From: Candidatus Iainarchaeum sp.
Lineage (GTDB): Archaea > Iainarchaeota > Iainarchaeia > Iainarchaeales > DTGL01
NCBI GenBank assembly: GCA_038886995.1
Contig: JAWALG010000006.1
Location: 1-41,131 of the forward strand
Reading direction: 5' to 3'
Length of the DNA stretch: 41,131 nt
A program made the position numbers and the translations under genes. The number at the start of each line of letters is the position of its first letter. Positions within the stretch are counted from its first letter, which is position 1. The notes below the pieces were generated by a model. That model was given only the letters and a program-made list of their open reading frames with translations, did not search any database and was not told the origin of the DNA. Positions 1 through 41,131 of this stretch are shown here, in pieces.

Positions 1-2
1 CG

Positions 3-473
3 AGGACAAAAAGGGAAATTGCACTGCTGCACAAAGTAAAAATGTGTGGTATTAATGCCCCATTTGTTTTGGACTACAGACAAGACAAAAGGGAGATTGT
101 CCTCGAGAAAATTTCAGGTAAGAAAGCGAAGGATTGCATACAGCATAATACAAAACTTTGCAAGAAAATAGCAAAGTCAATTGCTTTGATGCACAACAAT
201 TGCATAATCCATGGTGATCTAACCGCTGATAATATTATTGTAAGTGGCGAAGAGCCATTTTTCATAGATTTTGGTTTAGGTTATTACTCCTGCAAAATAG
301 AGGATAAAGCCACGGACCTTGTCAACTTCAAGAAGAGCCTTCTTTCGCTAAGGCCAGGCCTAAAAAAAGAGTGGCTGCTGATAGAAAGGGCATACGCAAA
401 AAACGCAAAGAGTGGCTGCCTAGTAATCAAAAAAATACAAGAGATATTTTCAAGAGCAAGGTATGTATTATAA
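3..473 (+). CDS. bud32: KEOPS kinase/ATPase Bud32 (5'-partial)
   Basis: Frame is open from base 3 (RTKREIALLHKVKM...). Has the HGDLTxxN catalytic loop, IDFGL, EDKATDL and a C-terminal RARY tail typical of Bud32. Confidence 0.92.
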   Translation, partial: RTKREIALLHKVKMCGINAPFVLDYRQDKREIVLEKISGKKAKDCIQHNTKLCKKIAKSIALMHNNCIIHGDLTADNIIVSGEEPFFIDFGLGYYSCKIEDKATDLVNFKKSLLSLRPGLKKEWLLIERAYAKNAKSGCLVIKKIQEIFSRARYVL

Positions 474-504
474 GATTTTTCGCCAAATTTTGGGTAAAAT
501 GATA

Positions 505-515
505 GGTTTAAATTA
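505..515 (+). promoter_or_regulatory. Putative TATA box for the rps15 operon
   Basis: GGTTTAAATTA in the AT-rich intergenic region about 85 nt upstream of the rps15 ATG. Confidence 0.45.
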
Positions 516-554
516 TTTTTCAAAGAAAGATAATACTATACTCGTTTTGAGTTA

Positions 555-585
555 TTCTGGTCCATGCCGTTAGGGTGGATCGGGA
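555..585 (+). promoter_or_regulatory. 5'-UTR hairpin overlapping the rps15 Shine-Dalgarno (candidate ribosomal leader)
   Basis: TTCTGGTCCA (555-564) pairs with TGGATCGGGA (576-585) using G-U pairs, with an inner CC-GTTA-GG stem-loop. The SD GGGAG (582-586) lies mostly in the 3' arm. Confidence 0.5.
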
Positions 586-594
586 GTTGGTTCA

Positions 595-1011
595 ATGGCA
601 GAATCAAAAGAAAGCAAAGTTTATAGTTGGGTCGAGTACAAACCAGAAGAAATAGAAGAAATGGTTTATAAGCTACACCACGAAGGCAAAAAGAAAAGTG
701 AAATAGGTGCAATTATTAGGGACCAGTACGGTGTGCCTAATATTAAAGAGCTCACAGGCAAAACAATATCTGAAATACTCAAGGAAAAAGGCGCAAAAGA
801 GGAAGTGCCTGAAGATCTAATGAGCTTAATAAAGAAAAGCGTAAAGCTTCTTGAACACATGGAAAAGCACAAAAAGGACTATAAAGCTAAGCGCGGCTAT
901 GAACTCACGACCTCAAAAATAAGGCGCCTCGTAGGTTATTATAAGGAAAAAGGGGCCTTACCAGAAAATTGGGAATATACTCCTGAAAAAGCAAAGCTGC
1001 TGGTGAAGTGA
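595..1011 (+). CDS. rps15: 30S ribosomal protein S15 (uS15, S13e type)
   Basis: W..Y.PEEIE, SEIG.IIRDQYGVP, PEDL..LIKK, D.KAKRG..LT.SKIRRL..YY and LP.NW.Y motifs. Confidence 0.96.
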   Translation: MAESKESKVYSWVEYKPEEIEEMVYKLHHEGKKKSEIGAIIRDQYGVPNIKELTGKTISEILKEKGAKEEVPEDLMSLIKKSVKLLEHMEKHKKDYKAKRGYELTTSKIRRLVGYYKEKGALPENWEYTPEKAKLLVK

Positions 1012-1151
1012 TGGTATACTATAAATGCAAATTGATGATTGATAATTCTCAAGAAGAGCTATCAGGCAATGCTGATTTAGATGAAATCCTACAACTAATC
1101 GATTCGAGAATATCTCAAGCTAATAAGGAGTGCGATTGCTGTGGCAGGTAA
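1011..1151 (+). CDS. Small 46-aa ORF in the usual Pcc1 position (possible reduced Pcc1)
   Basis: ATG overlaps the rps15 stop (TGATG) and has a GGTGA SD upstream. The ORF fills the whole gap and overlaps the rps3ae start: MVYYKCKLMIDNSQEELSGNADLDEILQLIDSRISQANKECDCCGR. Confidence 0.5.
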   Translation: MVYYKCKLMIDNSQEELSGNADLDEILQLIDSRISQANKECDCCGR

Positions 1152-1731
1152 AAAGCAAAGAAGCTCTGCAGACAAATGGAAAAAGAAAAAATGGTACAAA
1201 GTAAAAGCACCAAAGGAATTTAAGGAAATTATCATTGGTGAGACACCAGCTGAAAAAGAGCAACAGCTAATTGGCAGGACAGTTGAGCTGCCTTTTAGCG
1301 AAATAGCAGCACAGAAAAAGCAAATACCTATGTTAGTTAAGCTCAGGATCAAAGCTGTAAGTTCAGGTAGTGCAGAAACCGAGCTTATAGGTTGCAGGTT
1401 TGATAGCGGCTACCTTAGGCGAATTGTAAGAAGGAGGAAAAGTAAAGTAGATACAATAATTTATGCAGATACTTCCGACAGCAAAAAAGTAAAACTAGCA
1501 GCAACAGCAATATGCACTTCAAAAACAAACAGAAAGAAAGAAACCGAGATAAGAAAACTCATGGCTAAAGAAATAACTGATGAGGCAAAAAAGGAAACCT
1601 TCGAAAATTTTATGTTGCAGGTTGTGTCCGGGGCACTTGCACAAAAAATTTTTAATAGCTTGAAGAAAATAGCACCTCTGCAAAGAGCCGAAGTGATAAA
1701 GGCCTATTTAGTAGAAGGGACTAATAAATGA
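1141..1731 (+). CDS. rps3ae: 30S ribosomal protein S3Ae (eS1)
   Basis: DKWKKKKWY.V.AP..F, IGETPA, LIGRTVE, YLRR.VRRRKSKVD, KKIAPL.RAEV.K. GTG start with AAGGAG SD. Confidence 0.96.
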   Translation: MAGKKQRSSADKWKKKKWYKVKAPKEFKEIIIGETPAEKEQQLIGRTVELPFSEIAAQKKQIPMLVKLRIKAVSSGSAETELIGCRFDSGYLRRIVRRRKSKVDTIIYADTSDSKKVKLAATAICTSKTNRKKETEIRKLMAKEITDEAKKETFENFMLQVVSGALAQKIFNSLKKIAPLQRAEVIKAYLVEGTNK

Positions 1732-2441
1732 GCCCGGACCTTGGTGCGCTAATTGTTATTTTATCCATTGCATTTTTTTCTTTTTTTTCATTATACAAAA
1801 AGCTTCTGAGCAGAGATGGTATACTTTTTGCAAATATATTCGGAATATTCGTGTATTTTTTAGGTGGGCTTCAGGCGTTTGTAACATTAATTCTTTTCTT
1901 TTCAATCGCCGAATTTGCAACTTCTTTAGGCCGAAAAAAATTCAAACCGCATGAAAGCAGAGATGTGGGAAACATAATCGGCAATGGCCTGCCTGCGTTG
2001 ATTGCCTTATTTCTCGGTTCTAAAATAGGCTTTTATGGTGGCATAAGTGCTGCACTGTCTGACACAATGTCATCAGAAATAGGTCTTCTCTCCGAAAAAA
2101 AGCCAAGACTAATCACTAACCTTAAGAAGGAAGTTCCTCGAGGTACTGACGGAGGCATAACAATGCTTGGTTTGTTTGCAGGTCTTTCAGGGGCTTTTTT
2201 AATAGGTGTGACCTACCTTTCCTTTAACTTAAACCAATTTGGTCTTAACCTCTTATTTGGCCTTTTAGTAATATTTTTGAGCGGTTTTATTGGTTGCATT
2301 ATTGATTCCCTGCTGGGTGCAGTTTTTGAGATTAAGGGAAAACTAAACAATACTCAAGTTAATTTTTTGAGCTCTTCCAGCAGCGCACTATTAGCCCACT
2401 TATTGTGGTATCTGTTTCTTTTGGCGGGGCTTGTTCAGTAG
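1728..2441 (+). CDS. DUF92/TMEM19 (VTE6-like) integral membrane protein
   Basis: Multi-TM protein with R...N..GNG, A.LSDT.SSEIG, PRLIT, VP.GTDGGIT..G, IDSLLGA and NN..VNF motifs. Confidence 0.9.
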   Translation: MSPDLGALIVILSIAFFSFFSLYKKLLSRDGILFANIFGIFVYFLGGLQAFVTLILFFSIAEFATSLGRKKFKPHESRDVGNIIGNGLPALIALFLGSKIGFYGGISAALSDTMSSEIGLLSEKKPRLITNLKKEVPRGTDGGITMLGLFAGLSGAFLIGVTYLSFNLNQFGLNLLFGLLVIFLSGFIGCIIDSLLGAVFEIKGKLNNTQVNFLSSSSSALLAHLLWYLFLLAGLVQ

Positions 2442-2478
2442 AAGTTAATATAAAGATTATTTTTCTTAATTTTAGCTT

Positions 2479-2979
2479 ATGATTGATCTCATAATATCCA
2501 TTGCCGCATATTTGATTCCAATATACATCGCGAATGCATGTGCTTTGGTTTTTGGTGGCGGTACACCGCTTGACTTTAATAGGAAAATTCATGGCAGGCC
2601 AATATTTGGCAAAGGCAAAACAATAAGGGGCACCTTGGCAGGAATCGTATTTGGGCTAATTGCAGTCTTTTCTATGAGTTACTTTGTGCCCGAATGGTTC
2701 GTTAAAAGTTATCCAACTTTTGGGATATTTCTTGTCCTGGGGGCAGTTTTTGGTGATATTGTCGCTTCTTTCTTCAAGCGACGCCTCGGTTTAGAGAGTG
2801 GCGCACCAATGCTTTTTTTAGATCAGCTTGATTTTGTAGTGGGTAGTTTGCTTGCCACTTTACCTATTAGGGTACCTAACTTTGTGGAAGTAGTTTTGAT
2901 ATTGTGTTTTACATTCCTAATACACAAAGCAACAAACTACTTGGCATACAAATTAAAGCTTAAAAAGGTAGCGTGGTGA
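2479..2979 (+). CDS. carS: CDP-archaeol synthase
   Basis: P.YIANA...FGGG.PLDF, G.GKT.RG, GD...SF.KRRLG, P..LDQLDF, H...N..AY.L.LK..W. Confidence 0.93.
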   Translation: MIDLIISIAAYLIPIYIANACALVFGGGTPLDFNRKIHGRPIFGKGKTIRGTLAGIVFGLIAVFSMSYFVPEWFVKSYPTFGIFLVLGAVFGDIVASFFKRRLGLESGAPMLFLDQLDFVVGSLLATLPIRVPNFVEVVLILCFTFLIHKATNYLAYKLKLKKVAW

Positions 2980-2980
2980 C

Positions 2981-3502
2981 TTGCGAAATAAAAAGAAACT
3001 TGGCTTTGGAATATGCAACGATGAAAGAAAAAAAGAGCTCTACTTTCTTATTAAATTCTTTCTCATATACGGTACGCTCCAGGCAATAATATATTTTGCG
3101 GATGTAAGCTTTATAACCAACTGGATTGCCTCATTCGAAGCTTCACTTTTTCAGCTTGAGAGCCAAGGAAATGCTATTAGGGCCGGTACTGCTGTTTTTG
3201 TAATAAATAACTCCTGTACAGGCCTTGTTTCGATTTCAGTTCTTGCAGCAATTGTTTTTTCATTCAGAAAGCCCTCTTTAAGGGAAAAAATAATTGTTTT
3301 TTTGCCTTGCTCAGCCATTCTTTTCTTGGTGAATCTGGCTAGAGTGTATGCTGTAATTTACGCTGGCGTTCATATAAGCCACAGCTTAGTTGAACCTTTG
3401 CACGTAGGTAGCTGGTTCGTGATGTCTGGCGCAATAGTTCTTTTATGGTATTATGGTACTAAAAAGATTGCAAAAATACGATACTTCGCGGAACTGCTTT
3501 GA
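2981..3502 (+). CDS. Archaeosortase/exosortase-family membrane transpeptidase
   Basis: Multi-TM protein with I..SCTG (Cys), NLAR (Arg) and a downstream His (EPLH), matching the exosortase Cys-Arg-His triad. TTG start is uncertain. Confidence 0.85.
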   Translation: MRNKKKLGFGICNDERKKELYFLIKFFLIYGTLQAIIYFADVSFITNWIASFEASLFQLESQGNAIRAGTAVFVINNSCTGLVSISVLAAIVFSFRKPSLREKIIVFLPCSAILFLVNLARVYAVIYAGVHISHSLVEPLHVGSWFVMSGAIVLLWYYGTKKIAKIRYFAELL

Positions 3503-3557
3503 ATAGATGCAAGATAAGCATGCAAAGTATTTTATTTACTTAAAACTTCTTTTAATT

Positions 3558-4190
3558 ATGCCAAACAAAAAAAGCATTAAGGAAACAGTGCCTTTACTGA
3601 ATCTAGGTTTTTCTGAACTTTTGCGAGATAAGAGGCTTTTCACCCTGCTTTTAATACAACTAGCTCTTTTGGCAGGCACAGCACTAATGATTTACAAAAT
3701 AGTAGAGCCGTCATTCGAACGCATGTCCTTCAGGCTTTCAAGGGATTCTTCCCCATATATTGCGTTGGTGCTTTTCATATGCTCTTTGTTTGCAATAAAC
3801 ACTGCGCTAAAAAAGAAAAAGAGTCGGCTTTACATTGCACAACTTGAAGCTGGCGAAAACCTTAAAAGAAAAATTAAGCAAAAGGTAAGGTCCCCTAGAG
3901 AAAATACCTTCACGATAACCTTGCTGTTGCTAGAATTTATACTTGTTATTGTGCTTGCGGGTGCAATAGATGCCTATCTAACAGTTAAAGACACTGATGC
4001 GGAACTAAGCAACTACCAAGAGGCATTTTTTTTGTTTTTGGCAAAAGTATTTATATTCTCAGCAATACTTTTCTTTGTGATGTGGTTGTACACATATGCT
4101 AGCAGTTTTGACTCGATAAAATTCAAGGGAAGAGATGCAATTAGGCTACTAGCAAATAAAAAGCAAATTATGCAGAAAAAACAAAAATAA
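3558..4190 (+). CDS. Hypothetical membrane protein (about 4 TM segments)
   Basis: Long ORF with four hydrophobic stretches separated by Lys-rich loops. Start is 3558 or 3507. No family recognised. Confidence 0.7.
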   Translation: MPNKKSIKETVPLLNLGFSELLRDKRLFTLLLIQLALLAGTALMIYKIVEPSFERMSFRLSRDSSPYIALVLFICSLFAINTALKKKKSRLYIAQLEAGENLKRKIKQKVRSPRENTFTITLLLLEFILVIVLAGAIDAYLTVKDTDAELSNYQEAFFLFLAKVFIFSAILFFVMWLYTYASSFDSIKFKGRDAIRLLANKKQIMQKKQK

Positions 4191-4191
4191 A

Positions 4192-5184
4192 CTATGCCCA
4201 AGTCACCTTTTCGTCTTCCAATCTAACCCTCTGTTCTACGTTGCTTTTACGGATATCTACTCTACCACTATTTTCATACTCAAGGAGCCCAAGCCAAGCA
4301 ATCATTGCGCCATTATCTGTGCAAAACCTCTTTTGAGGTACTAAAAGTTTTGCACCACGAGAAATGCACATCTTCAGCATTATTTTGCGCATTGCTTTGC
4401 TCGCAGCAACACCACCAACAATTAAAACTTCTTTTTTTTCAGTATATGCTAATGCTCTCTCAGTAGCTTCTGTTAGCATTGCAAATGCATTATGTAGTGT
4501 GCTAAATACAAGATCCTCTTTATTAACTTTTCCTATCAATCTCTTGGCAGCAGTTTCTAGGCCAGCAAATGCAAGATCTGTGCCTTTTACAGTGTATGGC
4601 AGCGGGATATATTTTCTTCCTTTAAAGTAAATCTCATCCAATATTGGACCTGCAGGAAAACCATAGCCAAGAGACCTGCCGAAAGAGTCAAGCATGTTAC
4701 CCAAGCCAATATCAAGGGTCTCGCCGAATATCCTGTATGCACCATCTTCGAGAGATATTATTTGGGTATTGCCTCCGCTAACATATACTACTAGAGGATC
4801 TTTTGCATTCGTATCGAGCCGCCCAATTTCTATGTGCGCTAAACAATGATTAACTGGAACAAGGGGTTTTTTGTTTGCTAAAGCAATCGCTCTCGCACAA
4901 GTTGCTCCAACCTTAAGGCAAGGCCCCAAGCCAGGACCACGAGCAAATGAAATAATATCGCAACCACTTATTTTAATCTCTGCTTCATCAAGTGCCTCTT
5001 TTATTATTCTTTTAGCATTTTCTAAATGGCTTCTTGCAGCTTCCTGCGGTTTTATGCCAAACTCTGAACTGAATGAGATCCTCTTGTCAGCAATGACCTC
5101 TCCATTTGAATCCACAATGCCTACACCAAAAGTATGAGCAGTGCTCTCAATTCCCAAGCATATTCTTTTTTGCAAAAACACCAT
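4192..5184 (-). CDS. kae1: KEOPS t6A transferase Kae1
   Basis: LGIESTAHT, GPGLGPCL, VNHCLAHIE, YVSGGNTQ, GETLD, VGGVAA and DNGAMIA. Start moved to ATG 5184 because rps27ae lies upstream. Confidence 0.96.
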   Translation of the reverse strand: MVFLQKRICLGIESTAHTFGVGIVDSNGEVIADKRISFSSEFGIKPQEAARSHLENAKRIIKEALDEAEIKISGCDIISFARGPGLGPCLKVGATCARAIALANKKPLVPVNHCLAHIEIGRLDTNAKDPLVVYVSGGNTQIISLEDGAYRIFGETLDIGLGNMLDSFGRSLGYGFPAGPILDEIYFKGRKYIPLPYTVKGTDLAFAGLETAAKRLIGKVNKEDLVFSTLHNAFAMLTEATERALAYTEKKEVLIVGGVAASKAMRKIMLKMCISRGAKLLVPQKRFCTDNGAMIAWLGLLEYENSGRVDIRKSNVEQRVRLEDEKVTWA

Positions 5185-5195
5185 GCTCGGCCTAT

Positions 5196-5372
5196 TTATT
5201 TCCATTTGGTATAGCCACAGCAACCACATGTTAAGCGGTCTTTATGCTCGGCTAAGAATACTCCCGGGCCACATTTTGGACAGGAAGGCCTGTTCCTACT
5301 TACTGAAGAACCACCGTAGCTATAAAACTTCGATTTTAAGTACTTCTTATCCTTCTTTTTGCTCTCAGCCAT
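5196..5372 (-). CDS. rps27ae: 30S ribosomal protein S27ae (eS31); absent from the ORF track
   Basis: Hand translation: [58 protein letters not shown] (58 aa), with the CPKCG.GVFLA.H.DR..CG.CGY zinc ribbon. Confidence 0.95.
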
Positions 5373-5376
5373 CTAA

Positions 5377-5697
5377 TCACTTCGCACCTTTTTCATCAGC
5401 ATCTTTTTTTTCTTTCTGCTCAGCTTTTTTAGTTCCTCTTGAAAGTATGTGTTTTGGTTCAAACTTCTTCATTGATTCACCATTTTTATACAGATGTGCT
5501 TTCCCAAAACAACGCCTCTCTCCAAATTTCCTTTTTATGTATCTTATTACTACATTGGACTCATTTGTGTTCTTTAATTGTGCAATCTTCTTCTTTACCT
5601 CATCTCTTTTCACTGCAGCAGTGCTTTTGATCTCAAATGTTACTTCTTCACGACCTATTACAGGGTTGCTTACGTCATCCTTTATTTCTATTTCCAT
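5377..5697 (-). CDS. rps24e: 30S ribosomal protein S24e
   Basis: NP.IGR.E, FG....GKA..Y and EPKH.L.R motifs; canonical position. Confidence 0.92.
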   Translation of the reverse strand: MEIEIKDDVSNPVIGREEVTFEIKSTAAVKRDEVKKKIAQLKNTNESNVVIRYIKRKFGERRCFGKAHLYKNGESMKKFEPKHILSRGTKKAEQKEKKDADEKGAK

Positions 5698-5701
5698 AAG
5701 A

Positions 5702-5896
5702 TCACCTGCTTATCCTTAATGCATATTTGCCAGGCATGCTTATACCCATTTTTGAGGCAATCTCTGATTTTTCAGGATTTAAAAGAAGCACATAGCCGCG
5801 CCAAAAGGTAGTTAGTGCTTTCGAACCGCAATTTGGACATTCACTCCCTTTTTCAATAACTCTTCTACAGTTTCTGCAGACCTTATCACGCTCCAT
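5702..5896 (-). CDS. spt4: Transcription elongation factor Spt4 (RpoE'')
   Basis: CRNC..CPNCGS zinc ribbon, W.G, PEKSEIA and PGKYAL. Confidence 0.95.
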   Translation of the reverse strand: MERDKVCRNCRRVIEKGSECPNCGSKALTTFWRGYVLLLNPEKSEIASKMGISMPGKYALRISR

Positions 5897-6558
5897 TATT
5901 TACCACCTTTTACCACCTTTTCTTTGTGTTTTTTATCATCAGCAGCTTTACTAGTTTTCTTTTGCAGCTTTTCTTCGCCTCTCTTCTCTTTCGTTTTGCC
6001 GCTCCTAGCATCTCTTATCTGTTGCTCGACCCATTGCTGCTTTCCTAAAAAGGGTTGGCGCATTGTCAACCCAATTTTTGAATCCGCGAGGCTGCCTTTA
6101 AGGCTTATGCTCACAATCCTAGCTAAAACCTTGTCATTAACCCCTATTTTCAACTTACTCTCCTTTGATACAAAGACAGAGTTCTTAGAGTCATAATTTA
6201 AGTATTCGTCTATTATTTGGCTTACATGGACAAGACCCTCTACAGGGCCTATTCTCACAAAGAGTCCAAAGTCCGCTGTTTCATTTACTATGCCTTCAAC
6301 GACTTCATGCATGACAGGTCTAAAAACCAAGAACTCAAGCTCGGTGTCATAATATACTGCACCATCACCTGGCACTATCTTGCCTTCACCGCCTTTTTTA
6401 GCGTTAATCACTGCTACTATGACCCCCATGTCTTCATCTACAATTCCCTCATATTGCTCCTGTGCAAGCTCAAGTAGGGCCTTCTTCATTTTTACCCCTA
6501 GCTTTATTGGGGGCACCCTAAGCTTATCCTTTACACGAACAACCTCAAACACAGACAT
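5896..6558 (-). CDS. rpoE1: RNA polymerase subunit Rpo7 (E')
   Basis: G.I.PGDG..Y, EVVEG.V, FG.FVRIGP.EGL.HVSQI, IGLTMRQP.LGK..W, plus a Lys-rich tail. Start about 6558. Confidence 0.95.
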   Translation of the reverse strand: MSVFEVVRVKDKLRVPPIKLGVKMKKALLELAQEQYEGIVDEDMGVIVAVINAKKGGEGKIVPGDGAVYYDTELEFLVFRPVMHEVVEGIVNETADFGLFVRIGPVEGLVHVSQIIDEYLNYDSKNSVFVSKESKLKIGVNDKVLARIVSISLKGSLADSKIGLTMRQPFLGKQQWVEQQIRDARSGKTKEKRGEEKLQKKTSKAADDKKHKEKVVKGGK

Positions 6559-6943
6559 CACTTCCAAAAAGTTTTTTACTTCTCAAATAAATAACCTTTC
6601 CACCATAACTTTTAATTAATTTCCTAAGCTCACGATCATGTGTTGCTACCAACAGACCTTTTTTTGAAAGGGCTAAGAGGTCTTTATCTGCATTTTTTGA
6701 GAGCTTAACTATTCTTATATCATTATGTTCCAAGATTTTGGAAGCTATTGCGGCTCTCTTCGCAATAGATGAGCCAGAATCTTTTGATTCAGCAATCTTT
6801 CTTATTTCGTTAATTACGCTCTGTGGGACAACAGCCTCATAATTGCCGAAGCAATTGGCAAACTCTTCGAATAAGTCAACCTTTTTTTCAATAGCATAGA
6901 GTATTATGTTTGTGTCCAAGGCAATTTTACTGCACGATGCCAT
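6545..6943 (-). CDS. PIN-domain ribonuclease (Fcf1/Utp24-like)
   Basis: LDTN, VP.SV..E, AD..LL and VAT.D.EL acidic PIN motifs; conserved position between aIF2gamma and rpoE. Confidence 0.88.
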   Translation of the reverse strand: MASCSKIALDTNIILYAIEKKVDLFEEFANCFGNYEAVVPQSVINEIRKIAESKDSGSSIAKRAAIASKILEHNDIRIVKLSKNADKDLLALSKKGLLVATHDRELRKLIKSYGGKVIYLRSKKLFGSDVCV

Positions 6944-8141
6944 ATGCTACTAACCTCCATCTCATCTCGTGCTGCTTGCTTATCGCAACAATCTGGCCTT
7001 TCCAGAAAGAGGCCTCTTTTTTCAGCTGTGCGCTCACTTTATTGCCTTGGACCTTTTTGACAATAGCAAGCGATGTCATTGTTCCAATTGTTAGCACTAA
7101 GGATTCACCAACCTTAACCCCCTGTATAGCTTTTGATGTAGTCCTTTCCATATAATGGATTTCTAAATCGATTTCTTTAGAAGGTTCTGGAAGAGTTCCA
7201 ACAGCACCAATAAGCTGCCCCTTCATCTGATCGTTTTGAGTTGTACTCGGATCTAAAGTTGTTTCAATTGCAATTAGGCCCCCGGGCTTAGCAGAATCAA
7301 GCTTTCCTGAAGCAGTGCTTATGTTGCAAACACTCGTAACAATCTTTTTACCGTCAAAACCAGGGCTTATCTCTACCAGGTCACCAACCTTTACTGAGCC
7401 CTGTAGTATTGTGCCACCGAGAATGCCACCAACCATTTTCTCAATCTCAGTGCCAGGCGCATTTACATCAAATGATCTGCCACAGTACATCTTTAGCGGC
7501 TTGTTTTCATCCAATGATGGGCTTTTTATGTATAATTCCAGGGCCTCAATAAGAGCACTGATGTTTATCTTCAAGTGTGCTGCTATTGGTATAACTGGTG
7601 CATCAACAGAATACGACTTCAAAAATTTTTGTATCTGCGAATAATTCTTTATTGCCTCTTCTTTTGTCACAAGATCTATCTTGTTTTGGACCACAACAAT
7701 CTGGTCTATTTTGCTCATTTTTATAGCGTTTAAATGTTCTATTGTTTGTGCCTGTGGGCAGTCCTCATTGGCCGCAACAACCAGTATTGCGCCATGCATA
7801 AGAGCTGCGCCACTAAGCATTGTAGTCATCAATGTTTCATGGCCCGGAGCATCAACGAAAGAAACCTTCCGAAGAAATGTTCCGGCGCTTTTGCATTTGG
7901 GGCATTTTTCTTCTACAGAAAAATATGTTCCACAGTTTGGACATTTATAGAAGGCGGCATCAGCGTAGCCTATTCTTATTGATATCCCTCTTTTTAGCTC
8001 CTCGCTGTGGGTGTCAACCCACTTGCCAGTGAGGGCTTCAACTAAGCTTGTTTTTCCAGCATCAACATGGCCTATAAGGCCTATGTTAACGCTTGATTGT
8101 ATGTTTTTTTCAGCTTTTTTTTCACTTTTAGTTTTTTTCAA
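6927..8141 (-). CDS. eif2g: Translation initiation factor 2 gamma subunit
   Basis: GHVDAGKT, HSEELKRGISI.IGY, zinc knuckle, DAPGHE, QNKID, RSFDVN.PG and WRL..YG. Confidence 0.97.
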   Translation of the reverse strand: MKKTKSEKKAEKNIQSSVNIGLIGHVDAGKTSLVEALTGKWVDTHSEELKRGISIRIGYADAAFYKCPNCGTYFSVEEKCPKCKSAGTFLRKVSFVDAPGHETLMTTMLSGAALMHGAILVVAANEDCPQAQTIEHLNAIKMSKIDQIVVVQNKIDLVTKEEAIKNYSQIQKFLKSYSVDAPVIPIAAHLKINISALIEALELYIKSPSLDENKPLKMYCGRSFDVNAPGTEIEKMVGGILGGTILQGSVKVGDLVEISPGFDGKKIVTSVCNISTASGKLDSAKPGGLIAIETTLDPSTTQNDQMKGQLIGAVGTLPEPSKEIDLEIHYMERTTSKAIQGVKVGESLVLTIGTMTSLAIVKKVQGNKVSAQLKKEASFWKGQIVAISKQHEMRWRLVAYGIVQ

Positions 8142-8170
8142 TATATCGCCTCGCCTAGTTTTCCACCCAT

Positions 8171-8566
8171 TTATTTATCACCATCTTTTCCTTCACTCTT
8201 TTCTTCTTTTCCAAGTAGCTTGTCTAAGGGCTCATCACCGTACTTTGTTATTTTTAGGTTTAATTGGTGTATGTCTTCAGCAATTATGTTGCCCCTAACC
8301 CTCTTCCTTTTTATAATCCCCTTTTCTTTAGGTCTGTACCCAACCCCTGATTTGAGAAGCACCATAGGCCTGGATGTGCCTTCTACTGTTGGTTTCATTG
8401 GAAAGCCACATTTATCGCTGCCGCCAGTTATTTTTGCTTTATAGCCCTTCAAGTTCAAGATATCAAGCTCTACCTCAGAACCTATTTTTTTGCCTAAAAA
8501 AACTGGCTTTGCAGAGTTTATGCTGTAAGCTTTCCTCGTTTTAGGATCACTAATAACAATATTCAT
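8171..8566 (-). CDS. rps6e: 30S ribosomal protein S6e
   Basis: VISDP, ITGGSDK.GFPM, RKRVRGN and QLN.KI. Confidence 0.96.
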   Translation of the reverse strand: MNIVISDPKTRKAYSINSAKPVFLGKKIGSEVELDILNLKGYKAKITGGSDKCGFPMKPTVEGTSRPMVLLKSGVGYRPKEKGIIKRKRVRGNIIAEDIHQLNLKITKYGDEPLDKLLGKEEKSEGKDGDK

Positions 8567-8603
8567 ATAACCACCATCCTAAAGATATAAACATAAAATA
8601 AAT

Positions 8604-10367
8604 TTATTTAGTTTGGCTTTCTTTGGTGAATTTAGAGTTAATTTCTAAGATTTCTTCCAATACTTTATGTTCATCTTCACTTAAGCTAAAATCCTGTAAA
8701 ATCAAAAGTTGCCTTTTGCTGATAACGCTATATAAAACCCCATCTTCTTTTATATTTCTACCAACAATGCCGCCCTCAACTGCTATAGCAACCTCTTGGT
8801 TAGCAAATGCTTCTTCAATATCTTTTTTATCGCTCTGTATTGAAGTAATTTTTCCAACTATTTTGCCTTTTTCATTCATTATCTCAATTTCTTTCCTTAT
8901 TTTGCCAGCAAGCACCTTTACCCCAAATATTGCAGGATCTTTGTTCCTAAAGATATATCTGCTTAGAACCTGGACTTTTGCAGGCCAAACTACTTTTTTC
9001 TCCTGTTCTTTTTTCATTGCCGCTTCTTGCTCAGCCCTCCATTTAAAGTATTCCTCCAAAAGCGTATATATTACATCTCCTCTAAATATTTTAATCTTTA
9101 ATTTATCCGCTTCTTCTTGAGCGTAATTGTCGATACTTACGGAAAAACCGAGTATGGCCGCTTCGAGAGGCATGTTTTCTTTGACTGATGATGCCTCAAC
9201 TACATCTTTTTTTGTTATTGCCCCAATATCTGCACTTCCTACACTTATTTTTCTTGAATTGAGTATTGAAACAAGTGCCTCAAGAGAGCCAAGAGCATTC
9301 GCTTTCACTATAAGACCTTTTTTGTTTTTAACAATAACTGATTCAATCTCCCTTTCTATGATTTTTTCAGCATTTTTTGCTGAAGCTAGCATTACTGGGG
9401 CTCCAGCGAGTGCCTCATCTAGGTTTGGTGCAGCAATCTTCACACCACAAGCCGCACTAACTTTTTCAACAGCATTGAAAGACGCTTTTTTGTCAGATAT
9501 TTCATTTAAAGGTTTTGGTTTGAGAAGTGCCCTTATCTTGGTCTTTATAACACCGTTACGCCCCCCAACAAAAATCTGGTCATTTACAGACAAAGTACCA
9601 GAAAATAATATGACATCGATTGTTTTACCAAAACCCAATTCATCTTTGGTCTCTAAAACAACGCCCACGGCATCTTCATCCGGACTTATCTCAAGTTTTT
9701 TGCTCATGAATTTTTGGCTGAGTCCAGAAATAAGTACTAAAAGTTCTGGAATGCCCTCGCCGGTCTTACCCGAGCAAGGAACCAGTGCAACTTGCTTTCT
9801 GAAGTCAGAGCAACTATCAAACCTGTCGCTGTTGAAGCCAAGCTCAAAAAGTTTTCCGACAATTGAATATAATTTTTCATCAAGTTCTGTTAAAGCTTCT
9901 TTTGACTGCCTCTTAACGTTCTCCAAGAAACTGCCTTTTTTTGAAACCCAACTACTCAAAGCGTCAATCTTAGTTAAAGCGACTAGGAAGGGTGTTCTAT
10001 ACTTTTTGAGTATCTCAATTGATTCAATTGTTTGGTTCTGTATGCCTTGGTTGATGTCAATAACCAAAAGTGCCAAATCAGCATTGCTTCCGCCCCTTTT
10101 CCTAAGGTTAACAAAAGCTTCGTGGCCAGGAGTATCTATGAAAAGCACACCAGGGATTTTAAGCTCAAAGCCAAACCTTTCAAGAAGACCTGCACTTTCT
10201 TTCTCTATTATGTGCTTGGGTATTTCTGTAGCTCCTATGTGTTGAGTTATTTTCCCCGGCTCACGCTCCGCAACAAGAGTTCCACGTATAGCATCAAGCA
10301 AAGTTGTTTTTCCATGATCAACATGTCCAAGGACTGCAACAATTGGTTGTCTGAGCATATGCTTCAC
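8604..10367 (-). CDS. infB: Translation initiation factor aIF5B
   Basis: RQPIV.VLGHVDHGKT, ITQHIGA, DTPGHEAF.NLRKRGG, GSLEAL and FR..DPAI.GV. Confidence 0.97.
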   Translation of the reverse strand: MKHMLRQPIVAVLGHVDHGKTTLLDAIRGTLVAEREPGKITQHIGATEIPKHIIEKESAGLLERFGFELKIPGVLFIDTPGHEAFVNLRKRGGSNADLALLVIDINQGIQNQTIESIEILKKYRTPFLVALTKIDALSSWVSKKGSFLENVKRQSKEALTELDEKLYSIVGKLFELGFNSDRFDSCSDFRKQVALVPCSGKTGEGIPELLVLISGLSQKFMSKKLEISPDEDAVGVVLETKDELGFGKTIDVILFSGTLSVNDQIFVGGRNGVIKTKIRALLKPKPLNEISDKKASFNAVEKVSAACGVKIAAPNLDEALAGAPVMLASAKNAEKIIEREIESVIVKNKKGLIVKANALGSLEALVSILNSRKISVGSADIGAITKKDVVEASSVKENMPLEAAILGFSVSIDNYAQEEADKLKIKIFRGDVIYTLLEEYFKWRAEQEAAMKKEQEKKVVWPAKVQVLSRYIFRNKDPAIFGVKVLAGKIRKEIEIMNEKGKIVGKITSIQSDKKDIEEAFANQEVAIAVEGGIVGRNIKEDGVLYSVISKRQLLILQDFSLSEDEHKVLEEILEINSKFTKESQTK

Positions 10368-10805
10368 TCACCTTAGACCAGTTGACCCAAAGCCATTCTG
10401 GCCCCTTTCTGTTTTGTCAAGCGCACTTGTTTCTTTCAACTTAGGCGTTGCAAATCTATTGAAAACAATCTGTGCTATTTTTTGGCCTTTTTCAACCTTA
10501 AACTTTTTTTCACCAAGATTTATTAGGATAACCTTTATTTCGCCCCTGTAATTTGGGTCTATTGTCCCAGGGGTATTTAACACAGTTATACCATAATTTA
10601 ATGCCAAGCCACTTTTAGGCCTTATTTGTGCCTCCATGCCTTTTGGCAGTGCTATTCTTATGCCTGTTCCCACGATTTTTATTTTGCCAGGTTCAATCTC
10701 TGTGCATTCATTTGAAAATAAGTCATATCCAGCGTCTCCTGCTAAGGCCCTCTCTGGCAATTTCGCATCTTGGCTAATTTTAACTACCAAAACCTCTTTT
10801 TTCAT
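10368..10805 (-). CDS. dut: Trimeric dUTPase
   Basis: All five dUTPase motifs present: AGYDL, RPKSGLA, PGTID.NYRGEI, KIAQ and RG..GFGSTG. Likely start is ATG 10805. Confidence 0.95.
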   Translation of the reverse strand: MKKEVLVVKISQDAKLPERALAGDAGYDLFSNECTEIEPGKIKIVGTGIRIALPKGMEAQIRPKSGLALNYGITVLNTPGTIDPNYRGEIKVILINLGEKKFKVEKGQKIAQIVFNRFATPKLKETSALDKTERGQNGFGSTGLR

Positions 10806-10891
10806 TTTTATCACTTTTAAGTATATCACTTACTAAGAAGTGCTAAAGGCACACACCTCTTTGGGTAAGCCCTAGTTTGCTGGTTTAAATC

Positions 10892-11374
10892 TTAGTTTCT
10901 ATTTCCGAGCTCGTCCTTCGAATATATCAAAGAGTCCAAGCACTCATAACTTAAAATTTCCCATTTTTCAAAAAAGAGCTCTATTTCCCTTGTCGCTACT
11001 GTGCTGTCTGCTGACGCATGAACTAGGTTGTTCTGCTGGCTCATTGAATATTTGCCTCTTATCGTACCTGGCTCAGCTTCACGACCGTTTGTTGCGCCAA
11101 CCAACTTTCTTACAACTTTTACTGCATCAATGCCTTCTACAACTGCCAGCACCACAGGTCCAGAGTTCATAAATGAAACTAAGCTGTTAAAAAATGGTTT
11201 GCCTTTGTGCTCAGCATAGTGCTTTTCCAACTTTTGTTTCTCAATAAGCTCGAGTTTCATCGCAGAAATCTTGAGGCCTTTTTTTTCAAAAGCGGAAATT
11301 ATCTCGCCTATAAGGCCCCTCTTAACAGCATCCGGCTTTATTATGACAAGAGTACGCTCATACACAGAAGTCAT
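10892..11374 (-). CDS. ndk: Nucleoside diphosphate kinase
   Basis: ERTL.IIKPDAV.R, HY.EH.GKPFF, PGTIRG and N.VHAS catalytic His. Confidence 0.97.
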   Translation of the reverse strand: MTSVYERTLVIIKPDAVKRGLIGEIISAFEKKGLKISAMKLELIEKQKLEKHYAEHKGKPFFNSLVSFMNSGPVVLAVVEGIDAVKVVRKLVGATNGREAEPGTIRGKYSMSQQNNLVHASADSTVATREIELFFEKWEILSYECLDSLIYSKDELGNRN

Positions 11375-11376
11375 TT

Positions 11377-11547
11377 TTACACCTGCTTTTGTTTAGTTAC
11401 CCACTTAAGCTTAGAAGGGCTTCTTCCCAAAACAAGCATGTTTTTTTCACACTTCTTAGAGCAAAAGCAAAGTATCCGGCCAGCTTTTGTCACCATGATT
11501 TTCCCAGTGCCATCTCTTATTTTCTCTTTACAAAACGAGCATTGCAC
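11377..11547 (-). CDS. rpl24e: 50S ribosomal protein L24e; absent from the ORF track
   Basis: Hand translation from GTG: MQCSFCKEKIRDGTGKIMVTKAGRILCFCSKKCEKNMLVLGRSPSKLKWVTKQKQV (56 aa). AGGTGA SD upstream. Confidence 0.95.
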   Translation of the reverse strand: MQCSFCKEKIRDGTGKIMVTKAGRILCFCSKKCEKNMLVLGRSPSKLKWVTKQKQV

Positions 11548-11556
11548 AGTTATCAC

Positions 11557-11763
11557 CTAGAACTCCTTTATTTCAGTGGCCTCTATTTCAGTGTCAAGCA
11601 ATGTAACTATGTCACCAACTCTAGTATTGCCGCGTATATTCCTTCTTTTTATCCTTCCTTTTTCAGGCCCTTCTAATATCTGCACAAGTGCTTGAACTAT
11701 TTCTCCTTGCACACCAGTCCTTTTTATTATTTCAACAACCTTTGCAGGAGTGCCTTCCGACAT
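11557..11763 (-). CDS. rps28e: 30S ribosomal protein S28e
   Basis: RTG..GE..Q, GR...RN..G..RVGD...L. Confidence 0.95.
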
Positions 11764-12137
11764 TACTTCACCTTACTCTCCTTTTTAGCCCTAACTTCTT
11801 GTATCTTTTTTATTACTTCAGCAAGCTCTTTTGCTGCATTGCCCGGCTCAGCAATAGCAACACTGCTTGCGGCAACATTAAGGCCTGCCTTTTCACCAAG
11901 TTCTTTCTTTGTCTTTACAAAGCTATAAGTTATTCCCTTTTCGTCACATATCAACGGTATATGCATGACTATTTCTTTTGGTTCAACATCTTGGGCAATT
12001 AGTACTAACTTCGCTTCTCCCCTTTCTATAGATTTTGTAACTTCATTGACACCAATCCTGAGCTTGCCGCTCTCAGCTATCCTTTGCAGTAGCCTGAGCT
12101 GCTCTGCAGCAAGCTCTTCTGATACACTAAACTCCAT
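11763..12137 (-). CDS. rpl7ae: Ribosomal/K-turn-binding protein L7Ae
   Basis: G.NEVTK.IERG.AKLV.IA.DV.P.EIV.H.P.IC.EK and LG..AGL.V. Confidence 0.97.
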
Positions 12138-12146
12138 AAACTAAGA

Positions 12147-12176
12147 CACCTCCTACCTTTCGGTTTTTCATCGGCA
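12147..12176 (-). promoter_or_regulatory. K-turn in the rpl7ae 5'-UTR embedding the Shine-Dalgarno
   Basis: mRNA reads UGCC-GAU-GAA-AA-ACC-GAAA-GGU-A-GGA-GGUG: C-stem UGCC/GGUG, 3-nt GAU bulge, tandem G.A/A.G/A.G pairs and a GAAA-capped stem. The SD GGAGGUG is the non-bulged strand. Confidence 0.8.
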
Positions 12177-12239
12177 AATTAGTGGCCTTTACTTATTTAT
12201 TCTAGAGGAAGTTTTAAAATTGTTTGTTGATGACAAAAC

Positions 12240-13898
12240 CTACCTATGCACAAATATTGCCATAACTCCTTTCTCATTTATAGCATCTACCTTAACAAAG
12301 CCCAAATTGTCAATATAATATATGTCTCCTTGCTTAAAAGGTATGCTTCCATCCGCAAATTTTTTAACAGTAGTGCCATCTGGCATTGTTATGTATAAAT
12401 CTATTATTGAAAGTACCCATGGCACTATGGGCTCTATTTTTTCATATCCCACGTATTCTGCAAAGGCCTGCATCTCTGTAACCTTCTTTATTTTCACATT
12501 GTATGCGTTCCTAAGCCTAAAAACATCTGTGCCTGCTTCGATTGCACTTTTATCCACCATAAATGGTTGTAAATCAGCATTTAGGTTAATTGTTATGTTT
12601 TCCCCTAATTTTATTGTCTTTTCTGGTGGGTATTCGACTATGAGCTTGAAAGGCCTTTCTATTGTATTAATGCGCGGACTTTTTCCACTGATGAATTCCC
12701 TGTTTATAGCAGTAAGCATATCCCACTCGATAGTGGTGTCATTTGGCTTAGTGCCTATTTCCATTATTATGCGTCTTATAGTTTCTGGTACAAAACCACG
12801 CCTTCTTAGGGCCACTATAGTGCCAAGCCTAGGGTCATCCCAGCCGCTATATATGCCTTGTTCAATCGCTGCCTTTGTTTTTGAGGTTGAGAGAACTACA
12901 CCTTCAAGCATTACTCTACCTGTGTAAATCGTGTGAGGATACTCCCATCCAAAGTAATTGTACAGAAAAACCTGTTTTGTCTCATTTTGCTTGTGCTCCT
13001 GCCCCCTTATGATTAAAGTCACACCCAGCAAGTGGTCATCTATAGCTGAAGCAAAGTTATAGCTCGGCCATACATGCTGGTCATCTTTAACCTTTGGATG
13101 GCTTGGCTTGTCAACAACTTTAGCAATCCACCAGTCCCTAACACTTGGGTCAACATGGCTTAAAATTGTTTTTATTCTCAGTACTGCTTCCCCTTCTTTG
13201 TACTGGTTTTTTATCATTTTATCAAATCTTTTCATATGCTCTTTTGGCGACTTTTCCCTGCAAGGACATGGTAGTTGTTTTTTAACTCTGGCGCGCCATT
13301 CCTCTGGGTTGCATGTGCAAACATATGCCCTGCCGCTTTCTATAAGGTCAACCATATATTTTTTGTATATTTCAAGTCGGTCGCTTGCAAAGTAAACTTC
13401 ATCAATTTTGCAGCCAAGCCATTCAAGGTCTCGCCTAAAAACCTCTTCTGCATTTGGCATCGGTTTCTTTACTTTAGGATCAGTATCATCAAAACGAAGT
13501 ATAAACTTTCCACCATACTTTCTTGCGTAATCATGGCTCAAAATAGCCGCTCTTGCGTTACCTATGTGCATCGGGCCGTTAGGATTTGGTGCAAACCTGG
13601 TTATAACTTTCTGTTTCTTTGCCCAGGGCAAGTCCTCCAGGCCCAAAACCTTCTGCTTTGGCTTTAGCTCATAACCCTCGTTGCTTTCAATTTTTTGGTA
13701 CTCCTCTTTTATCTCATCAAGAGTTAGCCCATTTACTTTAGAAACAACTTCTTTAGCCACTTCTGTAAGCTCTTTTATATCAGAATCAGGAAAAAGTGCT
13801 TTTAGCTTGCCAACAACTGCAACATCACTTGCTTTTCCATCATGCAAGAATGCGTTTTTTATTGCATACTTGTAGGCAGCATTTTCTATACTTTGCAT
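12240..13898 (-). CDS. gltX: Glutamyl-tRNA synthetase (archaeal type)
   Basis: RFAPNPNGP.HIGN, LRFDDTDP, IRG.EH, LSTS, GWDDPRLGT...LRRRG. Confidence 0.96.
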   Translation of the reverse strand: MQSIENAAYKYAIKNAFLHDGKASDVAVVGKLKALFPDSDIKELTEVAKEVVSKVNGLTLDEIKEEYQKIESNEGYELKPKQKVLGLEDLPWAKKQKVITRFAPNPNGPMHIGNARAAILSHDYARKYGGKFILRFDDTDPKVKKPMPNAEEVFRRDLEWLGCKIDEVYFASDRLEIYKKYMVDLIESGRAYVCTCNPEEWRARVKKQLPCPCREKSPKEHMKRFDKMIKNQYKEGEAVLRIKTILSHVDPSVRDWWIAKVVDKPSHPKVKDDQHVWPSYNFASAIDDHLLGVTLIIRGQEHKQNETKQVFLYNYFGWEYPHTIYTGRVMLEGVVLSTSKTKAAIEQGIYSGWDDPRLGTIVALRRRGFVPETIRRIIMEIGTKPNDTTIEWDMLTAINREFISGKSPRINTIERPFKLIVEYPPEKTIKLGENITINLNADLQPFMVDKSAIEAGTDVFRLRNAYNVKIKKVTEMQAFAEYVGYEKIEPIVPWVLSIIDLYITMPDGTTVKKFADGSIPFKQGDIYYIDNLGFVKVDAINEKGVMAIFVHR

Positions 13899-13979
13899 AT
13901 ATGCCTATTTATATAGGAATATTTTTAAATATGAACAAAAAGTTAAAACAAAATTAAAATATTTTACATATAGCAAAAA

Positions 13980-14723
13980 TCAGCTCTTTGTTTCAGCCCA
14001 GCTCCTTTCGAAGTGCTGTTTCAACGGCTCTATCAGAGGCGCGTTATTCCAAACCGCGAAGCAGTATTCTTCACCCTCTTTTTTCAAGTCGCCAAGTGCT
14101 ATAATAAGCTTCTTATTATCAACAATGTATGCCTCAAGGCCATGCTGTGCTGACTTTACATCAACCCCATATTTGAGTATGTCCTCAAGCTCCCCCGCCT
14201 TTGGATGTAATATCTTTACTTGCACATTCTTTTCCTTAAGGCCTTTTATCGCTTTTTTGATTGGCATGTGCTTTGCAAGAATCTCAGCGAAACCCAACAA
14301 CGAGCTCTCCGCACTCTGTAACTCAAGGGCAATCATTTTTATGAAGTCGTTCTTGTCTTTAACCCTTAGGATTCTCGTGCCTGACTCTTCTGCAACTTTA
14401 GCCGACTTCAGTGTTTCCTTTGCCTTTTCCGCGCTTTCTATAAGCTCAGAGAAGCGCTTCTTTTTCTCTTCAACAAGTATATTTAGAACTTCTTCGGGCT
14501 CCTTGGCAACATATCTCTTTGGTCTTCCTTGCAGCTTTATCACAAGATTTTTTGCAGCAAGGTCATCAAGTACATCATAAATTCTTGTTTTGGGCACTTC
14601 AGCAACCCTTGAAAGTTCTGGCGCTTTTACCTCTTTCATCCTAGCAAGAGCGCTTAGTGTTTTTGATTCATATTCTGTAAGCCCCAATTCCTGAAATAGC
14701 GCAATGAGATTTTCCTTTTTCAT
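13980..14723 (-). CDS. TrmB-family transcriptional regulator
   Basis: LGLTEYE.K, VP.TRIYDVL..L..K.LV, G.PKRY.A..PEE winged HTH, and a C-terminal effector domain (IVD..K..I). Start ATG 14723. Confidence 0.9.
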   Translation of the reverse strand: MKKENLIALFQELGLTEYESKTLSALARMKEVKAPELSRVAEVPKTRIYDVLDDLAAKNLVIKLQGRPKRYVAKEPEEVLNILVEEKKKRFSELIESAEKAKETLKSAKVAEESGTRILRVKDKNDFIKMIALELQSAESSLLGFAEILAKHMPIKKAIKGLKEKNVQVKILHPKAGELEDILKYGVDVKSAQHGLEAYIVDNKKLIIALGDLKKEGEEYCFAVWNNAPLIEPLKQHFERSWAETKS

Positions 14724-14849
14724 ATAACCACCTTTTGGACGTGGCAACTTGGCAATATATTTAATTTTTTCTATATTATTACATCTTCATAATTTATAAT
14801 TGTTACATATAAACAAAAATCAGATATTTTTGGCTTTTTTGTGAAATAA

Positions 14850-15647
14850 TCACAGAAAAACAATCCCGGCATACCCGACAACGCTAGCATAATCCTTGCT
14901 AAAGCTCGCAGATGTTGTATATTCAATGAGCATTGCTTTTTTCCTTCCAATTCTTCTGCAATATTGAAGTAGTACCGTTATTGGCGATATGCCGCATATG
15001 CTAAGGTTTTTACTCGTTACAAGGTCATAAAATTCTCTTGGACTTATCTTTTTTATGACATCTATTGCTAGAGAATCCCTTTCCTTTGCACTCTTTTCAG
15101 GGATGAAATGAGAAAAGTCACTAGATGCAATAACATTAAAATTGCTTTTCTCTGCGTTTTCAGCAAGAATATTGCCAAACTCAACCAATTTATCAAATTC
15201 CGTGGTTGCTATTGTAATAGGCACAATGCTTATAGCACCGAACCTATGTTGCAAAAAAGGCAATATTACTTCAATTGAATGTTCCGCTATGTGCGCAGAT
15301 TCATCAAACTCAGCCAAACCTTTTTGCTCAATGCTCTTTGAGAGCTTTTTGTCGACTTTTAATGAGCCGAGCGGCGTTACCCAAGAGTCACTCTCGCTCA
15401 ACGCTATGTCACAACCTATGCCTGTGTGGTTTGGACTTAGGATTACAAATCCTTCACTCTTTTTCATTAAAGCAATTGTTTTTGCAGCAGTTTTGCCACT
15501 ATATGCATAACCCGCATGCGGCACAATCGCCTCTGATACCTTATCAGAAGATTCAACACCCTTAAAAAGGCCAGCAATCTTTTCCCGCAGTTGATTTCTA
15601 TCCGCAGGGTAGAATTGCCCGCAAACAGCAGGCATCCTTTTGTCCAT
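14850..15647 (-). CDS. MEMO1-family protein (AmmeMemoRadiSam protein B)
   Basis: R.PAV.G.FYP, PHAGY.YSG, PNHTG, W.TPLG, EHS.EV.LPFLQ, SSDFSH, SICG and VVGY. Confidence 0.94.
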   Translation of the reverse strand: MDKRMPAVCGQFYPADRNQLREKIAGLFKGVESSDKVSEAIVPHAGYAYSGKTAAKTIALMKKSEGFVILSPNHTGIGCDIALSESDSWVTPLGSLKVDKKLSKSIEQKGLAEFDESAHIAEHSIEVILPFLQHRFGAISIVPITIATTEFDKLVEFGNILAENAEKSNFNVIASSDFSHFIPEKSAKERDSLAIDVIKKISPREFYDLVTSKNLSICGISPITVLLQYCRRIGRKKAMLIEYTTSASFSKDYASVVGYAGIVFL

Positions 15648-15683
15648 ATTTAAAATTAGCCCCAAATTTGATTAAATTTTTTT

Positions 15684-16337
15684 CTATGTTTTGCCCTTTG
15701 CCAAGTTTTCTGATTCTTTTGCCTTTTGCTTTGACTCAAAGTCCTCAACTTTAAAGTTAAATGCCTTTTCTTTCTTCTGGCCCCTGGCTTTGAGTATCTC
15801 CCTTGCTAGTAACCAATAAATAAGGGCCAAGCTTTTTTTGCCCTTATTATTGCAAGGTATCACCAAGTCAACAAACTCTGTGCTATTATCAGTGCTGCAC
15901 ATTGCAACAATTATGCTGTGTTGCGTTGCTGCCTCTTCTAATGCTTGGCGGTCATTGCTAGTATCAGTTATTATGACAAGGTCTGGCTCAAAGAAGCCTT
16001 TCATTTGTGGGTTTGTCATTGTTCCTGGAATATATCTACCACATATTGCTCTCGCACCTATGACTTCCGCAAACTTTTTTATTGGTTCCCTACCATACTC
16101 TTTCTGCGAAACAACTGCAATTTTTTCTGGCTCAAAGGTGGCTATGAATTTACTTGCTATGCGGATCCTTTCGTCTATTGTTCCAATGTCTAACACCTTT
16201 AGTCGATCAGGTCTTTTCTTGAATATAAAGCGGCGCATGCCTTCGCTTTTATACTTGGCTCCGATGTGTACACCTGCTTGGAGATAATCCTTAGCAGCAA
16301 TCAATGTCTTCGTTACCAAATTATCACCATCTCTCAC
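15684..16337 (-). CDS. rps2: 30S ribosomal protein S2
   Basis: YL.AGVHIG, GR..PGT.TNP, EPD, D.QA..EA and VD..IPCNNKG..SLAL.YWLLARE. Confidence 0.96.
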   Translation of the reverse strand: MRDGDNLVTKTLIAAKDYLQAGVHIGAKYKSEGMRRFIFKKRPDRLKVLDIGTIDERIRIASKFIATFEPEKIAVVSQKEYGREPIKKFAEVIGARAICGRYIPGTMTNPQMKGFFEPDLVIITDTSNDRQALEEAATQHSIIVAMCSTDNSTEFVDLVIPCNNKGKKSLALIYWLLAREILKARGQKKEKAFNFKVEDFESKQKAKESENLAKGKT

Positions 16338-16339
16338 AA

Positions 16340-16534
16340 TTATATTGAAAACTTCATCAGGTCATCTATTGCTTCAACATGCGTAAGGAGCATCCTCCTG
16401 CAACAGTACCTGTTTACGCCTAACTCATCAAGGACTTCCTTTGGGTTTCTCCCTTTTTTAACTTCATCTTCAAATCTCTTATACAGGTTCCCAACAACAT
16501 TTCCGCAGCTAAAACATCTTACCGGAATTATCAT
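16340..16534 (-). CDS. rpoN: RNA polymerase subunit Rpo10 (N)
   Basis: [11 protein letters not shown]...[17 protein letters not shown]. Start is ATG 16534. Confidence 0.97.
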
Positions 16535-16538
16535 TTGA

Positions 16539-16955
16539 TCACCTTTTTGTCTTTTGCCTTTTCTTTCTTGCACCTTTGCCGAGTGGCTTTTTGCTCTCTT
16601 TCTTGCGTGGATCATCTACGAGCAAAAGCCGGTCATACTGTTTGAATTTTTTCTCAAGGCCTTTATCCTTGCTGAACTTAACAAGTGCCTTTGCAATAGC
16701 GCTTCTAGCACACACCGCCTGAGCCATTGCGCCCCCGCCAGTCGCTCTTACTGATATGTCATATCTTTTTGCAATATCGCCTGCCAGCATAAGTGGCTCT
16801 TCAATAAAAACCCTTACATATTTTGGCTCTATCGTCTTCAAATCCCTTTTGTTTATTGTAACCTTTCCAGAGCCCTCTTTAATTATGGCTCTAGCCACAG
16901 CAGATTTCTTCTTAGATACAAAAATTAACCTTTTTCTGCCTTTCTTTGCCATCAT
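16539..16955 (-). CDS. rps9: 30S ribosomal protein S9
   Basis: AVARA...G.G...IN, GGG..AQA...R.AIAKAL and YDR.LLV.DPR.KE.KK..G.GAR. Confidence 0.96.
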
Positions 16956-17377
16956 TACCACTTCGCACCAAGTTTTTTACAAAGTTCTTCTAAGGATATT
17001 GCTGCTTCCTTTCCATTATACTTTGCAATTCTTATACTCTCAGCTTTTTCTGCATCAATTCCTTCAGGAACACCAATAAACACCCTTACTCTTTTTGCTG
17101 CTTTTCTTCCACGAATGGTTTTGTTAGGTAGCATTCCAGTAATTGCTTTTTTAAGTATCTTATCAGGCCTTTTTGGAAATTTTGGGCCTCTCTCAGGGTT
17201 TCCTTTTCTAGTTAAGTTTATCCTTCTTCGCCACCGCTCTACAACTATTTCCTCTCGGCCAATAACAACAGCTTTTTCTGCGTTTATAACGTCAATCTTT
17301 TCCCCCAGCAAAGCCCTGTGAGCAACTATGCTAGATAATCGCCCCACAACATGCTCTTTAGCGTCTATCACTACCAT
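16955..17377 (-). CDS. rpl13: 50S ribosomal protein L13
   Basis: IDA....GRL.S.VA, NAEKAV..G, GP.FP.RPD, GMLP and FIGVP. Confidence 0.96.
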   Translation of the reverse strand: MVVIDAKEHVVGRLSSIVAHRALLGEKIDVINAEKAVVIGREEIVVERWRRRINLTRKGNPERGPKFPKRPDKILKKAITGMLPNKTIRGRKAAKRVRVFIGVPEGIDAEKAESIRIAKYNGKEAAISLEELCKKLGAKW

Positions 17378-17385
17378 AAGTTCAC

Positions 17386-17742
17386 CTATTTTACAATAAT
17401 TAATTCCTTACCATCAATTTTTTTATCAATGATCTCAACTAAATATTGAAAACTACCGCCGCTATCCAATATTTTCTGCTTTGCGGTTTTACTTATGCTA
17501 AATGCAATAACTTTTATCGGAGTTTGCAAGTCACCATCACCAAGCACTTTGCCAGGCACAACAAAAGTCATTCCATTGTATTTTTTGCCTAGGTTTTCAA
17601 GCTTAGCAAGATTTACAACAGGCATTATCCGGGATGGTGCTTCAATGCTGTCAGCTATTTTTTTCCATATTTTTTGCTTGTCAGCTATGGCTTTTTTTCT
17701 TAGTGCGCCCACAAGCTCTTTTGTGTTTGACTTCTTGTTCAT
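17386..17742 (-). CDS. rpl18e: 50S ribosomal protein L18e
   Basis: IW..IA, VNL.KL, VVPGKVLG.G and A..KI...GG. Start 17742 (alternative 17766). Confidence 0.93.
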   Translation of the reverse strand: MNKKSNTKELVGALRKKAIADKQKIWKKIADSIEAPSRIMPVVNLAKLENLGKKYNGMTFVVPGKVLGDGDLQTPIKVIAFSISKTAKQKILDSGGSFQYLVEIIDKKIDGKELIIVK

Positions 17743-17774
17743 AAAACCATCTCTTACAAACTTCACAGCAACAT

Positions 17775-17875
17775 TGCAGGAGGGCGGATTCGAACCGCCG
17801 AAGGCACTAAGCCACAGGATCTCTAAACCAAGGGGCTCTTAAGTCCTGCCCCTTTGGCCGCTCGGGCACTCCTGC
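17775..17875 (-). tRNA. tRNA-Leu(UAA) with a 17-nt canonical intron (17821-17837); CCA not encoded
   Basis: Acceptor stem GCAGGAG/CUCCUGC+A, anticodon arm CAGGA-CUUAAG^A-UCCUG, long variable arm and GGUUCGAAUCC T-loop. Intron at 37/38 with a BHB-like fold. Confidence 0.95.
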
Positions 17876-17876
17876 A

Positions 17877-18626
17877 TCATTTGAGTTTTTTTAGCTCATC
17901 TTCGAATGTTTTGCACCTCTCTTTAATTGATTCTATGGCTTTTTCCAACACCATTTGTGGTGTCATAGCGCCATATGTTTCAACCTTTAATATGAAACTG
18001 TTATCTGCTAGATTAAGTTTTAATTTTCCGTTGCTTGCGTCCTCACAACAGAAGCAAAGGTCACAGCTTTCAGGCCTTTCTATCATCACTTTGCCTGCCT
18101 TGTATTCGAGTATCTTTTTTGGGCATGAATTCAATACATTTTTAGCAGTCTTCTCATCTATATCGCCTTCAAGCTTTGGTAATTCGTAATAAGCAATCAG
18201 CGCCGGCTGCCATTTTGCATGTTCTTTGCCGGTGTCAACAACAGCTTCCATTTCAAAGAACACCTGCTGGCCTTCCTTAAGCTTTACTATTGGGACATCT
18301 TTTGATATAATTTCAACATTTGAATCTGAGCACTTTATATCTGAACTGGTAACTATTTTTGGGCCGCGTTCTTTCAGCACAAGCTTGACTTTGTCTCCTT
18401 TTTTGTATATCTTTGGGTCTGTCCTTATGGGTAAAAGTGCAAGTCGCATGCCGATATACTCATCAAAAAGTACTGAGGAATTTTTATGTATTGCGATGTT
18501 CTCAATAGCTAGCACTGGCACATCACTCATGGCACATCTGCGTATAGCATTAATTATCTTTGTATTCGTGCCAGATACTTTTAGTATGCACATATTTTCT
18601 TTTTCTTCAATCTTCTTTATGTTCAT
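17877..18626 (-). CDS. rpoD: RNA polymerase subunit Rpo3 (D)
   Basis: NAIRR...S.VP.LAI, NSS.LFDE, RL.L.P, GKEHAKWQP, a ferredoxin-like Cys cluster (CP...CDLCFCC) and F...VET.G. Confidence 0.96.
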   Translation of the reverse strand: MNIKKIEEKENMCILKVSGTNTKIINAIRRCAMSDVPVLAIENIAIHKNSSVLFDEYIGMRLALLPIRTDPKIYKKGDKVKLVLKERGPKIVTSSDIKCSDSNVEIISKDVPIVKLKEGQQVFFEMEAVVDTGKEHAKWQPALIAYYELPKLEGDIDEKTAKNVLNSCPKKILEYKAGKVMIERPESCDLCFCCEDASNGKLKLNLADNSFILKVETYGAMTPQMVLEKAIESIKERCKTFEDELKKLK

Positions 18627-18635
18627 GTAAAAACC

Positions 18636-19025
18636 TCACTTCTTCTTCCTGAACTTTTTCTTTTTCCTACAGCCATCGTGAGGAATCGGTGTAACATTTT
18701 CTATGTGCTTTATCTGCAAACCATTCCTTGTAAGGCTCCTTATTGCTGCTTCACTGCCTTTTCCGGGCGCGGTGCTTTTATTTCCACCAGGGCCTCTAAC
18801 CCTAACAGTCACTGAATATATGCCTAACTCCCGGGCTTTTTGTGCTATAACTTCAGCAACCTTCATTGCAGTATAGGGGGTGCCTTGCTTATGGTCTGCT
18901 TTTTCTACCATGCCACCGGTGCATTTTGCTATTGTTTCAGCACCAGTTATGTCTGTCAGAAGCATTAGTATGTTGTTCGGCGAAGAATATATATGCACAA
19001 CACCCTCTTTGGTCTTTTCACTCAT
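18636..19025 (-). CDS. rps11: 30S ribosomal protein S11
   Basis: HIYSS.NN, TD.TGAETI, PY.AM, PG.G...AIR.L.R and VTPIPHDG. Confidence 0.96.
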   Translation of the reverse strand: MSEKTKEGVVHIYSSPNNILMLLTDITGAETIAKCTGGMVEKADHKQGTPYTAMKVAEVIAQKARELGIYSVTVRVRGPGGNKSTAPGKGSEAAIRSLTRNGLQIKHIENVTPIPHDGCRKKKKFRKKK

Positions 19026-19563
19026 CCGTTCCACCCCTTGATTTAGCTTTTGTCTGCTGCTGTTGTGAAGACCTTATTTTTTCTTCTATCTTTGGATCAG
19101 CAAACTTTATGCTGTCTTCTTCCTTCTTGAGCACAAGGTAACCCGGTGCAGATACAATGCGGCTTCCTATGCTTATATGCCCATGGGTTATCAATTGTCT
19201 TGCTTGCCTAATTGTCCTGGCCAGACCCTTCCTAAAAACTATTGTCTGGAGCCTCCTTTCAAGTAAGCTTTCAACCTTTATGCCTAAAACATCATCTATT
19301 GTTGCACCCTTTTTTAGAAGACCTATCCTTTCCAAGCTTTCAATCAATGCTCTCTGCTGCTCAACCCTTTTTTCGAGTGGCACTGCAAGCAACCTTCTAG
19401 CAACAATGCGTTTTCTTCTAAGGTATGCCTGTAAAATCAATAGTTCTCTTCTATTCTTTAGGCCATATTTTTCGCATAGTTCTCTTCTCTGTGCAATCTC
19501 ATCTTTTTCCCAAGGTTTTCTTGGATTCTCATACTTGTTCTTAGGCCTTTTAGGATCTCCCAT
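19018..19563 (-). CDS. rps4: 30S ribosomal protein S4
   Basis: MGDP....Y..P..PW, YGLKN.RE and LERRLQT.V.RKGLA....QARQLI.HGHI. Confidence 0.97.
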   Translation of the reverse strand: MGDPKRPKNKYENPRKPWEKDEIAQRRELCEKYGLKNRRELLILQAYLRRKRIVARRLLAVPLEKRVEQQRALIESLERIGLLKKGATIDDVLGIKVESLLERRLQTIVFRKGLARTIRQARQLITHGHISIGSRIVSAPGYLVLKKEEDSIKFADPKIEEKIRSSQQQQTKAKSRGGTDE

Positions 19564-19571
19564 CTAAACAC

Positions 19572-20159
19572 CTACTTTTCCTTAGATTCCCCTTTTTTCG
19601 GCGCTGCTGCCGATTTTACTTCTTTCTTTATTACTCCAACAATGGTTCCTTTGCCTCTATGCGTACTCTTAGTTCTCTGGCCTCTAACAGGTAAGCCCCA
19701 AGCCAACCTAAGGCCTCTGTAGCTTTTTATTGTGTTCAACCTCTTTAGGTCTTCCCTCACTGCAAAGTCCAAATCACCCATTATTTTTTGTTCTGATTTT
19801 GCACTGTAAAAATTTTTCCTTCTGTTTAGGCACCACTCTGGCAGGCCTATTTTTTCAGGGTTTGTAACTATTGATTCCAGCTTAGAAAGCTGTTCATCGC
19901 TTAATTTCCCAACCTTTTCATCAAATCTTACGCCTTCAAGCCTTTCAAATTCTTTTGCGAAAATCATGGCAAGATTACGCCCAATGCCCTTTATTTTAGT
20001 AAGGGCTTGATATATGGGCTTGTTTCCATCTAAATCCACTGAACAAAACCTAACTATATACCTCACTGAGCTTTCCTTTGCTTTGTTTTGTGTACTGGCT
20101 CCAGCCACAGCTAGCTTTTCTGTTTTTTTTGCAGCTTCTTTATCCTTCTTTTCGCTCAT
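19572..20159 (-). CDS. rps13: 30S ribosomal protein S13
   Basis: VR....DLDG, AL..IKGIG, P.W..NRR and I.SYRG.R...GLPVRGQRTKS; charged N-terminal extension. Confidence 0.97.
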   Translation of the reverse strand: MSEKKDKEAAKKTEKLAVAGASTQNKAKESSVRYIVRFCSVDLDGNKPIYQALTKIKGIGRNLAMIFAKEFERLEGVRFDEKVGKLSDEQLSKLESIVTNPEKIGLPEWCLNRRKNFYSAKSEQKIMGDLDFAVREDLKRLNTIKSYRGLRLAWGLPVRGQRTKSTHRGKGTIVGVIKKEVKSAAAPKKGESKEK

Positions 20160-20160
20160 T

Positions 20161-20382
20161 TCACTCTACCTTTTGCACCATTTTTACTATTTCTTCCACT
20201 GATTTGTTTTTAATATCGACCTTCTCTGCTGTGGGAAACAAGTGCCTTATATTGCACTTTTCCTTTTTTCCACTTTTGTAAATGATCTCAGCACCATCTT
20301 TGCTAACATCTATCACGACTACCTTTTCCCCTGCATTGCGACCTTTGCTTTTGTAGCATATTCGGCCCTTTTCAATTGCCAT
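20161..20382 (-). CDS. rpl14e: 50S ribosomal protein L14e
   Basis: IE.GRIC.K..GR.AG..VVVID and NIRHL.PT. Confidence 0.92.
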   Translation of the reverse strand: MAIEKGRICYKSKGRNAGEKVVVIDVSKDGAEIIYKSGKKEKCNIRHLFPTAEKVDIKNKSVEEIVKMVQKVE

Positions 20383-20391
20383 AAAATCACC

Positions 20392-20913
20392 TTACATCTT
20401 TGCCTTAAGCCCTTTCAAATATTTTATTATCACCGCAGCACAATCTTCTTGTGATACTTTATCAATGTTTATTGCGAGATCAAAGTTTTTAGCATCATAT
20501 ATGTTTACCCCTAAAAGGGATAGCAGGTTTGTTCTCAATTCATTTTCTTCTTCATTAAGCATCTCTCTTGCAGCCCCAACAGGTATTTTATCTCTTATTG
20601 TAATTTTTTCAGCCCTAGCTTTTTGTGAGGAATACAAAAAAATCCTCACGGAATTTTCTGCGACCCAGCAGGCTATTGGCCAGTCAATTATGATGTGGGC
20701 CTTTTTTGATTCTTCTTCTATAACCTCCTTGAGTTTTTCTGCAAATTTCTCTTCAGAGAAAACTTTGCCAGGAACACATTTCTCTCCACATTTTTTTAGG
20801 ACTCTGTCTACAAGTTTTTCTTTGGTTAGGTATTTCATCCCAAGCTGTAGCGCCAAAAGCTTACTTATTGTTTCAACACCACTTCCTGGAAGTGAATTTA
20901 ATGTTATAATCAT
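20392..20913 (-). CDS. Cytidylate-kinase-like protein with degenerate catalytic motifs
   Basis: Sits in the cmk slot between L34e and L14e. MIIT...PGSG start, R..KI..RD and I.D...FDL.I keep the fold pattern, but the P-loop reads SLPGSGVET and EGRL reads DWPI. Confidence 0.75.
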   Translation of the reverse strand: MIITLNSLPGSGVETISKLLALQLGMKYLTKEKLVDRVLKKCGEKCVPGKVFSEEKFAEKLKEVIEEESKKAHIIIDWPIACWVAENSVRIFLYSSQKARAEKITIRDKIPVGAAREMLNEEENELRTNLLSLLGVNIYDAKNFDLAINIDKVSQEDCAAVIIKYLKGLKAKM

Positions 20914-20936
20914 CCCGATACCAATATACTTTATCG

Positions 20937-21260
20937 TTAAAATGATTTTAAAGCCTGCTCTATATACTTTATTTCCCTTATATCGCATTCTTTGAGCTTC
21001 TTTATGTCTTCCTTGACTTTTATGGCCTCTTCTACAACTGAATTACGACACTTATTGCACAATGTTCCAGCAAACATGGCAGAAGGCCTTTTTTCACTCT
21101 TGCTTATGCCTTTCACTTGCTTTGTGCCAGAAAGCACAGAATTACACAAAGCGCATGAAGCATTTCCTTTCTTAGATTCTTTTTCGAAATAAATATTAAC
21201 GCTTCCAGAAGGTGTCTTGCGGTAAATTTTTTTCCTTGAACTCTTCGATTTTCTACCCAT
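20937..21260 (-). CDS. rpl34e: 50S ribosomal protein L34e
   Basis: KTPSG, CALC...L.G and SKSEKRP...F.G.LC..C. Confidence 0.93.
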   Translation of the reverse strand: MGRKSKSSRKKIYRKTPSGSVNIYFEKESKKGNASCALCNSVLSGTKQVKGISKSEKRPSAMFAGTLCNKCRNSVVEEAIKVKEDIKKLKECDIREIKYIEQALKSF

Positions 21261-21271
21261 ATAAACACCTT

Positions 21272-21700
21272 TCACTCCTCAAACCTTTTCAGCAATTGCT
21301 GCAATAAAAGTGAAGTTATAAATGAAACAATCACATAATACCAAGCCCACGAGTTGACAATAGGAAATACATGGCCGCTATAACGGTTGCTTAGGATAGG
21401 CCAAAGGAAAATAACTGAGCCAACTGAGATCAACATTAAAGGCAAAGAAGCTTTCATCATCTTAAGGTTCATTTCGATGAGCTCCATGTTCAGCTGGTTT
21501 AAGCGTTCTTGCGAAGCTTTATCATTTTTTTTCATAAGCTCTCTTGCCTCTTTGGTTTTTTCTCTTAGCTTTTTAAAGGCATCTTTTCCAATGGTTCTTT
21601 TCCTTATGAAATGTCCAGCTACCCCAAAAACAACGGCTATTGCTACAGCCAGCATAAATAACTCTATCTCTGGTGAAATCTCACAACACATTAAGAGCAC
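21272..21700 (-). CDS. DUF106/EMC3/TMCO1 (Oxa1-superfamily) membrane protein
   Basis: TM, then coiled coil (KKLREK...MELIEMNLKMMK..LP), then TM and W..YY.I.S TM; conserved position after secY. Start uncertain. Confidence 0.88.
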   Translation of the reverse strand: MLLMCCEISPEIELFMLAVAIAVVFGVAGHFIRKRTIGKDAFKKLREKTKEARELMKKNDKASQERLNQLNMELIEMNLKMMKASLPLMLISVGSVIFLWPILSNRYSGHVFPIVNSWAWYYVIVSFITSLLLQQLLKRFEE

Positions 21701-21769
21701 CTTTTTGAATCAAGCAATAAGCTTATATTGAAAGATATGCTGCTAAAATATAAAAACATTTCACCACCG

Positions 21770-23176
21770 CTATTTCAAAAGCCTCTTGAACAAAGGATGC
21801 ATTTCTTGCACTTTAAGGCGAGTTAACTGCTCATAAAGGTTTTGTATTATCCCAACAGTCAGCAATATGCCTGTTCCTGATGTTAGCGCCCCTAAACTCA
21901 TATCACCTATGCCTGATAGAAGTGCTATAAACAAAGAGCCAAGTACAACAATTGTTGGAATGTACCTTTCTAGTATTTTTACAGTAACCCTGCTGTCACG
22001 CCTGAAGCCAGGTATGTACATGCCTGAACTTTCAAGCTGCTCAGCAATGTCTTCTGGGCTTTGGCCCCCAATAGTTATCCAAAGCTTACCAAACACCACA
22101 CAGGTTATGCTAAACAATATGAGAAATGAAATTGCTTGGGCAATCCTTAAGCTGTACGTCTCGCTAAAAATGACCCCAAAACCACTAGCATACATCTGTC
22201 CAGCAAGCTCAATGAATAGGTTCCTTACACTTTGGTCCTTAAATTTAGCCCACATTCCAGCACCGGTGCTTGGAAGCATTTGTTCACTAAGCTGCTGTCC
22301 AGTAGCCCATGTCAAAGCCCTGCCGACATCACCCACAATCGGCGCATCTCTAAAAATTGCAGTCAGTAGCGATATGTTTGCAAAAAGCGCAGAAGCAAAG
22401 ATCACTGGCAACACTGAAACATAAAGCAGCCTCACAGGGAATCTTCCACCGAGGCCTCCACGGCCAATTGTTATTGGTATGTTTACGTATATTGACTGCG
22501 CATATATTACAACTAAAAACATAACTAGCATCACAAAAATCGGTATTAGCAAAGTTATGCCTGGCGAAGAAATTAGCTGCCAAGCAAGGCCAGCCCTATC
22601 AGCACCAGCGAAAGGTGGTCTGAAGATATTCCAAAGTATGTGGCTGCTAACACCGCCTGCAATGAATAAGCTTATACCAGAGCCAAGACCATATTTGCCT
22701 ATTAGGTCGTCCAGATAGAATATTATTATTGATCCAAGCGTTATTTGAAGACCCAATATTATGATGTCCCCTTTAATGAAACCACTCATAGGATAAACAA
22801 AGCCCTCAAAAAAACAGAAAAGTATAATTGCCAGCTTTTGTATGTTTTGGAATTGTGCCCTACCTTTTGGATCTGCCAAATCTATATCCAAAAGCTTTGC
22901 ACCAACTACAAGCTGAAGAAGAAGCGAAGCAAAGACAATTGGACCTATGCCAGCAGTTGCAAGAGTCCCAATACTACTTCCAAGTATTATCATGAAGTCA
23001 ATGTTGAATGATGCCTCTTCTGTTAGTCCTATCAGCTTTATATGACCAAGAGCAAAAAATATAACCAATGCTATTGCGCTCCACAATAGGCGTCTTTTAA
23101 CAGGCACTTCTCCCAGAGGTCTTTTAACCTCTGGGATGTATGATGAAATTCTTGATAAGGTATCCACTACTGACAT
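21770..23176 (-). CDS. secY: Preprotein translocase SecY
   Basis: PEV..P, GT...GIGPIV.AS..LQL, K.G.GSGISLFIA, P..L.Y.S..P.I, IPGFR, RYIP and GTGILL.V.I. Confidence 0.97.
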   Translation of the reverse strand: MSVVDTLSRISSYIPEVKRPLGEVPVKRRLLWSAIALVIFFALGHIKLIGLTEEASFNIDFMIILGSSIGTLATAGIGPIVFASLLLQLVVGAKLLDIDLADPKGRAQFQNIQKLAIILFCFFEGFVYPMSGFIKGDIIILGLQITLGSIIIFYLDDLIGKYGLGSGISLFIAGGVSSHILWNIFRPPFAGADRAGLAWQLISSPGITLLIPIFVMLVMFLVVIYAQSIYVNIPITIGRGGLGGRFPVRLLYVSVLPVIFASALFANISLLTAIFRDAPIVGDVGRALTWATGQQLSEQMLPSTGAGMWAKFKDQSVRNLFIELAGQMYASGFGVIFSETYSLRIAQAISFLILFSITCVVFGKLWITIGGQSPEDIAEQLESSGMYIPGFRRDSRVTVKILERYIPTIVVLGSLFIALLSGIGDMSLGALTSGTGILLTVGIIQNLYEQLTRLKVQEMHPLFKRLLK

Positions 23177-23184
23177 TATCCCAC

Positions 23185-23634
23185 CTAAGTTTTACTATCC
23201 TCAAAACTTTCCTTCTCTTGATTCTCAGAAGCAAAGACCCCGCCTGCAGAGAGTATTTTCTCTCTTGCTTTTTTTGAAGGAACTGCGTTTAATATCATAA
23301 ATTTTGTTTTTACAGTGCCATTTGACAATATCCTACTGAAACCTAGTTTTTTACCATCAACAATCGCATAGCCATCTTTCAACTCTATTTTTCCAGAAGA
23401 TTTAAGCTTCTCCACAACTTTCTCTAACATTCTTATGCTAATTGCAACTTTCTTTGACTTTGGCTTTAACCTCTTCTTCGGCTCCTCGTTTCTAAAAAGC
23501 ATGAATTTGTGCTTTTTAGCACCAGCTCTGCCGCAGCCGCCCCTTGAGCCGCCACCACGCTTATTTTTAGTGTCTCCCTTGCCATGGGTTCTGTGGCCTC
23601 TTAATTTCTCTTTCTTCTTACGTCTCCTTATCAT
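23185..23634 (-). CDS. rpl15: 50S ribosomal protein L15
   Basis: RG.RTHG.G....RG.GSRGG.G.AG..KH and A.EKI..AGG. Confidence 0.95.
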   Translation of the reverse strand: MIRRRKKKEKLRGHRTHGKGDTKNKRGGGSRGGCGRAGAKKHKFMLFRNEEPKKRLKPKSKKVAISIRMLEKVVEKLKSSGKIELKDGYAIVDGKKLGFSRILSNGTVKTKFMILNAVPSKKAREKILSAGGVFASENQEKESFEDSKT

Positions 23635-23642
23635 AGCAACAC

Positions 23643-24104
23643 CTAAAGCATCCTTTCTATTAGTTCATTTATCTTTTCCCCGCGGTAACCCAAAGCGCCA
23701 CCCGCACTGAAGCTTTTCTTTATGCCTTTCCTGCCGTAACCTTTGCTTGGTGGTCTCATCCTTATCGGCATTTTTATTCCGATCTCTTTTATTTTAATGC
23801 CCCCCTCAATAATCTTTTTTGCTATTTCCTCAAAAGATTTTGCTTTGTACTTATCAAGTGTTTCTTTGCTAATTTTACTGCCATTTTCAAGAACTGCTTT
23901 TTTCTCAATTAATCGTGCCAAGGTTCTTTCGTTTATTTCGCCCCATGTTATGTAGTTTTCAGCTTTCTTGAGCATCTTTAAATCACTGCTTTTTTCATCT
24001 ATCAACACAAGGTTGTTAGGCGCACACAAGTTTAGTAATTTGAGGGTTCTTTTAATTTCTTCTCTCATGTGCACAGTTCCGCGAACTCTGATTGCTACAA
24101 TCAT
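23643..24104 (-). CDS. rpl30: 50S ribosomal protein L30
   Basis: IRVRG, YITWGE, R..PP.KG...IK..F..GGALGYRG.KIN.L..RM. Confidence 0.96.
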   Translation of the reverse strand: MIVAIRVRGTVHMREEIKRTLKLLNLCAPNNLVLIDEKSSDLKMLKKAENYITWGEINERTLARLIEKKAVLENGSKISKETLDKYKAKSFEEIAKKIIEGGIKIKEIGIKMPIRMRPPSKGYGRKGIKKSFSAGGALGYRGEKINELIERML

Positions 24105-24778
24105 TTTGCCACCTTTGCGTGTTTTTCAGATAATGGTTCTTTTTCCTTAATCTTTGCTGTTTTTCTTAGGGCATCAATGCAGGCCCCGACAAAGTTTAAT
24201 TTTATTGGGGTGTTGCCTTTCGTTTTGCTCCAAACATCTTTTATTCCTGCAAGCTCAAGCACCGGCTTTACATTTTTCCCAACGACAAGGCCCACACCTT
24301 TTGGCGCAGGCATTAACGTTACTCTAACTGAAGCGCATTTGCCAGTAACCTCATATTTTATGCTGTGTGGCTCACCACAAGCACATTCCCAGCTTCCGCA
24401 ATGCCTTTTTACAAGTATAAGATTCATCTTTGCATTATATGTTGCCTTTTTCACAGCAGGCCATTTTTCTTTGTCCTTTGCCGTGCCAAAACCCACAATG
24501 CCGTTTCTATTGCCCACAACTACACCAACTCTGAAAGAAAATTTTCTCCCAGCACGCACTACGCGAGCGGTTTTCTGCACATCCACTACTGCGCTTTCCA
24601 TGTTGGGCTCAAGGTAGTCGACAATCTCCGCTTCCATTATGCGTCTGTTGGATAGCAGTATTTCCTCGAGCGACTTTACCTTTCCACTGAGTACATCTCT
24701 TCCAAGGCTAGTTTTTGGAACCCACTGTTCCAATGCCTTTGTGTTAACCTCATTGATGTCTTCAATGTTTTTTTCCAT
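24101..24778 (-). CDS. rps5: 30S ribosomal protein S5
   Basis: WVPKT.LG, GR...F...VVVGN..G.VG, CGSWEC.CG.PHS, PAPKG.GLV and LAGIKDVW. Confidence 0.97.
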   Translation of the reverse strand: MEKNIEDINEVNTKALEQWVPKTSLGRDVLSGKVKSLEEILLSNRRIMEAEIVDYLEPNMESAVVDVQKTARVVRAGRKFSFRVGVVVGNRNGIVGFGTAKDKEKWPAVKKATYNAKMNLILVKRHCGSWECACGEPHSIKYEVTGKCASVRVTLMPAPKGVGLVVGKNVKPVLELAGIKDVWSKTKGNTPIKLNFVGACIDALRKTAKIKEKEPLSEKHAKVAK

Positions 24779-24790
24779 TCTGAACCACCA

Positions 24791-25372
24791 TTATTTTTTC
24801 TGGAATTCTTTGTCAATAGATTCTTTTACCTTGTTAAATATCTCACTTAGATTTCTTGGCTCAATACCCCTTTTAATATATTCAGAAAAGAGCTTCTTTA
24901 ATTCTTCTGGGCTTTTGCTTGAAGCAAACCTTTCTATGCATTTTCCAGTGTAAATGTCCTCATCAGGTATAACTTCTTTGCTAAATGGCACTGATAGACC
25001 GCCATCAATTGCTCCTTTTAAGGCAGCAAAACAACAGCTCTTTCTTATTGGGGTAATTAAGCCAATATCAAAAACCACCTCTTTTATGCCTTTGCTAAGG
25101 CACTTCTTTGCTGCAAGATAACCACAAAGGTAGGCGCTTGGTAAGTTTGCCTTTCCTGGCCAACCATACTTAGCGAGATTTTTTGAATTTACATGTACAA
25201 TTGTTTGGTCTCCTTTAGGAGCGTATTTAACTAACTGAACAATGCAGCTCTTGTTAGATCTCCTAAAGACGAGCCTGTCTTTCCCGGACTTTAGCAAAGC
25301 CAGCCTTTTTATGTAGTTTGTCTTCTTTTTTCTTCTCCTTGCAAATGGAACTTTTCTTGTGCTTGTCATCAC
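24791..25372 (-). CDS. rpl18: 50S ribosomal protein L18
   Basis: RRR..KTNY..RL.LL.S, RLV.R.SN, N.P.AYL.G and FAALKG..DGGL. Confidence 0.96.
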   Translation of the reverse strand: MMTSTRKVPFARRRKKKTNYIKRLALLKSGKDRLVFRRSNKSCIVQLVKYAPKGDQTIVHVNSKNLAKYGWPGKANLPSAYLCGYLAAKKCLSKGIKEVVFDIGLITPIRKSCCFAALKGAIDGGLSVPFSKEVIPDEDIYTGKCIERFASSKSPEELKKLFSEYIKRGIEPRNLSEIFNKVKESIDKEFQKK

Positions 25373-25812
25373 TTACCCTCCTTGATGTAGCGCTCGAGGT
25401 GGCTCTTGCTCTTGAAGTAACCCCCTTTTACCATATTGTACAATTTTCGGTATCTCAAAACCTTAAATTTATCAGGCATCTCTTTTTTGAGTTTCCTAAG
25501 CAAGTTTCTTTGAGCTCTAACATTTGCAATCCAGCCCAACTTTCTTTTTACTCTTGCACTCTTCTTACCCTTCCTTTTTCCCTTCCCCCTTCTTCTGCCT
25601 TTTTCCTTCTGAAGCTTTAGCTTTCTTGCGCGACTTTTGCTTTGCCAATTTTTTTGTATCTTCTTTATAGAACCTTTTCTTATGAGCTCTCTTATATCTT
25701 CCTTTGTTATTGCCTCTTTTATTGCATTTAATTCGTCTGGATTTATCCAGATCTTGCTCTTGCCAACCTTTAAGAGCCTTGATGCAATTTCCCTTGCTTT
25801 TTCAGACCTCAT
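25369..25812 (-). CDS. rpl19e: 50S ribosomal protein L19e
   Basis: L.VG...IWI.P, AIT.EDIR.LI, GRR.G.G.RKG...AR, W...VRA.R and Y..LY...KGG.F. Confidence 0.96.
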   Translation of the reverse strand: MRSEKAREIASRLLKVGKSKIWINPDELNAIKEAITKEDIRELIRKGSIKKIQKNWQSKSRARKLKLQKEKGRRRGKGKRKGKKSARVKRKLGWIANVRAQRNLLRKLKKEMPDKFKVLRYRKLYNMVKGGYFKSKSHLERYIKEGK

Positions 25813-25817
25813 AAAAA

Positions 25818-26207
25818 TCACGCATTAATAACCTTGAGCTTTTTCTCCAATGCTTTCTTTATTAGTATTGCCCTTTTCTTTAGCCCAACTTTTCCAGAGA
25901 TCCTAACAACACAATTTGTGTCTTTAATTTGCTCTAGTTCCTTAAGATTGTTTATGAGAACTTCTTTCAGGCCACTGGGGTGAAGACCTCTTATTTTTTT
26001 TGGTGTTCTGTAGCCAGATCTCGGCTTCTTACCATCTGCTTTTTCAAAGTTAAAGTCGGCTCCTTTCGGATAGCGCCACTTATTCCATTTCTCCTTGCTT
26101 TTTCTCCTAACCGAGCGTTTTCCAAAGTGACCTCTGAATGTTGGCTTTCTCTTTTTCTTTATTAGCTTTTTTGTCTTTGAAAGTTCCGCCTTTTTTTCTT
26201 TATCCAC
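25818..26207 (-). CDS. rpl32e: 50S ribosomal protein L32e
   Basis: P.F, WR.PKG, P..GY..P...RGLHPSG..EVL..N and VG..KR..... Start is approximate. Confidence 0.94.
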   Translation of the reverse strand: MDKEKKAELSKTKKLIKKKRKPTFRGHFGKRSVRRKSKEKWNKWRYPKGADFNFEKADGKKPRSGYRTPKKIRGLHPSGLKEVLINNLKELEQIKDTNCVVRISGKVGLKKRAILIKKALEKKLKVINA

Positions 26208-26217
26208 AATTATCAAC

Positions 26218-26757
26218 TCACTCCGACTTCAAAAGCCTTGCTTTTTCTACTAAGTATATACTGTCCTGGAATATCCTCAGGTCTTTTTTTGTTACTTTTG
26301 TAGCTTTTTCTATGTTTGCAGCGGTTTGACCAACATGCTCCTTGTTATTGCCTTTTATTATAATTTCTTTCCCCTTTAGCTCTACCGTGGTATTATCACC
26401 AACAATTTTTGCCTTTCTTGGCTTCTTTTCCCCAAGAAAGTTGTTTATTATAATCTCTCTTCCAGAAATCTGAACATTTGTTGGAAAGTGTACATGTACA
26501 ATCCTCATCTTAGCTTCATAACCATACTTAAGGCCCTGAATAATATTTTCTATGCACTTCTTAGTCGTGTTAACAATAGCTGTTGTCTTTCTTTTTTGGT
26601 TTTTGCCTTTTATCACTATTTCATTCCCTTCTTTGCTTATATCGATGACCCTTGCCCTAAAGCTTTTGCTCTCCTTTTTGCCATTATGCGTTATGGTTAC
26701 TGTATTGTTCGATACCTCTGTTTCAAATCCACTTGGAACCAAAACCCTTCTTTCCAT
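26218..26757 (-). CDS. rpl6: 50S ribosomal protein L6
   Basis: HFP..V, I.NFLGEK.PR, G...E.VGQTAANIE and D.R.FQD.IY. Confidence 0.96.
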   Translation of the reverse strand: MERRVLVPSGFETEVSNNTVTITHNGKKESKSFRARVIDISKEGNEIVIKGKNQKRKTTAIVNTTKKCIENIIQGLKYGYEAKMRIVHVHFPTNVQISGREIIINNFLGEKKPRKAKIVGDNTTVELKGKEIIIKGNNKEHVGQTAANIEKATKVTKKDLRIFQDSIYLVEKARLLKSE

Positions 26758-26766
26758 TCTTCCACC

Positions 26767-27156
26767 TTAATACACATAGGCCAAAAGCCTTCCACCAACA
26801 CCTTTTTCCTTTGCCTCGCGGTGAGTCATGACACCTTGCGATGTGCTTACTATTAGTATCCCAATTTCTCTACTTGGCAAGTATCTTTTTTCGAATTTCT
26901 CAAATTCATGCTTCTTTGTCTTGTACCTTGGCTTTATTGCTTTACATTCGTTTATGGTGTGTGCAAGCTTGACCACAAAGTAACCGCCTTTTTTGTCATC
27001 AACATACTTGTAATCCAAAATGTAACTATTATTTTTCATTATTTCCAGTACTTTTTCAAGTAAGTTGGAAGTTGGTTTACATATGCATTCATCTTTTGCG
27101 GCTCTCTCACTGTTTTTTATTGTTATTAATGCATTTGCTACAGTATCTAGCTGCAT
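26767..27156 (-). CDS. rps8: 30S ribosomal protein S8
   Basis: D..ANAL..IKN.E, IN.C..IKPR, EKRYLP....G.LIVSTSQGVMTH.EA and GG.LLAYVY. Confidence 0.97.
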   Translation of the reverse strand: MQLDTVANALITIKNSERAAKDECICKPTSNLLEKVLEIMKNNSYILDYKYVDDKKGGYFVVKLAHTINECKAIKPRYKTKKHEFEKFEKRYLPSREIGILIVSTSQGVMTHREAKEKGVGGRLLAYVY

Positions 27157-27165
27157 GTTTTCCAC

Positions 27166-27315
27166 CTAATCATATTTTCTAAAGCCTATTTTTTCGGCAT
27201 TATGCTTAAAGCAACGCCAGCACATAACTAAGCCATAGCGGTTCATCACACCAGCGTATGTGCCGCAAATGGAGCACCTCTTCCTCCACTTCCTCCTGAC
27301 TATCTTCTTGCTCAT
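27166..27315 (-). CDS. rps14: 30S ribosomal protein S14 (zinc type); absent from the ORF track
   Basis: Hand translation: MSKKIVRRKWRKRCSICGTYAGVMNRYGLVMCWRCFKHNAEKIGFRKYD (49 aa). Confidence 0.95.
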   Translation of the reverse strand: MSKKIVRRKWRKRCSICGTYAGVMNRYGLVMCWRCFKHNAEKIGFRKYD

Positions 27316-27818
27316 TCACCCACCCTTATTCCAAGTTTTTTTGTAGCGTACTCAATTGCTTCTTCTTTTGTTATTCTATGCTTTTTACCAATCTTGCTTT
27401 TGTTATACCTCCTGAACTTTACGCGGTAACCTCGCCTTCTCAATGCAACAATCACATCAAACCCAAAAACCCCAAGCTGTGGATTATATTTTGTCCCAGG
27501 CATTTCAATGTGCTCTTTTATGCCAAAAGCAAAATTGCCGTTTTCGTCGAATTGGCTTCTGCTTATCTTAAACCCCTTTGCGGCAAGCGCTCTTTTTAGA
27601 AACTCCATTGCTTTTTCTTTTCTAAGCGTGGTCTTTACTCCTATCTCAAGACCTGGCCTTATGCCCCATTTTGGTTGCCTAACCTTTGCTTTTGTTCTGA
27701 CCGCTTTAGCACCTGTGATCTCTTCTAGGACTTTGTGTGCTTTTTGCAATTTTTCGCCAGACTCGCCTACGCCAATGTTTATTACAACTTTGTCAATCAT
27801 TATTTCTCGCATGTCCAT
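27312..27818 (-). CDS. rpl5: 50S ribosomal protein L5
   Basis: MRE..I.KVV.NIGVGESG, IG.K.TLR and FD..GNF.FGI.EHI..PG.KY.P..G.FG.D. Confidence 0.97.
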   Translation of the reverse strand: MDMREIMIDKVVINIGVGESGEKLQKAHKVLEEITGAKAVRTKAKVRQPKWGIRPGLEIGVKTTLRKEKAMEFLKRALAAKGFKISRSQFDENGNFAFGIKEHIEMPGTKYNPQLGVFGFDVIVALRRRGYRVKFRRYNKSKIGKKHRITKEEAIEYATKKLGIRVGE

Positions 27819-27828
27819 AAAACCACTC

Positions 27829-28533
27829 TTATTCTATTACCACAACATTTTTCACAGTTGTTTCGAATTCATTTGAACCCTGCTTAATTACTACTACCTT
27901 TCCACTTTTAGCAGTACTTGGTTTGATGCTGCTTATCACTGCCTGCTTGCTAACATGTGGCCCGGCAGTTATGTAAACCTTGGCTCCAACTTCCATTTTC
28001 TTGAGTTCTTTTATTTCATCTTCCGGTATTTTTATGAGTAGCGTATCATTTGGTTTTGCATCTGAAGCAAGTTTACCCTCCACAATGTAGTTATTCCCAT
28101 TATCTGTAGTCAGTTTGATCCTCCCTTTCTTTTCAATGGTTTTTCTGATAATTTTTGAAGGTCTTATGCGCTCTACACTTTTCTTATCTATTTTTTCAGG
28201 ATATAGGCGACCTTTTGCATCGAAGAGCATCCTATATTCATGACTGAGCCCATCCACTGATACAAAGTCAAATAAACCCACTGGAAAGCGCAAAGATTTC
28301 CTGACAATGCCATTTATTCTAACCTTGCCATCATTCAGGACTTTCTTAGCTTCTACTGCATTTGAAGCAACTTTTAGGCAATCTCTTAATATATACCCAA
28401 GAGGTACTGACCTTTCTTTGCTGTGTGGACCAACCTCTGGGCTGAGTGCAAACTTTTTCTCTTTCCTCAGTAAGTGCATTGTTTTCGGTGCTTTATGCCT
28501 TTTCATCTTTTTGTCGCCACCCTTTTTGGCCAT
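27829..28533 (-). CDS. rps4e: 30S ribosomal protein S4e
   Basis: KR..AP, GPH....S.PL...LRD, V.ING.VR....FPVGL.D and G..V.I..G.H. Confidence 0.95.
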   Translation of the reverse strand: MAKKGGDKKMKRHKAPKTMHLLRKEKKFALSPEVGPHSKERSVPLGYILRDCLKVASNAVEAKKVLNDGKVRINGIVRKSLRFPVGLFDFVSVDGLSHEYRMLFDAKGRLYPEKIDKKSVERIRPSKIIRKTIEKKGRIKLTTDNGNNYIVEGKLASDAKPNDTLLIKIPEDEIKELKKMEVGAKVYITAGPHVSKQAVISSIKPSTAKSGKVVVIKQGSNEFETTVKNVVVIE

Positions 28534-28537
28534 GCGC

Positions 28538-28882
28538 TCACCTCTTCTTGAACCTCTTTTCATCAGACCTTTCGAGTGATGTTATGATGAGGTTAGATGC
28601 ATTTATTGGCACTTGAACTTCAGCGCCATTTGCTTTTTTCCTGACAATCTTTTCAATATAAACAAAACCTTTCCTAACGTTCACCTTTGAAACTTTTCCG
28701 CTCTTGCCTTTAAATGAACCCCTCACTATTTTCACAGTGTCACCTTTTCTAACGGGCAAGCTTCTTCTTTTGAGCTCCTCCTTGAGCTCTTTGCTTAAGT
28801 GCGCTGAAACTATCTTTTTTCTCTGATGCAATGGCATCTCCTTAATTTTCTTTCTTTGTTTTTCCGGTTTTTTCGATACCAT
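28538..28882 (-). CDS. rpl24: 50S ribosomal protein L24
   Basis: S.KP.KQRK....PLH.R, LS.EL, RSLPVRKGD.V.I.RG.FKG and PI..SNL.I. Confidence 0.96.
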   Translation of the reverse strand: MVSKKPEKQRKKIKEMPLHQRKKIVSAHLSKELKEELKRRSLPVRKGDTVKIVRGSFKGKSGKVSKVNVRKGFVYIEKIVRKKANGAEVQVPINASNLIITSLERSDEKRFKKR

Positions 28883-28890
28883 ATTTACAC

Positions 28891-29289
28891 CTACACTACT
28901 TGCTGGGCAATCCCTGCCAACTTTGGCCATCTCTCAGCTGCTTCCTTAGCAATAGGCCCTTTAATCTCAGTTGCTTTAGGCATTCCTTTTTCATCTATTA
29001 GGGCAACAGCATTGTCCTCAAATTTTATCCTTGTTCCGTCAGCACGCCTGTATTCTTTTTTGATTCTCACAATCACAGCCCTTTCCACCTTTTTCCTTAT
29101 GTCTGGCTTTCCTTTCTTTACAACGACTATCACAAGATCAGCAATCCCCGCTTTTGGGTTCATTCTCTTTTTTGTTTTGTGGCCTATGACTGATATGATT
29201 TCAACTTCCTTGGCTCCAGAATTGTCTGCGCAAACGCATCTGCTCTTCTGTGTTAAGCTCCTAACCTGGACAGCACTAATCGCTTTCAT
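28891..29289 (-). CDS. rpl14: 50S ribosomal protein L14
   Basis: [30 protein letters not shown] and [11 protein letters not shown]. Confidence 0.97.
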
Positions 29290-29588
29290 TTTTTATCACT
29301 CAAAACCTTCAACACAACAAATGACTTATGCTTGCTAAGTTTTCTCGTTTCCCCTATGAGGACCATATCCCCAACTTTAGCACCTATACAGTCCGGATTA
29401 TGTGCATGAATCCTAGACCTTGCTTTTGCATACCTTTCGTATTTCTTAATGTATTTTATTAGTGGCCTTTCAACAGTAACGGTTTTCTTTGTCTTTGCGC
29501 TTATGACTTTTCCTTCTAGGTAGTCCCCTCTAACTGTGACTTTTCCATGGTATGGGCACTTTTTGTCATTGCATACCTTTTCAACCAT
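29286..29588 (-). CDS. rps17: 30S ribosomal protein S17
   Basis: C.D.KCPYHG...RG, KYERY....S.I.AH.P.C and GD.V.I.E.R.LSK. Confidence 0.97.
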
Positions 29589-29859
29589 TTTGTTCACCCC
29601 AGCATCTCTTTATCCTATCCTCTGGCTTAAACAACATCTTCCTGCAGTCCAGAACAATTTTTTCACCACAATCTTCAACCTCAATCACTATTTCAGCTTT
29701 TGGCAAAATTTTCTTTTCACCTTTATTTTCAATTGTTATTGTGTTCTTGGTTTCATCGATTATAACTCCTGATATGCCTACACGGCCTTTATCAGAGCTT
29801 TCCAAAACTTTTGCTCTAAGGCCGATAATCTCCCTAATCATTGCCTTGTTCTTAACCAT
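29581..29859 (-). CDS. rnp1: RNase P protein component 1 (Rpp29/POP4)
   Basis: E.IGL...[12 protein letters not shown], .PK and PEDRIK; canonical position. Confidence 0.92.
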
Positions 29860-29862
29860 TTT

Positions 29863-30165
29863 TTAACCTTCTAGCAAAGCTTCATTATAGCCAATCTTTT
29901 TCAAAAGCTCCTTGGCTCTTTCCTTTTGGTTTCCCTGCAACTCAATTACACCATTCTTAACCGTTCCACCGCAAGCAAGTTTTTTTCTCATCTGCTTTGC
30001 AATTTCCTCAATGTCAACGCTTTTGTCAAACCCACTTATAAGCGTCACCATTTTTCCAAAGTGCCTTTTTGTAACCTGTATGCTTACCTTTTGCTGCTCT
30101 TTTGCTATTTCTCCACAGACACAAAGTTCTTTTGGCTGCCCACATTTTGGGCAGATATCGGGCAT
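29863..30165 (-). CDS. Translation initiation factor aIF1 (SUI1)
   Basis: ICP.CG.P.ELC.C, K.VT.I.G and KLACGGTVK...IELQG. Confidence 0.95.
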   Translation of the reverse strand: MPDICPKCGQPKELCVCGEIAKEQQKVSIQVTKRHFGKMVTLISGFDKSVDIEEIAKQMRKKLACGGTVKNGVIELQGNQKERAKELLKKIGYNEALLEG

Positions 30166-30167
30166 GC

Positions 30168-30401
30168 TTATTTTTCCACCTCCTTCTTTTGAGCATTTTT
30201 CTTTGCGTTTGCTATCTTTCTTTCGTTCATTATTGTGAGTATTCTTGCAATATCCCTTCTGATGTTCTTTATTTTTGCCGGTTTCTCAGGTCTTGTTTTT
30301 GAAGCCACAGTTGCCTTTTCTTTCGAGAGCTCACGCCTTAATGCTGCAAGTTTTTCTAACAGCTCGTTGTCGCTCAAAGCTCTTATCTCTGATGCTTTCA
30401 T
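30168..30401 (-). CDS. rpl29: 50S ribosomal protein L29
   Basis: MK..EIR.LS..EL..KL..L..EL and P..I...RR.IARI.T. Confidence 0.95.
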   Translation of the reverse strand: MKASEIRALSDNELLEKLAALRRELSKEKATVASKTRPEKPAKIKNIRRDIARILTIMNERKIANAKKNAQKKEVEK

Positions 30402-30412
30402 CTAATACACCT

Positions 30413-31228
30413 TCATTTTGCACCTTCCGCTTCAACTAATTCATGCACCTCTTCCTTCGTTTCTACCCCAGCGGTCTCTTTATCCAGCACTTCTTCTTCC
30501 TTCGGCTCAGCCTTCTCAGCATTTACTTCTTCTTGCTCTACCTTTTTTTCAATGCCTTCTTTTGTTACGCTTTCAGCAACATCTTTCTTTTCACCAGCTT
30601 CTCCACCACCTTTTATATCCGTCTTAGCTTTTATAATATCGCTTAACTTCCTTTTATCAGGGAACACGACGCCAGGCCTTATAATTCTCACCTTAATACC
30701 TATCGCACCAATCTTTGGCACTGCAACCCCTTTTGCGTAGTCAACTAAGTAAGCTTGCTCTCCAGCTTTTTTCATATAACCTTTCGCAATTCTTTCATGC
30801 TTTGCTCTGTTACCCTTTCCAGCCAAAACACCTTGAAGCACAACTTCTATGCCTTGTGCGCCATTTGAGATTGCGTCTTCCACAACCCTATAAACAACGC
30901 TTCTCCAAGAATATCCTTTTTCAATAAGTGTTTTTATTCTGTCAACACAGGCCTTTGCATTTAGTTCAGGATTATTTACGCCTTGCACTTCTATTTGCGG
31001 GTTTTCATATCCAAACTTTTCTTCAAGCTCCTTTGTAAGATTTTTTATTGCTTTGCCCTTTTTACCTATCGCAATTCCTGGTTTGGTTACCATTACAATT
31101 ACTCTTGTAGCAATCGGTGTTTTTATGACATCCACGCCTATGAAGCCAGCAGATCTAAGCTCCGGCTCCAAGTATTTCTCCAACATCATTTTTTTGAGAC
31201 CCTGCCTTACAAAGTGCTTCTCTATCAT
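30413..31228 (-). CDS. rps3: 30S ribosomal protein S3
   Basis: IEK.FV, KH domain PG..IG..G..I, P.LNA, GA.G.E....G and G..GIKV.I; acidic C-terminal tail. Confidence 0.96.
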   Translation of the reverse strand: MIEKHFVRQGLKKMMLEKYLEPELRSAGFIGVDVIKTPIATRVIVMVTKPGIAIGKKGKAIKNLTKELEEKFGYENPQIEVQGVNNPELNAKACVDRIKTLIEKGYSWRSVVYRVVEDAISNGAQGIEVVLQGVLAGKGNRAKHERIAKGYMKKAGEQAYLVDYAKGVAVPKIGAIGIKVRIIRPGVVFPDKRKLSDIIKAKTDIKGGGEAGEKKDVAESVTKEGIEKKVEQEEVNAEKAEPKEEEVLDKETAGVETKEEVHELVEAEGAK

Positions 31229-31689
31229 GATTTAACCTCTTGGAGTACAATCTCAATATGAGTACTTTTCTTTCTTCTCCTCTTGCCAGCAATCCTGCCT
31301 TTAGGTTGCATTGAGAAACGCCTGTAGCCCTGACTGGCAAATAAATGCTTTATTATGAGCTTTTCAGTATCAAGGCCTTTGTTTTCAGCATTCGCCTTTG
31401 CATAAGAAATTAATTCGAGAAAGGCCTTGCAGGTATTTATTGGGTAGCGCCCTGCCTTTTGGCCATTAATTGCTTTTCCTTTCCTGTGTGGTACTTTTTT
31501 GTGATACTTTTTTAGAGGCAGATACTGCTTCATCTCAGATATTTCTTGCAGTATCTTCTCTGCTTTTTCAACAGGTAGTCCTTTTATCTGATTACATATT
31601 TCTGTTGCATATTTCAAGCTTATTGGCCTGTTCTTAAGCATGGCTTTTGCTGTACTTTTCTCATCAAAATCTTTTATCTGGTAACTCAT
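31225..31689 (-). CDS. rpl22: 50S ribosomal protein L22
   Basis: IS.K...EIC..IKG, V.HRKG, GRYP, NAE.KGL and H.EI.L.E. Start ATG 31689. Confidence 0.96.
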   Translation of the reverse strand: MSYQIKDFDEKSTAKAMLKNRPISLKYATEICNQIKGLPVEKAEKILQEISEMKQYLPLKKYHKKVPHRKGKAINGQKAGRYPINTCKAFLELISYAKANAENKGLDTEKLIIKHLFASQGYRRFSMQPKGRIAGKRRRKKSTHIEIVLQEVKS

Positions 31690-31702
31690 CTTTACCAAGT
31701 CA

Positions 31703-32107
31703 TCACTTCCTTGCAATTGCTGTGCTGGATCTTGTTGCACCTATCCCGGCTTTGCCGTGCTTTAACCTCTTTCTTGTAAGTGCAAATTCCCCTAAGTAGT
31801 GTCCAAGCATTTCGGGTACAACTTCAACTACAGTAAACTCCTTTCCATTGTAAACGCCAAACTTAAGGCCAAGCATTTGAGGCACAACAACAGTGTCGCG
31901 TCTGTGAGTTCTTATTGGCTTTATATCTTTCACATTTTTTTCCATTAACTTTCTTGCCTCTAATATTCTCTTCTCAAGCCCCTTGTCTATGCCATGGCGC
32001 AAGAGACTTCTTCTGGCTCTAGAGTTACAAAGTGCTGCAAACTCCTGATAGGTCATACTTTTCATTTCTTCAATTGTTTTGCCCCTGTATGTAAATGTTT
32101 TTTCCAT
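31703..32107 (-). CDS. rps19: 30S ribosomal protein S19
   Basis: F.YRG, SR.RRSL, RTH.RD....P.M.G....VYNGK.F and MLGHYLGEFA.TRK...HG.AG.GATRSS. Confidence 0.97.
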   Translation of the reverse strand: MEKTFTYRGKTIEEMKSMTYQEFAALCNSRARRSLLRHGIDKGLEKRILEARKLMEKNVKDIKPIRTHRRDTVVVPQMLGLKFGVYNGKEFTVVEVVPEMLGHYLGEFALTRKRLKHGKAGIGATRSSTAIARK

Positions 32108-32118
32108 TTTATTCACCT

Positions 32119-32829
32119 TTACTTTTTACGCCTTCCAGTCCTTCTAGCAGCAATCTGTCCAACTTTTCTTCCTGGCGGTGCACCACGCTTTGCACTTTTG
32201 CTTTTGCCCACATGGTGCTGTGATCCTCCGAATGGATGGTCAATCGGGTTCATCGCAACGCCCCTAACTCTGAAAGATTTCTTTCCTTTTGCCCTGTAAT
32301 GGTGGTAAGCTTTGCCAGCTTTCACAAATGGCTTGTCAACACGTTCACCACAGCTTAAGCAGCCAACTGTAGCATAGCAATCCCCTGAGATTTCTTTTGA
32401 TTTGCCCGAAGGCATTTTTATCATGGCTTTATTTCCCCTTTTTTCAACCAATAGTGCATAACTGCCAGATGACCTGACAAGCTTGCCGCCGTCGCCTGGC
32501 TCTATTTCAATGTTGAATATTGGACATCCTTCAGGAATGCTTTTAAGAGGAAGTATGTTGCCTAAGGAAACATCTGCCTTTTCTCCAATTTCTATGTGCT
32601 CTCCTTCAAATAGGCCTTCTGGTGCAAGCATATAAAAGTCCTTGCCATTTTCAAGCTTTACTTTTGCAACTACGACATCCCTCGCTGGCTCTTTAAAAAG
32701 TTCTACAACTTGCCCCCTAATGTTTTCAGCCGTTATGTTCATATACTTAACATCTATGCGGCCTTGTTTCCTTGCCTTGTAAGGCGGTCCGCCTTTTCCA
32801 AGCCTTTGAGCCCTAATCCTCTTACCCAT
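32119..32829 (-). CDS. rpl2: 50S ribosomal protein L2
   Basis: MGKRI..QR.G.G, IPEG..I.NIE..PGDGGKL.RS.G, KP..KAG, VRGVAMNP.DHPFGG and PPG.KVG.IAARRTG. Confidence 0.97.
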   Translation of the reverse strand: MGKRIRAQRLGKGGPPYKARKQGRIDVKYMNITAENIRGQVVELFKEPARDVVVAKVKLENGKDFYMLAPEGLFEGEHIEIGEKADVSLGNILPLKSIPEGCPIFNIEIEPGDGGKLVRSSGSYALLVEKRGNKAMIKMPSGKSKEISGDCYATVGCLSCGERVDKPFVKAGKAYHHYRAKGKKSFRVRGVAMNPIDHPFGGSQHHVGKSKSAKRGAPPGRKVGQIAARRTGRRKK

Positions 32830-32834
32830 AATAA

Positions 32835-33299
32835 TCACAATAGCCCGAGTTTCATTGCAATATCACTTGCCTTATAATTTTTATTTATCTTTATTATTGC
32901 CTTTTTTTGGCCTTTCATGTCGTTTATCACATTTATTTTATCTACTTTTACCTTAAATTCACCCTCAAAAATCTTTTTTATTTCAGCTTTGCTAACTTCC
33001 TTCTTTACTATGAATGTAATTTTATTTTCCTTCTCCACCATGTCAACTGCTTTCTCTGAAACAAGAGGTCTCACCATGAAATCCAGGAAATTTGAAGAAA
33101 CTTCAGCAGAGTATTCTTTTTTGCTACTTGCCTCTTTAGCATCCCCCTCCTCATCAATCTTTTTATCATTAGCCGCCCCTGCTTTTTTTACCGCTTCTTT
33201 TGCAACAGCTCGTGATTTCTTATTCATTTCCTTTTCGGCTTTCACGGTTGCCCTAGCATTGCTTTCTTTGGCTTTTGCTTCGTCGGAAACTTTCTTCAT
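32835..33299 (-). CDS. rpl23: 50S ribosomal protein L23 with a long N-terminal extension
   Basis: Core P..SEKA...E.EN..TF.V....K..IK..FE..F.VKV..IN, KKA.I and A.DIA.KLG. ATG 33299 overlaps the rpl4 stop (ATGA). Confidence 0.92.
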   Translation of the reverse strand: MKKVSDEAKAKESNARATVKAEKEMNKKSRAVAKEAVKKAGAANDKKIDEEGDAKEASSKKEYSAEVSSNFLDFMVRPLVSEKAVDMVEKENKITFIVKKEVSKAEIKKIFEGEFKVKVDKINVINDMKGQKKAIIKINKNYKASDIAMKLGLL

Positions 33300-34132
33300 T
33301 TCAACCACTCAGAAACTTTTTTTATTGCATCTTCACTCCAAACTGATAGCCTACCTGGTTGGCCCCCAGGTGCTAGCAATTCAGCATTGAGCTTTCTGAA
33401 GGGCACTATGTCTACACCAACAAGGTTCCTGGCAGCCTTATATGCAGGACATTCTTTTGAGGTTACTATAAGAACGCTTTTTTTCTTTTTTATGCCACGG
33501 CCTTTAGTTTTGCCTTTGCCTGATTTTCTTTTTGTTTTTTCTTTAGCATACTCAATGTCTTCTAAAAGCCCTATCTTTGAAAACAATTCTATAATATCCT
33601 TAGTTTTTTTAAGCCCCTCAATTGAGTTGTCAACTACAATAGGGAGAGCGACTTCCTTTCCTACTCTGTGTCTTTTAGCAACATACTCAATTTCTTTAGT
33701 GTAAGCTATTGCGCTCATTAGCGCTTTTTTCTTCTCCTTCTTGTTTATCTTCTCAAATATTATTTTTTCAACCTTTGGTGGATGCGCTGCTCTGCCGCCA
33801 ACAGCTTGTGGCACATTGCCTACACGGCTTGCAAGCAAAGAACCCCTGTTCTTCAGTCGTGGAAGTCTTGCATGCTCAACATTTATGCCTCTGTTCTGTG
33901 CTGGCAAAGCCCTTCTTCCTCTGTATTCTGCTACCTTCATTCCAGCTCCTGGCTTAACACCTTTTTTTTGCCTTCTTGCTGACTGTATTGAAAGTACTGC
34001 TCTTCTTATAATCTCCGGCTCCAGGTCATGCTTAAATACATCCGGCAAAATAATCTCACGGATAGCTTTTCCATTCAGGTCATATACAGGTACCTTTAGA
34101 GAATTGCCTTGCTTTTTACTGCTTGGCTGCAA
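33296..34132 (-). CDS. rpl4: 50S ribosomal protein L4
   Basis: V.VY.L.G, LP.VF, ARLPR, VP.AVGGR.AHPP, KIN.KE...A..SAI, AARNL.GVD and LAPGG.PGRL..W. Confidence 0.96.
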   Translation of the reverse strand: MQPSSKKQGNSLKVPVYDLNGKAIREIILPDVFKHDLEPEIIRRAVLSIQSARRQKKGVKPGAGMKVAEYRGRRALPAQNRGINVEHARLPRLKNRGSLLASRVGNVPQAVGGRAAHPPKVEKIIFEKINKKEKKKALMSAIAYTKEIEYVAKRHRVGKEVALPIVVDNSIEGLKKTKDIIELFSKIGLLEDIEYAKEKTKRKSGKGKTKGRGIKKKKSVLIVTSKECPAYKAARNLVGVDIVPFRKLNAELLAPGGQPGRLSVWSEDAIKKVSEWLK

Positions 34133-35144
34133 TGTAGTTCACCTCGTAAGCAAAGCGATTTTCTGCATGCTGCCTTAATGCTTGGCGCATTGCTATGCAC
34201 CTTTTTGAAGGCCCAGGCACTGAACCTTCAACAATTAAATACTCATTTTTTATTTCACCATAATTTTTCCAACCACTTCTCGGCACTAGCTTTTCGTCAC
34301 TTATCTTAAGTATTCTTTTATTGTATTCCGTTCTTGTCTGGTAACCCAATTGGCCGGCTCTTGCAACAGTCCATTGAACCGTGCCAGGTGTTATTGGTCC
34401 CAAAGAACCGACAGTTTTCCTTTTCTTTGATTTTGGCCTGTGTGTTTTGACCCCAAATCTTTTAACAACACCTGAGAAGCCCTTGCCTTTGGTTACCGCC
34501 TTTATATCCACAAACTCATTTTCTGAGAATATTTCTTTTACACTAATTTCTTTCCCAAGCTTGGATGAAGCATATTTCAATTGTTCCTCAACAGGGCCTG
34601 TTAGAGCAATCTCCACAATCTCTGGCTTTTTCTTGCCAATTGATGTAAGCTTTGGCTGCAGACACGCAAGAAGCCTAATCTCTGAAACTTTGCCTTCCTT
34701 TACCATTTTCTCAACAGTTGCAATGCCCTTAAAGTCAGATTCTTTGCCTTTAGCCGGCTCTTTTTGCTCTGTGCCTTTCTTTTTTGGGCTTAATGTTATA
34801 ACCTTCCTTGAAAGTTCCTTTGGCATAGATTCGCAAAGCACATCGCCAATTGCCCTTAGGCCCTCAAATGTTTTTTCATACGCCCTAACCCCAAAAACAA
34901 AAACTGGCGGCGTTTCAACTATAGTAACTGCTTTAGCAACATTCATGTTGTATGTTGGGCTGCCTTTGTGTGGATCCGTGAAAATTACGTGAGTCATGCC
35001 AACCTTATAGCCATAGAAATTCATTGGCTTTGCTTCTTTTGTCTCTTTTTCTAAATAGGTTTTAAATACTGGCGTCTCTCTTTTTGCGCGTTTGCGCGGA
35101 TAAAAAGCCAAGCTACCGCTTCTGGGTTTGTGCTTTTTTGTCAT
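34116..35144 (-). CDS. rpl3: 50S ribosomal protein L3
   Basis: PR.GSL.F.PRKRA, GYKVGMTH, VTIVETPP, AVTKGKGF.G.VKRFG, RAGQ.GY..RTEYNK and GS.PGP.KR. Confidence 0.97.
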   Translation of the reverse strand: MTKKHKPRSGSLAFYPRKRAKRETPVFKTYLEKETKEAKPMNFYGYKVGMTHVIFTDPHKGSPTYNMNVAKAVTIVETPPVFVFGVRAYEKTFEGLRAIGDVLCESMPKELSRKVITLSPKKKGTEQKEPAKGKESDFKGIATVEKMVKEGKVSEIRLLACLQPKLTSIGKKKPEIVEIALTGPVEEQLKYASSKLGKEISVKEIFSENEFVDIKAVTKGKGFSGVVKRFGVKTHRPKSKKRKTVGSLGPITPGTVQWTVARAGQLGYQTRTEYNKRILKISDEKLVPRSGWKNYGEIKNEYLIVEGSVPGPSKRCIAMRQALRQHAENRFAYEVNYIAAKQ

Positions 35145-35153
35145 TCATTGCAC

Positions 35154-35258
35154 CGCAATTAGGCATACGCCTAAAAGAAGCAAGCTACAGCATTTATGTC
35201 CCAATGGTGCTTATATTGGGGCACAGTGTGCTTGCACAAATAATAATAAACAATTGCG
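35154..35258 (-). promoter_or_regulatory. Structured 5' leader of the rpl3 (S10) operon
   Basis: Hairpin TTAGGC/GCCTAA (35159-35174) and a long irregular hairpin GCAAGC/GCTTGC (35180-35185 with 35230-35235) containing inner CCCAAT/ATTGGG. TATA-like TTTTAAAT near 35266-35273. Confidence 0.5.
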
Positions 35259-35307
35259 AGAATTAATTTAAAAACCTTGTGCTTTAACTCCTTCAAAAAA
35301 AGCAAAC

Positions 35308-36225
35308 CTATTCCCACTCAAGCTTTTTTCTGTGCTTTGGCTTTTTCCTTAGCACAGCAAGCACAAGCAACAAAATTATAAACAAAATCCCAACAGTCAG
35401 CAAAAGATGGAGATTTTCATAGGAAAAAAGTGCTATTAATGGGGCAAATGGGCTCTTTTCTTTTGCTTCCACATAGACCCGTTCCCTGAATGAAAATTCT
35501 GCCAGTGCAAAAACAAGGTCAAAACTAAAATTTTCATCTTTACTGTCAGAGTAAATCCAAACCCTGAAGCTCTTTTCTTCGAAAGGCGCCAATTCAACAG
35601 AATGGGTGCTGCTTCTATAACCATCTGGAACATCAGCGAACAGAGTTCCAACAACGTTAAGCTCAGAAGCGTTTCTAAGGCTAACATCAACATATGTTGT
35701 ATTTTTTTGTTTGCCAATAGAATAATAGAGCTCGAGATTCGGCAAAACCAATGCTGGCCCAGGTTCTATTTTTTCAGGCTCTGAGTCCACTAAAGGTGTA
35801 TCTTTTTGTGCCGTTAAGTTTGCCTGAGGCAAGCCCAATATTTTTATCTCTTTAGTTCTGCTTCCACAACACCCCAAATCAGCGTTTAACACAATTTTTG
35901 CATTGTTTGAAGTAACTCTAACAAATAGTTTTTTATCCACTGCTGTTTGCGCAGGCACAAAGTAAAAGATAGTGTCAATGTCAGCACCTTCAGCCCTTAT
36001 GGTTATCCTCGCGTCTTCATGGCTGAAGTTTTGTATCTTAAGATTCAAAAAGCCACAACCATTTATTTCTGTGCTTTCTTCAGTTTCAATATAAAAGTTG
36101 CAACTTTGCACCACGGGCTTAATTGTTGTGGTGCAACAGCAACTCGATGAAAAAACAGGTCGGACCAAGGCAGTTATGGAGAACACAATTAATAAAGCAA
36201 TGCCTTTGGCTTTACTTGGCAGCAT
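35308..36225 (-). CDS. Secreted, C-terminally anchored surface protein (beta-rich, Ig-like domains likely)
   Basis: N-terminal signal peptide, two beta-rich regions separated by a Pro/Glu linker, and a C-terminal TM helix followed by RKKPKHRKK. Confidence 0.75.
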   Translation of the reverse strand: MLPSKAKGIALLIVFSITALVRPVFSSSCCCTTTIKPVVQSCNFYIETEESTEINGCGFLNLKIQNFSHEDARITIRAEGADIDTIFYFVPAQTAVDKKLFVRVTSNNAKIVLNADLGCCGSRTKEIKILGLPQANLTAQKDTPLVDSEPEKIEPGPALVLPNLELYYSIGKQKNTTYVDVSLRNASELNVVGTLFADVPDGYRSSTHSVELAPFEEKSFRVWIYSDSKDENFSFDLVFALAEFSFRERVYVEAKEKSPFAPLIALFSYENLHLLLTVGILFIILLLVLAVLRKKPKHRKKLEWE

Positions 36226-36291
36226 ATGTAAATATTAATGCGAACCTTATTTAAGTTTTTCCTCTTTATCGTTAAAAAGTAAAAAAATGAT

Positions 36292-37734
36292 TCATCCCTT
36301 TACTGATATAAGCGGTCTTAGCTGCGCGACCTTCCTGCTTATTCCCGCATTATGCATAATATTAACAACTGAGTCAATGTCTTTGTAAGCTTGTGGTGCT
36401 TCTTCTGCTGCACCCTCCATTGAGTGTGCCTTAAGTATGATGCCTTTTTGCCTCAAATCTGCTATTATCTTTGTGCCTTTGAAGCTCTTTATTGCAGCAG
36501 TCCTACTCATCTTTCGCCCAGCGCCATGCACTGAGGAACCAAAACATTCTAGCATTCCTCTCTCAGTGCCAGCCAATATGTAACTTGCGGTGCCCATTGT
36601 GCCGCCAACTAATATTGGTTGTCCTGCTTTTTTGTATTCCTTTGGCAGTTCTTCGTGATCAGGGCCGAAACCTCTTGTTGAACCTTTTCTTTGTACAAGA
36701 AGCTCGACTGCAGAGCCATCAACCTTGTGCTTTTCAATCTTTGCAGTGTTATGTCCAACATCATAAAGCACAGTTACCTCTTTTTCGCTCAGCCCAAATT
36801 TTTTTGCAACTATGCACCTTGCTAAATGCCCAAGAACCTGTCTGTTAGCGAAGGCACAATTTATGCCAGCATTTACAGCCCCAAGGTAATTTCTTCCTTC
36901 CTCGCTTTGTATTGGTGCATTTACAAGCTCTTTATCTAAGAGCTTTATGTTGTATTTTTCTGTAGCTTTCTTCAATATGTTTATATAGTCCATTCCTATT
37001 TGGTGCCCCAAAGCTCTACTACCGCTATGTATGCTTATAAGAATCTGATTTTGGAAAATCCCAAAATCTTTGGCTGTTTCCGTATCAAAGATTTTGCTTA
37101 CATATTGCACCTCTATATAGTGATTTCCTGATCCAAGTGTTCCAATTTCCATATGCTGCCTTTGTTTGGCTCTAAGCGAAACAGCGTCAGGCAATGCATT
37201 TTTTGCCGAACCTTTCATTTCAATGTATTCCAAGTCCTCTTTAAAGCCATAGCCCTTCTCAACAACATACTGAGCGCCTTTTTCAAGTATTTCATCTATT
37301 TCGCCACTAGAAAATTTTATAGTGCCTTTAGAACCCAGCCCAGCAGGTATTCCTGCAAAGAGCGCTTCTGCCAAAGATTCCTTCTTTTTTTCAATATCTT
37401 CCAAAGAAAGTGGCGTCTTTAATGTCCTAACGCCACAATTTATATCAAACCCAACTAAGCCAAATGCTATAACGCCTTCACTTAGGTCCATTGCTGCTAC
37501 ACTGCCTATTGGTGCTCCATAACCCGGGTGACAGTCAGCAAGTGCAATTGCGTGCTTTTTAATTCCTGGTAGGCATGCAACATTCTTTAGCTGTCTTATC
37601 GTACTTTCTTGGCTTTTTTCCTCTTCGATTAGCTCTTTAATCATATCTTCTGATGCATAAATTCTAGCATTTACCCGCATCTGGCCTTCTTTCTCAACCT
37701 CCCAAACATTCTCACCTACTTTCTTAAGAGCCAA
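36292..37734 (-). CDS. rtcB: tRNA-splicing ligase RtcB
   Basis: D.H.GYG.PIG, GFDINCG.R, GTLGSGNHY.E, HSGSR, YDV.HN.AK.E, RKG.TR, HGAGR.MSR and EEAP.AYK. TTG start. Confidence 0.97.
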   Translation of the reverse strand: MALKKVGENVWEVEKEGQMRVNARIYASEDMIKELIEEEKSQESTIRQLKNVACLPGIKKHAIALADCHPGYGAPIGSVAAMDLSEGVIAFGLVGFDINCGVRTLKTPLSLEDIEKKKESLAEALFAGIPAGLGSKGTIKFSSGEIDEILEKGAQYVVEKGYGFKEDLEYIEMKGSAKNALPDAVSLRAKQRQHMEIGTLGSGNHYIEVQYVSKIFDTETAKDFGIFQNQILISIHSGSRALGHQIGMDYINILKKATEKYNIKLLDKELVNAPIQSEEGRNYLGAVNAGINCAFANRQVLGHLARCIVAKKFGLSEKEVTVLYDVGHNTAKIEKHKVDGSAVELLVQRKGSTRGFGPDHEELPKEYKKAGQPILVGGTMGTASYILAGTERGMLECFGSSVHGAGRKMSRTAAIKSFKGTKIIADLRQKGIILKAHSMEGAAEEAPQAYKDIDSVVNIMHNAGISRKVAQLRPLISVKG

Positions 37735-37757
37735 GGAACCACCTCTAAGTCAATAAC

Positions 37758-39578
37758 TTATTTTTTACCTTTTCTTGCTATTGCTAAAACGATAAAAGAG
37801 ACCAGTATTACAATGCCTGGTGTTATTTCAGGAGCGCTACTACTTCTTGCAACTTCCATTTCAACAACATTAAATGATGTTCTCTTTGTGCACTCCGCTT
37901 CAGTGCAATTCTTTAAGCTCGCAATTACTTCATACTCTCCTTTTTCTTGCAATGGGCCATAGCTTGTGTGTGTGCCGCATATAACATTCTGTATTGTTGT
38001 TGCATACTGCCCCCTCTTGACTATAATGTCTGCTGTTTGAGCCCCAGTGCAGTCGACAAATATTGTTGTGCTTTCACCCATGATGACATTTTCAGCCCCA
38101 AGAGCAGTTATACCCCTAAATGAATATACATTTATAGTTTGGCTGGATTCGCTATAAGCGCCATATTCGTCAATTGCTTTTAGCTTTACAGTGTAGGTGC
38201 CAATTTCATTATACCTGTATAAAGCGTTTTTACCTTCTTTCTTTATCCCATTTCCAAGGTCCCATTCGTATGTTGTAAAATGGCCATCTTGTTCTGATTC
38301 TTCAACAGAAAATTCAACCGTTAGAGGGGCTTTTCCTTCACTTGGCTCAACTTTGAAATTGGCTTTTGGTGGATTGTTTTTTACAGTAACGCTTTTTACT
38401 TGCATTGATGACATGACTGTTGAACCAAGCCCAGAATCCTTAACCGTTAGCTTCACATTAAAAATTGCCTCGTCATTTATTGGCTTTTTTGTATATTTGT
38501 GAGTTATTTTTTTTCCAGTAGCAATGCTTCCATCACCGAAGTCCCATTCGTATTTTGAAACAAAGTCACCTAAACCAATATCAGCGTCACTAGAGCAACT
38601 AGCATCAAAGGTGAATTCTGTAATGCCCACAATGCCTTCTTCAGGAGTTATTTCAAAGCAGGCAGTTGGGGGCCAATTACTTGAAACGACATTCAGCATA
38701 ATTTCTGTCGAATCTACAGCCCCGGCTGTGTCAGAAACCGTAAGCTTTACAACATAGGAACCTTCCTTTGTGAAAGATTTAGTTACAGTAGTACCAGTTG
38801 CTGAACCATAGTTACCAAAATCCCATTTGCATATAATATCAGTAGCTTCCGGATCATGACTTTCACTACAATCAAAAATAACGCTTTGACCTACAGATAT
38901 CTCAACATTTCTACCACTTCCAAAAGGAATTGTTTTTATCACTGCTTTAGGGTTACAGTTTCCTATTCCTTCTATTTCAGAACAACCATATGGGCAATCA
39001 AAACTCTCGCATCTTTTATTGTTTATCTTCGAAGTGCATTTGCCAGCGTTGCAATAGCCCTCTACTTTCGTTCCATACCTGACCTTTTGAGTTTTGGCTT
39101 TCCCCTGGGTAACGCACTTCCATTCTCTGCATTCAGTTGGCTTGCTCAAAACATTGCAATCTTCCTTTTCATTTAGCCAGCCATTGCAGCTATCATAAAT
39201 CCAAACATCTGACTTCTCAGTGCAATTATTGCCCTCGCAAACGATTCTGTTATAGCACTTTGGCTCTTGTTCACAAGCGCTAAAAACAAATGGTTCGGCG
39301 CTTATTGTCCCTGCATTACACCTGCAAAATGTCGGCTTATAACATGCAATGCAGTTGTCCTTAGGGGTACAAAGCGCATCGCAAGCACCTTGCTCGACGC
39401 TAATGCAATAGTTTGCAACTTCACATTCACAGAAATCTTTACACAATGCGTTACAGGCAAGTTCTGCCTTTGATTTAGCAGCAATTGCATCTTCAAAGCA
39501 AACTTGCATCTGGGCGGCTAAAGCACTAAATGAAAATAGAAATAAAAGCACGATAATCTTCTTTAAGGATTTCATCAT
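37758..39578 (-). CDS. Surface protein: signal peptide, Cys-rich domain, 3 PKD domains, C-terminal anchor
   Basis: Three WD(F/L)G(N/D) PKD repeats with Y.V.L.V.D strands, 26 Cys in about aa 27-208, and a PEI + TM + RKGKK C-terminus. Confidence 0.9.
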   Translation of the reverse strand: MMKSLKKIIVLLFLFSFSALAAQMQVCFEDAIAAKSKAELACNALCKDFCECEVANYCISVEQGACDALCTPKDNCIACYKPTFCRCNAGTISAEPFVFSACEQEPKCYNRIVCEGNNCTEKSDVWIYDSCNGWLNEKEDCNVLSKPTECREWKCVTQGKAKTQKVRYGTKVEGYCNAGKCTSKINNKRCESFDCPYGCSEIEGIGNCNPKAVIKTIPFGSGRNVEISVGQSVIFDCSESHDPEATDIICKWDFGNYGSATGTTVTKSFTKEGSYVVKLTVSDTAGAVDSTEIMLNVVSSNWPPTACFEITPEEGIVGITEFTFDASCSSDADIGLGDFVSKYEWDFGDGSIATGKKITHKYTKKPINDEAIFNVKLTVKDSGLGSTVMSSMQVKSVTVKNNPPKANFKVEPSEGKAPLTVEFSVEESEQDGHFTTYEWDLGNGIKKEGKNALYRYNEIGTYTVKLKAIDEYGAYSESSQTINVYSFRGITALGAENVIMGESTTIFVDCTGAQTADIIVKRGQYATTIQNVICGTHTSYGPLQEKGEYEVIASLKNCTEAECTKRTSFNVVEMEVARSSSAPEITPGIVILVSFIVLAIARKGKK

Positions 39579-39682
39579 CGCCCCTTCATTGTTCTTTACT
39601 TGTTAATTTACTTATTATTTGCCAATAAAAACAATATATGTTGTTATTTTAATAATTATGCTAATAATATTTTTTTGATTTT

Positions 39683-40153
39683 ATGCAGTTGCCAATTAAG
39701 ATAATTAAGCTTGCTGTGTTGGGCATTGCCGCATTTCTTTTAACACTTCTTGTTCTTCTGAACTTTTTGTCATCTTCACAGCAACAGGAACAGACAAAGC
39801 AAATAGCTTCAACCGAGAAGGTTGATGTTTTTGATGTGTCTATCGTGATAGAGAACGGCGGTTTCTCACAAAGCAAGTTAGATTTGGCAAAGAACAGCCT
39901 TTCAAGGATTGCAATTTTCAACAAGGATTTTAATAAGACACATCAGATAGTACTGATATCACCTTATGCTGATGGCAGCAATTCACTAATTGAAAGACGT
40001 TCTTTAAGGCCTGGCAGCGTTGAAAAGTTCATGATTCTAAACAAGCCAACATCAAGTGTAAAACCGCAAACAAAAAAACCACTTGATATGTTCCTAATTT
40101 CATGCCTTACTTGTGCTAAGAACACAACACTAACGATAACTTCATTAAAATAG
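39683..40153 (+). CDS. N-terminally anchored protein, possible cupredoxin-like fold
   Basis: TM/signal anchor, then I.I..GGF....L......I...N.D...H...., L.PG and C-terminal SCLTC, resembling the cupredoxin strand pattern. Confidence 0.55.
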   Translation: MQLPIKIIKLAVLGIAAFLLTLLVLLNFLSSSQQQEQTKQIASTEKVDVFDVSIVIENGGFSQSKLDLAKNSLSRIAIFNKDFNKTHQIVLISPYADGSNSLIERRSLRPGSVEKFMILNKPTSSVKPQTKKPLDMFLISCLTCAKNTTLTITSLK

Positions 40154-40229
40154 CTATATAATAGAAAACAACCAAACCACTATCAATCCAAAGCAGAAAG
40201 CCTTTTAACCTTCTTTGAACTTTCTCTGC

Positions 40230-41131
40230 TCATCTTTTGCCGGAAGTCCTCACTTCTAATTTCGTTATTAAAAGTGCAACTAGTGAAACTGCAACAACTG
40301 CAAATATATTCATCTCAAAAGTTTCTACTTCGACTTCCTCATAAACATTGAAAGAAGTAGTCTTGCTACATTCTATTCCTTCACAATCCGGTATAACGAC
40401 CTTTGCCATGTATGTACCACTAATCGTAAAGTTATTTCCAAGCAATATTGTAGTCTCGCCATTTAAACTGCAAGGCACACCCCCAATAATGCCCCTTTCA
40501 TTTCCATCAGGGTATACAATAATAAAATCTACGTTTTGGTTCACACCTTCAGTGCAGTATACAGTTGCAATTGTATCTTCCCCGACTTTGGTGTTTCTAA
40601 CAGTTAAATTAGTTGCTGCTTTTACCATGTAAACGAATATGTCAAGATTGTAACTGCTTTCTGCACCAAATTCATCTCTTACAGTAAGTCTTGGGATATA
40701 GCTACCAGCATTATAGTAGGTGTGTATGCTTTCACAGCCGCTTGCTGAAGTGTCATCACCAAAGTTCCACTCACATTCAACATCATGTCCATCATCATCA
40801 TTTGCAGTCGCCTTAAATATTACTGTCAATGGCTTTACTCCTTGCAGGGGTACTGCACTGAATGTTGCTTTCGGTGGACTGTTCTTTACATTTACATCCC
40901 TGCTTGTCTGCGAAACATTTCCGCTATTGTCCCTCACTGTTAGTGTAACTGTAAATGTTTGACTCCCAGCAACGCTGCTGTAATATGTATAAAATACCCT
41001 TTTATGTGTTGCTTCCCCCCCAGCAGTAGTGTTACCATCTCCAAAAGCCCAATTATAATCAACTATTGTGCCATCAGGGTCATATGAAGCAGATGCATTC
41101 ATCTCAAATGAGGTTTTGCCAACAATACCTT
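40230..41131 (-). CDS. PKD-domain surface protein (5'-partial), paralog of 37758-39578
   Basis: Frame is open to the window edge (GIVGKTSFEMNASAS.DPDG). Two PKD repeats (WAFGDG, WNFGD), the shared 4-Cys C-terminal domain and a TM anchor. Confidence 0.9.
   Translation of the reverse strand, partial: GIVGKTSFEMNASASYDPDGTIVDYNWAFGDGNTTAGGEATHKRVFYTYYSSVAGSQTFTVTLTVRDNSGNVSQTSRDVNVKNSPPKATFSAVPLQGVKPLTVIFKATANDDDGHDVECEWNFGDDTSASGCESIHTYYNAGSYIPRLTVRDEFGAESSYNLDIFVYMVKAATNLTVRNTKVGEDTIATVYCTEGVNQNVDFIIVYPDGNERGIIGGVPCSLNGETTILLGNNFTISGTYMAKVVIPDCEGIECSKTTSFNVYEEVEVETFEMNIFAVVAVSLVALLITKLEVRTSGKR

Follow-up and report, generated by a model that had tools for sequence, protein, structure and literature searches.

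The locus analysed here raises the question of whether three consecutive genes, encoding a DUF92 membrane protein, a predicted CDP-archaeol synthase (CarS) and a small protein of the exosortase/archaeosortase family, work together in anchoring proteins to lipid. They lie head to tail behind the ribosomal protein gene rps3ae in a stretch of 41,131 nucleotides, hereafter the window, whose source organism is an archaeon of the Iainarchaeota (DPANN). The original prediction treated the three genes as one unit that activates an isoprenoid lipid, possibly scavenged from a host, and uses it to attach surface proteins. From our profile, structural and neighbourhood analyses we favour, with a probability of roughly 0.55, a different arrangement: two separate tight units, rps15-rps3ae-DUF92 and carS-sortase, within a conserved block of membrane-biogenesis and housekeeping genes, in which the sortase would anchor proteins to lipid and be tied to lipid supply.

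The DUF92 gene and its neighbours

All genes of the locus are encoded on the forward strand. The gene rps15 (S15/S13e; 595..1011; PF00312, and NF006331 with 177.6 bits) stands first, followed by rps3ae (ribosomal protein S3Ae; 1141..1731; PF01015, 2.1e-47). The stop codon of rps3ae and the start codon of the DUF92 gene (DUF92/COG1836/arCOG02245, VTE6 family; 1728..2441) share the ATGA at 1728-1731, giving an overlap of 4 nt. A spacer of 37 nt (2442-2478) leads to carS (2479..2979), and a single nucleotide (2980) separates the TGA of carS from the TTG start of the sortase gene (2981..3502; 173 aa). Open reading frames, reading of the sequence and family profiles thus agreed with the original prediction on all three genes and their junctions. 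A 227-aa membrane protein (3507..4190) begins 4 nt downstream of the sortase gene; it belongs to no known family, and no Pfam or NCBIfam model matched it above cut-off. Its relatives by BLAST and HMM (family F15) are found directly behind the sortase only in the window and in loci L056 and L057, and are placed elsewhere in L036, L039, L059, L062 and L063.

The DUF92 protein passed the cut-off of PF01940 (159.3 against 27.5 bits; 1.5e-46) and stayed below the hypothetical-equivalog cut-off of TIGR00297 (145.9 against 205.85 bits). Residues D112 and D193 were invariant in 19 sequences. The best natural structural match of its AlphaFold model (pLDDT 94.4) was CarS (5guf_A; Z 6.8, rmsd 3.4 over 119 residues, VIA-align), and 4q2e_A scored Z 5.5, both values lying under the VIA-align caution line of 8. 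Foldseek against the PDB gave E 0.28 and nothing at E<=0.001, and a profile search of the DUF92 alignment against PDB sequences gave no matches at E<=1. Direct comparison of the DUF92 and CarS alignments with hhalign was weak (probability 4.8%), yet the aspartate motifs of the two families aligned. One published survey links arCOG02245 to cytidylyltransferases by HHpred with 97.6% probability and describes a fusion to a Sec59-like kinase (PMC5898192), and the VTE6/COG1836 family is predicted to comprise isoprenoid-lipid kinases (PMC5898192, PMC9782597). With the phytyl-phosphate kinases of plants and cyanobacteria, the window's protein shares PF01940 and the conserved acidic residues; it differs from them in its TIGR00297 score, and its neighbour is rps3ae. 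We infer that it is distantly related to CdsA, CarS and dolichol kinase and is a predicted CTP-dependent kinase that most likely phosphorylates a polyprenyl lipid.

The gene arrangement is non-random and its order recurs throughout the phylum. The Iainarchaeota-wide block runs Bud32, S15, S3Ae, DUF92, sppA on the opposite strand, carS, small sortase and secD/secF, and comprises about 12 genes, including the unrelated Bud32, NOG1 and PolD small subunit. Within it, S15-S3Ae-DUF92 is a conserved string led by rps15 (BLAST family F1), whose position was kept in 20 of the 21 loci compared, those of the window and of 20 relatives.

A three-step pathway, in which DUF92 phosphorylates a scavenged isoprenoid lipid, CarS converts it to the CDP form and the sortase attaches proteins to it, would draw on the head-to-tail order of the three genes in the window and in 11 of 36 relatives, on gaps of only 0-25 nt between DUF92 and carS in some genomes (e.g. 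L072, L073, L077, L078 and L081), and on the placing of DUF92 and CarS in one enzyme superfamily by PMC5898192 and by the match to 5guf at Z 6.8. Against it, DUF92 and carS are parted by one or more genes in the other 25 of the 36 relatives, and where this was checked the intervening gene was usually sppA on the opposite strand. In a second DPANN phylum (that of genome G160), none of 58 DUF92-bearing genomes had DUF92 within 5 kb of carS, its neighbours there being entirely different (RtcA, RadA, PAC2 and TBP), and DUF92 was near carS in none of 41 other environmental carS loci. To our knowledge, moreover, the product of a VTE6-type enzyme, a prenyl diphosphate, is not a substrate of CarS. The conserved genomic context reported for archaeal arCOG02245 is uppS and not carS (PMC5898192). 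The neighbourhood survey therefore went against the linkage of DUF92 with carS, and we regard the three-step pathway as very unlikely. DUF92 is a separate unit, coupled to rps3ae.

The carS-sortase pair

The carS product passed the equivalog cut-off of NF003114 (165.6 against 148 bits) and that of PF01864 (136.2 against 22 bits; 1.5e-39), and the CarS motifs GD...SF.KRR and DQLDF were conserved in 18 sequences. It is a predicted CDP-archaeol synthase, an activity established for the family; the Archaeoglobus enzyme is a known CarS. Compared with CarS of Aeropyrum pernix (5GUF) the protein itself is unremarkable, and it is unusual only in its operon partner. A role for it as a VTE5-like prenol kinase partnering DUF92 was rejected, since it passed the CarS equivalog cut-off and scored just 37.5 bits against PF01148.

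The 173-aa protein encoded behind carS passed both superfamily cut-offs, TIGR04178 with 43.1 bits (cut-off 23) and PF09721 with 34 bits (cut-off 25.7), and its residues C79, R121 and H141 were invariant in alignments of 14 and 17 sequences. The original prediction envisaged typing to an archaeosortase subfamily, and here the profiles gave no name. None of the named models reached its cut-off (ArtD 33.8 of 125 bits, ArtE 33.6 of 95, ArtF 18.5 of 150, exosortase X 34.4 of 170, heimdallarchaeosortase 15.7 of 130), and the NCBIfam models of ArtA, ArtB and ArtC gave no match at E<=0.1. ArtD (TIGR04175), ArtE (TIGR04124) and exosortase X (NF046081) are similar to it in length and gave the best subfamily scores (33.6-34.4 bits), which lie far under their cut-offs of 95-170 bits. 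Its model (pLDDT 91.7) had no Foldseek match in the PDB at E<=0.001, and a profile search of its alignment against PDB sequences gave none at E<=1. We found 101 related protein clusters, mostly from Candidatus Diapherotrites records and all under the generic name 'exosortase/archaeosortase family protein'. The sortase thus belongs to an unnamed subfamily within a known superfamily. The TTG is the sole in-frame start ahead of the first membrane helix; ATGs at about 3013 and 3022 were rejected as out of frame.

The sortase gene stood directly behind carS in 33 of the 39 CarS-bearing genomes among that of the window (G000) and its 40 relatives, a count to be read with the caveat, which holds for all adjacency counts given here, that related genomes are non-independent samples and part of the adjacency may be inherited order. 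Two of the six misses are contig ends, and the informative ones are G023, G024, G034 and G037. Among metagenome loci of the block type, 15 of 22 had the sortase behind carS and six informative loci lacked it there. Of 61 genomes from the second phylum, only 5 contained small sortases, and all five carried one beside carS, at a distance of 1.2 kb in G183. A sortase was the immediate neighbour of carS in none of 41 environmental carS loci from outside the Iainarchaeota. We conclude that carS and the sortase form a conserved, tightly coupled pair, so that the single unit of the original prediction holds for these two genes and fails for DUF92, which is tied to rps3ae.

A TATA-box-like element, TTAATATAAA (2445..2454, forward strand), has its centre about 29 nt ahead of the carS ATG and recurs in the closest relative (L056). 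Judged by its resemblance to the consensus, it is a possible promoter of carS and the sortase, from which a leaderless transcript could start. The two genes would be read as one message and probably be translationally coupled. Complex prediction for CarS and the sortase, both entered as alignments, scored 0.00 and counts neither way.

Such a pair could also be inherited synteny and nothing else, if the block rearranges rarely in the Iainarchaeota and a common transcript of carS and the sortase is a historical accident, with no functional coupling. This accords with the gene order between Bud32 and the PolD small subunit, kept in most loci with unrelated functions inside, with the wholly different DUF92 neighbourhood in the second phylum, and with carS lying, in other archaea, beside mtrE and genes for a RadB-like ATPase and an OST3/6-like protein. 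However, the pair persists where its flanks have changed, namely in the window itself, in L070 and in the second-phylum loci L091, L097, L108 and L110, and, in the majority of the 28 named Iainarchaeota loci, the carS stop and sortase start overlap or lie within 10 nt of each other. In a tree built from 36 sortases, one branch (support 100/98) divides 18 carS-linked proteins of both phyla, that of the window among them, from 18 unlinked paralogues. The duplication therefore predates the separation of the two phyla, and just one of the two ancient paralogues has stayed at carS. We therefore consider mere inheritance of gene order rather unlikely and prefer the reading of carS and sortase as a functional unit coupled to lipid supply.

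Candidate substrates and lipid supply

By analogy with ArtA, the sortase most likely removes the C-terminal membrane-anchor tail of secreted proteins and would then move the cut proteins onto an archaeal lipid. CarS would supply CDP-archaeol, and the shared message would tie the amount or the site of protein lipidation to the synthesis of polar-lipid precursors. ArtA of Haloferax volcanii and Methanosarcina belongs to the same superfamily, with the TIGR04178 signature and the conserved Cys, Arg and His, and the presumed outcome, loss of the C-terminal helix and gain of a lipid anchor, is the same. Published work reports that artA, pssA and pssD are syntenic in Methanosarcina and that ArtA processing requires PssA and PssD in Haloferax (PMC7157517). 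In both systems the sortase gene is linked to a gene of polar-lipid synthesis; here it is carS, whose product acts one step upstream of PssA, and PssD was not found in the genome. The sortase described here also differs from ArtA in its 173 aa, in scores below every cut-off from ArtA to ArtF, and in having no PGF-CTERM substrates.

Two PKD-domain proteins (PF18911/PF00801) on the reverse strand of the window are candidate substrates. The first, a surface protein (37758..39578), ends in a C-terminal helix with a KGKK tail and A-P-E before the helix; the second (40230..41102), whose 5' end is cut by the window edge, has a C-terminal helix and a basic tail. None of the NCBIfam CTERM sorting models matched three candidate substrates, the 227-aa protein or a giant 2698-aa protein (contig C28) at E<=1, and the candidate substrates that the original prediction placed in the window have a C-terminal helix and basic tail yet match no known CTERM signal. 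The giant protein, encoded beside a second sortase paralogue, was rejected as a substrate for want of a C-terminal helix in its gene call. Genome-wide, 21 proteins combine a single C-terminal helix with a basic tail. Of these 21, 6 have a P-E dipeptide in the 12 residues that precede the helix, against 0.94 expected, for a motif picked after looking.

The missing cognate signal, a length far below that of ArtA, and neighbours such as sppA and secDF, which deal with secreted proteins and signal peptides, would suit a protein that does not sort proteins at all and instead acts on lipid or assists CarS or the Sec/SppA machinery as an accessory subunit. We hold this to be highly improbable, as the Cys-Arg-His set essential in ArtA (PMC6098224) is invariant here, the sortase persists in genomes without carS, and the 21 tailed proteins offer possible substrates.

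The lipid of this genome is home-made and not scavenged. Contig C2 carries the genes for the entire archaeal mevalonate pathway as well as GGPPS, and GGGPS, a DGGGPS-like UbiA and UppS are encoded on other parts of the genome. The mevalonate and GGPP genes are indeed missing from the slot between Memo and gltX, as the original prediction had pointed out, but they are present elsewhere, and its premise of a host-derived lipid does not apply to this genome. Self-made isoprenoids and archaeol precursors also count against the three-step pathway. The PssA/PssD route, on which the original prediction had drawn, was likewise not borne out. This genome (88.6% complete) yielded neither a PS decarboxylase (PF02666) nor a clear archaetidylserine synthase, and its sole CDP-alcohol transferase (PF01066) best matched archaetidylinositol-phosphate synthase (96.5 bits, below the cut-off of 180). 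The organism may therefore not make the amine lipid that has been proposed for ArtA.

Lineages without carS and implications

Sister Iainarchaeota without carS also lacked GGGPS and HMG-CoA reductase in the genomes tested, and the closed genome G014 additionally lacked GGPPS and UppS. DUF92 and the sortase are retained in carS-less genomes, with AglB retained too in G014. The sortase and its catalytic residues were kept in all seven carS-less genomes examined, and the sortase of these lineages sits on a long branch. Since the sortase outlives the loss of carS, it requires no genomic carS, which argues against an obligate dependence and for a coupling that is advantageous. The retention of DUF92 in lineages depleted of lipid genes suggests a role in salvage, and the scavenging idea, while wrong for the genome of the window, survives for DUF92 in these relatives. 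A minimal surviving kit, in which DUF92 of isoprenoid-auxotrophic DPANN archaea re-phosphorylates a polyprenol-, dolichol- or archaeol-type lipid of the host and the carS-linked sortase attaches surface proteins to any archaeal lipid available, is quite unlikely in our estimation. If true, protein anchoring would use CarS-derived lipid in self-sufficient DPANN archaea and host-derived lipid in reduced ones.

Our search of the literature on archaeosortases with CDP-archaeol or DPANN found no carS-sortase linkage, which does not prove its absence. The association of artA with pssA and pssD is the sole genetic link between a sortase and lipid synthesis that we found in print, and the carS-sortase pair in two DPANN phyla adds another, independent genomic connection of protein anchoring with polar-lipid synthesis. 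It bears on the question of which lipid archaeosortases use and where that lipid comes from, and the 173-aa sortase offers a small enzyme on which this can be tested. DUF92, in turn, is a concrete candidate for the step that would let DPANN archaea auxotrophic for lipids recycle the isoprenoid lipids of their hosts.

Gene order at the carS locus

The original prediction joined three genes, DUF92, carS and an archaeosortase gene, in one lipid-activation and protein-anchoring unit, and their arrangement and junctions were borne out by open reading frames (ORFs), sequence and family scores. On the forward strand of the window (contig C6 of a genome of 866 kb in 38 contigs, 88.6% complete), rps3ae (1141–1731, ORF call), the DUF92 gene (1728–2441; PF01940, 159.3 bits, cut-off 27.5), carS (2479–2979; CarS equivalog NF003114, 165.6 bits, cut-off 148) and a gene for a 173-aa sortase-like protein (2981–3502; exo/archaeosortase signature TIGR04178, 43.1 bits, cut-off 23) lie head to tail. 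As read from the sequence, the end of rps3ae and the start of DUF92 have four nucleotides, ATGA, in common, a gap of 37 nt separates DUF92 from carS, and the TGA of carS is 1 nt away from the TTG start of the sortase gene, which is its sole in-frame start before the first helix. The 37-nt gap contains TTAATATAAA (2445–2454), centred about 29 nt upstream of the carS ATG and also present in the nearest relative; by consensus likeness only, this element resembles an archaeal TATA box from which a leaderless transcript could start. At 3507–4190, beginning 4 nt past the sortase stop, lies a gene for a 227-aa membrane protein with several helices that belongs to no known family. Only the window and its two nearest relatives have this gene next after the sortase; in other genomes it is found elsewhere within the block.

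Conservation in Iainarchaeota and other archaea

In a search of this genome (G000) and 40 relatives of the same order, spread over 29 families, CarS, DUF92 and sortase-family matches were each found in 39 of the 41 genomes. By coordinate comparison, 33 of the 39 genomes with CarS have the sortase gene immediately after carS; among the six exceptions, the contigs of G016 and G026 end at carS, and G023, G024, G034 and G037 truly have no sortase there. The two genes overlap or are at most 10 nt apart in most of 28 named loci. DUF92 and carS are found on a common contig in 36 genomes, as direct neighbours in 11 (61–258 nt between the matches), about 1–1.5 kb apart in 22 and 3.4–8 kb apart in three. 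The gene inserted between them is sppA, which encodes a signal-peptide peptidase of family S49 on the opposite strand (Pfam, locus L036); the insertion occurs in 15 of 20 fetched loci by BLAST family F6 and in 13 of 28 named loci by HMM. No SppA match was obtained by HMM among the called ORFs of G000. The conserved order is Bud32, S15, S3Ae, DUF92, [sppA], carS, sortase, secD/secF (opposite strand), NOG1 GTPase, UPF0147 and PolD small subunit; secDF of G000 is located on contig C14. Because sppA usually lies between DUF92 and carS, many genomes have the start of DUF92 overlapping the stop of rps3ae, and carS and the sortase gene abut, the stretch divides into two tight units, one of S15-S3Ae-DUF92 and one of carS-sortase; the three genes stand head to tail only in a minority. 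The neighbourhood survey, like the analysis as a whole, thus upheld the coupling of carS with the sortase but not the inclusion of DUF92 in that unit, since DUF92 is joined to rps3ae and stands apart from carS in 25 of the 36 genomes.

A second DPANN phylum, reached via locus L083 (Candidatus Micrarchaeia), was tallied with one unpublished genome, G192. CarS was detected in 61/61 genomes (60/60 without G192), DUF92 in 58/61 (57/60) and the sortase family in 40/61 (39/60). DUF92 was in no case within 5 kb of carS in this phylum, and its neighbours in 30 loci were unrelated (RNA cyclase, RadA, PAC2, TBP, prepilin peptidase). The gene adjoining carS in 18 of 30 carS loci (L086–L115) is sppA, in the same divergent pair that roughly half of the Iainarchaeota loci (L036–L055) contain. 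The sppA-carS linkage is therefore older, and wider, than the adjacency of DUF92 and carS. Only five genomes of the second phylum (G160, G181, G183, G209 and G219) have small sortases, two apiece, and one of each two is next to carS (at a distance of 1.2 kb in G183). In 31 of the 61 genomes the sortase domain is inside an open frame of ~480–540 aa far from carS; these frames with the exo/archaeosortase signature seem to represent a large sortase type, either fused or extended.

Among 80 metagenome carS loci, 22 had the Iainarchaeota-type block, with the sortase behind carS in 15, and the HMMs of this analysis detected no block genes in the other 58. A Pfam scan of 83 ORFs in the flanks of 46 loci (41 of these 58 and five block-type) revealed no exosortase or DUF92; the scanned set excluded 16 short contigs, five ORFs with an earlier assignment to DUF92 or SppA, and two ORFs of L200, which nearly duplicates L196. 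The flanks at the scanned loci included mtrE, a RadB-like ATPase and an OST3/6-like protein, among others. In loci L162–L222, from other archaea, the carS neighbours are different and fixed: carS is upstream of mtrE in methanogen-like contigs, and in another group is flanked by a RadB-like ATPase on one side and a small OST3/OST6-like membrane protein on the other.

The carS-linked sortase and its candidate substrates

HMM typing confirmed the window sortase as a member of the exo/archaeosortase family, but every named subfamily scored below its cut-off, including ArtD (33.8 bits, cut-off 125), ArtE (33.6 bits, cut-off 95) and XrtX (34.4 bits, cut-off 170). The carS-linked sortase is best read as an unnamed minimal archaeosortase subfamily. 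A maximum-likelihood tree was constructed from 36 small sortases, comprising 14 carS-linked Iainarchaeota sequences, four carS-linked sequences of the second phylum, and 13 and five unlinked paralogues, respectively. One branch, supported at 100/98, set all 18 carS-linked sortases apart from the unlinked ones, although carS linkage was used only as a label and not in tree building, and the phyla separated from each other within each side. This clean division indicates that the sortase duplication predates the split of the two phyla and that one orthologue alone stayed at carS in both. The second small sortase of G000, an unlinked paralogue of 216 aa, is on contig C28 (3424–12227, locus L085) beside a 2698-aa protein with an N-terminal helix and no C-terminal helix in the gene call of this analysis.

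Candidate substrates had also been predicted in the window. G000 encodes 21 proteins of at least 120 aa that have one C-terminal helix, with no further helix predicted beyond the first 40 residues, and a basic tail, defined as two or more Lys/Arg among the final 12 residues; 16 of the 21 have a hydrophobic N-terminus by a crude test. Three are encoded in the window, two being PKD-domain proteins; such candidates are thus present, but none of these three matched a known CTERM sorting-signal model. A P-E dipeptide occurs at most 12 residues ahead of the helix in six of the 21, where windows drawn at random from these proteins would give 0.94 and none of 5000 draws gave as many as six; this motif, picked after viewing the tails, is a possible sorting signal and a lead only.

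Isoprenoid supply and the role of DUF92

G000 is not a lipid auxotroph, because mevalonate-pathway, GGPP-type, GGGPS and DGGGPS-like genes were found. A compact archaeal-type mevalonate-pathway cluster on contig C2 (34454–43565, locus L084) encodes HMG-CoA reductase (434.5 bits, scoring as the NAD-dependent 'degradative' class), HMG-CoA synthase, thiolase with a small partner protein, mevalonate kinase, UbiX, a UbiD-family decarboxylase, a two-part aconitase-like dehydratase and isopentenyl-phosphate kinase; an IdsA/GGPP-type prenyl synthase is also encoded on C2. Outside C2 are GGGPS (282.6 bits), a DGGGPS-like UbiA (247.8 bits, under the cut-off of 296), UppS and a single CDP-alcohol transferase, nearest to archaetidylinositol-phosphate synthase; PS decarboxylase was not found in this 88.6% complete genome. 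The mevalonate/GGPP genes are indeed absent from the slot between gltX (12240–13898) and Memo (14850–15665), which holds only a TrmB-family regulator (13980–14747). They sit elsewhere in the genome, and the suggested use of host-scavenged lipid by this organism is contradicted by its own isoprenoid and archaeol-precursor genes.

Makarova and co-workers (PMC5898192) found arCOG02245/COG1836 to be HHpred-similar to cytidylyltransferases (probability 97.57%) with conserved metal-binding aspartates, fused to a Sec59-like dolichol-kinase domain in Methanosarcina, and with uppS as its sole conserved context, and predicted a kinase step in isoprenoid synthesis. In PMC9782597 and PMC3223725, the plant member VTE6 is regarded as a phytyl-phosphate kinase. 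D112 and D193 of the window's DUF92 protein are invariant in 19 sequences. The best natural structural match of its model (pLDDT 94.4) is CarS (5guf_A; Z 6.8, rmsd 3.4, 119 residues); CdsA (4q2e) scores Z 5.5, and both values are below the caution line of the alignment tool. We favour the reading of DUF92 as a prenyl-lipid kinase that belongs with rps3ae and not with carS.

Lineages devoid of carS bear on this role. CarS had matches in none of the 15 genomes of family f3, and neither GGGPS nor HMG-CoA reductase was found in four of these (G014, G078, G096 and G120) or in G019 of family f8; in these five genomes, UbiA gave no more than two weak matches. G014, one closed-looking contig of 0.8 Mb (94% complete), had no match to GGPPS or UppS and encodes an STT3/AglB oligosaccharyltransferase (90.6 bits). 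DUF92 is directly followed by a small sortase in all seven carS-less genomes examined (these five, G095 and G114), the match in G019 being below the cut-off (17.7 bits). Both carS-less sortases aligned retain Cys, Arg and His, and that of G014 belongs to the carS-linked clade and has the longest branch (1.96 vs a median of 0.67). DUF92 and the sortase therefore need neither a genomic carS nor home-made isoprenoids. The carS-less lineages appear to be complete isoprenoid-lipid auxotrophs in which protein glycosylation continues; a G014-type cell, glycosylating without making polyprenols, would have to reuse foreign ones, and a salvage-kinase role for DUF92 would fit such reuse.

Archaeosortases have been reviewed (PMC6098224), and a link between artA, pssA and pssD is described in PMC7157517; the portions covered of the archaeosortase literature on CDP-archaeol or DPANN contained no description of a carS-sortase operon. 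The best reading of the carS-sortase pair is a conserved operon, which probably ties protein lipidation to the synthesis of lipid precursors.
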